64,000 nt of DNA from Chlorokybus atmophyticus (lineage: Eukaryota; Plantae; Mesostigma and Chlorokybus algae): positions 372,001 through 436,000 of the forward strand of contig RHPI01001132.1 in the NCBI GenBank assembly GCA_009103225.1, read 5' to 3'. Each line of letters begins with the position of its first letter. Position 1 is the first letter of the stretch. Below the pieces are notes generated by a model. That model did no database searches. It was given only the letters and a program-made list of their open reading frames with translations, and was not told the DNA's origin. Shown one piece after another: positions 1 to 64,000 of this stretch. The position numbers and the translations under genes are program-made.

Positions 1-835
1 CATAGCATAGCTAAGTGCAGAGGAAGCCATGTAGGCAGCAAGTCAACCCCCATGAGCAGCAGCTAGGTCCCCTGGCACATGCTCAACACATGTGTATGCG
101 CGGGAGCAAAGGGAACGCGCGGAGCAGCGAAGGCGATGACGTCACCCCTCAGACAGTTGTTGTTAGTGTGATGGCTTCCAGCGGCGACGCGGAAGACGGA
201 GAGGGCAATGCAAATGTCGAGTCTGCAGCGCTGAAGAAGCTGGTGCGCGTGGATGCGCAGTGGCAAAGTCGGTGCAGGGGTGTGTACCTGAAGTGCTGAG
301 GAGCTGATGCGCGCGGATGCGCACGGTATTAAGTATGCCATTGCAGGTGTGCGCCTGCAGCGAGGGCAGAGCTGCGCGTGTGGATGCGGCAGCGAGGAGG
401 CTTGCGCAGGTGTTTGTGCCTGCGGCGTTGAAGAGCTGGTGGGCGTGGTTGCGCATGTCGGCGTGGTTGCTCACGTCAGCGAGGCCGGTACAAGTGTGTG
501 TGCTTGTTATGGCTTGAAGGGTGCGCGCAGATGCGTATGGTCAGCGTCGAGGCCGAGGAGCTTGTGCGTGTGTGTGCACAGCAACGGAAAGGATGGTGCA
601 AGTGAAGTCTGCAGCGTCGTGGGGCTGTTATGCGTGTGTATGCGCACGACTAGCAAAAAGGTCACCGATATAAGGAGAGGGGGTGCTACCTCCTCCCTTA
701 GTCCCCTACCCCAACACCGCCGCCGTCAGGGCTGCTGTCGGAACAAAAGATCCTTTGACTATGGCGGCGGCTGTGTTAGCAGTGCCGCCATACGGCTGAT
801 ATCCACATAACACTCATGTCTCATGTCGATATTAG

Positions 836-981
836 TGTTACAGATAAATAACACGATATTATGGCCTTAACATTAGGTTAACAGCCCTAATACGACTTAA
901 TTGGTTGTATTTACCCGTTGGGCCCCTTATTTAATTATAAATAAGAGCGGGGAACCTCTATAGAGGTAGCACTCCATTACA
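836..981 (-). repeat. Candidate 3' LTR of the chromovirus remnant (distal end uncertain)
   Basis: Starts TGTAA directly after the polypurine tract and is AT-rich with a TATA-like ttataattaaa. TAACA ends are possible at 836 or 774. No partner LTR was seen in the window. Confidence 0.4.
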
Positions 982-1131
982 TTACCCCCCATTTAGGTTT
1001 TAGTGTCCCCATTGAAGGGCCAGCAAATCCCCATTACGAGCACTGAAGACCCAAGCAGTGAGAGAATCATGGCCGAAGCGGTAAAGATGTCTGCTTGCAC
1101 CCTTTCACCGTCCGCGTGTGGACATAGCACT

Positions 1132-1491
1132 TCAGTACCCCCACAAAATTTCTTGGCAATTGGTAAGATTCCTTTCGGGCTCCCATGTCTTGTGCTCAAC
1201 ATCATACCCTTTCCATTTCACCAAGTAAGACGGCGCCCGTTTGTGTCGTGGCTTACGGTAACTTGGAATTGCTTCCACCTCATACTTAAAAACATCGTCG
1301 CCATCCACTGCAACAGGGGGTGGAGGAGGTTGAACCCGACCGTCAGAACGGTACGATTTCAATACACCCACATCAAACACATTGTGAATGCATATCGGCT
1401 TTAGCAAGTCTAAGCGATAAGCGTGAGTGCCGACCCGATCAGTAACTCTATAAGGGCCTATCCAGCGAGGGAAAAACTTGCAGGTTCCCAC
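1132..1491 (-). pseudogene. Integrase C-terminal GPY/F region plus chromodomain (fragment)
   Basis: KFFPRWIGPYRVTDRVGTHAYRLDL...HNVFDVGVLKSY, then YEVEAI...YLVKWKGYDVEHKTWEPERNL, a textbook chromovirus chromodomain. Confidence 0.9.
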
Positions 1492-2219
1492 TCCCTTGAT
1501 GGATATGTTTTTTCATTTTTTGAGCACCGAACAGCCCGCATCGTGGTTGGCCTCTCTACGATCATCAGCTTGGGCTCATCAGCTTGGGCTTTTTGTCTGA
1601 TCTACACTGCGAGCAGACAATCCTTTGCTAACGCTAACCTATCCTGCATGGCCGAAGCCATCTCGTGCGCTGCTTTTGTTCAGCTGTCAGCTGAGCAGTG
1701 TGCATGCCGTCTGCTGTGTGTCCCGTTCTTCTGGCCTGACTTCAGCTGAAACATCTTAGTTGCATTGTTGAAAGTGGGCATGGTGGCTACGCAGTGCGTT
1801 TGTTTATTGTAACCGTGTGCTTTTGGCATCATGTCACTGTTAGCGAGTGCGTACCGTACAACAACATTGACTTGTTGGAGTTTATTTAAACAAAATAATA
1901 TTGCCCAGCTTGCATGTGCCTAGTTCACATTGCTTATCACTTGGTGCTAGCGGCAGGACTTGTTTTTTTTCTTTAAACCGCAAACATGTTTATTATTATA
2001 AGATACAGAGTGTCAGGCAGTAAAATCACACAGGATATGAAGCAATGCAAGAACAAAGTTGAATTTAAGGAGTGAAGAAGAAGTTAATGCCTACGTTTGG
2101 AGGGGATAACCATTATCCCCGTTGAACGGTGCAGAGAACATTGCACGAGGCCCTGAAGTCTTGAAAACATTGAAGTGCTGCTGCTCTCTTTCCATCTTTC
2201 TCCGGAGTCGTGCAGACAA

Positions 2220-5200
2220 CTAGCCGGTCATCTTTTGAGTCTGCTCTGCATGGCATCTAGTCTGAAGGGCTGCGTACGGTTCCAATGAGTCATAACGGCA
2301 TGCGCACCTAAAGCACCGGATTGACCATAGTGTAAGGGAGTGAACAGCCTGCCAAAGTAAGTGGAATGCCGAGGATGAAGTGCGAGATCCTATGCCAAAG
2401 ATAATAGAAACATGAGAGAAGTCCAAGGTGAAGCCCATGCAGCGGAGAAGATCAGCTATCCATGACTAGTGGCTGTAAGAGAGAGGGCAGTGAACGAAGA
2501 GGTGTAATGTAGTCTTCATGCCCGGAGTGAGACAAGTCATACATCTGGGATCGAGCCTTAAATGCTGCAATTTGTCTCCTGTATACAGTGCTCCTTGGGC
2601 AATCCGCCACATAAGAGAGCGTTGCTTGCCGGTAGCTGCAAATTTATGGATGGACCTCCAGATCTGCAGCTACGGCAAGGAAGGTGCAAGAAGCAGCCAT
2701 TTTGGGAAGGCAGGAACCAGAGGGAGAGAGCGTGCACTCAGTGATCTATAGCCCGATTTTAAAGCATACTCGCACGAGGTGAGCGGAAAGATAATTGGGC
2801 TGCGGGATGGCCAGTTCACCTTAGCAGGGTCGCAGTGAAGATCTGCAAGTGGAGAGCATCCGACTACCTGGCAGAGTAAATACCTCTGCTTTGGCGGGAG
2901 AGCCAGCCAGTTAGGCGAGTTAATTGCTGGTCGAACTCTCCACCGGAGGGGCGCGGGAATAACTCTCACTTTGCATAGGGTGTGAGAGGTAGATGAGAGA
3001 GTGGCGAGTTCTCCAAACACCGCTGGCAGGACTCCGCACCGCCTAGTGAGAAGAGGATGCCTACGCTTTGTGCGCGGGAGGATGCTTCTACTAGAAAGAC
3101 TTGGCGAAGCGTTCCTGTCTGATTAAAACTCCCCTACCATTCTGCAGGTTTAGAAAGCCCGGAACCTGCTGACAACATGGACGGCCATGAAGCCGGCATA
3201 GGTGACCACAGGGAGAGCAACCCTGCAGATGTGTTGTAGGGGAACCCGGTAACAGAGTTGCGCTAGGGTGTAAGGCTTACGGAGAATGTCATCCCACAAG
3301 TCAGCAACTCTTAAGAAGCCTACGCAGGCCCGGGCCCGAAACCGCTGTTTGGAAGGGCCGGAACCCAGCACCTTGCCTCTGGCATTTTGAATGTGTGGAT
3401 TGAAGAAGAGAGGTTGGCGGAAAATTTTGTCGTAGTTGGTCGTATGGTGACGTTCTTAAGGGCACACGTCCTGCCAAGATTTAAGAATGAAGCGCCCATG
3501 GGCAGGGGGACTCTAGTGTGATCTTGAAGACCCGAAGAGTGAAGAGCTGCTGCAGGGGGCAGCCATTGGATTTGCGGGAACTTTGGGTCTATCACCCATG
3601 TCTTGAGATGGTGGAAGCCAAGCTCTTTCCATGGCGCCCAAGTTGCATCTAACAAACGTGATGCCCATTTCGCCATAAATGCTTTGGTTTAAAGTATCGG
3701 GTCTAGGATGCCAAGGCCCCCGTCTTATTTGGGGAGGCACACAACATCCCACCTGACACGGCCACTAGATGCAGGTGGAGCATCTGAAGAAGAGGACCAG
3801 AGCATTTGTGTGTGGGATCGTTTGAGAGTTTTCAAGTCAGCAGCTGAAGGCACTGAGACCGCTGCTATATACAACAAGCTGGAAAGGATGGATTGGTTTG
3901 CTATTATCGCTCTACCTAGCAGGGAGAGATAATGCTTGGACCACAAGTTCAATCTAAGTTGGACCTTCTTTAGGACAGCTTAAATCTTGAAAGAACTGAT
4001 TCTATTGAAGAGACAGCCCCAAGGGCACCCCTAGCAGTGTCGTGGCTTCTCCTTGGGGAATGCAGCGAATACCCCAAGCAGGAGGAGGTGCTTCAGAGCA
4101 GCTCTGCGAGACCAAGAAGTATGCCTACTGACTTGTAAGTCTGTAGGCAGTCTGCATATATGCAAACTGAGGACGGAGTCGGAGGCTAGGCAATAGTCAT
4201 CCATCAGAAGGGTGAATGCAGGATTTGAGTCATCATCTGTACAAATCAGCACTGCCATGTCGTCTGCAAAGGAGAAGTACCTTATCTTCAGCTCTCCCTG
4301 GACTTCCACTAAGGAAGGATCGTCATTAATAGGAAGCTCCAGGCCTTTGCAAGGGCTAGCCTTGAGGAGAGCACCCAATGCTTTTGTAGCTAATGCAAAG
4401 AGAGCAGGAGCCAAAGGACAGCCTTGCCTTACACTCCATTATAGTGAAAACTCTGAGGAAAGGAAGCCGTTGATAAGCACTAAGCTACTGCCTCCACCAT
4501 TCAAGACACGGACCCAACTCCTGAATGTGGCGGGGAAGCCTTGTGCTTGTAGAATGCTGTCAATGAAGTTCCAGTCCAAGCGATTCAAGGCTTTTTCAAA
4601 ATCCAACCGAAAAAAGGGCAACTCGTTGCTGAGAGTCAAACGCATACTGCATAAAGTCAAGGGCAGTGAGGACATTGTCTAGGATGTACCTATTTTTGAC
4701 AAAACGTTTTTACTCCATTGCCAAAACTTTTGGTAGGAGAGGGGAGAGGCGTGCTGCAAGTGCTTTTTTTAGATTAGTGTAGTGTAGCGGGAGAAGAGTG
4801 ATTGGTCTCAAGTTGCGCAAATCCCATGTGTCACCCTGTTTGTGGGAAAGCGTGATGACTCCCACTCGTTGTGTAACACCCAAAGTTTCTTGTTTAAGAA
4901 TTTCCTCACAAAAGACACTGTAGGCTTCCCCGATGATAGGCCAAGCGAGCTATCAGGCCATCCTTGCCAAGGCTTTTCTCCGGAGACATAGATAAAAGAG
5001 CAGAGTGTGACTCTGATGTAGAGATAGGTACACTCAACAAATCTGCCTTGGCTTGAGATACAACAGGAGAGACAGCCTCTACACCTCCGTAACGCTCTAG
5101 ACCTGTTTGCTGCGGGGGTGTTCGCGCTTGTGAACAGGTGTTGGTAAAACGCTTCAATAGCAACCAAGATGTCTGAAGAATTCACTAAGGGTGGGGAGTG

Positions 5201-6600
5201 GACCACAACAGAATGACTGAGAGCCCGCAATGTACAAGAGAATTTCATGTTCTTTTCCAAAGAGAAAAAGAATTTTGTCATACGCTCACCTTCTAACCTC
5301 CAGCGACTGTTGAAGCGTATGGCAGCACCTTCTAGTGACTTCTCCTTTAGCCCGCGTATACGCAGTAGAAGGTCTTTGCGGTCATGATGAAGACGCAGGT
5401 GGTCAGGTGATCTTATTAGAGCTTGCTCCCGGAGTGGGCCACGTCCATAAGCAATTGCCGCAGCATAAGATGCTGTTGCGAAGCTGCAGCCTTGCGACGT
5501 GTCTGATGTTGCTTTGCCAAAACTGCAATCAATTTCAAGCTTTTTTTTGAACCGCGTGATGTAGGCCCTGCCAGTTGGAGCCAAGGGTTGTCTTATAAGC
5601 TGCTAATTAGCTGCCAGAGTTCCTCCAAGTCAGAGAGCAACAGATGGGATCATTACGAAGTGCCGGGTCAATCTTCCAGGAGCTAGGTCCCCTAAGTGTA
5701 GATGAGGTTGGTGTGATAGTGAGGAGCACTGGCTTGTAATCAGAAAGGGGAGATTCTTCTACTAGAACCCTAGTAGTAGATACCAAGGTGTGTAGGGAAG
5801 AAGAAAAATACACACGATCTAAGCGAGCCCCTCTCCACTTCGTGCCCTCGCGGTGGTTGTCCCATGAATACACTCTCTCCATAGGAGACAGAGCTCAAAA
5901 GGTGTCTTCTATATCCTTCTCCGTGACAAAGTCAAGTAGCGAAGGTGAGGAAGAGTCGTGATCACCGCGGTGAGAGCGATCCAATAATTAGTCACAGACT
6001 ATGTTCCAATCGCCGCCTATAAGATACCAATCTGCTTGAGGCAAGGCTTTTTATGTTGTGGTGAAGAATTCCTCTAGTTTATGATGAGTGTTTGGGGCAT
6101 AGACTGAAATTATAAGGATAGTGCCACCACTCCAACGCAGCTTGAGCCAACAATGTCTGGCAAGGTATGCGATTCCACTGATGACCATTCGTGCGGGAAT
6201 CGAATGGAGACTCCACCCTTGCTACCTGTAGCATGAGACGAAATAGAGGCGCCTTCTTGGAATTTGCATAGCCAGGCTGCTTCTGAGGTAGAGTCAAGTT
6301 TAGTTCCCTACAGCAGTAAACACATATTACATGGGTTGCCCTATGAACGCAGTCTTAATATTGACACAGGCTGTTTGCTGACTCCAGACAGTGACCTGTT
6401 GTAGATAAGCCCTCGTAAATTCCATAAGTAAAATGAGAGGGGCAAGTTTCTCATTGTTGTGGTCAACAGTCAACGAGGCCCAAGACCTCTTGCAACGTGG
6501 TGTCATGCCTGTCTGGCAGAGGGAGCTGAAGCTCTTCAACCAGCGAAGAATCTGTAAGTTTTGGAGGGGTCCCAAACTAAAGAGCATGTGTGCGCAAGGC
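2220..6600 (-). pseudogene. LINE ORF2 (APE endonuclease, reverse transcriptase, zf-RVT), disrupted
   Basis: EN: DWYLIGGDWN (~6005-6035), ARLDRVYFS, SPLSDYKPVLL. Linker: SRWRLEGERMTKFFF. RT: RLDFEKALNRLDWNF, VRQGCP(*)APALF, YFSFADD. C-terminus: LYTGDKLQHLRLDPRCMTC...TTLHLFVHCP and LLWQAVHSLTLWSIR. Confidence 0.9.
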
Positions 6601-6749
6601 TCTTACCAAAAAGGCGGAGGTAGGGTTGAGAAGTGTCTCAAAGTCTCCTTGCACTGCGAACAGCTTGGGAAGATGAAGCTAAAGAGAGTCCGCTCTCTCT
6701 GATCTGTTCGGGCAGGAGGAGTCTTGCGCTGACATCCAGGCGCCAACCT

Positions 6750-9283
6750 AAAGTTTTGTCGAGTGCGGGAGGCCTTCTTGCTTTATGGCGTCACACAGGA
6801 CAGAAAGATGCTGTAGGCCAATGTTTTGTCTCATATTTTTCGGGTAATCAAGGTCCAGAGAAGAAAAAGCGGAGGACTGCACGTCAACGTCATCCTCAGC
6901 CAACAGCGGAGTAGTTGGCAGGTCAAAGGGGTAAGGTGAGTGTTGAGAAGTGCGCTTAACTCCTAGCCACCAAGCCGCTGCCGAACATCTCAATGAGAGC
7001 ACTAGAAGTTGGGGGTTTGTGGTTGTGGACAAGGGAGATTTCGATGGGGAAAGGAAACGGGTTCTGACTGTAGGGGGTGATCCGGCAGCCAAGTTGATAT
7101 TGTTGCCTTTGGCCCTGTCATCTGTGACAAGTCTAGAATACGCTTCGCTACTGGTCGGCCAATAGTTGCCATTGTTGTGTCCGTGATTGCAGGTAATATA
7201 GTCTCTAGTATTGGAGAGAGCTGCATGTGTGCTTCTTGCCATTGCTTGAAAGCAGGGAAAAGAGTAGTACGTAGAGTTGGTGTGGCCTGTAGCAGTGGAG
7301 CTGAGAAGAAGTTGTTCCCAGTCTGCTCACTTGCAAAGCCGTTGTCCATCCGCACCAACATGTGTATTGTCAAGAGAGGGCATAAAGGCTAGAAGATACA
7401 CGATGGAGGAGCGTTTTCCGTCCCCGCACCAGCTGTATGTTGTTAAGGCCGTAGTCAAGTGTCCATCTCTTTTGTAGCAGTGTTGACCGGAAAGCCAACC
7501 TGTTCTAGAGATGCTCTGATGCATTGTCTCAGCCACTCCTCCGCAGAGGCATCAGCAGCAGTCGTCGGTGTTATGCGAGAGATGTGCATGCCCGAAGTTT
7601 AGCCGATGTCCGTGAGAAGAACTTTGGGGAGACCAGCTGCTGACAATATCTGGCTGGTGATACATGGCACAATGTAGGCAGCAGCTATAGGGTTGCCGTC
7701 CATTGTCAAGCCTGCTTCTTCGAGTAGGGGTAGGAGCTGGTGTGCAGATTCAGAGTGAGACCGAAGTTGCTCCTGCTCCAGCTTTGTTGCCTCTACTTCA
7801 TCCGCCCAGCTTTGGTGCGAGGTAGGAGAGAACATGCTACTCACCGTAGGGGGCGGAGCATGCGCGGGGTCCGGAGGTGAGGGGTGGGGTGATTGCGGGG
7901 AGATAATGTTCTGTTTGTCTCTTTCCGTTGGTCACCAGGCTCCAACCTTCAGGATCTTCTTCCAAAGGCCTTCTTCCTTTAGCTAGTGCAGTTNNNNNNN
8001 NNNNNNNNNNNNNNNNNNNNNNNNNNNNNNNNNNNNNNNNNNNNNNNNNNNNNNNNNNNNNNNNNNNNNNNNNNNNNNNNNNNNNNNNNNNNNNNNNNNN
8101 NNNNNNNNNNNNNNNNNNNNNNNNNNNNNNNNNTGCAAGACTGGAAGAGAGTGGGGCTGAGTCAAGGGGCGTCGTTGTGGTTGGGTGCAGGGGGTGACGA
8201 GGTTGTGGTGGAGGTGTGAATATTGTAGTGATTGGTGATGCAGCTGCCAGCAGAGCTGGAGGGAGGGCATGCTGTGAACTTGCTCTGTTTACAGCTGTTG
8301 TGTTAAGAGGAGGGAGGTGTGGTGCTATACCAGGCGCAAGAGAGACCTGCACTTCGCGGGGGACATACATTTGGCGCTGGACCTTCTGTTGCACTGCTCA
8401 AGGAAGAGACGCACCAGGAGGGGGATTGGCTTTTTCTGTGACTTGCTTGCGGGGAAGCTGGCAGCGAGATCTTGTATGGCCGTCTTTGCCACAATTGAAG
8501 CATCTTGGGGGGGTGGAGGGGGTAATTACATCTATTGTTTAGCTCATCCAATGGTTGTCAACTTGAACGCGGAATGTGACCCTCTTTAGCGGTGTGACTC
8601 TAAGCAGAAGGGTAAAGCAATATCTGGTGCTAGATGTTTCAAAGGGAAAAGCCAGCCCTGACGGTTGAGGGAGAGGAGAGCCAAGGTAACCAAACCATAG
8701 TGGCATGAAGGAAGGGTAATAAGTCCGGACGTAAACCCAAGAAAGAGACCTAAAATCTGGAGGAGTTGGAGTCTTGCCACGGGAGAACATTAACAGCTTT
8801 GCCATTGAATAAAAGAAGGGACTTTTTCTGTGCACAAGCATTGATTTGTGCTGCCCCTGCAGCAGATGTGAAAACACAATGTAATTCTCCGGCTTGCATA
8901 GGAAAGATGGATGAGAGCAATGAACCACTAACTCCATCCGCACACACCGACTGCAGCCACGCAATTCTCGCACTAATAGCTGAATCTAGGTCGGGGGTGA
9001 ATACGAATGTGAATATTAAGGTGCACGAACGCAGAGCCTCACGCCAATCAACATATGGATTAGGCGAGATGGTAACAGCAAGATAATGATCAGCATCTAC
9101 AGGTGAAACGTCTATCAGATTAGAGCGCGTCTCAAGTAAAGTTGAGTACTCAGCTGGGGTCTTTGGGCCTCCGTTGGAGGCCCCTCCAGTGGTTGGGGAG
9201 ATGCCCGGTGTAACGATGCTCGTGCTCACATACACAGCACACAAGTCATACAACACATGTGTGCAGCTGAGCACAATCTTCAC
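6750..9283 (-). pseudogene. LINE ORF1 (gag-like) remnants, disrupted, contains an N-gap
   Basis: Lies between the presumed 5' UTR and the EN domain. Fragment 8750-9283 aligns by eye with a second copy at 20586-20993. There is a Pro/Thr-rich linker at 7837-8394. Confidence 0.6.
7994..8133. other. Assembly gap (N run)
   Basis: N bases. Confidence 1.
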
Positions 9284-11702
9284 ACCGAAACCTTGCCTTC
9301 ACTCGCGCATGCACGCACGCGTCGAGCGCGCACACGCACACGAACACTACTACTTCTCACGCCAAGCAAGAACGCAGCAGTGTGCCTTGGACCACAACTC
9401 CCTCAAGCATGCACCAGCATACTCACAGCAGAGAGTAGAAAACAAAGTTGGTTGCATTACACAGGGTTTTTCTATTTATACAAGCACTTAGAAAGAAATA
9501 GCCTAATTACCAGGCATTTCATTATTCACTACCAAATCTAAAGGCAGGTCCAAGTGCAGGCTCCCCGCCACGCGCGTTGGGCCTTCGGCGGCTGTGTGAC
9601 TGTGCAGTCCGCGTCACCTGGCACTGCACAGCGCGTGTTCAGTCAGCGGCTGTGTCACAACCGCGTGGCAGGTGGGTCACGTCGCAAAATTAGCTGCTGT
9701 CGAGCAGGCCGCAGGCGCGTCGCGCGCGGCAGCAGGGGCAGGCGCCACATGGGCTTAATAAAGCTCATAAAAGCCCTCATCAAGCCAGCAAAAAAGGCAA
9801 AATAAGTACTTTATGTACAATAAAATACAAAAAATGCCCCAGGCTGTTACACCCGGGGAAGGCTTGTTATCTGGATGATGCTCATTTCTTACCGACGATG
9901 CAGAGTAGTTCCTTGAGGGGGGAGCAAATATCTTGCAGAAGGGCCAGCTTGCAGCTGTGGGTACGATTGTAGAAGAAGAGGGAATTCGTCCTGCATCGAG
10001 ATGATGGCGATTCCTCCTCTATGGATGAGTAAACAGCGGAGTTGCTTACTAAGGTCGGGGGCCTATCTTCTATACACTCCATCGACGCAGCGCTGGCCTA
10101 GCCAGCGAGCATCATTAGAAAATGCTCTTAAATGCCAAGTTGGGAGCAAATTGCTTAAGCGCGGGGGAAAGCAACTCTGGCCAGGGTCAGTACACGCACA
10201 ATCGCAGCTTCACAGCGCTTGGCCAAGACGGCCGCGCTCAGCTCCTGTGCATAGCCTTCGCATAGCACGCATTATCCCTCACCACGCCGCCGCCTTTGCC
10301 CTAGGAGCAGCGTCGCCGCTGCTGCAACGGTCAGATATAGCCGCTGCACCGCCGTCGCCAGAATACAAACCTAAACCCGCCGTCGCTCAGCTGGTGGGCA
10401 AGCGGCTAGTTTGGGCGGAGCCCAGTCAAGCCCCCTCCCCTTTTACGCCGCCCAGCAGCGACGTTCAGCGGCAGGACTTCTGTTGCAGCGGTGCCATTGC
10501 ACATCTTCTATTGTGTTCCTTGTGTGCACGGTGTACAATGCTGCTGTGCACTTACCATGTGTCCCCTGCAGGGTGTATGTGCAGCCGGAAGAGTTGAAGG
10601 TCTAAGCGCCGAGCACCGCAATATTATGACGCGTACAATGGGCCACAGGTGCACATGGTCAGTAAAGTTATTCAATCACGCCCATGTCATGCCTATCGCC
10701 CAAGCATGCCAGTCGTCATCGGGCATGCCTACAGCGAGACCCTCGCCCGGCTTACCAGCATGGCGACCCGCGCGCGTCACTGACCAGTAGCTAGGTCATG
10801 TCTCTAGAGTAGCTCATGACCATAGCCTACACAGGCACCGCGCGTAGCTGTACAGTTGTGAGTTCAGTTATAAGTTGGGTTCTATATCGAGTGGGGATTT
10901 CTTGTGGAAATAGCCTCGATATGACCGTTAGCTTATGTTCTGGACAGTCATGAGTTGACTTGTATAAGTAGGCACAGTGTTCACCGGATCAGCTGGTGAC
11001 ACTGTAAGTGAGAAAGCTAAGAGCTTGTGAAGCGACTTGAACTACAAAACACACCGTCCCGGTTCCCAAGAATCCCCTCACCGTGTGAGAGCCTGTGCAT
11101 GTTCTTGTGCACTGTGCTTATCTTTGCTGTGAGCTTTGTGTACTTGGTCGTGGTGTGCTTGTTGGCATCAGTCAAGGCATAGCATCCACGTGTTGCTTGC
11201 TCATTCACCTCACTTAACAGTGTAAATTCTCTTCCACTCATGCAAAAACCTGTGTAAACAGCACTACCTATAGTAGTGGCTTGTTGACTTATAGTGTCAC
11301 CCTCTTTGCTCAAGTGAGTGTAGTTGCAGGCTGTACATCAGCATCGCAATCTGTAGTTGTACACATCGCAGTGCATTGTTGTCACCGTCATCGCATAGCG
11401 CGCACAAGCGCTAGTGTGTTGGGTGATAGCAGCATTGGAGATCCCATTGTAGAGCACAAACACTCTACCTTTCATCCACTTTCACCATCGCATCAGCTGT
11501 ATGAGCAGGCCCACCCCTTTCTCGCCAATAGAAGAAGGGAACTCCAACAGCTGGAGCCCAACCTCCAACCTTACCTACGAGCGCGCAAGTGAAGGGAGCG
11601 ATTACCGTAGCAGCAGAGGCTCACGCCCCGTCTCCGGCTTCACCTCCTCTCACTCCTTGACAACGAGCATCTCCACCACCGTCGGACAGTGACGACGAGG
11701 AG

Positions 11703-13308
11703 ATGGAGCCTTCCAGCTCAACCAACTCCCTACGCTTCTCCGGACGCCCTGGCACCACCTCATTTGACGAGTTCATCATCAAGTTCCACTCCAAGATGCG
11801 GCAGCAAGCCTTAAAGAGCAAGGACTGGACAGATGAGGTATCGTTTCATGTGTCCGCTCAATACCTTGATCACGAAGCACATGATGTGTGGAAGTCCGTC
11901 GCTGAGTTGCACAAGATTGATGGCTATGGCGAACTGGCCAGCACAATATCCTCCACGTCACTGCATAGCCCATCGGTTACTGTCCCTGTAGCAGCGGCCC
12001 CACTAGCCTCAGTCACGGGTCTCACTCTAGCTGCAGCCATGGAGAAGGCAGAGAATGAAGAAGTTGAGGTGGTAGTGGCCTCATTGACTCCTGCAGAGAT
12101 CGAAAGCAAGAAGGCCGAGCGCCGGATCAGGATACTCAACCGCACCGCTGCCATCATCAGGGAGCAACAAGAGGAGCAGCAAGCTGCAGCGTTGGAGATG
12201 GGTACGCCCCTGCTACCAACACCGAACTCGCGTTCTCCAGTTGGAGGCAGGTGTTTTCACCCTCGGCTCAGTGGCATTGCGTGCACCCGCGCTTACGGTG
12301 GGCGCGGTCATGTCGGACTCCTCGTTGAAGGACCTCTACGCCGCACTCCGGCGCACCTTCCCACCTCAAACCAACAGCAAGGTGGAGGAGTTGAGGCGTT
12401 TTCAACGGAAGCCCAACAAGGACCCTCTCCGACTGTATTCACGGTTGGAAGGGTTGCTTAAAAACACTGACTACAAGATCGTCAGTGAGGAGGCGGCAGC
12501 AGTGGTGTATGTGGCCGAGTTGGATCCCACCCTGAGCGAGTCCACGCGCCTGACGCTGAACTACAGCAGGCCCCTCGGCTACACCCTCAAGGAAGCTTTC
12601 GAGACTGCACAAGCCATCCACAAGCGCGCAGTGTATGAGAAAGCGGTGCTGGACACCAACCGCAGTGCCTCGCGGCCTATGGCAGGCACAAGTGCAGAGC
12701 CTCTTCTGCGGGACCGCAGCCGAGAGCCGCAAGGTATCCACAACAAGGATAAACGGCCAGCTCATGCTGCCCTTGTGGCTCCAGTGCTGTGCCACCGGTG
12801 TGGTCGACATGGCCACTACCAAAAGGAGTGCACCCAAGATTACGGCAACCTTGTGTGCGACTACTGCCACAAGACGGGACACTTGGAGACAGTATGCTGG
12901 CTCAAGTTCCCTGAGCTGCGGCCCTCTATTGGTTACAACAACGGCAACAACGATGTTGGCTACCGCGGCAACAACAACAACAACAACAACGTGGGCTACA
13001 ACAACATCAACCACGCTGGCGGCTACAACAACAGCAACAACGCTGGTGGTCGCAACAATGGCAACAACGCTGGTGGCCACAACCCCAACAACAACAACAA
13101 CGCTGGGGCCCGCAAGGAAGAAGCTGGCTACAAAGGGATAAACCGCCCTCCACAGCACAAAGGACCTGAGGGACGTCCTCGCGCTGGAGCTGCTGCTATA
13201 AAGGCACCAACCAATCCACCAGCTATTGTCCAAGTGGCAGCCCTGATGGCGCGTGGCACAGCTGGAGGGGAACAAGGAGCAGGACTATCAAGCCTGCTAT
13301 GCTGCTAG
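11703..13308 (+). pseudogene. Gag with two CCHC zinc knuckles (frameshift near 12240)
   Basis: RFSGRPGTTSFDEFIIKF...YLDHEAHDVW, then LRRTFPPQTNSKVEELRRFQRK, and CHRCGRHGHYQKEC plus CDYCHKTGHLETVC. An Asn/Gly-rich tail follows. Confidence 0.85.
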
Positions 13309-14820
13309 GTGGGCACTAATGGCACGAAAACGGGATAGGGACACTCCCACGCCGTCACGCGTACAACCATCAAGACGTGCGCGCAGGGAAGCTGGCGCGT
13401 CGTCGACAGCGGCATTGTCGGACGCCACAAGTGGTGCTGCCTCGGCAGCCACAACCACTGCTGGGACGACGCCGTCGACGACACCGTCGGCGTCCACACC
13501 GACCACGACAGCAGGTGTCAGCACTCTTGGCACCACGCTGTCCCCGGTGATGGAAAGCACCCACGCCGCAACAACCATGGTCGTCGGGTTCGAGGGTGGT
13601 GAATCCACCACTCCTGCCTCCATTGAAGCGACCACATCGGCCGCAACTGCTGCCACCCTCACAGCCGCCACCTCAGTAACGATGGCTGCTGCCGGTGCCA
13701 CCACCATCGCCTCCAGTAGTGCTGCCACACCCACTGCACCACTTCCTAAGATTTGAACGGCACCGCCACCAGCACTTGACGTCACACAGCAAGTGCCACG
13801 CGGACCACAAGCAGAACGCGCCTGGGCGTCGGTTCTACGCAACGTGGAGCCCACCACCATTGCGTGCGGACCAGGGGGGCAACGCACCACGCGCGTGGCA
13901 CGCAATGATCGCATCTTGCCCCTACCACCTCCAGAGTACCACACGCTGCCAGAACCCACACAACAGCAGCTGGAGGATGAAATCCTCGCCGGCACTGCAC
14001 CAGAGATGAGGGATCATCTCTTCGGGGTCACCTACCGGCGACCTGCAGTGTTAGAACTGGCCATTTAGTTGTTCTTCGCATTACACGCACGATTGCAGGG
14101 TGCACCCAATCAAACGCGGCAACCCATGCCCGCTCAGCAGATCGACTTCGAGCCCTCGCCACTGGACCCACTTGGACTCCAGCGCCACAAATACAAGACC
14201 TCGTGGTCACCATGTCAGACATCGCGCTGGGCGCTGATCCCGCTCTCCGGGGGCTCACTCCAGGCAGTCGTCAAGAGCGTTTCTCTGCCCTCGACCAGGC
14301 ACATCGTTATCAGGTGGACCAAGCTGCCCAAGTGGACGCGCGCCGACAGGCGTATGAAGCAGCACACGCCGTTATCGTACCAACCGTAGCTCTGGCAAAT
14401 GTTGCCAGCGCCTCCACGGCGCTGACCACAGGGTACTCCACGGCAGTCGCCATCGAACACCCAAGACAAGCAACTGTTGCAGACCAAGCAAGGGCGTTGG
14501 CGCAACAATTGAGGGGGGTAATCGCCCCGCTGCTGCCTCCTTTGGTCGGCGCTCGGACGCAAGTCGCTGCTGGTGCCACGGCCCCGTGTCGAACCGTCGA
14601 CTCCTCTCCCACCCCGTACAACGAGGAGCAGGAGGATGCCACCATGGAAGTAGCATTGCAAGACCCAGCTGAACGGCGCTGGCGCGCACAGGTGGACGCA
14701 CACGTCTTGCTCAGCCATCCATTGATCACCACGCGCTTCCCCAACTACCGAAGCCACAACAAGGTGCAGGACCACCATATGGTGGCCACTGGAGTGGTGG
14801 AGTTCCACACCAGACGCAGG

Positions 14821-15957
14821 TAACAGATTCCATACTATTACTGCGACCCAGACCCACACGCGCAAACGGTCCTCAAGCACCACTTACGCCAACTGCACGA
14901 AAGGTATTCACGTCAACTACCCCTCTCGGCGTTGCAAGGCAGCCTCAAAGCATTGCCACAAGACATCCGGCTGATCACCGAAGATCACCTACTGTCCCTC
15001 GGCAACGTCGACCTATTAATAGCTGGGTGGGAATGTCAAGGGCACTCCAGGGCAAGCAAGGGACAAGGCCTCGAAAACCCTCGATCCGGGCTGTTTTGGG
15101 AGCTGATGAGAATCATCCACCTCCTTCAACACCACCAGATCTCCAGACCCCTGGGGTACGTCATCGAAAATGTACGTTCAAAGGACGACAAGCGTCCGCA
15201 CGCGGCCTCCAGCTACCGACAAGTTTGCTCCATTCTAGGGCACCCACTCAAGGTGAACGCTGCACGACATGGCTCGCGCGCACATCGTGTACGTGCCAAA
15301 TGGACAAACTTGGCCGCCGTGGAGGAACTCGTGGCCGCAGAGTACACGCGCAGCGCTCGGCCGCGCAACTTGCTGGTCGATGACATCCTTGACCCCGGCC
15401 GCAAAGCACAACCTGTCCTGCGTCATGATCACCACCACTTCTACCCGTGCAATCAGCCCGGTCAGCCCCGTCGCGCACTCCCCACATTGATGTCCTACCC
15501 GGGCTCCTACGCATTTCGGAACGGTGGTGACGGGATGATGTTTGATGCGACCACCAACAAGCTGGAGGAACCCAACGCACGCGAACGTGAACGCGCCATG
15601 GGATTCTTCCCCAACAGCATCACGGGTTCATCGCTGACAGATAGTCAGCAATGCCAGCTGCTTGGCCGCGCCATGGAGCAGAACAGCATGGTATGGCTGC
15701 TGGAGCTGAGCTTCGCATTGCAGGACCGCCACGTGTCCTTCGAGGATCTTGAACACTTGGCTGGGGGGTGGGCAAATCGCGTAGCCGATACCAAGGCAGC
15801 TCACACAGCCCTCGAGGTGGTCCACATGGAGGAGCAAGCAGCAGTGACAGTGGAGGACATTCCCGTGGTTGCCAATGCAACCTCCTGGGATCATGCCATT
15901 GGCCCGTTGGCCACAGAAGACACTCGAGAAAAGCTGGAGGCTCTCCTCAACAAATAA
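14821..15957 (+). pseudogene. Retrotransposon-encoded C5 cytosine DNA methyltransferase domain, DNMT3/DRM-like
   Basis: Motif II-like IPYYYCDPDPHAQTV, motif IV DLLIAGWECQGHS (catalytic Cys), motif VI YVIENV, motif VIII GSRAHRVRAKWTNL, motif IX EEPNARERERAMGF, motif X QLLGRAM. Same frame as the RT. Motif I (FxGxG) is not visible. Confidence 0.88.
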
Positions 15958-17685
15958 AGGAGCCAATCTCGCTTCAATGTGAAGGAATTGGGTACATGCT
16001 CAGTGTACCAGATGGACATCGAGCTGGTGGACACGGAGCCGGTGTTCCGGCGGCAATACAGGCTCTCCAAGTTGGAAGAGGACCTGGTGGAACAGAGATG
16101 TAAGGCGCTGCTTGATGCAGGCCTTATCGAAGAGTCCACATCGGACTTCGCGGCAACAACCGTCATGCCACTGAAGAAGGATTCAGCAGGCAACTGGACA
16201 GAGCGACGCATGTGTGGCGACTATCGCCCCCTCAACAACAAGACCAAGCAAGACCGGTACCCCATGCCCACAGCAGAGGGTATCTTTGATGATGTGGGAG
16301 ACTGCACAGTCTTCAGCATCCTGGACATGCGTCAAGGGTACAACCAAATCGCCATTCAGGACGAGGACAAGCACAAGACCTCCTTCTGGGGCAACCGACA
16401 GTTGTACCAATGGAAGGTAATGCCGTTCGGGCTGAAGAATGCCCCCGCCAAGTTTCAATGCGTCATGGACAAGGCCTTGAAGGGGCTGGACTGCGCGCGG
16501 TGCTACATCGATGACATCCTCATCTTCAGCCGCAGCAACGAGGAGCATCTTCAGCACATCGAAGCGGTGCTGGAACGACTCAAGGGAGTGGGGATGACCG
16601 TACACCCCGACAAGCGTACCTTCTTCACCCACAAGGTGCCGTAGTACTTAGGGCACATAATTGTGCCCCATGGTGTGTATGTGCAGCAGGCAAAAGTAGA
16701 GGCTCTGGCAGCTATCCCCGCCCCGACAGACCTCACACGTCTGCGCGCTTTCTTGGGACTTGCCAACTACTATCGCCGGTTCGTGAAGGACTTCGCGAAG
16801 ATCGCAAGGCCCCTCAACGAGCTACTGAAGAAGGAGGTGGAGTTCGCATGGAAGGAGCCGCAACAGCAGGCCTTCGAGGAGCTGAAGAGCAGGCTCACCA
16901 CCGCTCCCATCCTTCAACGTCCGGACTACGCCAAGCCTTTCATCCTTCACACCGACTGGAGCAAGCTGGGGATGGGAGCGGTGCTGGTGCAGCACGATGA
17001 GAACAAGAAGGAGCCGGTGGTGTCATACGCCAGCCGAAGCAACAACGTCGCCGAGGCCAACTACAGCAGCTACGAAGGGGAGTGCCTCGCTGCAGTGTGG
17101 GCCATCTCCTTCTTCCGACCTTTCCTCTTTGGTCGGCAGTTCCAACTGATCACCGATCATCACCCCCTCAAGTGGCTAATGACCAACCAACATCTGACAG
17201 GGAAACTTGCTCGATGGGCCCTGCTGTTGCAGGAATACGACTTCGAGATCGACCACCGCGCTGGCCTCACCAACCAAGACGCCGATGGCCTCAGTCGCAA
17301 TCCTCACCTCAGCACCAACGACGCAACTGGAGCTCGGCCTGAGCTCGTCCCTGCAGCAACAGCCCCCACCATGGCAGCCATGTTTGCTGCTGCCGCGTTG
17401 CGCTCAGGGCGCAAGACCAACACCACGGCCTCAGTAGTGGCAGAGGAAATTCTTGCCCTTGAGCCTATCGGCCCTGCGGCAACCACACCCTTGGGAGACG
17501 CCCACGCAGCCGACATTGACGTCGATAACACAGAGCTGGCGCCCACTGACACCAGGCAGGACATATGGCAGGACAAGCCATCACTCTCCTTTCTTCAAAG
17601 TGGCCAGCTTCCCTCCGGCATGAGCGCTCGAGAAAAAGACCGAGTCAACCGAAAAAAAAAAACAAAACGCACCCGTCACTATTGA
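15958..17685 (+). pseudogene. Pol reverse transcriptase and RNase H (in-frame stop at 16642)
   Basis: RRMCGDYRPLN, DMRQGYNQI, MPFGLKNAPAKFQ, CYIDDILIFS; RNase H PFILHTDWSKLGMGAVL, YEGECLAAVWAI, LITDHHPLKWL, QDADGLSR. Confidence 0.97.
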
Positions 17686-18705
17686 TGGGCAGGCGACAAG
17701 CTGTATCGCCGCTTCCAGGACGAAGATAAGGAAGTGGCGACACCGGTCACGCGCGAGGGCATCATCACTTCCCTCTACACTGAGCTTGGACACTTCGGTG
17801 TCAAGCGTACAGTCAGCCTAGTGAGGGCACAATATTGGTGGTATGGGTTAACAAAACAGGTGCAGGGGTTTGTCAGCCACTGCCAGCAGTGTGACATGGT
17901 GCGCGCCAGCCTCAACACGCGTAGCGCCACCTTGCACCCACTCCCCATCTCCGGTCTCTTTTACCGATGGGGACTCGACATCTTGGGGGACTTGGCACCC
18001 TCAGCGCGTGGCAACCGTTACATCCTGGTCATGATTGAGCACTTCTCCAAATGGGTGGAGCTGGTACCATTACCCGACAAGAGCAGCAGGGGGGTGTCTC
18101 AAGCCTTCCTCTCTCACGTTCTCAGCCGATTTGGCAGCTGCGCCGAGGTCATCACTGACCAAGGTACTGAGTTCAGAGGGGAATTCGACACCCTCTTGGA
18201 CAAATGTTACATCGACCACCGCCGTACCTCGCGTGATCACCCTCAAGCAGACGGCCTCGCCGAGCGTACAGTACAGACCATCGAGAAGGCACTCCGCAAG
18301 TACGTGCTGGAGTACGAGAAGAACACTTGGGATGATCACCTCCCGTGGGTGGCCCTCGGATATCGATTGTCAAAGCAGGCGGTTCTGCGGGAGTACAGCC
18401 CGTACTACCTGCTGTTCGGGCGACCACCATTGCTCCCCTTCCGCGCGCAGCAGGAGGTGGATCGCGTCGTGAACAACCTCGACGACCCTGACTGGATGCA
18501 CCACGACATCACCACGCGCGCCGCGCTTTTCGAGCGCACCATCCCCATGGCCTTCAACAACCTGCGCATCGCGCAGCATCGCGACACGCTGCGCTACGAG
18601 CGCGTATGCAGCGGCTTCTACAAGGAGCGCCAACGGAGGTTCCAAGCGGGGGACTTTGCCTATCGCATGGCAGCCACCAAAGGAGCGCGCTTGACACGCG
18701 CTTGA
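17686..18705 (+). pseudogene. Integrase (HHCC zinc domain and DDE core)
   Basis: GHFGVKRT...YWW...CQQC, WGLDILG, VITDQGTEF, PQADGLAERTVQTI. Confidence 0.96.
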
Positions 18706-18719
18706 CACGCGCTTGACAC
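18686..18719 (+). repeat. 11-bp unit (gcgcttgacac) x3
   Basis: Read directly. It creates the TGA at 18703-18705 that separates integrase from the PHD region. Confidence 0.95.
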
Positions 18720-19062
18720 CTCCGTAGGCCGCACCGTCTACAAGGTACTCAACGTGTACCCCACAGGGGTGCTGGACCTCCTTGGTCAAAACGGAGAGAG
18801 GTTGAAGGACAACATGGTGAACTGTGCGCCATGTCACCTTCCTTACGTAGCCGGCTTCGGGCGTATCCAGCACCCTCGTCCCGCGCGCAGCACACGCTGT
18901 GAACGCTGCGGCAGCGCCGGCGACGACGCATTCATGATGCTCTGCGATGGCTGCAACAAGGGCCTACATTGCTACTGCCCCGAGCCACCTCTGGACGCGA
19001 TACCTATGGAGGAGTATTGGTGCGACGATTGCCGTACCAACGGCCCTCCTCACTTGCGCTAG
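18706..19062 (+). pseudogene. Integrase C-terminal region ending in a PHD finger
   Basis: LDTSVGRTVYKV...NCAPCHLP, then CERCGSAGDDAFMMLCDGCNKGLHCYCPEPPLDAIPMEEYWCDDC (C4-H-C3). Same frame as the integrase. Confidence 0.9.
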
Positions 19063-20519
19063 CAGCTGAGGTCTGGAGCTGGAACCTCCCTCAGAGCCCA
19101 AGGGGGGGTGGCTTGTTGACTTTGTGTGCTACAGCACAACATGTACACTAGGGAGAACACCGACTCCACCTGCCCGTACTACCCAGCAGCAGCAGACCAG
19201 CTGCACAAAGCACTTGTCACCATGAGGGTTGGGGTCATCTTTTGCTTTTGCTGCACGTTGCACAGGTGGCGCAGCAGCATGTCCAGCACAGCATGGCTGT
19301 CCATGCAGCTGTCCGAGACAGCGTGACCCTCGACTCCCCTCGACCCGACACCCATGACAGCGAGACGACCAATGTAATGATGTAAGCCATCGTTGCTCTG
19401 CTGCCATTTGACTCCGCACCTATATTGTTTCGCTACGCTTGTCATGCTACCATGTGCTTTGCACAGTCTCACTATGTGCTTAAAATCATAGCAACAATGT
19501 TCATGGCGGGAGACATTGAGGAGCTTGCACACAAGTATGCACACGCACTGGCACATGCGTGCACTCATGCACACATCATGTGCACAATAATTGTCCTCGT
19601 ATTCGCACAAGCATGCCGGCGTGCAAACCACTCACATAGCTGCACTATATAAACATGCATATGCACACACACGCACCACTTGCAAGTAGACGCGCGCATG
19701 CTACTTCTACTTCATGCACAACACGCATGTAACTTGTTATTGAATTAGGCTTGATAGCGTTACTCATGTAATAGGTCTAAACATATCTTGTTACCATGCA
19801 GCAGTTGTTGAGCACACAGCCTAAAGCGGGATGCCAATGGCAGAAGAGGTGCGTGGCGGGTTTCGTCAAGGAGCCGGTGGGGGTGGAGTCGTATACAAAG
19901 CTCAGTATCGACATGTCTTATAACACTGTCTAGATTTGCATGTGGTGCTTGTGCTAGTTGGGTGGACATACGTATGTTCACTATATAAACATGTCGGTTA
20001 TGTACCGTTTGCCTAGCAGTAGGTAGGCCTGAGTGCTCAACACAGATATTATTGCACCGATTGCATATGTTATGGTAATCTGGACGGCATGCGCTATGCA
20101 TGGCTGGTTTGCAATCTATACTATGTATTTTCGAGTCTGAAGTAGCTTTTTATATGCACATTAAATGGGCACCGAAGGCATCTGAAGTCTATATGCAAAC
20201 ATCTATAAAGCAGTTGCCACAGTTTGGAAAAAAGGTGAATATTCCTTGACAATTGCGTCTAGGATCACATTATCAGCTTGTATATTTGGGCTGCTATTGT
20301 TTATGAATTAATTACCTATATCGGAAACACATTTGATTGTGTTATGAATACAAATGTTTTAACAATAAGCTATTATTGGCTATCCATAATAACCACACGG
20401 TTAACTGTGTTAGAGACACAAATGTCTTTGCATAGACATTTGTTTAAATATGTAAACAACTGTGTAAAATGCCGCAGACTTTTTATGCCAGTTGTTGGGG
20501 GAGGGAATGACAAAGCTTA

Positions 20520-21250
20520 AGCGTCCAAAGCGCTGCACGGTGGAGCGCAAGAACGGGAGGATCTTGGGACGGAAGCCCAGCAGCGTCACCCTGAACGGGG
20601 GGAGCGATCTTCATACAAATTGTAGATTTGCACCAAATGTCCACTGCAGAGGGGGAGAGCACGACGTTGCGCTTTCGTCCACACATGTGTGCCCCGGGAG
20701 ATCGAAGAGAAAACGCATCGAATCTCTTCCCCTACCAGCGTATACATAGACTGAAACAAGGTTCCGCCCATGCCATCAGCCTTCACGATATGCAACCATG
20801 CCAAGCGTGTGCTCGCGACCGGATTCATGGCAGGAGTGAAGGGAAATCGAAACACCAAAGCGCAGGATGCGAGAACATGCGTCCAATCATCATAGTGCGG
20901 GGGGTGCGCAGAAATAGCAAACTCATCTACAGTGTCCGGATAGTCTATTGTGTACAAGTCAAGCAGCACATGAAAATATGGAAAGGCACTCAAATGTATT
21001 CAGGGGGCCCCTTGCGGGGCCCCCAAAATACAGCCGGGAGAGGCGGTGAGCATGGCCGAAGCAAGTTTGGGAGCAGCGTTGCCCTTCACAATTTGCGTCC
21101 TGAGAACTCGCGTGCCCGGAGGCACGTGGGCAAGGGGGGCCCATGGAGCGGGCCACTTCCTTTGGAGAGGCATTATTTGCATCCAGCATCTCCTCCTGCT
21201 GACCCATCAGCGGAATTTCCTTCGCTCCCATCGCTAATCTCCAACTAGGG
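20520..21250 (-). pseudogene. 5' fragment (ORF1) of a second, divergent L1/Tx1-like LINE
   Basis: ORF 20586-20993 aligns with 8750-9283: YDDWTHVLASCALVFRFPFTP...RLAWLHIVKADG versus YVDWREALRSCTLIFTFVFTP...RIAWLQSVCADG. Confidence 0.7.
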
Positions 21251-21268
21251 AGAGCAGGGGGGGGGGGG

Positions 21269-21581
21269 NNNNNNNNNNNNNNNNNNNNNNNNNNNNNNNN
21301 NNNNNNNNNNNNNNNNNNNNNNNNNNNNNNNNNNNNNNNNNNNNNNNNNNNNNNNNNNNNNNNNNNNNNNNNNNNNNNNNNNNNNNNNNNNNNNNNNNNN
21401 NNNNNNNNNNNNNNNNNNNNNNNNNNNNNNNNNNNNNNNNNNNNNNNNNNNNNNNNNNNNNNNNNNNNNNNNNNNNNNNNNNNNNNNNNNNNNNNNNNNN
21501 NNNNNNNNNNNNNNNNNNNNNNNNNNNNNNNNNNNNNNNNNNNNNNNNNNNNNNNNNNNNNNNNNNNNNNNNNNNNNNNNN
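21269..21581. other. Assembly gap (N run)
   Basis: N bases following a poly-G tract. Confidence 1.
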
Positions 21582-21982
21582 NCCGCCGATCTTTCAATTT
21601 GCCGCCAACGACGCCCCCCCTCTCGCCGCCGCCGCCGCCTCTGTGTTTTAAACTCCACCCCCTTTTTACATTGGTAACTTCATAAAAGTTGCTAGAGCAA
21701 TGATTTATTGGTTTGTTACCGTGACTTATAGCTAAATCTCAGGTGATGCCCAGCGCTAGGCATGGGCTAGAGGTTTCTTGTGCAAGCTGGTACTTGTACT
21801 TGTACTCCAGGACATGTTGTCCTGGAGTCAGCAGGATTCCAAACAGGACCTCTCGATGCAGGTTCAGGAATTAGGTCTTTCCTTCGCGAAGGCGGCGGCA
21901 GCGTTGGCGGCGAGGCCCGTGGTGGCGTCTTCGGCGTCTTCGGCGTCACGGGCCTCACCGCCAACGCCGTGTCTCAGCAGAC

Positions 21983-23171
21983 ATGCGCCCACCGCAGAGA
22001 GGAGGGCGGGGTGGGTTTGGCGGGAGGGGAGGGGGCTTCGGCGGCAGGGGCGGCTTCGGTGGTAGAGGCGGCGGCAGGGGAGGCTTCAACAGAGGCTATG
22101 ATGACGGCCCGCCAGACACTGTTGTGGGTACGCTGTTGTCGTTGTCGTTGTTGCTGCTGTTGCCTCTGCTGGCTTGCTTGGCTGGGGGGGGATGAACCCT
22201 TTTTCCTGTGCACGTATTGACCGAGCTCGAAAAACCGAGCGTTGCGGATGTTAGGATCTGAGCCAAGCATGAAGCCAATCACTTGATGGAATTAAGTAAC
22301 TGTTCTGATCAAGTTGGTCTGAGATAGTGTTGTGTTGCATTCTTTCTTCAGATGTGGGCACATTCGTGCATGCGTGCGAGGGCGAGGCAGTGTGCCGGTT
22401 GACCAATGAGAAGATCCCTTATTTTAATGGACCCATTTACCTGGAAAATAAGACTCAAATAGGCAAGGTTGAGGAGATATTCGGCCCCATCAATGAAGCG
22501 GTAAAACGCCTCTTGAAACCCACTGTCGTGCTCATGTTCATGTTGATGAGGTCGTTGTCATGACACTTATGCTTGTGCACAGTTTTTCAGTGTGAAGATG
22601 CAAGAAGGCATTGTGGCCACATCATACGTTGCCGGCGACAAGTTCTTCATCAGCCCGGACAAGCTTCTGCCAATGGACCGCTTCCTACCAAAGCCTCCGT
22701 AAGTTACACATACGCAAACTCTGCATTACACGCCGGTCACTCTATGCGCATATGTAATGAACAACCCGAGTGTGTGGTTGACCCTTGTGACTGTACTTAC
22801 TGTTGTCTCCAACAGTGGCTCTGGTGGTGCTGGCGGCAGAGGCGGCGGGCGCGGAGGAGGTATGCATATTGCGAATTATTGGACTGCATGTCTTCAAGTA
22901 GTGGGCTTGCTCACACACATACATGTCAAACCACAGGTGACTTATTATCATATGTTGTTGCGCAGGGCGGGGACGAGGTGGACCACGTGGAGGCGGACGT
23001 GGCGGAGGATTCAGGGGAGGTGGTGGAGGCTTTAGGGGAGGAGGTGGTGGAGGGTTTAGGGGAGGAGGGGGAGGTGGTTTTAGAGGAGGGGGAGGAGGTG
23101 GATTCAGAGGGGGTGGGGGAGGTGGGTTTAGAGGACGGGGTGGTGGCGGGTTCAGGGGCCGAGGAGGTTAG
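21983..23171 (+). CDS. GAR1: H/ACA snoRNP subunit GAR1 (5 exons: 21983-22127, 22352-22500, 22583-22698, 22816-22859, 22966-23171)
   Basis: N- and C-terminal RGG/GGF repeats flank [68 protein letters not shown]. The GT-AG junctions are phase-consistent. Confidence 0.97.
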
Positions 23172-23881
23172 AGATAGGTTGAATAGGTCAGAGATAGCTA
23201 GTTGGCCAGATGGCGAGTTGGCCACTACTGCTGTGGATCTTTGTACAGCACTTGCATATGTGGCTTTCTGGTCTTCTGCACTGTAGAAAGTGTGGACGGT
23301 GCTCGTGTTAGTCACTGCATGCATCTTACTAGCGCTTACCCGGTTCGCACTGGCCAAGCTAAATGTCATGCATAGTGGCCAACACTAATCTTCATGCCAT
23401 GCGGTGTTGGCATGCCAGGAGGTTGAGGGTTGATGCGTTACGGTGTGGTGAACTGGCCACGCCTGCACACGCTGGTGCTTTTTTGCATACATGCACGCCT
23501 TTGGCAAGAATTGACAGGAGTGACATCAATACATCAGCAGAGGTAGACACCAGCAGACCTCATGCGTGCAACTATGTGCGATACCATGGGCTGCCAGTAC
23601 ATCTTTGTTACACTGTACAACAACCAGCACGCTCGCTACAAGTCGTGGTATCAATGCTCATGACAGTTGGCACAATGACACAGCCCTCCTGCTGCCTCCA
23701 CTGGACAGACACAATCCCAACCATGCCAGTCACTGACAGGCAATTCCGCTAAGTACTACGCACGGCGAGACATTACATCACACGTGGCTGCCTGACTGGA
23801 CTTTGTGCAAGCCACACTTGATTACAGGCAATTGGTCAACAATGTACACACAATACTCAACAACCAAGGCGAGTCCCTACT

Positions 23882-25887
23882 CTACGATATTGTCTCCAGT
23901 GGCGGCGCTTTGAACTCTGTGTCAGGTAGCTGCACGCCGTCTCCCATGCGTGCCTTGCGCGGGTCCACGAGGAACTGGTTCTCGGCGTCCTCGCTGTGGT
24001 ACACGCAGTTGACCTCGGGCGCGCGCCGAAGGTCCCCCACAAACCCGAACGTGTTCATGTTCTTCTTGCACGCGCGCACCTCCGATTTGCTCACCAGGTT
24101 GCGCTCCTCAAGCACGGACCAGTTGCTGCTCAACAGCACGCAGCCGGGTTTCACCTCCGGCTGAGACACGTACACATTGAACCTGCATGTGGCACACACA
24201 CAGGCATGCATAGCATTGTCAAATATGAGTGCCACTACAACAAAGGGTTAATCATAACAGAACATTGTCAATTTGTTGGACACATCACAACAACTTACGG
24301 GTTGAATGAGACGAATAGGCGCTGATCCAGTACCATAGCAGAGCGGCCGTTGGCAAGACATATTTCCGGGTTGGGTGTCTGGACATGTGTTAGAATACTA
24401 GAATTATGACTCACTCAACAATACTGAAGCCTTATGTCAGCATACCTGTCTGTCAATGACTTCTCGTGAGGCGACGTTGTTGGGTTCAATGTTGAGGCCC
24501 GAGTCGACGGATATGCCCGCGCCGATGCCGAGCACAAACGCCCCCGCAACCCACGCCATGCTCAGCGACTTGGCACCAGGCTTCTTCTCCCGCTCCCCCC
24601 GTGCAGCCGCAGGCCTAGTATGACACACAACAGTTGGCTGTTGTGTGTCATGACAGCGAACAGATATAATCCCGCACATGCCCGCGCATGCTGTGGGTGT
24701 GCGCAAGCACGCGTATGTGTGCGTGCGTGTTTGTTCCAATGTGTTCATGCGTGTGCATGTGCGCACAAACGGCTGTGCATGTGGGTGCGCGCTGTGTGAG
24801 TATGTGTGCGCACGTCTGTTGTATGTCACAACACGTGCACTGTTTTGACAAATACGACCCCCACACATTTATCCAGATGTGTTGGTTCACACACTTTGCA
24901 TGTATATCAAGCACGTAAGCACATAAACAAGATTAAACACAAAGAGAACATGAAGCGAACAAAACATTGCAGCGACGTACCTATAACCAGAAGGTCTCCT
25001 CCTACGTCCCGATCCCGACCCCCCCGCCGCCCCGCCAGCAGCCTCATACTCAAAATCATCATCTTCATCGTACTCTTCTTCATCATCATACTCGTAAGCA
25101 TTGCCCTGTCTTGATCTTCGAGTTGCCCTGTCATCATCGAAGCCACCCTGTGGAGGGGAATTGGGCGCGCGACGGGGGCGGGGATTCGTTTTGCGTTGGG
25201 ATGAAGCACAACACTTGATTGAAGTACGCCTCTGCTGCAGACTCGTGTTAGTCATGATAGTACTTGTGTGCTGGCTGGAGGTAACAACCCAGTTAACAAG
25301 TCGACATCACACGCATAAATGCACGTACGCAAGCATGTAAGTTGCCAACAGAGAAGAAGCAAACAAACAAATGAACCAGTCATTGGCAAAGGCAAACATG
25401 CACAACGAAGTATGCATATGGCTCAGTGCATGTTTGATGACTGCCAACACGCAATAACACGATTGAGGACAGCATGTGTGCGATCTATTTGCAACAACGC
25501 CATGTACCATCCCCATTTTCTGCACTTGTGTGGCTAGTTGCATTGCAATGAGGTCAGATTGTGCAACACTGCCTTTGCATTGAGGCCAGGTTGGAGGTTA
25601 GCGTTGCATGTACAGGTTCAATCTTACCTGTGCGAGCTGCTCCAACCTGGCTGGAATGCCGCATTGCCGCCTTGCCGAAAACCTGCATTTAATTGCGTTT
25701 CAGCAGCCAGAAAGCTAGCCATCAATACGTAACAGGAGTCTCAAAAGCCACACACCAACCTGGGCAACGACGAAGACGAAGACAGCCCGGACGAGCAGCA
25801 CGCAGACGGCATCAACCGCGCACTGTACGTCGAGAAGTAAAGCGCTACCCCTCTGGCTGATGAACACAAAGCCACGGCCGCCTCCAT
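23882..25887 (-). CDS. DUF3172-family plastid membrane protein (about 6 exons: 25887-25760, 25682-25628, 25234-24981, 24614-24446, 24378-24299, 24182-23882)
   Basis: AGAFVLGIGAGI...NVASREVIDRQ-TPNPEIC...DQRLFVSFNP-FNVYVSQPEVKPGCVL...NWSVLEERNLV...CKKNMNTFGFVG matches the cyanobacterial DUF3172 pattern as I recall it. The N-terminus is Ser/Ala-rich like a transit peptide. The 5' exons are less certain. Confidence 0.82.
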
Positions 25888-26667
25888 GCCCACAACCCCT
25901 TCACCGCCGCCGCCGCTGCCGCCAAGGACACGTCCGCCACCCTGCGTCACGCGTAGCGCCTTTGCTTCAGAACGCAACCGCGTGACACTTTGACGGCGTG
26001 ACGCTGGTGTCAAGGTGCACAGCGTGCGCCATGCTGGCAAGCTGGGCGGTGTGGTGGCAGCGGCGGCGGCGGCGGTGTCATTGTAGGTGTCGGCGAAACA
26101 ACCTTGGGGCAGGCCTTTTGACTTTTAGGATAGAGCTGTCAGTGCGCTTGAGAGCTTGCTCCACGCACAGATTGGGTGGCATTCTGGGTGGCACGCTGGT
26201 TGAAGGTCACTTTGACTGCCCATTCACCTGCCTCAGTCAAGGTCTGAGCTGGTGCTGCTGCGCGTGTGTATGAAACTGTAGGAGCTATGGTGACCTCTTT
26301 TTTGTTAATGTAATCTGCATTGTGCGTGAGCGTTTGGATGCCTGCGCTGCATCGCATTCGTGTTACGCACTGATGCTGCAAAGTAGTGCTTGATGAAAGC
26401 TCTCATGCATTGTGCTCATGCTCGCTGGTGGCGGCGCTGACCGACTGCACATGCATACCAGGGAAGTTGTGATTAAACATAGAGAACCCCAACAGCAAGA
26501 AGATTGTACTCTAATACAATCTGCCGGAGCAAAAGCTACAGAGACTAAGCAAGCAGGCACCATGACGTGACGGCAAGCATCAATCTACACTTTGAGGTAC
26601 AGGCTAATAAACAAGCTGCTAGCATTGATTCAAGGATTAATAGATGAGCAATACTGTGCTTGCAGGC

Positions 26668-29600
26668 ATGACCGGTGGCAGTGGGTTTGTGGGCAAGGCG
26701 AAATGGCAGCTTGCTGGGGTGATGTCGAGCGGGCTGGCGGTGGAGTGGGCGAGCGTGGCGGCGCTCATAGCCGTTTACTTCACATTCAGCATAAGCCTTA
26801 TTCTCTACAACAAGTGGCTCTTCACCGAACAGCCCAAAGGGCACGGCTTCCCCTTCCCTGTTGCGGGTGTGTTGTAATGACCCACAATGCATGTCTGTGT
26901 GGTTATGTTATGTTGTGATGACGCACACAACACTCATCTGAGCAAGTACCTTGAAACATGCAAACATGCCTCTTGTACATGATCCAAGTATAGTGTAGCG
27001 TGTTAATATCTGTACACACATTCTCTTGTGTAACCCAGCAACATACAAATTGATAAGATACTAGCACAAGTGTCACGACACGCGCCCATGCGCCCACAAC
27101 ACGCGCATGCATGTCTCTGTGTGCATGCTGTGTAGATGCGCGTCTAGTCACAAGTTGCTTATTGCACTGCGCACGCATGTTATAGTAGCAACAACGTCCC
27201 TTGAGCGCTTGTAGTGATGTTACCCATTTTGGGAAGCCAGCTTTGCTCAAATGCAAGTGAGATGCCAACACTGTGTGTCTCTGGCTGTGTTGTTTTGGCA
27301 GTGACTTCCTACCACATGCTGTTGAACTCTTGCGCAGCAGCCATATCGCTGCGCCTCCTTGGGATGGATATTCAATCAGGTTCGGCAGCTTTGGACTTGT
27401 CATGTCAGTAAAGAACAGGCGCAACAATGCATAGCGAGTATGGTTGCTGATGACTGGTCACATTTGGGTGTGCAGCGTTGACGCCAGGCCTATGGAAGTA
27501 TGTCCTGCCTGTCTCCCTACTCACTGGCTTTGATATCGCTCTTTCCAACACGGTGCGTAGTGCAGCATGTTTGCATGCACTCCTGTTCAACGTTCCCCCC
27601 CAAGGAGGCGCAGCGATATGGCTGCTGCGCAAGAGTTCAACAGCATGTGGTAGGAAGTCACTGCCAAAACAACACAGCCAGAGACACACAGTGTTGGCAT
27701 CTCACTTGCATTTGAGCAAAGCTGGCTTCCCAAAATGGGTAACATCACTACAAGCGCTCAAGGGACGTTGTTGCTACTATAACATGCGTGCGCAGTGCAA
27801 TAAGCAACTTGTGACTAGACGCGCATCTACACAGCATGCACACAGAGACATGCNTACATTTGCACACGAGCACGCATGCGCGCGTGCACCCCCCGCACTC
27901 ACCCACCCACTCCAATGCATCACTACAAGAATCAGCGTTGCAGGCTTAATCACCTGTGTTGGACAGAGTTTTGAGTACCTGGATGCGTCTTTTGTTGAGA
28001 TGTTGAAGCCCACAAGCCTGGTGTGGATTCTTCTCCTTTCGTTTGCGCTTGGGCTGAAGCGGCCCGAAGTCCGCCTCATCACAACCGTGTGCCTAATGAC
28101 ATTTGGTCAATCCCTCATCTCCGCAAACGCGGTACTGATACATTCGTGTGATGCCACTTGACTGTCGTGTCAACCTGACATAGTTAGTAGCGTTACGTGT
28201 TACCTATCATGGTCCTGCTTACAACTTGTAACATGCTGGTAAGCGGATCATATGCAACAAATTATATTGTAACAACTGTTGCATTCTCATATGTTATGTT
28301 GGTGCATGTAGCCTTATGCGAGCAATGAGTAACAATCACTGCTTGGCAGGTGACATTTGACTGGACTGGATTTACTGCGGTCATGCTGGCAGCGGTGATG
28401 GCTGCCGGGCGCTGCGTGTTGATAGAAGTGCTGCTGCACGGGCAGAAGCTGGCTCGCAAGCTGACTTCGCTTGAAACCATGGTGCTCATCATGCCTGGCG
28501 CAGCCGGTATACTCGCCTTCGCCACATTGATACCCTACAAACGGTGCTCGGTACGCATTACATCATCACTGCACATGCATGGTTATGCAGTCTTTATTGA
28601 CTTGTACTTACAGCATTATGTCCGTGTCACAGATTTGGATTGATGGGTAACTACTGCAGTACTGCAAACTAATGCTATGTTGTTTTGTCTTCGATGGCAG
28701 GAGTTTTGCCATGAGGGCTCAGCTCAGTTTTGCATCCCAGAAGAGGCTGAGAAGAACAATTTCTGCAGCGAAGCAGAGTTGTTGGTGTGGCAGCTGGCAT
28801 GAATGATGTTGCGTGTCTTCTCCGCATAGAACACTCAGTAGCCCTGATATATTGTTTGTTCGGTTGCTGTGCAGGTGCATGGTTGGGGGCACGTCAGCGC
28901 CAGTGGTGTTCTCCTGGTTGTCTCCATTGGTGCTGCGCTGGCGTTCGCCCTCAACTTTCTGGAGTTGATGTTGATAGGTGAGCATCCACACGCGCTCATA
29001 TACGCATGTGCACACGCACACACAATCATGACATGCGCTGGTGGGTCCTGTGTTACCTCGTGAGCAGACTCCTGAAGCAATGCACTGGCTCAATGTGTCT
29101 CAACCTTAGGTAGGACGTCGGCGTTGACGTTGGGTGTTGCTGGAGTGCTCAAGATTGTACTTGTGACACTCATCAGCGGGAGTAAGTGTTGATACTGATG
29201 GCAATCCCTTGACTTCTTGGAGGCTACATGACAAATGATCTGAGGTATTTGCGTGATGGTTCTGTGCTGCAGGGGTTTTCCAGGAGCGGGTCACGCTGTG
29301 GCAAGTCACAGGCTTCTTAATTGCTCTCGCCGGCTTGTTACTGTAAGTAACATCACACCATCAATTGGTTCATAGAGTCAACATGATGGTTGTGAAATGC
29401 AGTGCAGCACTCAGCACATTAACCATTTGTCATCCCTTCAGGTACCAGTACGTGCAGTATCAGGCGCGCATGTCGGATCTGCAAAAGCTGAAGGATTACG
29501 AGCTTGTGGGTGGGCATGTGTCGGACCCATTTGAGCTCATTGATGAGGCCGATGAGTCCGATGAGGAGATGGCTGCGGGCGGGGACCACAACGCATCCAC

Positions 29601-29709
29601 AGAGGGAACATACGCGGGGTTGCGCAATGGTGCAGCGGGGGATGACTTGTTGGAAAAAAGGCAGCTGATAAAGAGCTCGCCCAAGTCCGAGCATGTTGCA
29701 ATAGATTGA
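26668..29709 (+). CDS. SLC35 / triose-phosphate-translocator (TPT) family nucleotide-sugar transporter, multi-exon
   Basis: YFTFSISLILYNKWLF...GFPFP, GFDIALSN, SFEYLDASFVEMLKPTSLVWILLLSFALGLKRP, FDWTGF..VMLAAVMAAGR, TSALTLGVAGVLKIVL. Acidic C-terminal tail. The start codon is uncertain. Confidence 0.9.
27109..27853. repeat. 255-bp inverted repeat (27109-27363 / 27599-27853) inside the transporter gene
   Basis: Identical peptide strings appear in opposite-strand ORFs 26903-27427 and 27478-28161. The second arm ends at the single N (27854). Confidence 0.9.
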
Positions 29710-30624
29710 TAGGTATTTTGTTGATAGGTATCTTTGTGGTTGACAACAGAGGCTTGCACGCCATTTGCGTGCAGGGGCTTGCAGCCTGTTTGTACGTTGT
29801 GCTGCGTGGTGTGCCTCTATGGATTCTTGGCGAGATGGCTTTAACTTGCGTGGGTTATTGTCAGCGTAATGTTACCATCAGCAGTATGTGAGCGCGTACT
29901 TGCCAGTGCATGTGTACAAACACTGAAGGTGCTGTACTTGGTGGACACATAGGCTCATTAGCAGTGATGCAGCCAGGTTGCCTGTATACCAAAGCATGTT
30001 TGATGAGGAAAGCTGCAGTAAGCAAATTTGTCCAAGCTCGAAACATTTCAAACAGGTGTTTTGTTCCATTGCAGTTGGGTGTTGACCTGCTACATCCACT
30101 GCATCAATGTCGTCTCATTGCAAGCGTGCACCAACTGCCTTCATTGGAGCTAGCGTCACCTGCCGCAAGATCAGCGCTTGATTCATGATACAAAGAGGCG
30201 CAACTCAGGCCATGTGGTTTAGCTTCTTTCAGACATACCGGCAGAGTATTCTAATCTGATCTACTGAAATTTACTGATAGATCAGAAGCTGCCCCTACAT
30301 CAAACTGGAAGCACTGGAGGATGGATCTCATACTGGAACAAACACACAGGAGCTAGTCAACTGCAGGCATATGTTATTGCATTGCAAAATTAACACACAT
30401 GAAGAATCAGCAGCAAGCATCCAGCGCTATACTATCACTATCACCAGCTCATATGGACCCCAACTTGCAGTACCTCCCGCGCCGATGATGCACGACCAGC
30501 TGGCTCTTTGCCATCAGCCACTGTGCCAATAGAAGTGCCATCCAACATACGACTCACAAAGGCCCCGATGGCAAGCCGATCGTGCTGCATCCCAACTAAA
30601 AACACTTGTGGGCGGTGCTTACTT

Positions 30625-33204
30625 TTACCAACCGAACATGCCAAGTTCACTTGCACGCTCCTTGTCAAACATCTCAAAGTACTGGTAGATGATGGTCACG
30701 GCCAGGAGAATACCAGTACCGGACCCGATGGCGCCCATGAAATCCGCCACAACAGTGAGTGCCCCGATGCACATGCCACCAAAGGCTGCGGCTGTGGGGA
30801 TGTACCGGTTGAGCTCCTTCTGGAGGTTGGAGTCTCGGTGGCCCTGCATAAACATCTGCTGCTCCTTGAGCTGCTTGGCCACATCACGGGCAGATGAGCC
30901 CGACACTTCAATCCAGGTCTTGGAGAAGAGTGCACAGGCTGTGAGCATGAAGGTGAGATAGAAGAGGGCGTGGAACGGGTTCACGGCAATGTCGGTGAGA
31001 CTCGTGGGTGGTGAGAGGTAGTACACCAGCCCGCCCACAGGGATGAGCTGCCCGCTCTGGGAGTAGTCAGCTTCATGCCACCTGCCGAGCAGCTGAACAA
31101 GGAAGTTGCCGCTGAAGCGCTTGTAGAGCAGCTGTGAGATGAAGTACAGGTTGGACACGAGGGCGGACTGCAGGATGATGGGCATGTTGCTCGTGTAGAA
31201 GAGCTTGATTGGGTACGAGCCCTGCTGGCCTCGTGCGCGCTTCGACCGCACAGGAAGGTCCACCCGGAAGCCTTGGAAGTAGATGACGATCAGAAACACC
31301 ACCACCGTGGCCATCAAGTTGGTGATGTTCGGGAGGTTTTGCCTGTAGAATGCTTCTTTTAAGGCACGCACCTGCAGCCATGTACAGACGGTTTAGCTTC
31401 ACTCGCATAATTTACACACAATGCTCTAGTCAAAGCTGACTCTGTCAGAGGCTCACCTTGTCGGTCCTTGTAATCAGCAAGTGCACCAGTGCAATTACAG
31501 CTCCCTCAAACTCAGCCCCTCTGCCAGAGTTGATAGTAGTTGGGCTAAAAGACTTCCAAATGATGTTTTCACTGCACACAACACAGGATACATAAGTCGG
31601 CTGCAAAGGGAATTGGGATGCGTGAAGCAATCCAGCTGTAATGTACATTGTGTTTCACTACACCAAGGGCAGGCAGGCCATCTGGTGCATGCACGCCCAG
31701 TAGTCCAGCCATGCAATGTCTTCTCACATGCATGTGCCGGCGAAGTACAATGGCATGACATGACAATCTAGCTGACTACAACACGACCAACACCTACTGG
31801 GTGCATAAAACCATAACAGCAGACGCAGTGCTGCAACCATTGATGCGATCACGCATACTGTTGACGGCTTGACATGACAACCTAGCGATCAACCACGACT
31901 ACACACACATCCTGGGTGCATAATCATCACAGCAGATGCAGTGCTGTAACACTTATGCAATCACACGAGCAGAATGACACTGTCGCCTGAGTGTTACTGG
32001 CGCATGCAGACATCACAAGCTCAATACTAGCTCTGAATTAAGAGAAAGAAGAAATGGTGCCAGCGCGCCTTGCAACAACACATGCAGAACTCTCGATGCT
32101 GCATACCAGATGTTGGTGGCGATGAAGAGGGAGATGCCGGAGCCGAGACCGTAGCCCTTCTGCAACATCTCATCGAGACAAATGACGATGATGCCCGCAA
32201 CAAACAGCTGCAGGATAATGAGGCAGGCGTTGAGGGAGCCGAGATCCCGGACATCACCGTACATGCCGGACACGACGTATGCAACGGCTTCACCAATGGT
32301 GATGAGCACGCCGAGAAGCTTCTGCGCGCCATTGAGCAGCGCCCTGTCTTCCTTCACATTGTTGTCCACCTCAATAATCTTGGAGCCCGCAAGGAGCTGC
32401 ATGACCAGGCCCGACGTCACGATCGGCGTGATGCCCAGCTCCATGCATGTTCCTCGGTTTGATGCGAGGATCACGCGCAGCCAGTAGAACGGATCTGAAC
32501 CCGAGGAGCTGACAATGCCATAGAGAGGCAGCTGACTGCACACCAGAAAGATGAACAGCGCGACCACTGTGTACAAAACCTTCTCCTTGAATGGCACCTG
32601 TGAAATGTGCGACAGACACACAAGATCAACAGTTGGAGGCTATTGATGGGAACATACAGCTCAATGCTACGCAAACCAAAATGCGAGGAATTAAAAGCAC
32701 GCAATAATGTGTGCAAGCTCTACGTAATATAATATGACAGCGCGCTGAGGGTCAATGTGAAACGCATGTAGCTTGGTTACTAATGGCAAAAGGCAGATTG
32801 CAGCGTTTTGCAGTCTCGTGCAGTCTCACTCCCTTGGCACACAGAAAAGATGAGGCGGTACAGCCGACGTGCTTTTCCAAAGCCTCAACAACTATGCTGT
32901 GCTCACACTTGCACGGTGAGAGTTGCACCGTAGACACTGTGTGTGTTTGAGTGTGTGCGCTGCTGACATACATGCGTAGCACGCGCACGTCTGAGCAAAC
33001 AAGGCCCGCATGCTGCGAGAACTGTGACGACTTGAGCAGAAACACTCAAGACACGTGCCAAACAGACCGCATGCAACCCAGTTCGCCATCATGAAAAGCT
33101 CAGTCCTGGGAAGCCTGTACCTTGCGGTCAGGAGATGAGACCTCCGGCAGGATAGCCAGGAACGGCCGCACCAAATGCAGGACGCGGAAGCCGCCGGAAC
33201 TCAT
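30625..33204 (-). CDS. SEC61A: Protein transport protein Sec61 subunit alpha (exons 33204-33121, 32597-32107, 31571-31457, 31371-30625)
   Basis: [22 protein letters not shown]...[10 protein letters not shown]...[19 protein letters not shown]...[17 protein letters not shown]...[18 protein letters not shown]...[18 protein letters not shown]. Canonical phase-consistent introns. Confidence 0.98.
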
Positions 33205-33345
33205 GGCGACGGCTATGAGCGATCGTAGGCCGACCGGCCAAGCCGCAGCCTCAGGCGCACAGCAACCTCCTCCGCCTACACCGCCGCCTACAGCACCGCC
33301 AACGCCGCCAACGCCAACGCCAACAGTACCGCCTGGCGCATATCG

Positions 33346-33433
33346 TTAGGGTTTCTGTCTTAGCTCGATATCAACGCTTTCGACTGCGTAACAGTTTCGC
33401 GCCCGCGGCTGAATCAGCCTGAGTCAGGCCCAA
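33346..33433 (-). promoter_or_regulatory. Telo-box (AAACCCTAA, 33346-33354) and site II motif (TTGGGCCT, 33426-33433) upstream of SEC61A
   Basis: Both motifs are read directly, about 140 and 225 bp upstream of the ATG. This pair is a known module of plant translation and secretion housekeeping promoters. Function here is inferred. Confidence 0.5.
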
Positions 33434-34869
33434 CGCGTCACTAACAAACAAATGTGTGATTAATCAATAGGTTGTTGCGCAGCGCGGGTCTTACGGGAAC
33501 CCGGATGGTTTGGCTGTGCGCTGCCAGCCGGGTTAAGACCAGTCTCATCTCAGATTCTGTTACAGGCGCGGCCTGTGATGCAGATGTCGCGTCGGGCCTC
33601 GAAGATATCGCGTCGAGCTTGTCAAGGGCCTTATGCATATATGCAGATAACGAAATTGATGTATGGACAATTGTATACATATCCAGACATGAGTGCAGGC
33701 CCCCCCCAAAGCTTGCCAAGGCCCTTGAAGGGCCTGATGCAATGTATGCAAGTAACGTAATCAACGCATATACAGTTGTGTACATATTATAACATGAGTG
33801 CAAGGGGCCCATAGGGGTTGTATTAAGGCAAAAACCTTTCAATCATCTATTGCATTTCACGCAAAATAGTCTACATGTACTAGCGTGTTCATACGAGACG
33901 AAACTCACAAATTCCGCAGCGTCACGCGCTATCAAGATAGTTCTTGTACAACTCATGAGTTACATTTGCTCCCAACAGCTCTGAGTGTTATTGTTATGAG
34001 TATCGCGTTGCTCGCGGACCTCGTTAGTTTATCTTATTATATATGTATGATAATGCATGTAGCATAGACAAGTTCATGTAAACGGATCTATCATCATGAG
34101 CCAAAGTAATGTTTGCACAAACAATTAGATTTATACTACTACAAGCTACGTCTCATAATTTTGTGCAGCTTGCATGTGCAGGATTTTGTAACCTTAACCA
34201 CCAAGTTGTAGCAGCAGAAGTCGATGTTTTAACATAGCTACGGCGCCGTGTTACACCTTGGAAGCACATTGTACATTAGCATGTTAGTTGTTTACGTGTC
34301 ACGGTACGCGCTTGTTATAAAACTTGTCAAAATCAACCCGAATAAGTCTCCTTGTTGTAAAGCTGAGTTCGTGTCTTTTACTATACTGCTTATGTAACAC
34401 GGTATTACTTATATGAATGTGAACATGAATGAACACTGCTCATACTTGGTTACCTTGTGTTGCATTCTTAAATTATAACCACATTAACTTTGGATGCCAC
34501 CGATTACCGGCTTAATGAGCCATAACAACCAGGTGATGTAATACACATACAACGGGTACGCATGAAACACGGAGTATACGGTGGTGGTAATGTGACACTT
34601 GCGTATACCATGCACACCATATATTCCATGTAACATATACCGGCAGGGGTGTACTTGTAGCAACCCCTTCCTAGCTCCGTCAACAGTACATGATGATTAT
34701 GATGTGCCTTGCCAATGGCATGTTGCCATGCAATGCAATGTGCATTATGCACAGCTCCTCTCAGAGAAAGAGCAGCCGTGGCAGGGAAGGGAGGGGGGAA
34801 GAGAGAGCAGCACGGAAGGTGTTCTTTCTAACTTCCTCGACCACAGCGCCCGATTTGCAATCCGCTTGC

Positions 34870-35112
34870 ATGGCGCTCGACATGTGCATGTCACCTCCCA
34901 CGGCAGCAGCTGCGGTGACTAGGCCAGGCTACCCGACGTTTGGCCTAGTGCTGGCATTCTCGCTCGCATGTGCATATACGTTGCTCTATATATTGTTTCA
35001 GAAAGGAGTAGAGTCCAGCTACGCCATCAGCCGGTCGGACAGTAAGCTGCTGTGGTCTGCGCCAACAGGCGTTGCAGTCAAGCAGAACTACGCAAGCTGC
35101 CAAGCCCTTTGA
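34870..35112 (+). CDS. Possible 80-aa single-pass membrane peptide upstream of GAD
   Basis: MALDMCMSPP...PTFGLVLAFSLACAYTLLYILFQK has one hydrophobic stretch. No family recognised. Confidence 0.25.
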   Translation: MALDMCMSPPTAAAAVTRPGYPTFGLVLAFSLACAYTLLYILFQKGVESSYAISRSDSKLLWSAPTGVAVKQNYASCQAL

Positions 35113-35631
35113 GGTTGGTGTTGCCGGACTTCGCCTGCTGCTTCGTTCAGAGAGCTGCAATCATGCTTGTTTGAAAAGCAGTCTTGCAAGGCGTCTCTGT
35201 GTTTAAAGTTGCCTCTGAGTGAAATGCCATGCCAGCAGGCCTGGCCAGCTAGTGCCAACGTTTAGCCTGCTATTGCTGCCTATCCGTTCACTACATTCAA
35301 TCTGTGGTCATCCCAAATTGCATAGACGATGTCGCAGCCTGCGGCTGTCACAGACGGTCAGGTGCAGTAAAGCGCATGGCTAGCAGCATGCAATCTCACC
35401 AATAGCCAGTCTAATTCATCTGTTGCGCACGTCAACACTGCCCACAATTGCCCTCAGCAGCAATGGGCGCATGCTTGACAACAAGCTGTACTGCTGCAAC
35501 GATTACTGATGCACTTGATTGCACAAATAAGACACACGTGACATTGCTTGCCAGTATGCACCTTGAGTGACTGTTAGCTACAACTTCCACACACACACCC
35601 AGGTGGTGCTTCTTCCAGTGGCCAAGTTGCA

Positions 35632-38600
35632 ATGGCGCTGGTCATGTCATGCTCAAGCCAGGCTCAGACGGTCTCAGCGGCTCGGAACAGCAAAGCAGTG
35701 TTACCGTTGAAGCTGTCGCTGCGGCCAAGGCACAAAAGGCATGCTCGAGCGGTGTGCAGCCCATGCGTGGCGAACCTCCACGAGGTGCGAGGGCGGGATA
35801 CCGGAAAAATCCATGACGAGGAAGCTGGCAAAGAGGAAGAGAGCGTCTCGCCTGCTTACGCCACGCGCTACAGTGGCAAAGCGGTATGCCGCAGACAACC
35901 GATATGTTATGTCCATTCAGTGCACTAGCTTAATATTGCACACCCGTACGTGCACACACACGCATGTGCGTGCGGGTGTGTGCTGCTTGTTAACTATGCC
36001 ACAAACGCACCATCATCACTTTGGTAACCTTTAGAGAAGGTTTGCAACTATCATGAATTCAGATGTGCAGAGTTGTTTGTGATTAACCGTGCCTGTTACA
36101 CAGTTGCCAAAAAACAAGTTACCGCAAGAGCCGATGGACAAAGACGCTGCCTACCAATTCGTTCGCGATGAGCTCATGCTTGACGGCAACCCGCGCCTCA
36201 ATCTGGCGAGCTTCCTTACCACATGGATGGAGCCCGAGTGCGACAAGTAAGCATGACCTTGCACACTCAGTTTGCAAGCAAATGACTCATGAATGAAAAG
36301 ACATGTTTGCGGTGCAGACTCATGGCAGAGAGCATGAACAAGAACTTTGTGGATGCCGACGAGTACCCTGCGACGATGGAGCTGCAGAATCGCTGCGTAA
36401 ACATGATTGCGCGGCTGTGCAACGTGCCTCTCAACAACAGTGATGACAGGGCAGTTGGAGTCTCGTAAGTAGTCTTATAGTCATATAGTCTTATAAGTTT
36501 TCACTTTTTGCATACAATGTGGGTTTGTTGCTTGTTTGTTGTCGTTGTTGTCGATGTTGTTGTTGTTGTCGTCTCACCAACCGGCGGTTGTGCACAGGAC
36601 AGTTGGCTCCAGTGAGGCCATTCTTCTGTCAGGCCTCGCCTTCAAGATGCTTTGGAAGAAGAAGATGCTAGCGAAAGGCCGCAAACCCGAGGAGCTGCTG
36701 CATCCCAACATTGTGATGGGTGCCAACGCACAGGCAGGGCCACTGCATGTAGGCATTGCCATTGGTTGGCTGTCCCAACACACGTTGATGTCCCATAAAC
36801 ACCCCATTGGGGAGGAGAGGTGTACAATCAGTTATCACACGGAACAATTTGTCGAAGTCGAAATTTTGGGTTAGAGGGTGTATTCCGACTATTATGTAAC
36901 CTGTTTGTTGCCAATAGATGTTACACAGGATCTGTGCACAGCAGTAGTTCACACGAACGAGTCAAATGTCAGTGAATGAATTGCAAGCAACGATATAACC
37001 TTTAACTCAAGTTGTCTGAGTGTTTGATGCATGGCATGCCAACAACCATCACACAACCATGCAAACCCATCACCACAGGGATGCAGTAGCAGAGTAGAAT
37101 CCAAGCACAGTTGCAAGACAAGAAAATTGTTGATTTACCAACCCAAAAAGGGGTACAGGTACAGGTACAGGTCTTGTTTCACACAATTCTATCTACCTCC
37201 GCCAAACCTAAGCAACACCACCAATCCGCGGGTGCACTCTAACCCAACCACACTGCAACATCAACATAGATGTTCATGAAACCAATATGTCCCCATGTCC
37301 CATTGGTTGGCTGTGCCAACACACGTTGTTTTCACGCTGTTTCTCACGCAATGGTCCAAGAATCACCTACAACTACTAGGCACATCAAGTCTGCTTGCTG
37401 TACCAGATCGATACAGTTTCATTCAAGTTTGTGGCCATGGCGGCGGTGGAGGCGGCGGCGGCGGTGGCGGCGGCTGGCGAAGTGAACAAGTCAGCAGCGA
37501 CTCTTAGCAAAGGTACTTCTAAATTCTGCTACCCTACTCAGCATCCTCCCAAGCCTCCTTTAGCGCTTGGTATCGCCTGTATGTGGCGATGTCGATGGGA
37601 AAGTCGCGGCGAAAACCCTTCAGGCGATTCAGTTCCTTAGGGCAGGGCTGAATGTTGTTAAGATGCAACACCTTTTCCAAGCCCTCCTGTTTGATCCATG
37701 CACAAGGAATGACATGGTCTAGCTCCCAAACCGACCCATAGTTCTCCCATCGAATATGGCCCTGCAAACATAGCATTTAACTACAACATCAACAACACCT
37801 CAAATCATATGCAATGAACGCACAGAAAAGATACCTCCCACGCTTCAAACTGATCTTCAACAAACTTGATAAAGCGCGCCTTGTTGGCACACAGGAAATG
37901 TGCCCATCGTTTCCCTTCAATACCATTTCTCAGTAGTTGCTGCCCGTTCCTGCGCATCAACGCGTTCCAGGCACGCGTTTGGCCATCCACTATGGAGGAT
38001 ACATCCTGTGTTACCGATAACGCGAACGGGAAGCTCCTGTGAGCGAGGCAAGTAAGTAAGTAAGTTTGAACATGTACACATATGTCGTTATGCAGATCTT
38101 GAACAACAAACAAGCCCTTACTGTTCTGTCAGAGCGGCATGGCATTGGCCGCAGACTCCGCGATTCAGCTGTTTACGGCCTGCTCTGCAGATGTAACACT
38201 TGTCCGGGAAGGAGCAGGGAATGCATGTCTTGTAGTTCCTGCGGAGAAGCGAAGGTGCTAGCGGCTTACGACACGTGATGCAGGTACTTTTTCCATCAGG
38301 GTTCCTGCACGCTGGTAATGTACAAACTGACATTCGTCAGTCAATCCACCAAGTTGTAAACAGCCACGGTTACAAATGCAATGACAGTACCTGCATGTGT
38401 TGAATAGCCCTCCCTTGCAAGCATATCTTCAACTGGTTCGTTGCATATATGGCAGATGATTTCTCCTTCCTGTATGTCACGTCGCTTTTCTCTGAACTTC
38501 TTTTTAACGCAGGACGCGCATATCTTTCCGGTATTGTACACCGCAAGAGGTCTATCACAATCCGCATTGTCACACTTGCGTTCCTGTTGCTGCCTCTGCT

Positions 38601-41600
38601 CTGCCCGTCTCTTCTTGTCACAGCTATTGCACTCCACCCCCGTCATGTAAGACTCCACAAGTCCATCACAATCCGCATTGTCACATATGCGTGGTTGCTC
38701 CTTCCTCTCTTTCTGTCTCTTCTTCTTACACCTTTGGCACAACACCCCCGTCATGTAAGACTCCACCAATCTCTCACAATCCGCATTGCCACACTTGCGT
38801 GGTTGTTCGTTGCTCTTCTCTTTTGCCTTCTTCCTCTTACACCGACCGCATATCCTCCCTGTCATGCATGTCTCCACCAATCTCTTACAATCCGCATTGT
38901 TACACTCGCGTGGTTGTCCCTGCTTCTTCTGTCTTAACTTGTTCCTATCACACCGACTGCATTCCGTCCCTCCCATGTATGCCTCCACCAATCTATCGCA
39001 GTCGTCATGTTGGCAGGTGAGTGTCGCTCTGTCGATCTCAGCAACCTGTCGCTTGATTGTAGGGCTGGTTGAAGATGACAGGCTGGGAGGGGAGCTGGAT
39101 ACGACAAGCAAAGCAGGTGAGTCCGTTTCTGAATCACGCAACCATCTTGTGAGGTGAAACTTGATAGTGTCTTTGACAGTATCCTCAGCTTGACAGTGAG
39201 CTTGACATTCAGCTTGACAGTCATACTCAGGCGAAGTGAACACATAGACAAGCTCGACTACTGACTATCAGCTTGACTACTGCTTGACAGTTGTACTCAG
39301 CTTGACATTCAGCTTGACAGTCATACTCAGGCGAAGTGAACACATAGACAAGCTTGACTACTGACTATCAGCTTGACTACTGCTTGACAGTTGTACTCAG
39401 CTTGACATTCAGCTTGACAGTCATACTCAGGCGAAGTGAACACATAGACAAGCTTGACTACTGACTATCAGCTTGACTACTGCTTGACAGCTGTACTCAG
39501 CTTGACATTCAGCTTGACAGTCATACTCAGGCGAAGTGAACACATAGACAAGCTTGACTACTGACTATCAGCTTGACTACTGCTTGACTATCAACAAGTT
39601 TAACCAGCACACACCTGCTGCCTGCCGGCAGGGGCAGTTCACCGGGATCCCGCTGCTTGCGCTTCATTACCACTTCAACCTAGCAACCAAGCAAGTCAGT
39701 CAGTCAACTAGCAGACCCACTGCTCTTGCGCTTGCAGTTCATGCATGCATGCCAGCTGGCTTACATTGCTTGTGCATGCAGTACAGCCTCCAGTACTGAC
39801 CTGACTGCTTGCGATGAGGCCCCAGCTTAGAGCTGGACATGAGCACTTGCGATTTGGCGCAGCTCCTCTCCTAGCCCGCCATTCTGGGAGGTAAGTGTGC
39901 TGTTTCACACTTCACTCCCCTCCGCCCCCACTCCCCGCCCCCGCACTTTCCCGCCACCGCCACCGCCACCGCCACCACCACAGTGCATGCTCTGCTGCTG
40001 CATTGGCAGTAGGAGCTGCGTTGATGTGCGACGTGAGTGCTCCACCTAGTGGTACAGTTCTCAGTCGTGAACTGTCAGTGCTTGTCGTTATGTCAAATGG
40101 CGGGTTGGACATGCTGTTGCTGCCTTACGAGGAGGTCTCGCGCTGAGGACGACAAGCATGAGCTATTTCTGGCAACCATCCGTCACTGTGACGTAATGCC
40201 ACTGCCGCGTGACCTTGTCGCCGCGATCAAGTAATAATCAAACAATAAATAAGTAAATAAATACATATAACAATATACATATAATCAAACAAGAACAAAA
40301 TCCATATGACACACTGAGGAAAAAAAGTTATAGTGTGGGACAAACTCGGACGATACTTTGATGTTGAACTGAAGACCGTGCCTGTTTCAGGTACTCACAT
40401 ACTGGTATACTGGTACATGCATCATGTAGTGCAGATTGCTGCTGCTGGTGACTGATGTATTATATGACGGTGTTTGCAGAGCATGAGCTCATCATGAACC
40501 CAAAGAAGGCAGTGGACATGGTTGATGAGAACACAATATGCGTGGCGGTCATGTTTGGCAGCACGTAAGCTGAGTTGAGGATGCATACATAGGTATTGGC
40601 CGCTTAAGCTCATCACTCTTCTCGGTAGCTACACAGGGGAGTTTGAGGATGTCAAAGCCATTAATGACCTGCTTATGGAAAAGAACACGGCGACTGGATG
40701 GGATACGCCAATACACGTTGATGCTGCGAGCGGCGGGTTTGTTGCACCATTCTTGTGGCCGGAGCTCGAATGGGACTTCAGACTTCCGCTGGTAGATGTG
40801 CTTTGTTAGTCCCCAGATATCAGCACTTGCTGATGTTGATGTAGTCGACGTATGCGGATCTGTGTACAGGTGAAGGCCATCAATCTGTCAGGCCACAAGT
40901 ACGGCCTTGTGTACCCGGGCTGCGGTATGCGACAGAGACCACAAAGTAGTCAACATGACGCTAGATGATTTCATTGCTTTTGTTCACTGCTTGCGCAGGT
41001 TGGAACATTTGGCGGTCCAAGGCAGAGCTTCCAGAGGAGCTGGTGTTCCATATCACGTACCTTGGGAGCGATCAAGCAACAGCAACACTCAACTTCTCAC
41101 GCAGCTCTAGCGGGGTCGTCGGTCAATACTATCAGTTCATCCGGTAGTGCTCTTGTTTAGCTAGCGTGCGTGCGTGCATCTACACGTGCGTGCATATGCG
41201 TACGTATAAGTGTACGGGCGGGCGAGCTCGCGCGTGCCTGTATGTGCGTCTTTGATGGGCAACCATTGCGTGTGTATTCAGGCTCGGCTTTGAGGGCTAC
41301 AAGGGGATTATGGCCAACTGCTGGGCGCAGGTCCATTATCTCCGCCAGCGCATTGCAAAGCTTGGGCACTTCCGCCTGATGTCCGCTGAAGACCAGGGAG
41401 TGCCTGTTGTCGCCTTCAGACTGCAGGTGCATGTGACATTTCTCAGCCTACGTTTTCTGACATCTGACAGGTGGTGCTTGACACGGTGATACGCGTGCTC
41501 ATGCAGGATACAAGCAAGTACGATGAGCACGACATTGCTCTTGGGCTGAAATTTTACGGATGGATTGTTCCAGCATACAACTTGCCGCCAGATGTGAGCC

Positions 41601-41963
41601 ATGTCACCATTCTGCGTGCTGTTGTGAGAGAGGACTTCACGCGCTCACTGGCAGAGAAGCTTGCAGACAACCTCAAGCAGGTGACACACCAGATATATCC
41701 GTGTGCTTGCACTCGTGTCGGCGTGTGCGCGCGCATACGCCGCATGCATGTGCTTAGGTGTGCGTTTGTGTGTGCACCTAGGCATGCATGCCCGTATATG
41801 TGTGAGTGTGCTGTGCATATCACATTGCAAAGCAACAGATACCGCACCTGACCCCACATCACAGACCTCCACTCCTGTGCAGGTCGTGGAGGACTTAGAA
41901 GCGCATCCCAAGAAGCAAGCCGACAAGCAAAAGGAGAAGCCGAGGACCGTTCGCCCGTGCTGA
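35632..41963 (+). CDS. GAD: Glutamate decarboxylase, about 12 exons, with a 3.6-kb insertion-bearing intron (36734-~40330) and an N-terminal extension
   Basis: [116 protein letters not shown] (PLP lysine), [15 protein letters not shown]. The splice acceptor of exon 5 is unresolved. Confidence 0.93.
37534..39243 (-). CDS. Nested antisense gene: tandem C4 zinc-finger-like repeats plus C-terminal HNH endonuclease (exons 39243-38391, 38311-38122, 38036-37835, 37761-37534; ~490 aa)
   Basis: The four exons join through three GT-AG introns of phase 1, 2 and 0 into a 1473-nt open frame. Five C-x4-C-x12-C-x2-C repeats, further CxxC pairs, then [26 protein letters not shown]...[15 protein letters not shown]. 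The start codon is uncertain. Confidence 0.8.
39196..39588. repeat. Tandem array with exact 100-bp period (~3.9 copies), built of cttgac sub-repeats
   Basis: cttgacattc recurs at 39201, 39301, 39401 and 39501. Copies differ by isolated substitutions. Confidence 0.95.
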
Positions 41964-42456
41964 CGGCATTGTGTATCTGTCTGACAGTGTTTGATTGCCG
42001 CGCATGAAACACTGCATGCCAGTGTAGGGTGGATAGGCCAAACTTTGTACATAGGAGGCCGAACTCTGCACAGAATGCCGAAGCTTATCCTGAGAATGAG
42101 ATGTCTCAGTAAAAATGCACTACTGATTCCTGGACATTCTAGACGGCCCTCCGCGAAAATATGAAATACAGTGTCTCAGCAATATTGCAACACACATTGA
42201 CTCAGTACTGCTATTGATTTCTGGATGGCCCTGCAGCGCGGTGCCGCACCGCCGGTGTGGCTGTCGCAATTTAAACCGCGGGGGCTGGCCAGTATAGGCG
42301 CCCTGCGCTGTGTTGTGCGGCTTGTACTGAATTCTGTGTTGCACAAAGCGCGGGGGGCTGCTTAGCTGTAGCTCACAGTGCGACTGTCTCTCCAGACACT
42401 GGCTCCATCTTCGCGGGAGCCTATGCTGTGGAGTGGTGGATGCATGTCGCGCGGAG

Positions 42457-42887
42457 CTGTTGGGCGGTCACTGGAGCTTTGTTGGAAGCTTGCATGCTTG
42501 GTGAATTTCCAAGCAGTGACTACAATTTGGCTTGCTTGAGCACTTGCTGTGCACTACGCGGTGAAGTGGATGACAGTCAATCGTGACGGTTGGTGGGTGC
42601 TCAGCATGCTAGGAACCATGCTTGGTTGGCGAATATTGGCTATTTACATAGGTAATGCTGGAGTTCAGTTGCTTGAACCGATCGAATGACTGACATGAAT
42701 GAATGTGCGTTTAAAAACAGCTGTTGGGCCGCCCAACCGGGTCACCAGCGTGGTTGGAAGCTTGCATGCTTGATGAGTGACCAAGCAACTGACTGCATTT
42801 TTGCTTGCTTAAGCACTTGCTGTGCACTGCGCGGTGAAGTGGATGACTGTCAAACGTGACACTTGGTCGGTGCTCAGCCTGCTAGGA
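42457..42887. repeat. Diverged direct repeat, two copies of ~160 bp about 270 bp apart
   Basis: ggaagcttgcatgctt...gcacttgctgtgcact.cgcggtgaagtggatgac.gtcaa.cgtgac...gtgctcagc.tgctagga occurs twice. Confidence 0.85.
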
Positions 42888-42939
42888 GTTGATGGCGATA
42901 GTATTTGTCAGTAGTAAGAACGCCTTGTCGCCTGCCTCT

Positions 42940-43640
42940 CAATGCATTTACAAACAGGAACAATTGGCGCAGCCTGTCCAATAGGACAGGCTGGACTCCT
43001 ATTGGACAGGCTGCGCCAATTGTTCCTGTTTGTCCAATAGGACAGGCTGCGCCAATTGTTTGGGGGGAACGGCATCCAACCTGTGCACCAGAGCACATGT
43101 TTGCTGGGGCTCTGCATGCCGAGTGCTGTCATTGCAAGTTGATAGCAAGTCCGCCGTCTTTGCAAGCAATGACTTGTTCATACCTAGTCCCGCTGCGCCA
43201 GATTTTCGTAATCAAAGCTGGTTGTGTCTTCAATGACTTTTGGGACAGATCCCTCAGGAGATCTGTCCCAAACCCACAATAGAGCATGCTGTCACTACAG
43301 TTGTGTAATGACAGCAAGCTCCATTGCAGACTGCACACGGGGAGCTGCAACGAGCCTGTGCAATCCGGAAGCAATGGTGACATGTCAAACGGGACTGTTA
43401 ATGGGTAACGAACCTATTTACCAGTTGGAAACAGCAATTTCTTATTGTTGTTGGGGTTGATGGATGTCTTGACCGTACAAGAGAACTCGTTCTTGCGAAC
43501 AACAAGGTAATCTTGCGTTGCCCTAATAGCGCAAAGATCTTCCTGCTGCTTGGACTAGCAGGAGCATCGCCAAGATATACATAATGGTACGCCTGCGGGA
43601 TTTGCCATAGGTTGATGGCAACCCAATGACCACCATGTCC
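42940..43640 (+). pseudogene. Scrambled UbiA/COQ2-like prenyltransferase relic
   Basis: KAGCVFNDFWDR (~43215-43250) resembles the first Asp-rich UbiA motif. Fragments coding LDR, PIG and LLL at 42975-43005 resemble the RLDxPIGxxLL start. No continuous frame. Confidence 0.45.
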
Positions 43641-46529
43641 GTCTAAGTAATTATGCAATTGCATATTCAATAAGTGTTTTCGCTCTGCCCGATAGATTAA
43701 GACAGGTACCGGCAGCGGTGGTTATTATGCATCTGCGCCCTTATTTGCACTAGTGCTTTCTATTTGACTATTTGCTGTTGCTATCCAATTTGTAGGCTTA
43801 GCATTGATATAAACTTGTGCGCAGGGTTGTCGTTTCAATGTGCCGCACATGCTGCTCTTGAGTACCAGGCGCAAAGACAGCGGTGACAAGCATTCCACAT
43901 AGCCACGGTGGTGCTCGAAAACTGTCTCACCTTATGACGCGGTTACAGAAGTACGCAAGTGCTGGATATACAGGTCTCGTTCCAAGCCATGCCAACAGGT
44001 GGCAAACAGGTGCTTGATGGCAAGAAGGAATGTTTGGATTGTCGGGCGCTACACATATAGTTCAAGCAACCACAATAAGTACCTCGCTTGCATGCATGAG
44101 TGATGATCTTGGAAACTGAATCTACTGGCATTGTGTCCAAAGTTCGTGCTTGCAGGGCTAGGGTGCACCGAAACTATGTGACCTAAGGATGAGCATCTGT
44201 TGTGCCACACCTGCCGCCTGTGATTGTTGGATTAAGAGGAGGAAACCTACTCAAGGTACTTGCAATGTAAGTTTGCTGTACCTCATTCACCCTTGATGAA
44301 GTTTAACTATGTGCGTTGCAGTGGTTGAATATGTGCCATTCACGGCTGTGGGAAGCTGTTATTAGCCGCTGACATAGCGATCTGGTGCCACGCCGCGTCT
44401 TCAGAAAAGGAGTGCAATCTACGCGGCAAGGTCTCACCACTGACACGGCAGCCTATAAGTATGTGCAAAGAGCGCGCGACTCATGTAGCCGCGGAGAAGT
44501 ATCCAGAGTAAGTAGTGCTTATAACATTGCATTGACACAACGCAATGTTAGAAGCATTGGCTGTTATACGCTGTCATCTTGCATCCAATGCGTTGTTGCC
44601 CATTAGCAGGGGCCACACTCATAACACAATTTTAAAGAATGGCCAATAATGTGAAAGGAGGACCAGACAACCAACGGAGACGAAGTGCATATACCACGGT
44701 TGCCAACAAGAGCCTCTTACGGTGATCTTTGCGTAACATACTATATTGAAAACGGAGCTCTTAACATCACACCCTCTATTGAGAGCTTTCTTTATGGTGT
44801 GTATATATGTGGAAACTCATAAGTATAGTATACTCATAGTATACTCATTAAGCTGATCGGCATACGAGTGTTATGTGAAAAATGATAATGGGTTGATGGG
44901 TATACAGTCAAGGCCTGCGCGATGTGCCATAGTGTTATGTATTTTCCACGCCACACTTTCTAAAAATAAGCGTGTAGATGAATATGGCATGTGTTTATCA
45001 GCACACATTGATGTGATTGCAAGGCCACTTGCCTTCAATATGCTTGTATTGGCATGTGTGATGTGTTTACGTTTACATGTTTACATACTGGATCAAACTG
45101 CGCTGACAGTGATGGCATGACTCTGAAATTTCGGATGTGCTGCATTACTTGCCAATAATCCTCCGCTGTAAATTTCTCAAGCAGCCCTTTAAGCTCAGCA
45201 AACGCTGGCATACGACATGTTGCACAATTGATTTTGAAATAAGTATTACATTCCAAGCGTAACACTTATTCCACAATCTCGAAGCCCAAAACGTCCGATC
45301 TTTGTACTTGAGAAGAGCAAAAGCACTTGAAAGAGTACAGTTGCCAGCCTCATGTTAAACAAGGCCACCACCGCAAATGATGCGACACTTTTATAATATC
45401 AGAGAAGGCGCAACTTGCCTATCCCAAGTGAGTTAACATGTTAAACACACATGCATACATTATAATTGGTCGCAAGTTGGTCTAATTATTTGTTATATAA
45501 CATTGGCCTTGGAATGCTAGCTTGCTGACCGCCAAAGCGCACGCGCGGGGAGCGTTGGGTGGACGCCAATATTGGCGTCGAGGTATCCCCCGAGCCCCAC
45601 AAGGAGTCATACATCAATATGCTGACGACCCACAAAAACAAGTTGCAAGATTCCCAGGCTTACGGTTGCGGTTGGAGGAGCACAGCAAGCTCTTGGGCAC
45701 CCCAGAACAATAAAGGGACCATGTTGAAGTACAATTTGCAAAATGAGAGGTAAATGTTTTTAAAGCACTTATTGACTCCACTGATTTTGCTCGTTCAACT
45801 CAAGAAGCACGGCCTCTTTAAAGCTCGCTTATCAAACAAGCCATGCATTGCTAGAACTGTAATACAACTTGTGTCGTTACAACACATGTACAAGCTCAGT
45901 TGCGAGAACCAGTTGACGGTGTGGGAGCACGACCACAAATCACTAACCAGCTCTTACAATTAACACAACCCTAACGAGCGCGAGGAACTTTTTAGCATCT
46001 GACGCATCTTCCCCTGCCTTAAAGAACTTCAACTCGTTCAAGGGAGTGAAGCTCGTCCCTCCAACGCCTTTCAGATACGAGAGTGGCTGAGGGAGCGTGC
46101 AGCTAGCATGATAAATTTATGATTCAGTCATAAATAGTCATTTATTATCGTCGGCGCTTGATGCCATTGTAATCGCAGGTGGCAATTGCATGGTGCTAAC
46201 CGGCATTGCACTTGACTGTGTGTAGGTGATAAAACCATGCACGGTTTGGCTTTACCTAATTGTGTTATATTGTGTGCACCATCGCACCACCTTTGGTGCT
46301 GCACAGCTGTCTTATGACATGTCCGAATTTGCAGCAATTGCATTAGTGATTATGAGATCCGTGCATCTGTATCGACGAGTATTGCTGGCAAAATGCCACG
46401 AAGTCACTGGCATATCAACATCGCAATGACAAATGCGGTAGCGGGCATCACACATACATGGTGACTCACATGAGCATGTCTAAACATCGTGAGATTGCAT
46501 GCTAGGTGCGTGACGGGCTGGTAATGTAC

Positions 46530-46622
46530 CGATATATATATATATTTATATACATGTATACATATATATACATATATACATATATACATATATATATATG
46601 TATACATATACATACATATATA
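46530..46622. repeat. (AT)/(ATAC)-type microsatellite
   Basis: Read directly. Similar tracts: 50525-50568 (CATACA)n, 54352-54380 (GA)n, 62302-62330 (CT)n, 63670-63735 (AT)n. Confidence 0.9.
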
Positions 46623-48474
46623 TAGCTGCTGATGAGTTGGTGTGGGCACGCTACACATAAACTTGTACATATGTATACAGAAAGGGTTAGCGCCTGCCCT
46701 ATTGGTTATGCATCGCAGTATTGAAGAAGGCGATGGACAAGTACATGAGGAGGGGTTCTATCTGCACGTGTGACGAACGTGGCGCACACAGCAATGATGC
46801 GTAGGTTAAGGGAGTGTACACAAGTCCATAGGAATGCGCATGCATGTGTGGTGTGCCGTGCACTGCATGCTGCAAGGGTGTGGGAGAGGGAGGGAGGGAG
46901 GGTAGTCCTCGTCCTCTTGCTGATGTTGCTTGTTGTTGCTGCTGCGAATTGGCCGCTGATGACATCCACATACAATTGCGGTTGTGCACTGCATGCATCC
47001 TTTATCAATGGAGGGGCGGTGAATGTAGAGTAAGCGGAGGGTAGGTAGCGCGCAAGCGCATGGTGTAGCCCGGTGCTTATGTATGTAGCATGACGGTGTG
47101 TTGCAGGCTGAGTGTATGATATGCATGTGCATTTGCCGTTGACATTCACTATCATAGTGAATGATATACCAATTTACTACATACCAACAACTTTACACAT
47201 CTTACGCACACACACGTGTGTACGTACCAACTAATATAAACCTATTGAGCAATGGTGCATTGCGCTCTTGCTCATTACCACGTATACACACAACACTCGC
47301 GCATGAACATAGATGGTTCGTTTTGGCGAACATGCCATCTACGCCAACGCCGTATCCGCCTCCATCCTGCGTGGGCCTGGTGCCGCACTTGGCAATGGTG
47401 CCCTGCCCGGCAGGGCCTTTGCCGCGCCTCACTCCGTGGTCGCCGAGGCCTGCGCCCGCCATTAATATGCCGCAACGCATATCACACGAATTGCACACAT
47501 GATGGGTGTTTGCAATTGATTACTGCAAGAATGCATATGTGACAGCATTTCAAATGTGCCTTGTGCAATGCTAACATAAGGATAAAGTTATGCAAATCAA
47601 AGCTAAAGGTTGACATTAGCAATATTTGTTATGCTGTAAATTTCTCTTGTAGTGGACAATGGAAACATAGTTATAAGATGCATAATACAACATAAGGTAT
47701 CATGATGGTCGTGCTCAGTTGCAATAATTATAAACATTCGACGGCAAAAATAATGCACACGCACGCATGCGCATGCGTGGGCACTTGCACATACGCACAT
47801 GCAGGCACTCGTACACACGCACGCACGCATGCTGCAACGCGCGCACGCGACATATACTTACGCACACACGCGGACGCGCGCACACGTAAGTATGCGCATG
47901 CACATAGGCAGCACTGTTATTGTTACATATGTGGATATGGGTCGTATATCTCTAGTGTGATCAATTTTTATGTGTATTTGATTGTGCCACTTGGTAGATA
48001 GGGTGCATGGTTGACTATACCTCATATATAAGACGTGTAGCTCCTCCTATGGCAGCGACTTTTGCTACCGTAGTCAAAGTCTGGTTGAAGCGTCGTGTTG
48101 CAACTGTGCAAACGCACTTTGATCTATTACAACTGAGATGCACCTGAGTCCAATAAACAAGCTTATCTATCAAGCGCTTAACCGGGGTATACATGTGAGT
48201 GTCATACTCCCTCGATATTGCGATGTTCACCAATAAATCATCTAATCGTTATACAAATGGTGTGCATCGTATGTGTACATAGTCCAACTGTGCAAGAATT
48301 CAAAGCTTACAAGTCGTACATAGCACATAGCTTGCATGTTCTATCATACAGATAACAAACACCGGTAGTGTAAAAACATGAACATCAAGCAGCTTTGTTA
48401 CTTGAGTTGTTGAGCAAGTATGAGATGACTTCACTTGCCTCTCAATGATACTCTTCAACCAACACCAAGGATCC

Positions 48475-48827
48475 NNNNNNNNNNNNNNNNNNNNNNNNNN
48501 NNNNNNNNNNNNNNNNNNNNNNNNNNNNNNNNNNNNNNNNNNNNNNNNNNNNNNNNNNNNNNNNNNNNNNNNNNNNNNNNNNNNNNNNNNNNNNNNNNNN
48601 NNNNNNNNNNNNNNNNNNNNNNNNNNNNNNNNNNNNNNNNNNNNNNNNNNNNNNNNNNNNNNNNNNNNNNNNNNNNNNNNNNNNNNNNNNNNNNNNNNNN
48701 NNNNNNNNNNNNNNNNNNNNNNNNNNNNNNNNNNNNNNNNNNNNNNNNNNNNNNNNNNNNNNNNNNNNNNNNNNNNNNNNNNNNNNNNNNNNNNNNNNNN
48801 NNNNNNNNNNNNNNNNNNNNNNNNNNN
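48475..48827. other. Assembly gap (N run)
   Basis: N bases. Confidence 1.
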
Positions 48828-49732
48828 TCCTCATGAAAACGATGCAAGAAAGGTGGGTAGTGTAGGCGACACCTGCACTACCCACCATCATCACATGTAA
48901 TCTTAGCAATGATGAACATCTATGTGTCCTTGTCTTTCCCTTGGCATGCAAAGCACGGTAAGGAAGCTCACAACTTGCTCTCAGATATAAACACACATGA
49001 TGCTACACTATCATGGATGCAACCTACACTTTGGCAGGTTGTGTAAGAGTACACATCACAAACAATACCAAGTGTTGCATCTCGTATGCATTGCATTGCA
49101 TAATAATTGTTTAAGTAACAATCTCTTACACTGCGTGGTTTGAGGCAGACTGCAGCGTAGTGTACAGAATATGTGATGTGTATAGTGTTACGCGCAACGG
49201 CAATGGTTGCAATTATGGTTGCTACACCTCAAGTTTGAGACGGTCTGCAGATTGGTGTACAGAATATACGCGACATTGTAGTGTTAAACATAACGATGTG
49301 CAGTGGTGATGGCTATGCATCCAGTTGTTACAACAAGCAGTCTATTTATCTTCTCTACAGTGTGCAATGGGTTGTACGCAGTAGTATATCGCATGCTGTA
49401 TATGGTTGTATACTTTTCACTGATAGAACACATTGCGTGGGCATAGCAAGTTGTGCAGCATGGACTGAGAAGTGGCTGCATGTTCGTTTCTTGCAAGTTG
49501 TTGACAATGGTTATACACTAAGGTTACAATATCGGCTGCATTTGACATACAGCGGGATGTGAGATTTGTCATACCAGGAATACAGCATATATATACAGCA
49601 TAACCCAAAATTTCAAGCATTTTAGGAATGATCACAAATGAGATCAAAGGTTGTTACAATACACATGTTACAACAGTGCAACGGTAGCGTTACAATCTTT
49701 CAATGTACAAAAACAAAAAGGTAATTAAATGT

Positions 49733-50525
49733 CTACTGTTGTGCTTTGCTTGCGATGGTCGCAGCATCAGCTCCAGCGCCGGCAGCAGCATTCATTGAGC
49801 TGCGCTGCTCACGAGGATCCTGTTTACATCAACACAACACATCAGCTATGCTGCACAACACATGCACATGTATGCTGTCGAGACAGAAGGTATACTCACC
49901 TGGTCGGGGGAGCTGAGGCCAACAGCCTCGGTGTTGGTAGCCTTGCCCATACCCTCGCCCAGGCCAATGCGGCCCTTGTTATCCAGTCCACGCTCAACAG
50001 CAATCTGAGCATCACCTGAGCCTTGCCTGGACAGCTGAGAGCCCTCGGTGAAAGGCTTGGTCAGGGCGCTCTTAGCAGAGTCAATAACACCTCCCAGGCT
50101 GAAGCCCTGCAGCGTAGACAGGTTACAGGCAAATGGTATGAAACGGGACACTGTTGGCGACCAATAAGACAAGATTACTGTAACTGGCATACCGTAGCTT
50201 CCTGGGCCTTGTCAGCAGCACCCTGAGCAACACCCTGGCCGAAGCCGAGGTCGTTGGCAACCTTGCCAGGGGCAGCCTCAACATCGCTCTTCACCTTGCT
50301 GGCAGCACCACCAAGGTCACCCTGGGTGGCGCGGCTGACGGCCTTCTTGGGGTTCTGGATGTTGCTGGCCACATCTCCAACACGCTCCTTCAGGGCGCTG
50401 AAGACATTGCCATCGGAGGCATCAGACTTACCCTGCTCAACTCCAGATTCGCGCTGGCTGTTCACTCCAGCGATCTATGGACACATGTGTGTTGTTTAGC
50501 ACAAGTGTGGAACAAAAGAAACAAC

Positions 50526-50568
<43 letters not shown>

Positions 50569-52332
50569 GGCACTTACGGGGTTGCCAGGGAGAATGCTCT
50601 TGATCTTGTCGCCCAGGTTGGAGGCAGCATCGCCAGGGCTGCTGACATTGTCGCCAACCCTGGAGGCAACCTCTCCGGCGCGGTCAGCACCCTCGTTCAG
50701 CTTATCCATGACACCACCATCAATAGTCAGCATGGGCCCCATGCTGCGTGTGGAAGGTCCAACCTGCGTGTTGGGCTGCACCAACACCGGCAGTTTAGAA
50801 TCTACCTGCAAGTAGCATTCAAGCAGTCCTCATCCAAATCACAAGAACAACACTTACTGGGCTGCCGATGAGACTGTCCTTGGAGGGGAGCTTATCCTTG
50901 ATAGCATCGCCAACCTTGTCACCAATCTGGCCAACAGCGCCAAGCTTGTCGCCAAGCTCGCTGGCAACACCCTGACCGAAGCCCAGGTCGTTGGCGACCT
51001 TGCCGGGGGCAGCCTCAACATCGCTCTTGACTTTGCCAACAGCGCCACCAATGTCACCAGAAGTAGCCTTGCTGACTGCCTCCTTGGGGTTGCTAGCGTT
51101 GCTGAGGACATCACCCACACGGTCCTTGAGGGCCTCCAGCACATTGCCGCTGCTGGCATCAGACTTTCCCTGCTCAACTCCAGACTCCCTCTGAGAGTTC
51201 ACTCCAGCAACGGCGTCAACCTACATCCCAGTGGCGGTGTCATTCCGTGCTAAGTCACAAGCGATGAACATCATGCTAGGTGCAGACCGTCAAGTGGGTA
51301 ATGAACCAGTGGCTACAACGACTTACAGGGTTGCCTGGCAGGAAGCTCTTGATCTTGTCACCGAGGTTGCCAGCGTCCTTGGCGGCACCCTTGACATCCT
51401 CAACAGCGCTCTCGGCCTTACCCTGGGCCTCGCCAAAGTTGCCTGGCAGAATGCTCTTGATCTTGTCACCGAGGTTGCCAGCGTTGCTGGCAGCGTCCTT
51501 GGCGGTATCAACGGCGCTCTCAGCCTTGCCCTGGGCCTGGTTGAACAAGCCCTGAGCCTGGCCGGCAGCACCCTGAGCGTTACCGAGCTTGCCCTGGACG
51601 GCACCCTGGGCGCGGTTGAAGGCATCCTCAGCACCACCCTGCACACGGTTGGCACCCTCCTGCACCTGCCCGGCGGCGTTCTTAGCTGCCTGCCTTGCCT
51701 CAATGCCAAAACGGCCAGCTTCGCCAAAGGCCAGAGCTGGGTTCACCTGCATATGCACAACAACATGTTATTGACTTGCTTACTGGTGTAGGCAATTGCG
51801 TGAATGTGTTACGAGTGGATGAATGCAAACACACTTACCGGTGTGGCCATGAGTGGCATGGCGGTAGCCATGAGGGCGGTGAGACCGAGGGAGACGGCCT
51901 TCTTAGCGGCCTGGACGCGCTCGCTGCCATTGTCGGCCTGAGCCCGGACCAGCGTGCGCTGCACATAGCGTAATATCGACGATTAGGGACTCCACAACTG
52001 ACCATCCTGAAGGTGTTAAACTACTGCACTTGATGCATGTTGAAGGCAAGCCATGTAACAAGCATACACTGCCAGCTAATGGGCCTTCAATGCATAAACG
52101 GCTGCAGCAAAAGCAATGTGACGTTACTCCAGCAGGAAGCAGGCTACCCCGGTCCAGCAACACACAGCCACACGCACACCCACACACACTTTCTGCAGTC
52201 CGCAAGCATGCACCCAAGCTAGGCTGAGCAGTTCCTCACCTGGGCTTGCTGGGGGCGCTGAGCCTTCTTTGTGGTTGAGCGGAGCTGCTCGCCGGACAGT
52301 GCCTTGAGTTGGGCGTTGATTGCCTGCGCCAT
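49733..52332 (-). CDS. LEA-like repetitive hydrophilic protein with a bipartite chloroplast/thylakoid-lumen targeting signal, multi-exon
   Basis: MAQAINAQLKAL...RTLVRAQADN...AVSLGLTALMATAMPLMATP-VNPALA-FGEAG, followed by Gly/Ala/Lys/Asp/Gln repeats (NLGDKIKSILPGN, GVEQGKSDAS, AAPGKVANDLGFGQGVA). Phase-0 junctions were checked for the first exons. Confidence 0.75.
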
Positions 52333-52832
52333 GTTGGCTGCTTTGCTTGCTTATCCACACACGCGAATAACGAGCTTCAAGAGGTAGCGCTGCAAGGAGG
52401 AGATAGCTGTATAGTGGGTTTGTTACGCAGACTGTCGGAAGGTGCTGGTATATATATGCTGCTAGCAAACACCCCAGAAGGAACTGGAGTGCAAGCCATG
52501 CATGGCCATGCATGCCGTGGCCGATAGCCATGGCGTGGCGTGGCCGCGTAGCAGATTCCATGCATTGCTACTGAATACGTGAATACATAAAGTACAATCA
52601 ACCATCTCATCTGATCTAATCAAAGCGCTTAGTTTGGATAAGCGCAGCGGCATATTCAGCGGGAAGGGTGTCAGGCCGCACTGCCACGTTCGCATGATGG
52701 TGACGTCAGCACCCGCCTGCGGGCGTCCGTACGGCTGGTAATCTGCACCAGAGATCTGACTGGGCGCTCAGCTGGCAGGCAGCGGACTGACGCAGTGCGC
52801 CAGAGGATCTGCCACCTTGGATCTGCCCATGC

Positions 52833-52840
52833 ACACGTGG
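52833..52840. promoter_or_regulatory. ABRE/G-box (ACACGTGG) about 500 bp upstream of the LEA-like gene
   Basis: The motif is read directly. The link to desiccation or ABA response is an inference from plant LEA promoters. Confidence 0.35.
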
Positions 52841-54349
52841 ATGCGGCGACACGAAAGATCCCGAAGGCGGCATTCTCACTTTCTCATTCTTTGTGCTGGA
52901 GATTCTCTAGGCCTATGGCTGGCTGACTCTCTGAGCATATGAGGGCATGTAATCTGCAAGCGGTATGTTACAGCATGACAACTTGCATGCCCTCATAAGC
53001 TCATTAAGTCCTAGCTCGCTATGCATTTGATGCCTTACAATGGCGTTATGAGTATTCACTAACAACGGTTGCTTTGATCAATGCAGACATCGCCTGTGGC
53101 CCTTGAGGTTATGCACAATCAAACTGTTAATGTGTATAATAGCAACAACAATATTATACATAATGACCATCTGTTTGCTTAATCTAATTGCACATTCCGA
53201 TAATTAGAACAAACGGTAATTTAAGTGAGCATTAACGCATCAGTTCAGCTGCAACAGCTTTACTCTCTTTTGATGCATGTGACATCAAAGCTGCCCCCCC
53301 TTCTTTTTTTCTTCCCGCTCTCTTTACCATATAAAAGTAATGGTGCATTTTTTATAATTGAATACCTCTCTGAAATCACCAAACATGTGCTCGACCTTGT
53401 ATTCAAGAAATAGCTGAGTTTGATATTAATTAGACAACGTTTGATTTAAATCAAACAACGTATTACTTTACAGCAAGATGTTTTGCTATTTACGTTAATT
53501 TATCTATTGAACATTGTTTGAAAAATTGCATAATAGATGCAAAAGGACCACGTGAACAGTTAAATTGACGCAAGTTGAGTAATATAATCGGATGTGTTAT
53601 TTGAATTAAAGCCACAAAACAGCTTGCCATATAAAAATTAATTCCTCGTTTCACGGATTATTCTTGCTCAAACAGCAGCTAGCTTTTGGTAGCCCACACA
53701 AGGCCGACCATGTTTGCCCGTTTGGTTAATGTATGTCTTAACGATAATAGATAAATGTACAATGCCGTAATTGTAACACACTTGTGCACGCAGCGAACTT
53801 ACATTCTTACTGTCGGTAAAAATGAACCGAAAAAGCAATAAACTTCAAATGAGAAGCGCAAGTGTATATAAATTTAAAAACATCGCAAGATGCACCGGAG
53901 ATTTGCATTCAGCAAGATGCATTGATGTGTGCGGTTTGCACAACCCACATGCAGCGAAAGCACACAAAAGACCTGCTTGACCACTATGGACTACCATACA
54001 TACTACCGTATAGAATTACCACTACCACTCCATTCAACATGCATGCATGCATTCTCGCATAGTGCCTGCGGCGTGTTTAGCTGTTCATGAATCAGCATTA
54101 AAGTATTCATAGGTGCTATCTTTGGGTTCGATGTGCACTATAGCAAGCATGTCTATTCATGCAATATCCACAAGCTGGACAACAAACCACTACACGCTTT
54201 GTATGAATGCCATGCCTAGAGCATTAAAAAGAAGGTAGTTGCAACAACACTGAATGTTACCTTTTCATTGTTCACACGGCGCAGCTACTATGTTTGCACT
54301 TATTCGTGGACAAACATTGTCCATGACCAATCCCACAGCAAATGTGGGC

Positions 54350-54384
<35 letters not shown>

Positions 54385-54769
54385 CCAAAGCACATATCAA
54401 TGTACTAGGTTATGCAGCTGCAGCCATCATCAAGTGCAACTGCAGACATCAGCAGTCTGCGCCACTGTGCACATTTCGTATAACTGACACCACTGCGCAG
54501 GGCATGCAACAGCCTGCCCAATGTGCAAAACCAGCTTACATACCATGATAATGTCACGCAACGTACCACACAATATCAGTACTCAAGAAACACCACATGC
54601 ATAACAACACTAAGGCACTCAAACCACGAGATGCACCAAGGCAGAAACAACAACGCCGACCAGGAAGCAGGGCAGCAGCACAAGTAAATACTCTACTCAA
54701 CTATTTACAACACCAGCGGAGTGTTTGTTGGCTATGTACTGGCACTAACTCTATTGTGCGTGTGATAGT

Positions 54770-55205
54770 TTACTTGTTGAAGCGTGACTTGGTGTCGTCC
54801 CATGCTCCCTCTGCGCGGTGCTGCGTGTCCTTGGCGGCGTCGCGGGTGTCGCGGGTGGCATCGCGCACGTTGTCGCGCACGTCGCGGTAGGCGTCCTTGG
54901 CGTTGGCCTTGGCGCGCTTCACGTTGTCGGTCGCCTCATCTGGCTTCAGGAACACGTACAGCGCCAGGGCGACGGCGCCAGCGATGGCTGCGCCAAGCAC
55001 AATCTGCACACACCATGCGAATACTGCACTAAATACTGCAGACAACACGACATGGGCAGCTTCGCTTGATCACTCTCATGCAAGAACAACCCAACCGAGT
55101 GCAATAAATAAGCCTGCTGCCACACACGCCCACACAAGGGACAAAACAGCAAAATAGCCATTCATCACAACCCACCTTCCTTCCGGAGTCGTCGCTGCCC
55201 GACAT
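54770..55205 (-). CDS. Small LEA/YtxH-like protein (87 aa; exons 55205-55176, 55003-54770)
   Basis: MSGSDDSGRK-IVLGAAIAGAVALALYVFLKP (TM helix), then an amphipathic repeat NVKRAKANAKDAYRDVRDNVRDATRDTRDAAKD. Phase-0 GT-AG intron. Confidence 0.75.
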
Positions 55206-56570
55206 GGTGGCAGTCTCAACGGTTTTGCTCGCAAGGATTAGAAAACCCGCCGCTCCTGTACCCTTGGCACACTGACGCCCTCAAGAAGCAACCAACCAAC
55301 AACACCGCCGGACACTGCTCACGCAGACGGGCGGAGACAGGAAGATGCCAAGGAATCTGCCGCAGGGGCTGACGTCGTGGCAGGCGACGCGAGATCTCAC
55401 ACGCATTGCCAGAGGGAATTGCTGATTCCGGATATCGGCATTTTCCTGCTATAGCAGGAAAGTATATCACTTTATGGGTTACCTTATGGGTATGTGGATG
55501 CTTTCAAAAGCATCTGCATAACTCGCCATGCAAGGCAATTGAGCAGGCGACTGAGCAATCAGATGAAGTAACTTGTGGCCCTTAAGTCAGCCCTACTTTC
55601 GTAAAGCTTGTTACACATTGAGAACAGTGCGCATATGTGGATAATATATGTATGCACACCCGAAAGTCGTTTGCTTATATGTGAGACTTGCAACTTCAAG
55701 CTTTATGTATGGGGTTACAGATTGTAATTCGTTATTATAATGAATAATATCAAATGTTGTGCCTTTTCAACCAATTGTGGTGTGGTTCAATTACAAACCA
55801 CTCAGCACCTTTAAATCAACGAATAACAAGAGTGCAAAGTTAATTGAAGCTAATAATGTGAATATGTGGATCGCACGTCAAATGCAATCCTTTGTCAATG
55901 TAAATGCTGCCAGTAATTGCTTGTGCTGTACTGATTTGAATGCTTGATAACCAATCTGTGATTGCAAGCTTTACAATTAATTAACATATATAGTTAAGTC
56001 GTCTGTTAATATGCCATCTTGAAAAAGAGTGGTTGATTGAGAAAAGGCATGACTTAAATTCGTACTACATATCCATCATTAAATCATAGCAGTAGTATCA
56101 TCTGTTAAAGCTGTCACGGGGGATTACATAACTCTCGCAAGAGTTGCTAAAAGCAAACTCCCAAAGCGAACGTCATCCCAACGTCTTCCTGGGAGGCGGA
56201 TAGCATACTGCTATTAGCAGTATACTGTGATATATGTGTTATCATGATGTTTATTTACCCGAGAGAGCCGTCAACATATTCGTGCTGTTCTCTAGCATGT
56301 TAGCCCAACGCGTACGCTGCACTTATACTTAGGCAATCATCTCCTTGGCGCTCAATTTTCTTGACATGTTTCACATGGCATCATGTATTGACTTTTTGTT
56401 TCAAGCACCGATAATTCGTCATCATTTTTCACATCAACCAGATCAGACATAACGACGCTCTTGTCTCCGGGTCCACAAGGTGCAGGTGCATGTTGTCACA
56501 CACTGCCAACGGCGTCCTGCAGTAACACAATTTTATGCAGATGGCATATGCGCGCATGCACACATACATG

Positions 56571-56781
56571 CTCACGCAGATCTACGTTTGAACGCACACA
56601 TGCGTGCGTGCACACATATGCCCATTATTGATCGGTGTTATTGCCAATGCATGTGCGCACGCACAATGCCTGCAAACACATACACACTCACGCAGATCTA
56701 TGTGTGAACGCACACATGCGTGCGTGCACATTATTGATCGGTGTTATTGCCAATGCATGTGCGCACGCACAATGCCTGCAA
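56571..56781. repeat. Tandem duplication with ~116-bp period
   Basis: ctcacgcagatcta..gaacgcacacatgcgtgcgtgcac..cattattgatcggtgttattgccaatgcatgtgcgcacgcacaatgcctgcaaa occurs at 56571 and 56687. Confidence 0.9.
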
Positions 56782-57369
56782 AGACACATATAGCATGCTT
56801 GCTGGCATGCCCACACCAAGACGAGACTGTTTCCGGCACGCACATGCATGCGTTCAACAGTGTATGTGTGCCAACACTCACTTGGAGACCGATGTGAACG
56901 CCACAATGTAACGGTCTTGCTGCTGCCATATGATGCATGCAAACACACTGCAACATGTGCGTGTGCGTGTCTGCATGCGAGTGCATGCGTGTGTGTGCCT
57001 GCGCAAGCGCAAGTGTGTGTGTGTGTGTAGCAGCACTGCATTGACATGAAGTGCATGTTGGTTTTTTCCACGGCAACACGCACGGAAGAGTTGTTTCTTT
57101 CTCACCCGCAAAGCTGATGTGGTGGCTTTGCCCAACACTCTGCACACACAGAGATTCGGCCTTGTTCCCTCTCCAACCACACGCACGCACACATCAAAGC
57201 CACCGCCAGGATGCATGCTTTCAGCACAGCAACCCATTCACAGGCAGTTTCACAGCACCATCTGCATTGCAAACTTTTATCACCTTTCTGTTTAAACGAA
57301 GGTGATGCATGTGTTATGCACAACTCACATGTGTGCGTGCGTGCATGCGCGTGCGTGTGCATGTATGGG

Positions 57370-57405
<36 letters not shown>

Positions 57406-57594
57406 ATGTTGATCATTGCTTCTACTTCATTTTTATACTCATGGGACTCATCGTGCCGCAAGAAGGCTAGTTGATATAGGTACTCGATTACTTTATTATC
57501 ACTCATGGGCACTTATGGTAGCTACGCTTAACAAGCTTCTAGGACTATTACATACTGATACAGTCATATACACATTACTTGAGCACCGCCGACA

Positions 57595-60500
57595 TTAAGC
57601 ACTGTAGATCAGGATGCCGTTGACATGGGCATTGTCGACATGCGTCGTGAACGAGATTGTCAGTGCACCATCTGCCACTTGAGTTGTGAACTGCTGTTTG
57701 ACCGCGATGCGTTGCCCGCCGGCAGCTGCACACAACTCAACATCAGCATCAATAGCTACACACATGCAAGTAAGGTTGTGCATCCATGAAGGTGTTGCAC
57801 GGACCTTTGTACGTGTCAAAGTTGGCAAGCACTTGGACTCCCTCTAGGGTGACATCAAACACTCTCTGTCCTGCTTGAGTCCACCAAGACTCGATGAAGT
57901 ACATGGTGACAGCGTAGCGTCCAGGCGCTACGGGGAAGTTGTAAGTGAACACCTGCAGATACAACAAAACATGGACACGATTTCAAGAAAATCAGCGTCG
58001 TCTAGTAGCATGCAGCGCAATTCGCCAAGCTTGCACGTGCGGTGTATACACGCACGAGCATGTATGCAGACACAGAGTAGGTATTGATCACCAGGACACA
58101 CACACACACACACACACAGAATCGGATTGCAACTGACCCACCTGTCCGTATCTTTCCGTGTGGCACAGTTCCGTTCTCCCCGCGTCGATCTGGCACGCCC
58201 AGTCGTTCCCCGCCCAGCTGTTGTCGTTGGTGCCGCCCGAGTAGTAGCCACTATACGGCAACGCACCCTCTGAAGCCCACACTATGTTACTGCTGTCGGT
58301 GAAGCTAACCGCACCCGCACCCGTCTTGCCACAGTTGACGGCATACTTGAGGGCACCAACACCACCACCTGCACACGAACACACGCACACGTAAACAACA
58401 TTGCTTGATACACTGACTGACCCGATTCATTGTTGTGTGTGTAACATTTTCACTTACCGCTTGTGGTGAGTTCGTAGTATGCTTTGTAGGTGGCTTTCTT
58501 GTCGGTGCCGATGGTGATGGCGTGCGTCTGCGCGCCACCGTCGGACCAGCGGGTGAAGACGCGTTGACCGCCGCCGGTCTTAGACGGAGCCAAGATGGCT
58601 ATGGTACCACCTTGAACAGCCTGAACGGGGTAGGCGGGTGAATGCGTGGGTGAGCGTGTACAAAGGCATGCGTTGGTGCGTGCATGTAAACAGTTATGCA
58701 TGCATACGCGCTCGCATGCACGTACACGCACGCACACGCACACGCACACGCGCAAGCACACGCGCACGCGCACGCGCACACACATACATGTACATCCCAA
58801 CCTGTGCGACGAATGGCGTGCGCTGCACGAGGTTTCCAAAGGTCAAAGTGATGTTTCTGGGGCTCGAGTCCATGGTGACGTCGACGGTCTTGGGGTAGAT
58901 GCTGACGGATCGCGTCTTGGTGATGTTGCCCTTGGACGCCGTCAGGGTGACGATGATGTAGGTGGGCATCTCGTGCTGGGGGCCGAGAAACTGACCAGAA
59001 GAACCAACAACACCCTGACAGAGTGACACAAAACAGTTTGTACACATAGACCCACACATGACTGTTCCCCACCTGCACGCACACACGTGCACACGCACAC
59101 GCACACGCACACGCACACGAGCCTTATCGCTGCAATCAGGCATGCCTCACTCTCCCTTACTCTGATGATGTCGTGCGAGTGGCAGCTCGTTGCCGCCGTC
59201 GTCGTGCAGTGTCTGATATACACGTCCCACGTGAGCGTGGCGTCCGGCGCGGTGCTGTACCCGGCGTAGTTGACGACGCCCCCCGCGCTGTATCGGAACG
59301 ACGGCAGCGGTGCCGTGATCACGGGACGCGGGTCGTCACCGCTCGACTGAACGACCACCACGCTTGTGGATGCAGAAGACACCTTGCCTGTGTGCATGTG
59401 GATACTCGCATCATGTGTATGTGTATATGTGCATATGTGTACGTGTGTGCGCACACAAGTGGGTTTGCGTGCATGCGTGTGCGCGTGTGCAACCTGCCTG
59501 TTGGCCCAGAAACTTGGACAGTCACCTTGTACGTGCCAGCCCTACGCAGCACGCGAGTGTGAATAAGCACGCACGTACAAACCACAACAGACCACGCCCC
59601 AACACCAGAACCTTACTTCATATACGTCGTTGTAATCTTGGCCGTTGTGGATACATCCCCGTCCCACTTGTACATGAGGGGTCCACCTGTCGGCCCAGGT
59701 TGGGATGCAGATGCATCGCAGTTGACCTGCAGTGGCGCGACGCCGGAGTCGGGCGTGCACGTCAGCGCGGCGGTGGGGGCGGCGTCGGCGTAAGAGAGGC
59801 GGTACACGCAGTTGGAGCCATAGTCGGAGACGTAGAGGGAGTCGTCGCCGGGAGGACCGGGCTCGAGACCGGCGACGTTGGTCTGCAGGGAATGAGTGTG
59901 TGAGTTAGGGAGGAGTTGCTTGAGCACACACACGACCAACTGTTCTGCCGCTACACGCACACGCACACTCGCACGCGCACTCACGCACACACACATACAC
60001 ACGCACACGCACACGCACACGCACAAGCGTACCCTATCCAGAATGGTGACAATCTTCGTTGGGTCCGGCCTTCCGTCTGCTCCTGGCATCATTGCCCACA
60101 CTCCCTGCTGCGGGAAGTCCCCGAAGAACAGCGCCCCGCGCAGTTGCGTCGGGAACGTCGTATTTGCGTTTGTCAATGTTGGGTAGAACGTCATGCCGCT
60201 GATGGCGCCGGAGTAGGGTGAGGTGATGCCAACAGGGTTGGGAGCCATGCCGTGCGCGTAAGAGTAGAGAGGAGGAGTGTATGAGTCCAGGCGAGGGTAG
60301 TAGGAAGTGCACACGTCGAAGCCGGAAAAGCCGCCCTGGCGCGGAAAGCCCTCGAAACAAGGCCTGATGCAACGAGAAGGTGTGAGTCAATGTGGCAATG
60401 TGTCAAGTTGAGGTTCAGTGGGGGATGACAGCAACACACGCAGCTTGCCAGCAGCTTACCAGCCAAAGTTGCGCATCTGTACGAGCGGGCGCGAGCGGGT

Positions 60501-62253
60501 GTGCAACAAGCAGATGACAGTCAGTCAGACACATACAACCGTATGCGAATTCCGTACTAGAACTCGAGTAAGTTGTGTCTCGCACCTGCTTGTCGAGGAT
60601 GTTGGAGACCACGTTGATCTCTTCGTACTGGCCTTGCCCCACATCCCCCAAGTATCTGCCAAATCAGGCAACACACATGAGCGTGACTACACCAAACCAA
60701 CACACATGCTTGTGTGCGCACGCGTGCGCAAGCGCGCACACAAGCACATGGGCGTGACTGGGTGCACGTGCATATGTGGATGCAAGTGCTGTGCGTGTGT
60801 GCAATTGTGCAAAGTCCCCAATGCAGCCTCATCTCCACTCACAGTTCATCTGTTCCCGGTCTCATCGCCGAGCTATATGGGTTCCTTAACCCACACGCCA
60901 GTATCTTCCCCCTCTCGCTCCCCGGTTGCGTCACGTCATACATGGGGTTGTCCGGCAGTCCACGCCCCGTGTCGGGGTCCAAACGCAACACGCAGCCGTT
61001 GTAGGAAGGGTTAGAGGAGGAAGAGAGGCGGAAACGGTAGGACTGGGAACGGAGGGAACCGCCTTGGGAAGAGGGGAAAGAGAGGGAAGGGGTGGGGGGA
61101 TCTGGAGTGGTGAGGAGTGTGAGAAAAGGAGTGAGTAACTAATGTGATACACACTGTAGATGTTTACCTTTGCATGGGTTGGTGAAGCCTGGAGGGCCAA
61201 CCATGCCGTAGTCGAGGGACCACCAGGCCGAGCCATCGCCTACAACAATGATGAAATGGGGTGATTGATTGATGGTGGTGATTGACGGTAAGTTGCACAC
61301 ACAAAGAGACTCACTCTCACGTGCGCACATGCAAGCGCATGCGCAACGCAATCAACGCATTGATGTTGACTCAGATGATCGATTCTTAACATACCGTTTG
61401 GCACGATAAGCGCCCCGTATCGGTCGAATTGTATGGTCCCTAGCGTGTGCGATCCCCACTCGTAGCACATGGACTGCCCTCCCAGGATAATCTGCTCGCT
61501 TGCGGCATCAGTGCGCCACTGAGCTCCATTTGTCATGTCGACAGCCCAGCGCGAGAGGCGGCCGTACGTGACGCACGGACCGTCCGAGGCGCACTGACCA
61601 CGGTGAGTGTTGGCTGGAGGGAGTTGTTGTTGTGAGCAGTGAGTAGTGGGAGTAGTGGGAGACAGAGAGTACAGTAGCTATGTTGTGACAGGCACTGAGA
61701 CTAACTCACTCACTTGGGTCCCAGGTATAGACGGCGTAGAGGTATGGTCGGCCTTGCAGGAACTTGGGCTGCAGCGCACATGGGACGGTGTAACAGTCAG
61801 TGCATGCATGGGTGCACCAATGCAATTCAAGGATCCATGGATGAGGACAACAAGTGTACTCACATCAAGGGCGATGCCGAGCAAGCCCCGGTCGTTGACG
61901 GTGTCCACGCGCGGCCGGATGTCGAGCAGCACGTATGGCGTGGATGACCACGAGTCCAGCACAAGCACAGTGCCCTGTGGTATACCATTGCTGTGTGCTC
62001 GGAGTACAGGCAACGCACACACACACATTCCTCTATCTCCCTCTATCTCCCTCTCTCTTACCTGTTTCTGCACGAGTAGTATCTTGTTCCCTGCCCACTT
62101 GACAGCGACGATTCCCGGCACGACAGGCGGCATGCGCTCCAGCTGGAACCCTGCGTACCGCACTACCGCCTGAGCATCCACTAAAACGTGGGAGGGACCA
62201 AGCAGCAGCAACGCCAGCAACGCCGCCGTGAGAAAGAGGAGGGAAGGTGGCAT
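57595..62253 (-). CDS. Secreted glucose/sorbosone-dehydrogenase-like (GSDH beta-propeller) + PKD + malectin-domain protein, about 17 exons
   Basis: Signal peptide MPPSLLFLTAALLALLLLG. DRGLLGIALD, SHTLGTIQF...GALIV..GDG, NGCVLRLDPDTGRGLPDNP, GLRNPY, GDVGQGQYEEIN, NFGWPCFEG, GALFFGDF. PKD-like APLQVNCDASAS..PLMYKWD and AGTYKVTVQV. Malectin YAVNCG...ERYG..FTYNFPVAPGRYAVTMYFIE...GQRVFDV...VNGILI. Confidence 0.88.
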
Positions 62254-62297
62254 GGTTTGACTAAGTGAACGGACGCCTGGACTCCCACTCCCACTCC

Positions 62298-62332
<35 letters not shown>

Positions 62333-62440
62333 CGTGTGCCTTGTTCGCAGCTCCACCAGCCCGACACACCTTGTGAAGACCCCCCTGCCTACAAGATGGT
62401 GGAGCAGCACTACGCTGCGAACACGTCGGCAATGCTACAC

Positions 62441-62540
62441 TCACGTGCGGCGGTGGGCGTACGGTACGTACGGTAGGGTGTACGGTACGTGTGCGTCGTC
62501 AACTTCAATCTCACGTGCGTCGGCGTGCGCGTACGTACCG
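62441..62540. promoter_or_regulatory. Cluster of 7 GTAC cores and 2 CACGTG boxes upstream of the GSDH/malectin gene
   Basis: GTAC at 62459, 62464, 62468, 62480, 62485, 62531 and 62535; CACGTG at 62442 and 62512. Confidence 0.5.
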
Positions 62541-64000
62541 TCGTGCGTCATGACTAACGCGCAATAAAGTGGCCCTTTTCTATACCAGGTAATGGTCGTC
62601 GCTGCAATTCCGGCTTTTCACAATTGCATAAGCCCAAATGTTCCCACGATAATATTGACTGTAGGCTACAACTTATGAAGACACACACATGTAGCAGCGC
62701 CGTGTGGTATAGACCAGTAGCTAAACTAATTCTTTTTTATTTTATGTGTTTCGACATGCTGACAACTTTGATGAGCGACCGCATTCTACGGCCTACAATG
62801 TGCCAACATAGGTGCAACAGCAATCACGTCGTTATACTACTCTCCAGCATGCTCGCGCTCTCTCTGCGCCACCAAATGCCACAAGTTTAATGTCATGCTG
62901 TGCATTAACATATGACTGCTTTCGAGCACTACAGTGATACTAACTTGTTAATTCAGTTTCTGCTGTCCTACATAAACAGGCGCTGACTATTTAAGCGTGC
63001 GCCATATGCATGTCCGCCTCCATGGTCGCAGGCTCATGGCACACAGCTCCTCGCCCCGGCATCGCCACCATTGTTGCACCTCCTCTCGCCATAACGGCCA
63101 TCTCCTGCGCCCTTGAACACAACATTGTACAGCATAAACAATGTTTTGCTTGGCATCGACACGCCTTTGTGCAAAGGAATGGGTTTTAGCCCTTGTCACT
63201 TTGCTGTGCATGTGGACCCAACGGAACAAGTTGGCTATATTTCTTATGGACTGCCTCTATTGGCAAGCATATATTACATCACACAACCAGCTTGGAAAGC
63301 AGCAGCGTGCATGTGTACACTATCAACACTATTAACAAATTTAAATATATATCGATGACAATCACCCTAATCACATAAGATGTATGTCTAGCACTAGGGT
63401 GCATGCGCCTTGCTATTGGAGCATCTAAGCATGCAAACGCAAACCGTATATGATAAAAATTGGTTTGCAATGTTTTATGCTAGAAGTTCCTTACACAGTT
63501 GGACACCATGCATGTACGAAATGCGCAACAAGTTGTGCTCATTATAGCACACACGTTGCTGTACACTACCGCATTGCATGAAGCATGCATTATACATGAT
63601 GAGTTGTTGCACAGCACCCATGAATGTGCGCATGCATGGGAGTTGTGCAACACCTCCAATACACATATTCTCATATATATATGTATATATGTATAATATA
63701 TGTATAACATATATATATATATATATATATATGTATATGTTAAGCGGCAAGCTATTTGCATTCACAATTGGTGCTCATTGCATAAGCTGGGCTTGTTGTC
63801 CCTCTCCTCAAACATGTGTGGCATCAACTGATGGTACGCGTTAGCTTACGCAATGTTTGCTCAACTCACAATTGTCGTCATATCATACCATTTATGCCAA
63901 CTCCAAGCTGAACTGATTGGACTCATTTGTGCATGCATGGGCCTAGTCTACACATGATGCATGATTCAGACTCCGTCAACGCGAGACTGCCATCCACCAT

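Follow-up and report, generated by a model that had tools for sequence, protein, structure and literature searches.

According to the account given in PMC9651163 (citing Irwin et al. 2022), eukaryotic nuclear genomes have acquired HNH genes of the type that phages and giant viruses carry. The phage family phrog_1035, exemplified by a protein of Aeromonas phage 4_D05 whose gene adjoins that of the large terminase, has a C-terminal domain with the signature W-x-N-Y-G..W-x-x-D-H..N-x-Q-P..N-x-x-K and a helical region that precedes it. Both features recur in the predicted product of a gene that we describe here from Chlorokybus atmophyticus (contig RHPI01001132.1; the window analysed is a stretch of 64,000 nt, to which all positions refer). 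The phage members, however, are proteins of 120-300 aa encoded without introns and with one or two ribbons, whereas the Chlorokybus gene is interrupted by three predicted spliceosomal introns and encodes a Cys4 repeat five times over, and its core identity to them is at most 49%. Upstream of the HNH domain, CxxC ribbons are present in about half of the relatives (three or four in a few of them), and the combination of zinc ribbons with this HNH domain is not new as an architecture. Eukaryotic nuclear gene models from Chromera velia (A0A0G4HMR4, A0A0K6S833, A0A0G4GJT7 and others) are the best sequence matches (E-values from 1e-11 to 1e-9) and likewise pair Cys-rich repeats with the same HNH domain, but their repeats are of a ~19-aa Cys/His type, their HNH domain is duplicated, and the identity of 42-46% extends over ~50 residues only. 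The predicted core fold also appears to match that of HNH proteins from giant viruses (mimivirus L246, Megavirus, HNH endonucleases of marseilleviruses and the "intron encoded endonuclease" of Bodo saltans virus), among which, however, no close sequence relative was found, and no viral genes flank the Chlorokybus gene. Homing endonucleases of the I-HmuI/I-TevI type and engineered zinc-finger nucleases resemble the predicted protein by analogy only, as small catalytic domains tethered to tandem DNA-binding modules; the Chlorokybus protein contains neither NUMOD nor C2H2 modules. To our knowledge, the role of phage- or giant-virus-type HNH genes in nuclear genomes is unstudied.

Four pieces of 853, 190, 202 and 228 nt on the minus strand join into a single open frame of 1473 nt (490 codons, with a TAG stop at 37534-37536), listed here from the 5' side of the frame:

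39199-39588, no strand assigned: 100-bp unit repeated in tandem (3.9 copies, 99% identity); the initial 45 nt of the open frame fall within it
38391-39243, minus strand: exon 1, 853 nt, open but without ATG; Ser/acidic N-terminus, five Cys4 repeats and, from the zinc site that follows, the first CxxC
38312-38390, minus strand: predicted intron 1, 79 nt, GTACTG..CCAG, holding the in-frame stop that ends a 300-aa ORF
38122-38311, minus strand: exon 2, 190 nt, Cys-rich, four CxxC pairs
38037-38121, minus strand: predicted intron 2, 85 nt, GTAAGG..ACAG
37835-38036, minus strand: exon 3, 202 nt, helical region ahead of the nuclease core
37762-37834, minus strand: predicted intron 3, 73 nt, GTATCT..GCAG; alignments to relatives show 3 inserted residues where the exons join
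37534-37761, minus strand: exon 4, 228 nt including the TAG stop, predicted HNH/His-Me-finger core WENYG..WELDH..NIQP..NRLK

All three predicted introns are of the GT..AG class, and the length of each leaves a remainder of 1 when divided by 3, so the frame requires splicing. The gene resembles its host in composition (GC 0.51 vs 0.52) and in the size of its introns (73-85 nt vs 64-133 nt in GAD, the glutamate decarboxylase gene). The frame opens with GTG, 7 codons downstream of a stop, and has no in-frame ATG before about residue 89, which lies within finger 1. We enumerated 569 formally possible combinations of an upstream ATG exon with an acceptor, a number that makes the enumeration uninformative. 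The initial annotation had presented an intact intron-containing gene; the uninterrupted frame, the three GT-AG introns and their phases stand, but the GTG start and the position of the first ATG speak against "intact". The minus strand of 37534-39243 very probably carries a genuine four-exon coding sequence for a protein.

Exon 4 matched phrog_1035 with an E-value of 3.8e-8. Searches with the nuclease domain yielded 408 relatives at E<=1e-3, headed by Chromera velia proteins annotated as "HNH nuclease domain-containing" (46% identity), and 50 of the 51 relatives that were aligned match phrog_1035 too. The relatives align from about residue 360 on, unbroken through the join of exons 3 and 4, and phmmer alignments of the spliced C-terminus cover both exons (lowest E-value 5e-16 when run against the set of hits). 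All family-invariant residues (W, N, G, W, P, N, P, N, K) and the near-invariant D-H are kept; D15-H16, N36 and N45 of exon 4 occupy invariant or near-invariant columns that comprise the catalytic His, at the end of strand 1, and the Asn/His metal and structural positions. By analogy with the phrog_1035 family, the His of ELDH would serve as the general base, with the conserved Asn residues keeping fold and metal in place. The AF2 model of the nuclease core (pLDDT 88), inspected for a beta-beta-alpha metal fold, comprises a strand at 12-16, a strand at 37-41 and a helix at 42-47. Its Foldseek matches in the PDB are mostly HNH nucleases (among them ZRANB3, Gme, Cas9 and ColE7) but weak (E ~1), VIA-align against solved HNH domains gave a Z of at most 2.6, and among viral models Foldseek reported mimivirus L246, Megavirus, Bodo saltans virus and marseilleviruses (E-values from 3e-4 to 4e-2). 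A metagenome scan with exon 4 added 19 loci, all with identity <=48% except three short, motif-only matches (17 residues, 71%); the highest identity over the core of any homologue found is 49%.

Pfam and NCBIfam searches with the four exon pieces returned nothing useful, the Pfam HNH models remaining below threshold. Pfam searches with the 51 aligned family members gave sub-threshold signals throughout (HNH_4 for 26/51, GmrSD_C for 14/51, HNH for 13/51), and a PDB profile search with the nuclease domain identified only BrxU (GmrSD; E 0.48). No family member (0/51) matched Pfam Endonuclease_7 at E<=1; T4 endonuclease VII proper is therefore not supported as the identity of the domain, the label "endonuclease VII" being a PHROG annotation only, and the same holds for the "endonuclease-VII-like" part of the initial annotation. 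Its other proposal, that the C-terminal module resembles HNH proteins of chloroviruses, prasinoviruses and mimiviruses, agrees with the assignment to an HNH/His-Me-finger family of phages and giant viruses. At the level of sequence, the profile match and the contiguous upstream helical region place the predicted protein in the phrog_1035 phage/NCLDV family of zinc-ribbon and HNH proteins. A tree of the domain (153 rows) was unresolved and had the Chlorokybus protein on a long branch, so the donor cannot be named.

The Cys4 repeats of exon 1 form an array:

38479-39030, minus strand: array of five 36-37-aa repeats, C-x4-C-x12-C-x2-C plus a Lys/Arg linker, residues 72-255

As the initial annotation had stated, there are five Cys repeats with basic linkers (the Cys4 repeats start at residues 77, 114, 151, 187 and 224) and further CxxC motifs, of which we located five pairs, at residues 264, 295, 314, 323 and 338. 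Pairwise dN among the repeats is 0.24-0.61, yet all 20 of their Cys residues are unchanged, and variable positions among the recent repeats evolve faster than silent sites. The AF2 model of two repeats (pLDDT 75) shows a helix-loop-helix in each and found no fold match in the PDB or among Swiss-Prot models. No homologue of exon 1 was detected by a word-indexed search of 5.8 billion proteins (for proteins of 156-497 aa), no match to exon 1 was found in the metagenome scan, and an HMM of the five repeats gave nothing significant against 151 relatives and four viral loci. Exon 2 gave weak Pfam signals (FYVE_2 and double-zinc-ribbon, E 0.02-0.05). By these searches the Cys4 array appears to have no detectable relative in public data. 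The architecture had been called unrecognised among known TE superfamilies; the array was found in no relative, but zinc ribbons paired with this HNH domain do occur in relatives.

The nuclease gene lies between two coding exons of GAD and in the opposite orientation to them:

36598-36737, plus strand: GAD coding exon, its last complete codon followed by 1 nt, after which GG stands in place of a GT donor
36738-40230, no strand assigned: block of 3493 bp between the GAD exon end and a complete short GT..AG intron; the nuclease gene within it runs antisense to GAD
40231-40333, plus strand: 103-nt AT-rich GT..AG intron, deduced from record coordinates (contig 13 of run X3)
40334-40387, plus strand: next GAD coding exon, acceptor 40333/40334 in use

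The joint 36464>36598 is seen in RNA, and contigs read on past 36737 to 36889 and 36929; the exon end at 36737 was set by alignment to E. coli GadB. The 103-nt intron at 40231-40333 is probably the original GAD intron, and we propose that the 3493-bp block is an insertion with the boundaries deduced above, although its left edge is explained equally well by a point mutation of the donor (GT to GG) in a long intron. If inserted, the block would have cut the GAD exon off from its donor and the short intron. Host-strand transcripts cross the block and are spliced within it. The RNA contigs also include an SNP-bearing mRNA, in run X2, of a GAD variant (a paralogue or allele) that lacks the exons of the block. 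The gene had been placed "inside a GAD intron": it is indeed antisense between GAD exons and upstream of a used acceptor (40333/40334), but no GT follows the exon end at 36737, and the interval is better described as a disrupted exon/donor boundary. Rfam and tRNA scans of 36000-41000 revealed nothing, nor did Pfam searches with nine ORFs in the arms of the block. An endogenous giant-virus element was considered and rejected in view of the three introns, the host-like GC content and the lack of family matches for the flanking ORFs of the block. The Gypsy RT of the window is nearest to those of Closterium and Klebsormidium, which are streptophyte algae.

The RNA evidence consists of assembled contigs from three data sets (runs X1-X3), which show presence and not absence. 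All 13 splice joints in the region are on the plus strand, i.e. the strand of GAD, and they define a series of small exons within the block:

37893-38045, 38189-38279, 38509-38646, 39063-39112, 39628-39694, 39782-39888 and 40077-40230, plus strand: seven mini-exons with GT/GC..AG joints in runs X1-X3

This chain (37893-40230) is spliced into the GAD 3' exons; four of its seven members are antisense to nuclease exons, and it contains no long ORF. The initial annotation looked to RNA for confirmation of the three nuclease junctions, and none of them occurs in the contigs of the three data sets. The joint 38045>38131, which likewise skips 85 nt, was rejected as predicted intron 2, being a plus-strand GC..AG joint displaced by 9 nt. 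RNA depth over exon 4, the HNH exon, is zero in these data sets. A nested gene in a functional host intron was rejected on the GG after 36737, the contigs that read through, the lack of minus-strand joints among the contigs and the zero depth of exon 4.

With neither a start codon nor detectable transcripts, the gene looks like a silent selfish or acquired sequence and not like a working host gene. We consider it probable that a nuclease gene, either horizontally acquired or selfish (homing-like), came to the locus together with the block and that the present copy is silent or was disabled recently. The product would be a modular nuclease, in which a Cys4 array and CxxC sites are connected by a helical linker to a C-terminal His-Me-finger (HNH-type) catalytic domain; the five Cys4 modules with their basic linkers and the CxxC sites would presumably bind zinc and DNA. 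The gene itself would be a highly diverged, intron-bearing nuclear copy, antisense in the 3.5-kb block. We infer the nuclease activity, the insertion event and the selfish nature of the gene from these features.

A domesticated host gene in working order, lying antisense between the GAD exons, expressed only in conditions that were not sampled and starting in an unrecognised upstream exon, would also account for the 490 open codons free of frameshifts, the host-like introns and composition and the conservation of Cys ligands and catalytic residues, and the 569 formal combinations would leave room for such an exon. We regard this as unlikely, if the best of the alternatives, because the contigs of the three data sets contain no minus-strand RNA, the searches yielded no homologue with more than 49% identity, a recent tandem repeat of 99% identity engulfs the 5' end, and host-strand transcripts overlap the gene in antisense.

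No second copy, terminal inverted repeat or target-site duplication of the block was found in the window, and no empty site was found, so mobility is unsupported; the search revealed only inversely oriented (GGC)n/(GCC)n microsatellites and a single direct repeat of 34 nt. We suggest only tentatively, and with somewhat less conviction than domestication would deserve, that the gene is one copy of an undescribed family of selfish elements in the nuclear genome of a green alga. Each would be a natural "zinc-finger nuclease", whose HNH domain would be aimed by a fast-diversifying Cys4 array and which would insert by cut-and-repair, with neither target-site duplications nor terminal repeats, in this case exactly at an exon/intron boundary, and later gain spliceosomal introns. 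That the present copy belongs to an undescribed class of HNH-encoding nuclear mobile elements and is active at present, cutting its target with the zinc-array nuclease and being copied in by repair with no such duplications or repeats, is more doubtful still: the block sits exactly between the last exon base and a complete GT..AG intron, carries no TSD or TIR, and the phage and giant-virus relatives include annotated intron-encoded or homing endonucleases, but a single copy is seen in the window, no empty site was seen in DNA, and the gene has neither an ATG nor detected expression. Finally, it is highly improbable that the frame is open by chance or that unrelated ORFs were joined in error, for which the missing RNA support and the lack of Pfam matches for any piece could be cited, because exon 4 matches phrog_1035, the domain has 408 relatives, the homology runs unbroken across the exon 3/exon 4 junction, the five repeats conserve their Cys residues and the frame needs all three introns.

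The gene would represent an HNH nuclease of phage/giant-virus type that, in its introns and host-like composition, has adapted fully to the nucleus and is joined to an array of zinc modules without a public relative. If the family is mobile, it would constitute a new kind of homing-like nuclear element and a natural modular nuclease of possible value for DNA targeting. For the host, the locus provides a clear example of a putatively inserted block that has been partly exonised on the host strand, giving rise to chimeric GAD transcripts.

Four minus-strand pieces lying between exons of a plus-strand glutamate decarboxylase (GAD) gene of Chlorokybus atmophyticus make up the predicted nuclease gene:

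36083 to about 41677, plus strand: recognisable GAD exons
36738-40230: block between two GAD exons
38391-39243, minus strand: nuclease exon 1, with the zinc array
38122-38311, minus strand: nuclease exon 2
37835-38036, minus strand: nuclease exon 3
37534-37761, minus strand: nuclease exon 4, the HNH (His-Me-finger) core
39199-39588: 100-bp tandem repeat, 3.9 copies, 99% identity

As the initial annotation proposed, these pieces form a single uninterrupted frame of 1473 nt (490 codons, the sole stop being terminal) through three GT..AG introns of 79, 85 and 73 nt (5' ends: GTACTG, GTAAGG and GTATCT; 3' end: CAG in all three). The length of each predicted intron equals 1 modulo 3, so retention of any one breaks the frame, and intron 1 contains the stop that terminates the separately listed 300-aa ORF. 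When the spliced C-terminal 161 residues were used as a phmmer query against the collected relatives, the alignments crossed from exon 3 into exon 4 unbroken, with only a three-residue insertion at the join (e.g. the relative P0011, aligned to residues 31-135 of this stretch, E-value 5e-16); they start a median of 10 residues upstream of the junction, and at least 25 residues upstream in a quarter of cases. Since the alignments continue across this junction, intron 3 is supported by homology, and the predicted introns 1 and 2 are backed by the unbroken frame, their canonical ends and the way the Cys pattern carries on. The size of the nuclease introns (73-85 nt vs. 64-133 nt for the RNA-supported GAD introns), their similar GC content and the GC content of the coding sequence (0.507 vs. 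0.523 for GAD) indicate that the gene is adapted to the host nucleus. The description of the gene as "intact" fails at its 5' end: codon 1 is GTG, a stop is found seven codons upstream, and the first in-frame ATG occurs near residue 89, within the first zinc module. An upstream ATG exon could formally be added in 569 ways. The frame overlaps the 39199-39588 tandem repeat by its first 45 nt, and this repeat is itself composed of a 12-nt sub-repeat, TCAGCTTGACAG. The gene is also flanked by inverted GGC-rich/GCC-rich microsatellites (37446-37477 and 39950-39981; 32 nt, 84% complementary, 2.5 kb apart).

Searches of Pfam and NCBIfam with the four pieces reached no model, and exon 4 matched the PHROG family 1035, annotated as "endonuclease VII", with an E-value of 3.8e-8. 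Searched exhaustively with HMMER, 1.84 billion representatives yielded 408 proteins at E<=1e-3 (top match: E-value 1.5e-11, 46% identity); the best six are gene models from Chromera velia, some of them named "HNH nuclease domain-containing protein" in UniProt, and the others are mostly unnamed metagenomic proteins of 120-300 aa. The Chromera velia proteins are probably not paralogues. When exon 4 was aligned with 50 relatives (51 sequences), nine positions proved invariant (W, N, G, W, P, N, P, N, K) and 90% or more of the sequences kept an Asp-His pair; the window protein exhibits all nine residues and the pair. The phrog_1035 profile is matched by 50 of the 51 sequences, sub-threshold Pfam matches were obtained to HNH_4 (26), GmrSD_C (14) and HNH (13), and none of the 51 matches Pfam Endonuclease_7 at E<=1, which argues against the "endonuclease VII" label. 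The AF2 model of exon 4 (mean pLDDT 88) comprises two strands and a helix, ordered as in the beta-beta-alpha-metal core. Its matches in the PDB are weak (E-value about 1, Z at most 2.6) and mostly to HNH/His-Me nucleases, including ZRANB3, Gme HNH, Cas9 HNH, colicins E7 and E9, SspE, BrxU and Cap5; predicted viral structures match better (E-values 3e-4 to 4e-2), namely Megavirus proteins, mimivirus L246, the "intron encoded endonuclease" of Bodo saltans virus, marseillevirus HNH endonucleases and a phage "Stc1 domain" protein. The domain is therefore most likely a His-Me-finger nuclease and represents a distinct family of phages and giant viruses that has no Pfam model, and it is at the level of this family that the suggested resemblance to viral HNH proteins was right. 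A typical phage member is a 325-aa protein with one zinc ribbon and the same HNH domain (3194-4171 of the IMG/VR contig L001), whose gene overlaps the start of the downstream ORF.

The phylogeny of the HNH domain suggested in the initial annotation was built, with the query on a long branch, and is not resolved; a 46-row set including the Chromera domains has 95% SH-aLRT support. No donor of the gene can be named from the tree. Transfer of HNH endonuclease genes from viruses to eukaryotes has been reported (Irwin et al. 2022, as cited in PMC9651163). Elsewhere in the window, a Gypsy reverse transcriptase/RNase H ORF (16663-17685, plus strand) has its best named matches, at 53-58% identity, in Klebsormidium nitens and Closterium. 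The genome is thus probably that of a streptophyte alga, which argues against paralogy of the Chromera proteins.

The array of five Cys repeats with basic linkers was borne out in the spliced protein: C-x4-C-x12-C-x2-C repeats (r1-r5), with a Lys/Arg-rich linker after each, begin at residues 77, 114, 151, 187 and 224, and five CxxC pairs lie downstream (residues 264, 295, 314, 323 and 338). At the DNA level the repeats are a tandem array with a 108-111-nt unit. Comparison of exon 1 with a word-indexed collection identified no homologue of 156-497 aa, comparison with JGI metagenome contigs identified no homologue, and an HMM of the five repeats found nothing among the HNH relatives. Language-model neighbours are weak (0.84) and GATA- or double-zinc-ribbon-like; a two-repeat model (pLDDT 75) shows two helices per repeat with Cys pairs at the helix N-termini, and the fold search with it returned no match. 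At least one CxxC pair precedes the HNH domain in about half of 151 relatives, and 10 of the 151 possess two to four zinc ribbons with basic linkers. The general plan of zinc ribbon plus HNH is thus not new. Pairwise dN between repeats is 0.24-0.61, dN/dS is near or above 1 in the youngest pairs (r3-r4: 1.46; r1-r2: 1.78; few sites), and none of the four Cys columns varies, nor do several others. This pattern fits conserved zinc ligands combined with freely changing surface positions, and shows past selection, not present function.

The GAD exons align to residues 31-442 of E. coli GadB without internal stops. In GadB the conserved Gln and Trp are separated by two residues, and by this spacing the upstream exon ends at 36737 (..GCA CAG GCA G) and the next one begins at 40334 (TG TGG..). 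Position 36737 is followed directly by GG, not by a GT donor, and RNA contigs of two independent studies continue past it (to 36929 in data set X1 and to 36889 in X3), so that the GAD intron initially described is not a clean intron. Reference-genotype transcripts extend past 36737 to a stop at about 36872. The missing donor and the read-through to a stop suggest that this GAD copy may be non-functional. A 1893-nt X3 contig joins 40230 to 40334 (record coordinates), and the skipped 103 nt (GTAATA..TATAG, 21% GC) are of ordinary intron size. Most simply, these 103 nt would be the GAD intron in its original form, and the 3493 bp of 36738-40230 an insertion between the donor and the final base of the exon; the left edge could be explained equally well by a point mutation of GT to GG within a long intron. 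We regard a mobile-element interpretation of the gene or of the block as rather unlikely; the window yielded neither a terminal inverted repeat nor a target-site duplication nor a second copy. The left arm of the block contains a 34-nt direct repeat (36759-36792 and 37300-37333, 91% identity).

The RNA data are assembled contigs, which show presence better than absence. All 13 splice joints over 36300-40800 are on the plus strand (GT..AG, or GC..AG after a two-base shift) and delimit seven mini-exons within the block, chained by splicing into the GAD 3' exons (37893-40387); four of the seven lie antisense to exons 1, 2 and 3 of the nuclease gene. Alternative GC..AG and GT..AG splicing occurs around 38046-38190. 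The chain has stops in all frames and the 40230-40334 splice generates an ATG precisely at the GAD Val-Trp, in the GAD frame; therefore an N-terminally truncated GAD is the most that the chimeric RNA could encode. None of the three predicted minus-strand nuclease junctions was found in the X1-X3 contigs, which lack strand information, and RNA depth is zero in all runs at 37659-37809 (exon 4) and 38716-39017 (mid-array), both of which are plus-strand introns. Nothing in the assembled contigs supports expression of the nuclease gene. X2 contains a highly expressed GAD mRNA (36318-36733 and 40477-40538; depth 459) that skips the whole 3.7-kb interval; it carries nine single-base differences and is a paralogue or another genotype. 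Reference-type contigs are present in X2 at about 6-9% of the X1 depth.

Altogether, the nuclease gene has neither a start codon nor detectable RNA, and the block in which it sits interrupts the boundary between a GAD exon and its donor. Either a real nuclear gene with introns or a pseudogene of very recent date, it would encode a modular HNH nuclease with a zinc array, of the phage/giant-virus family.
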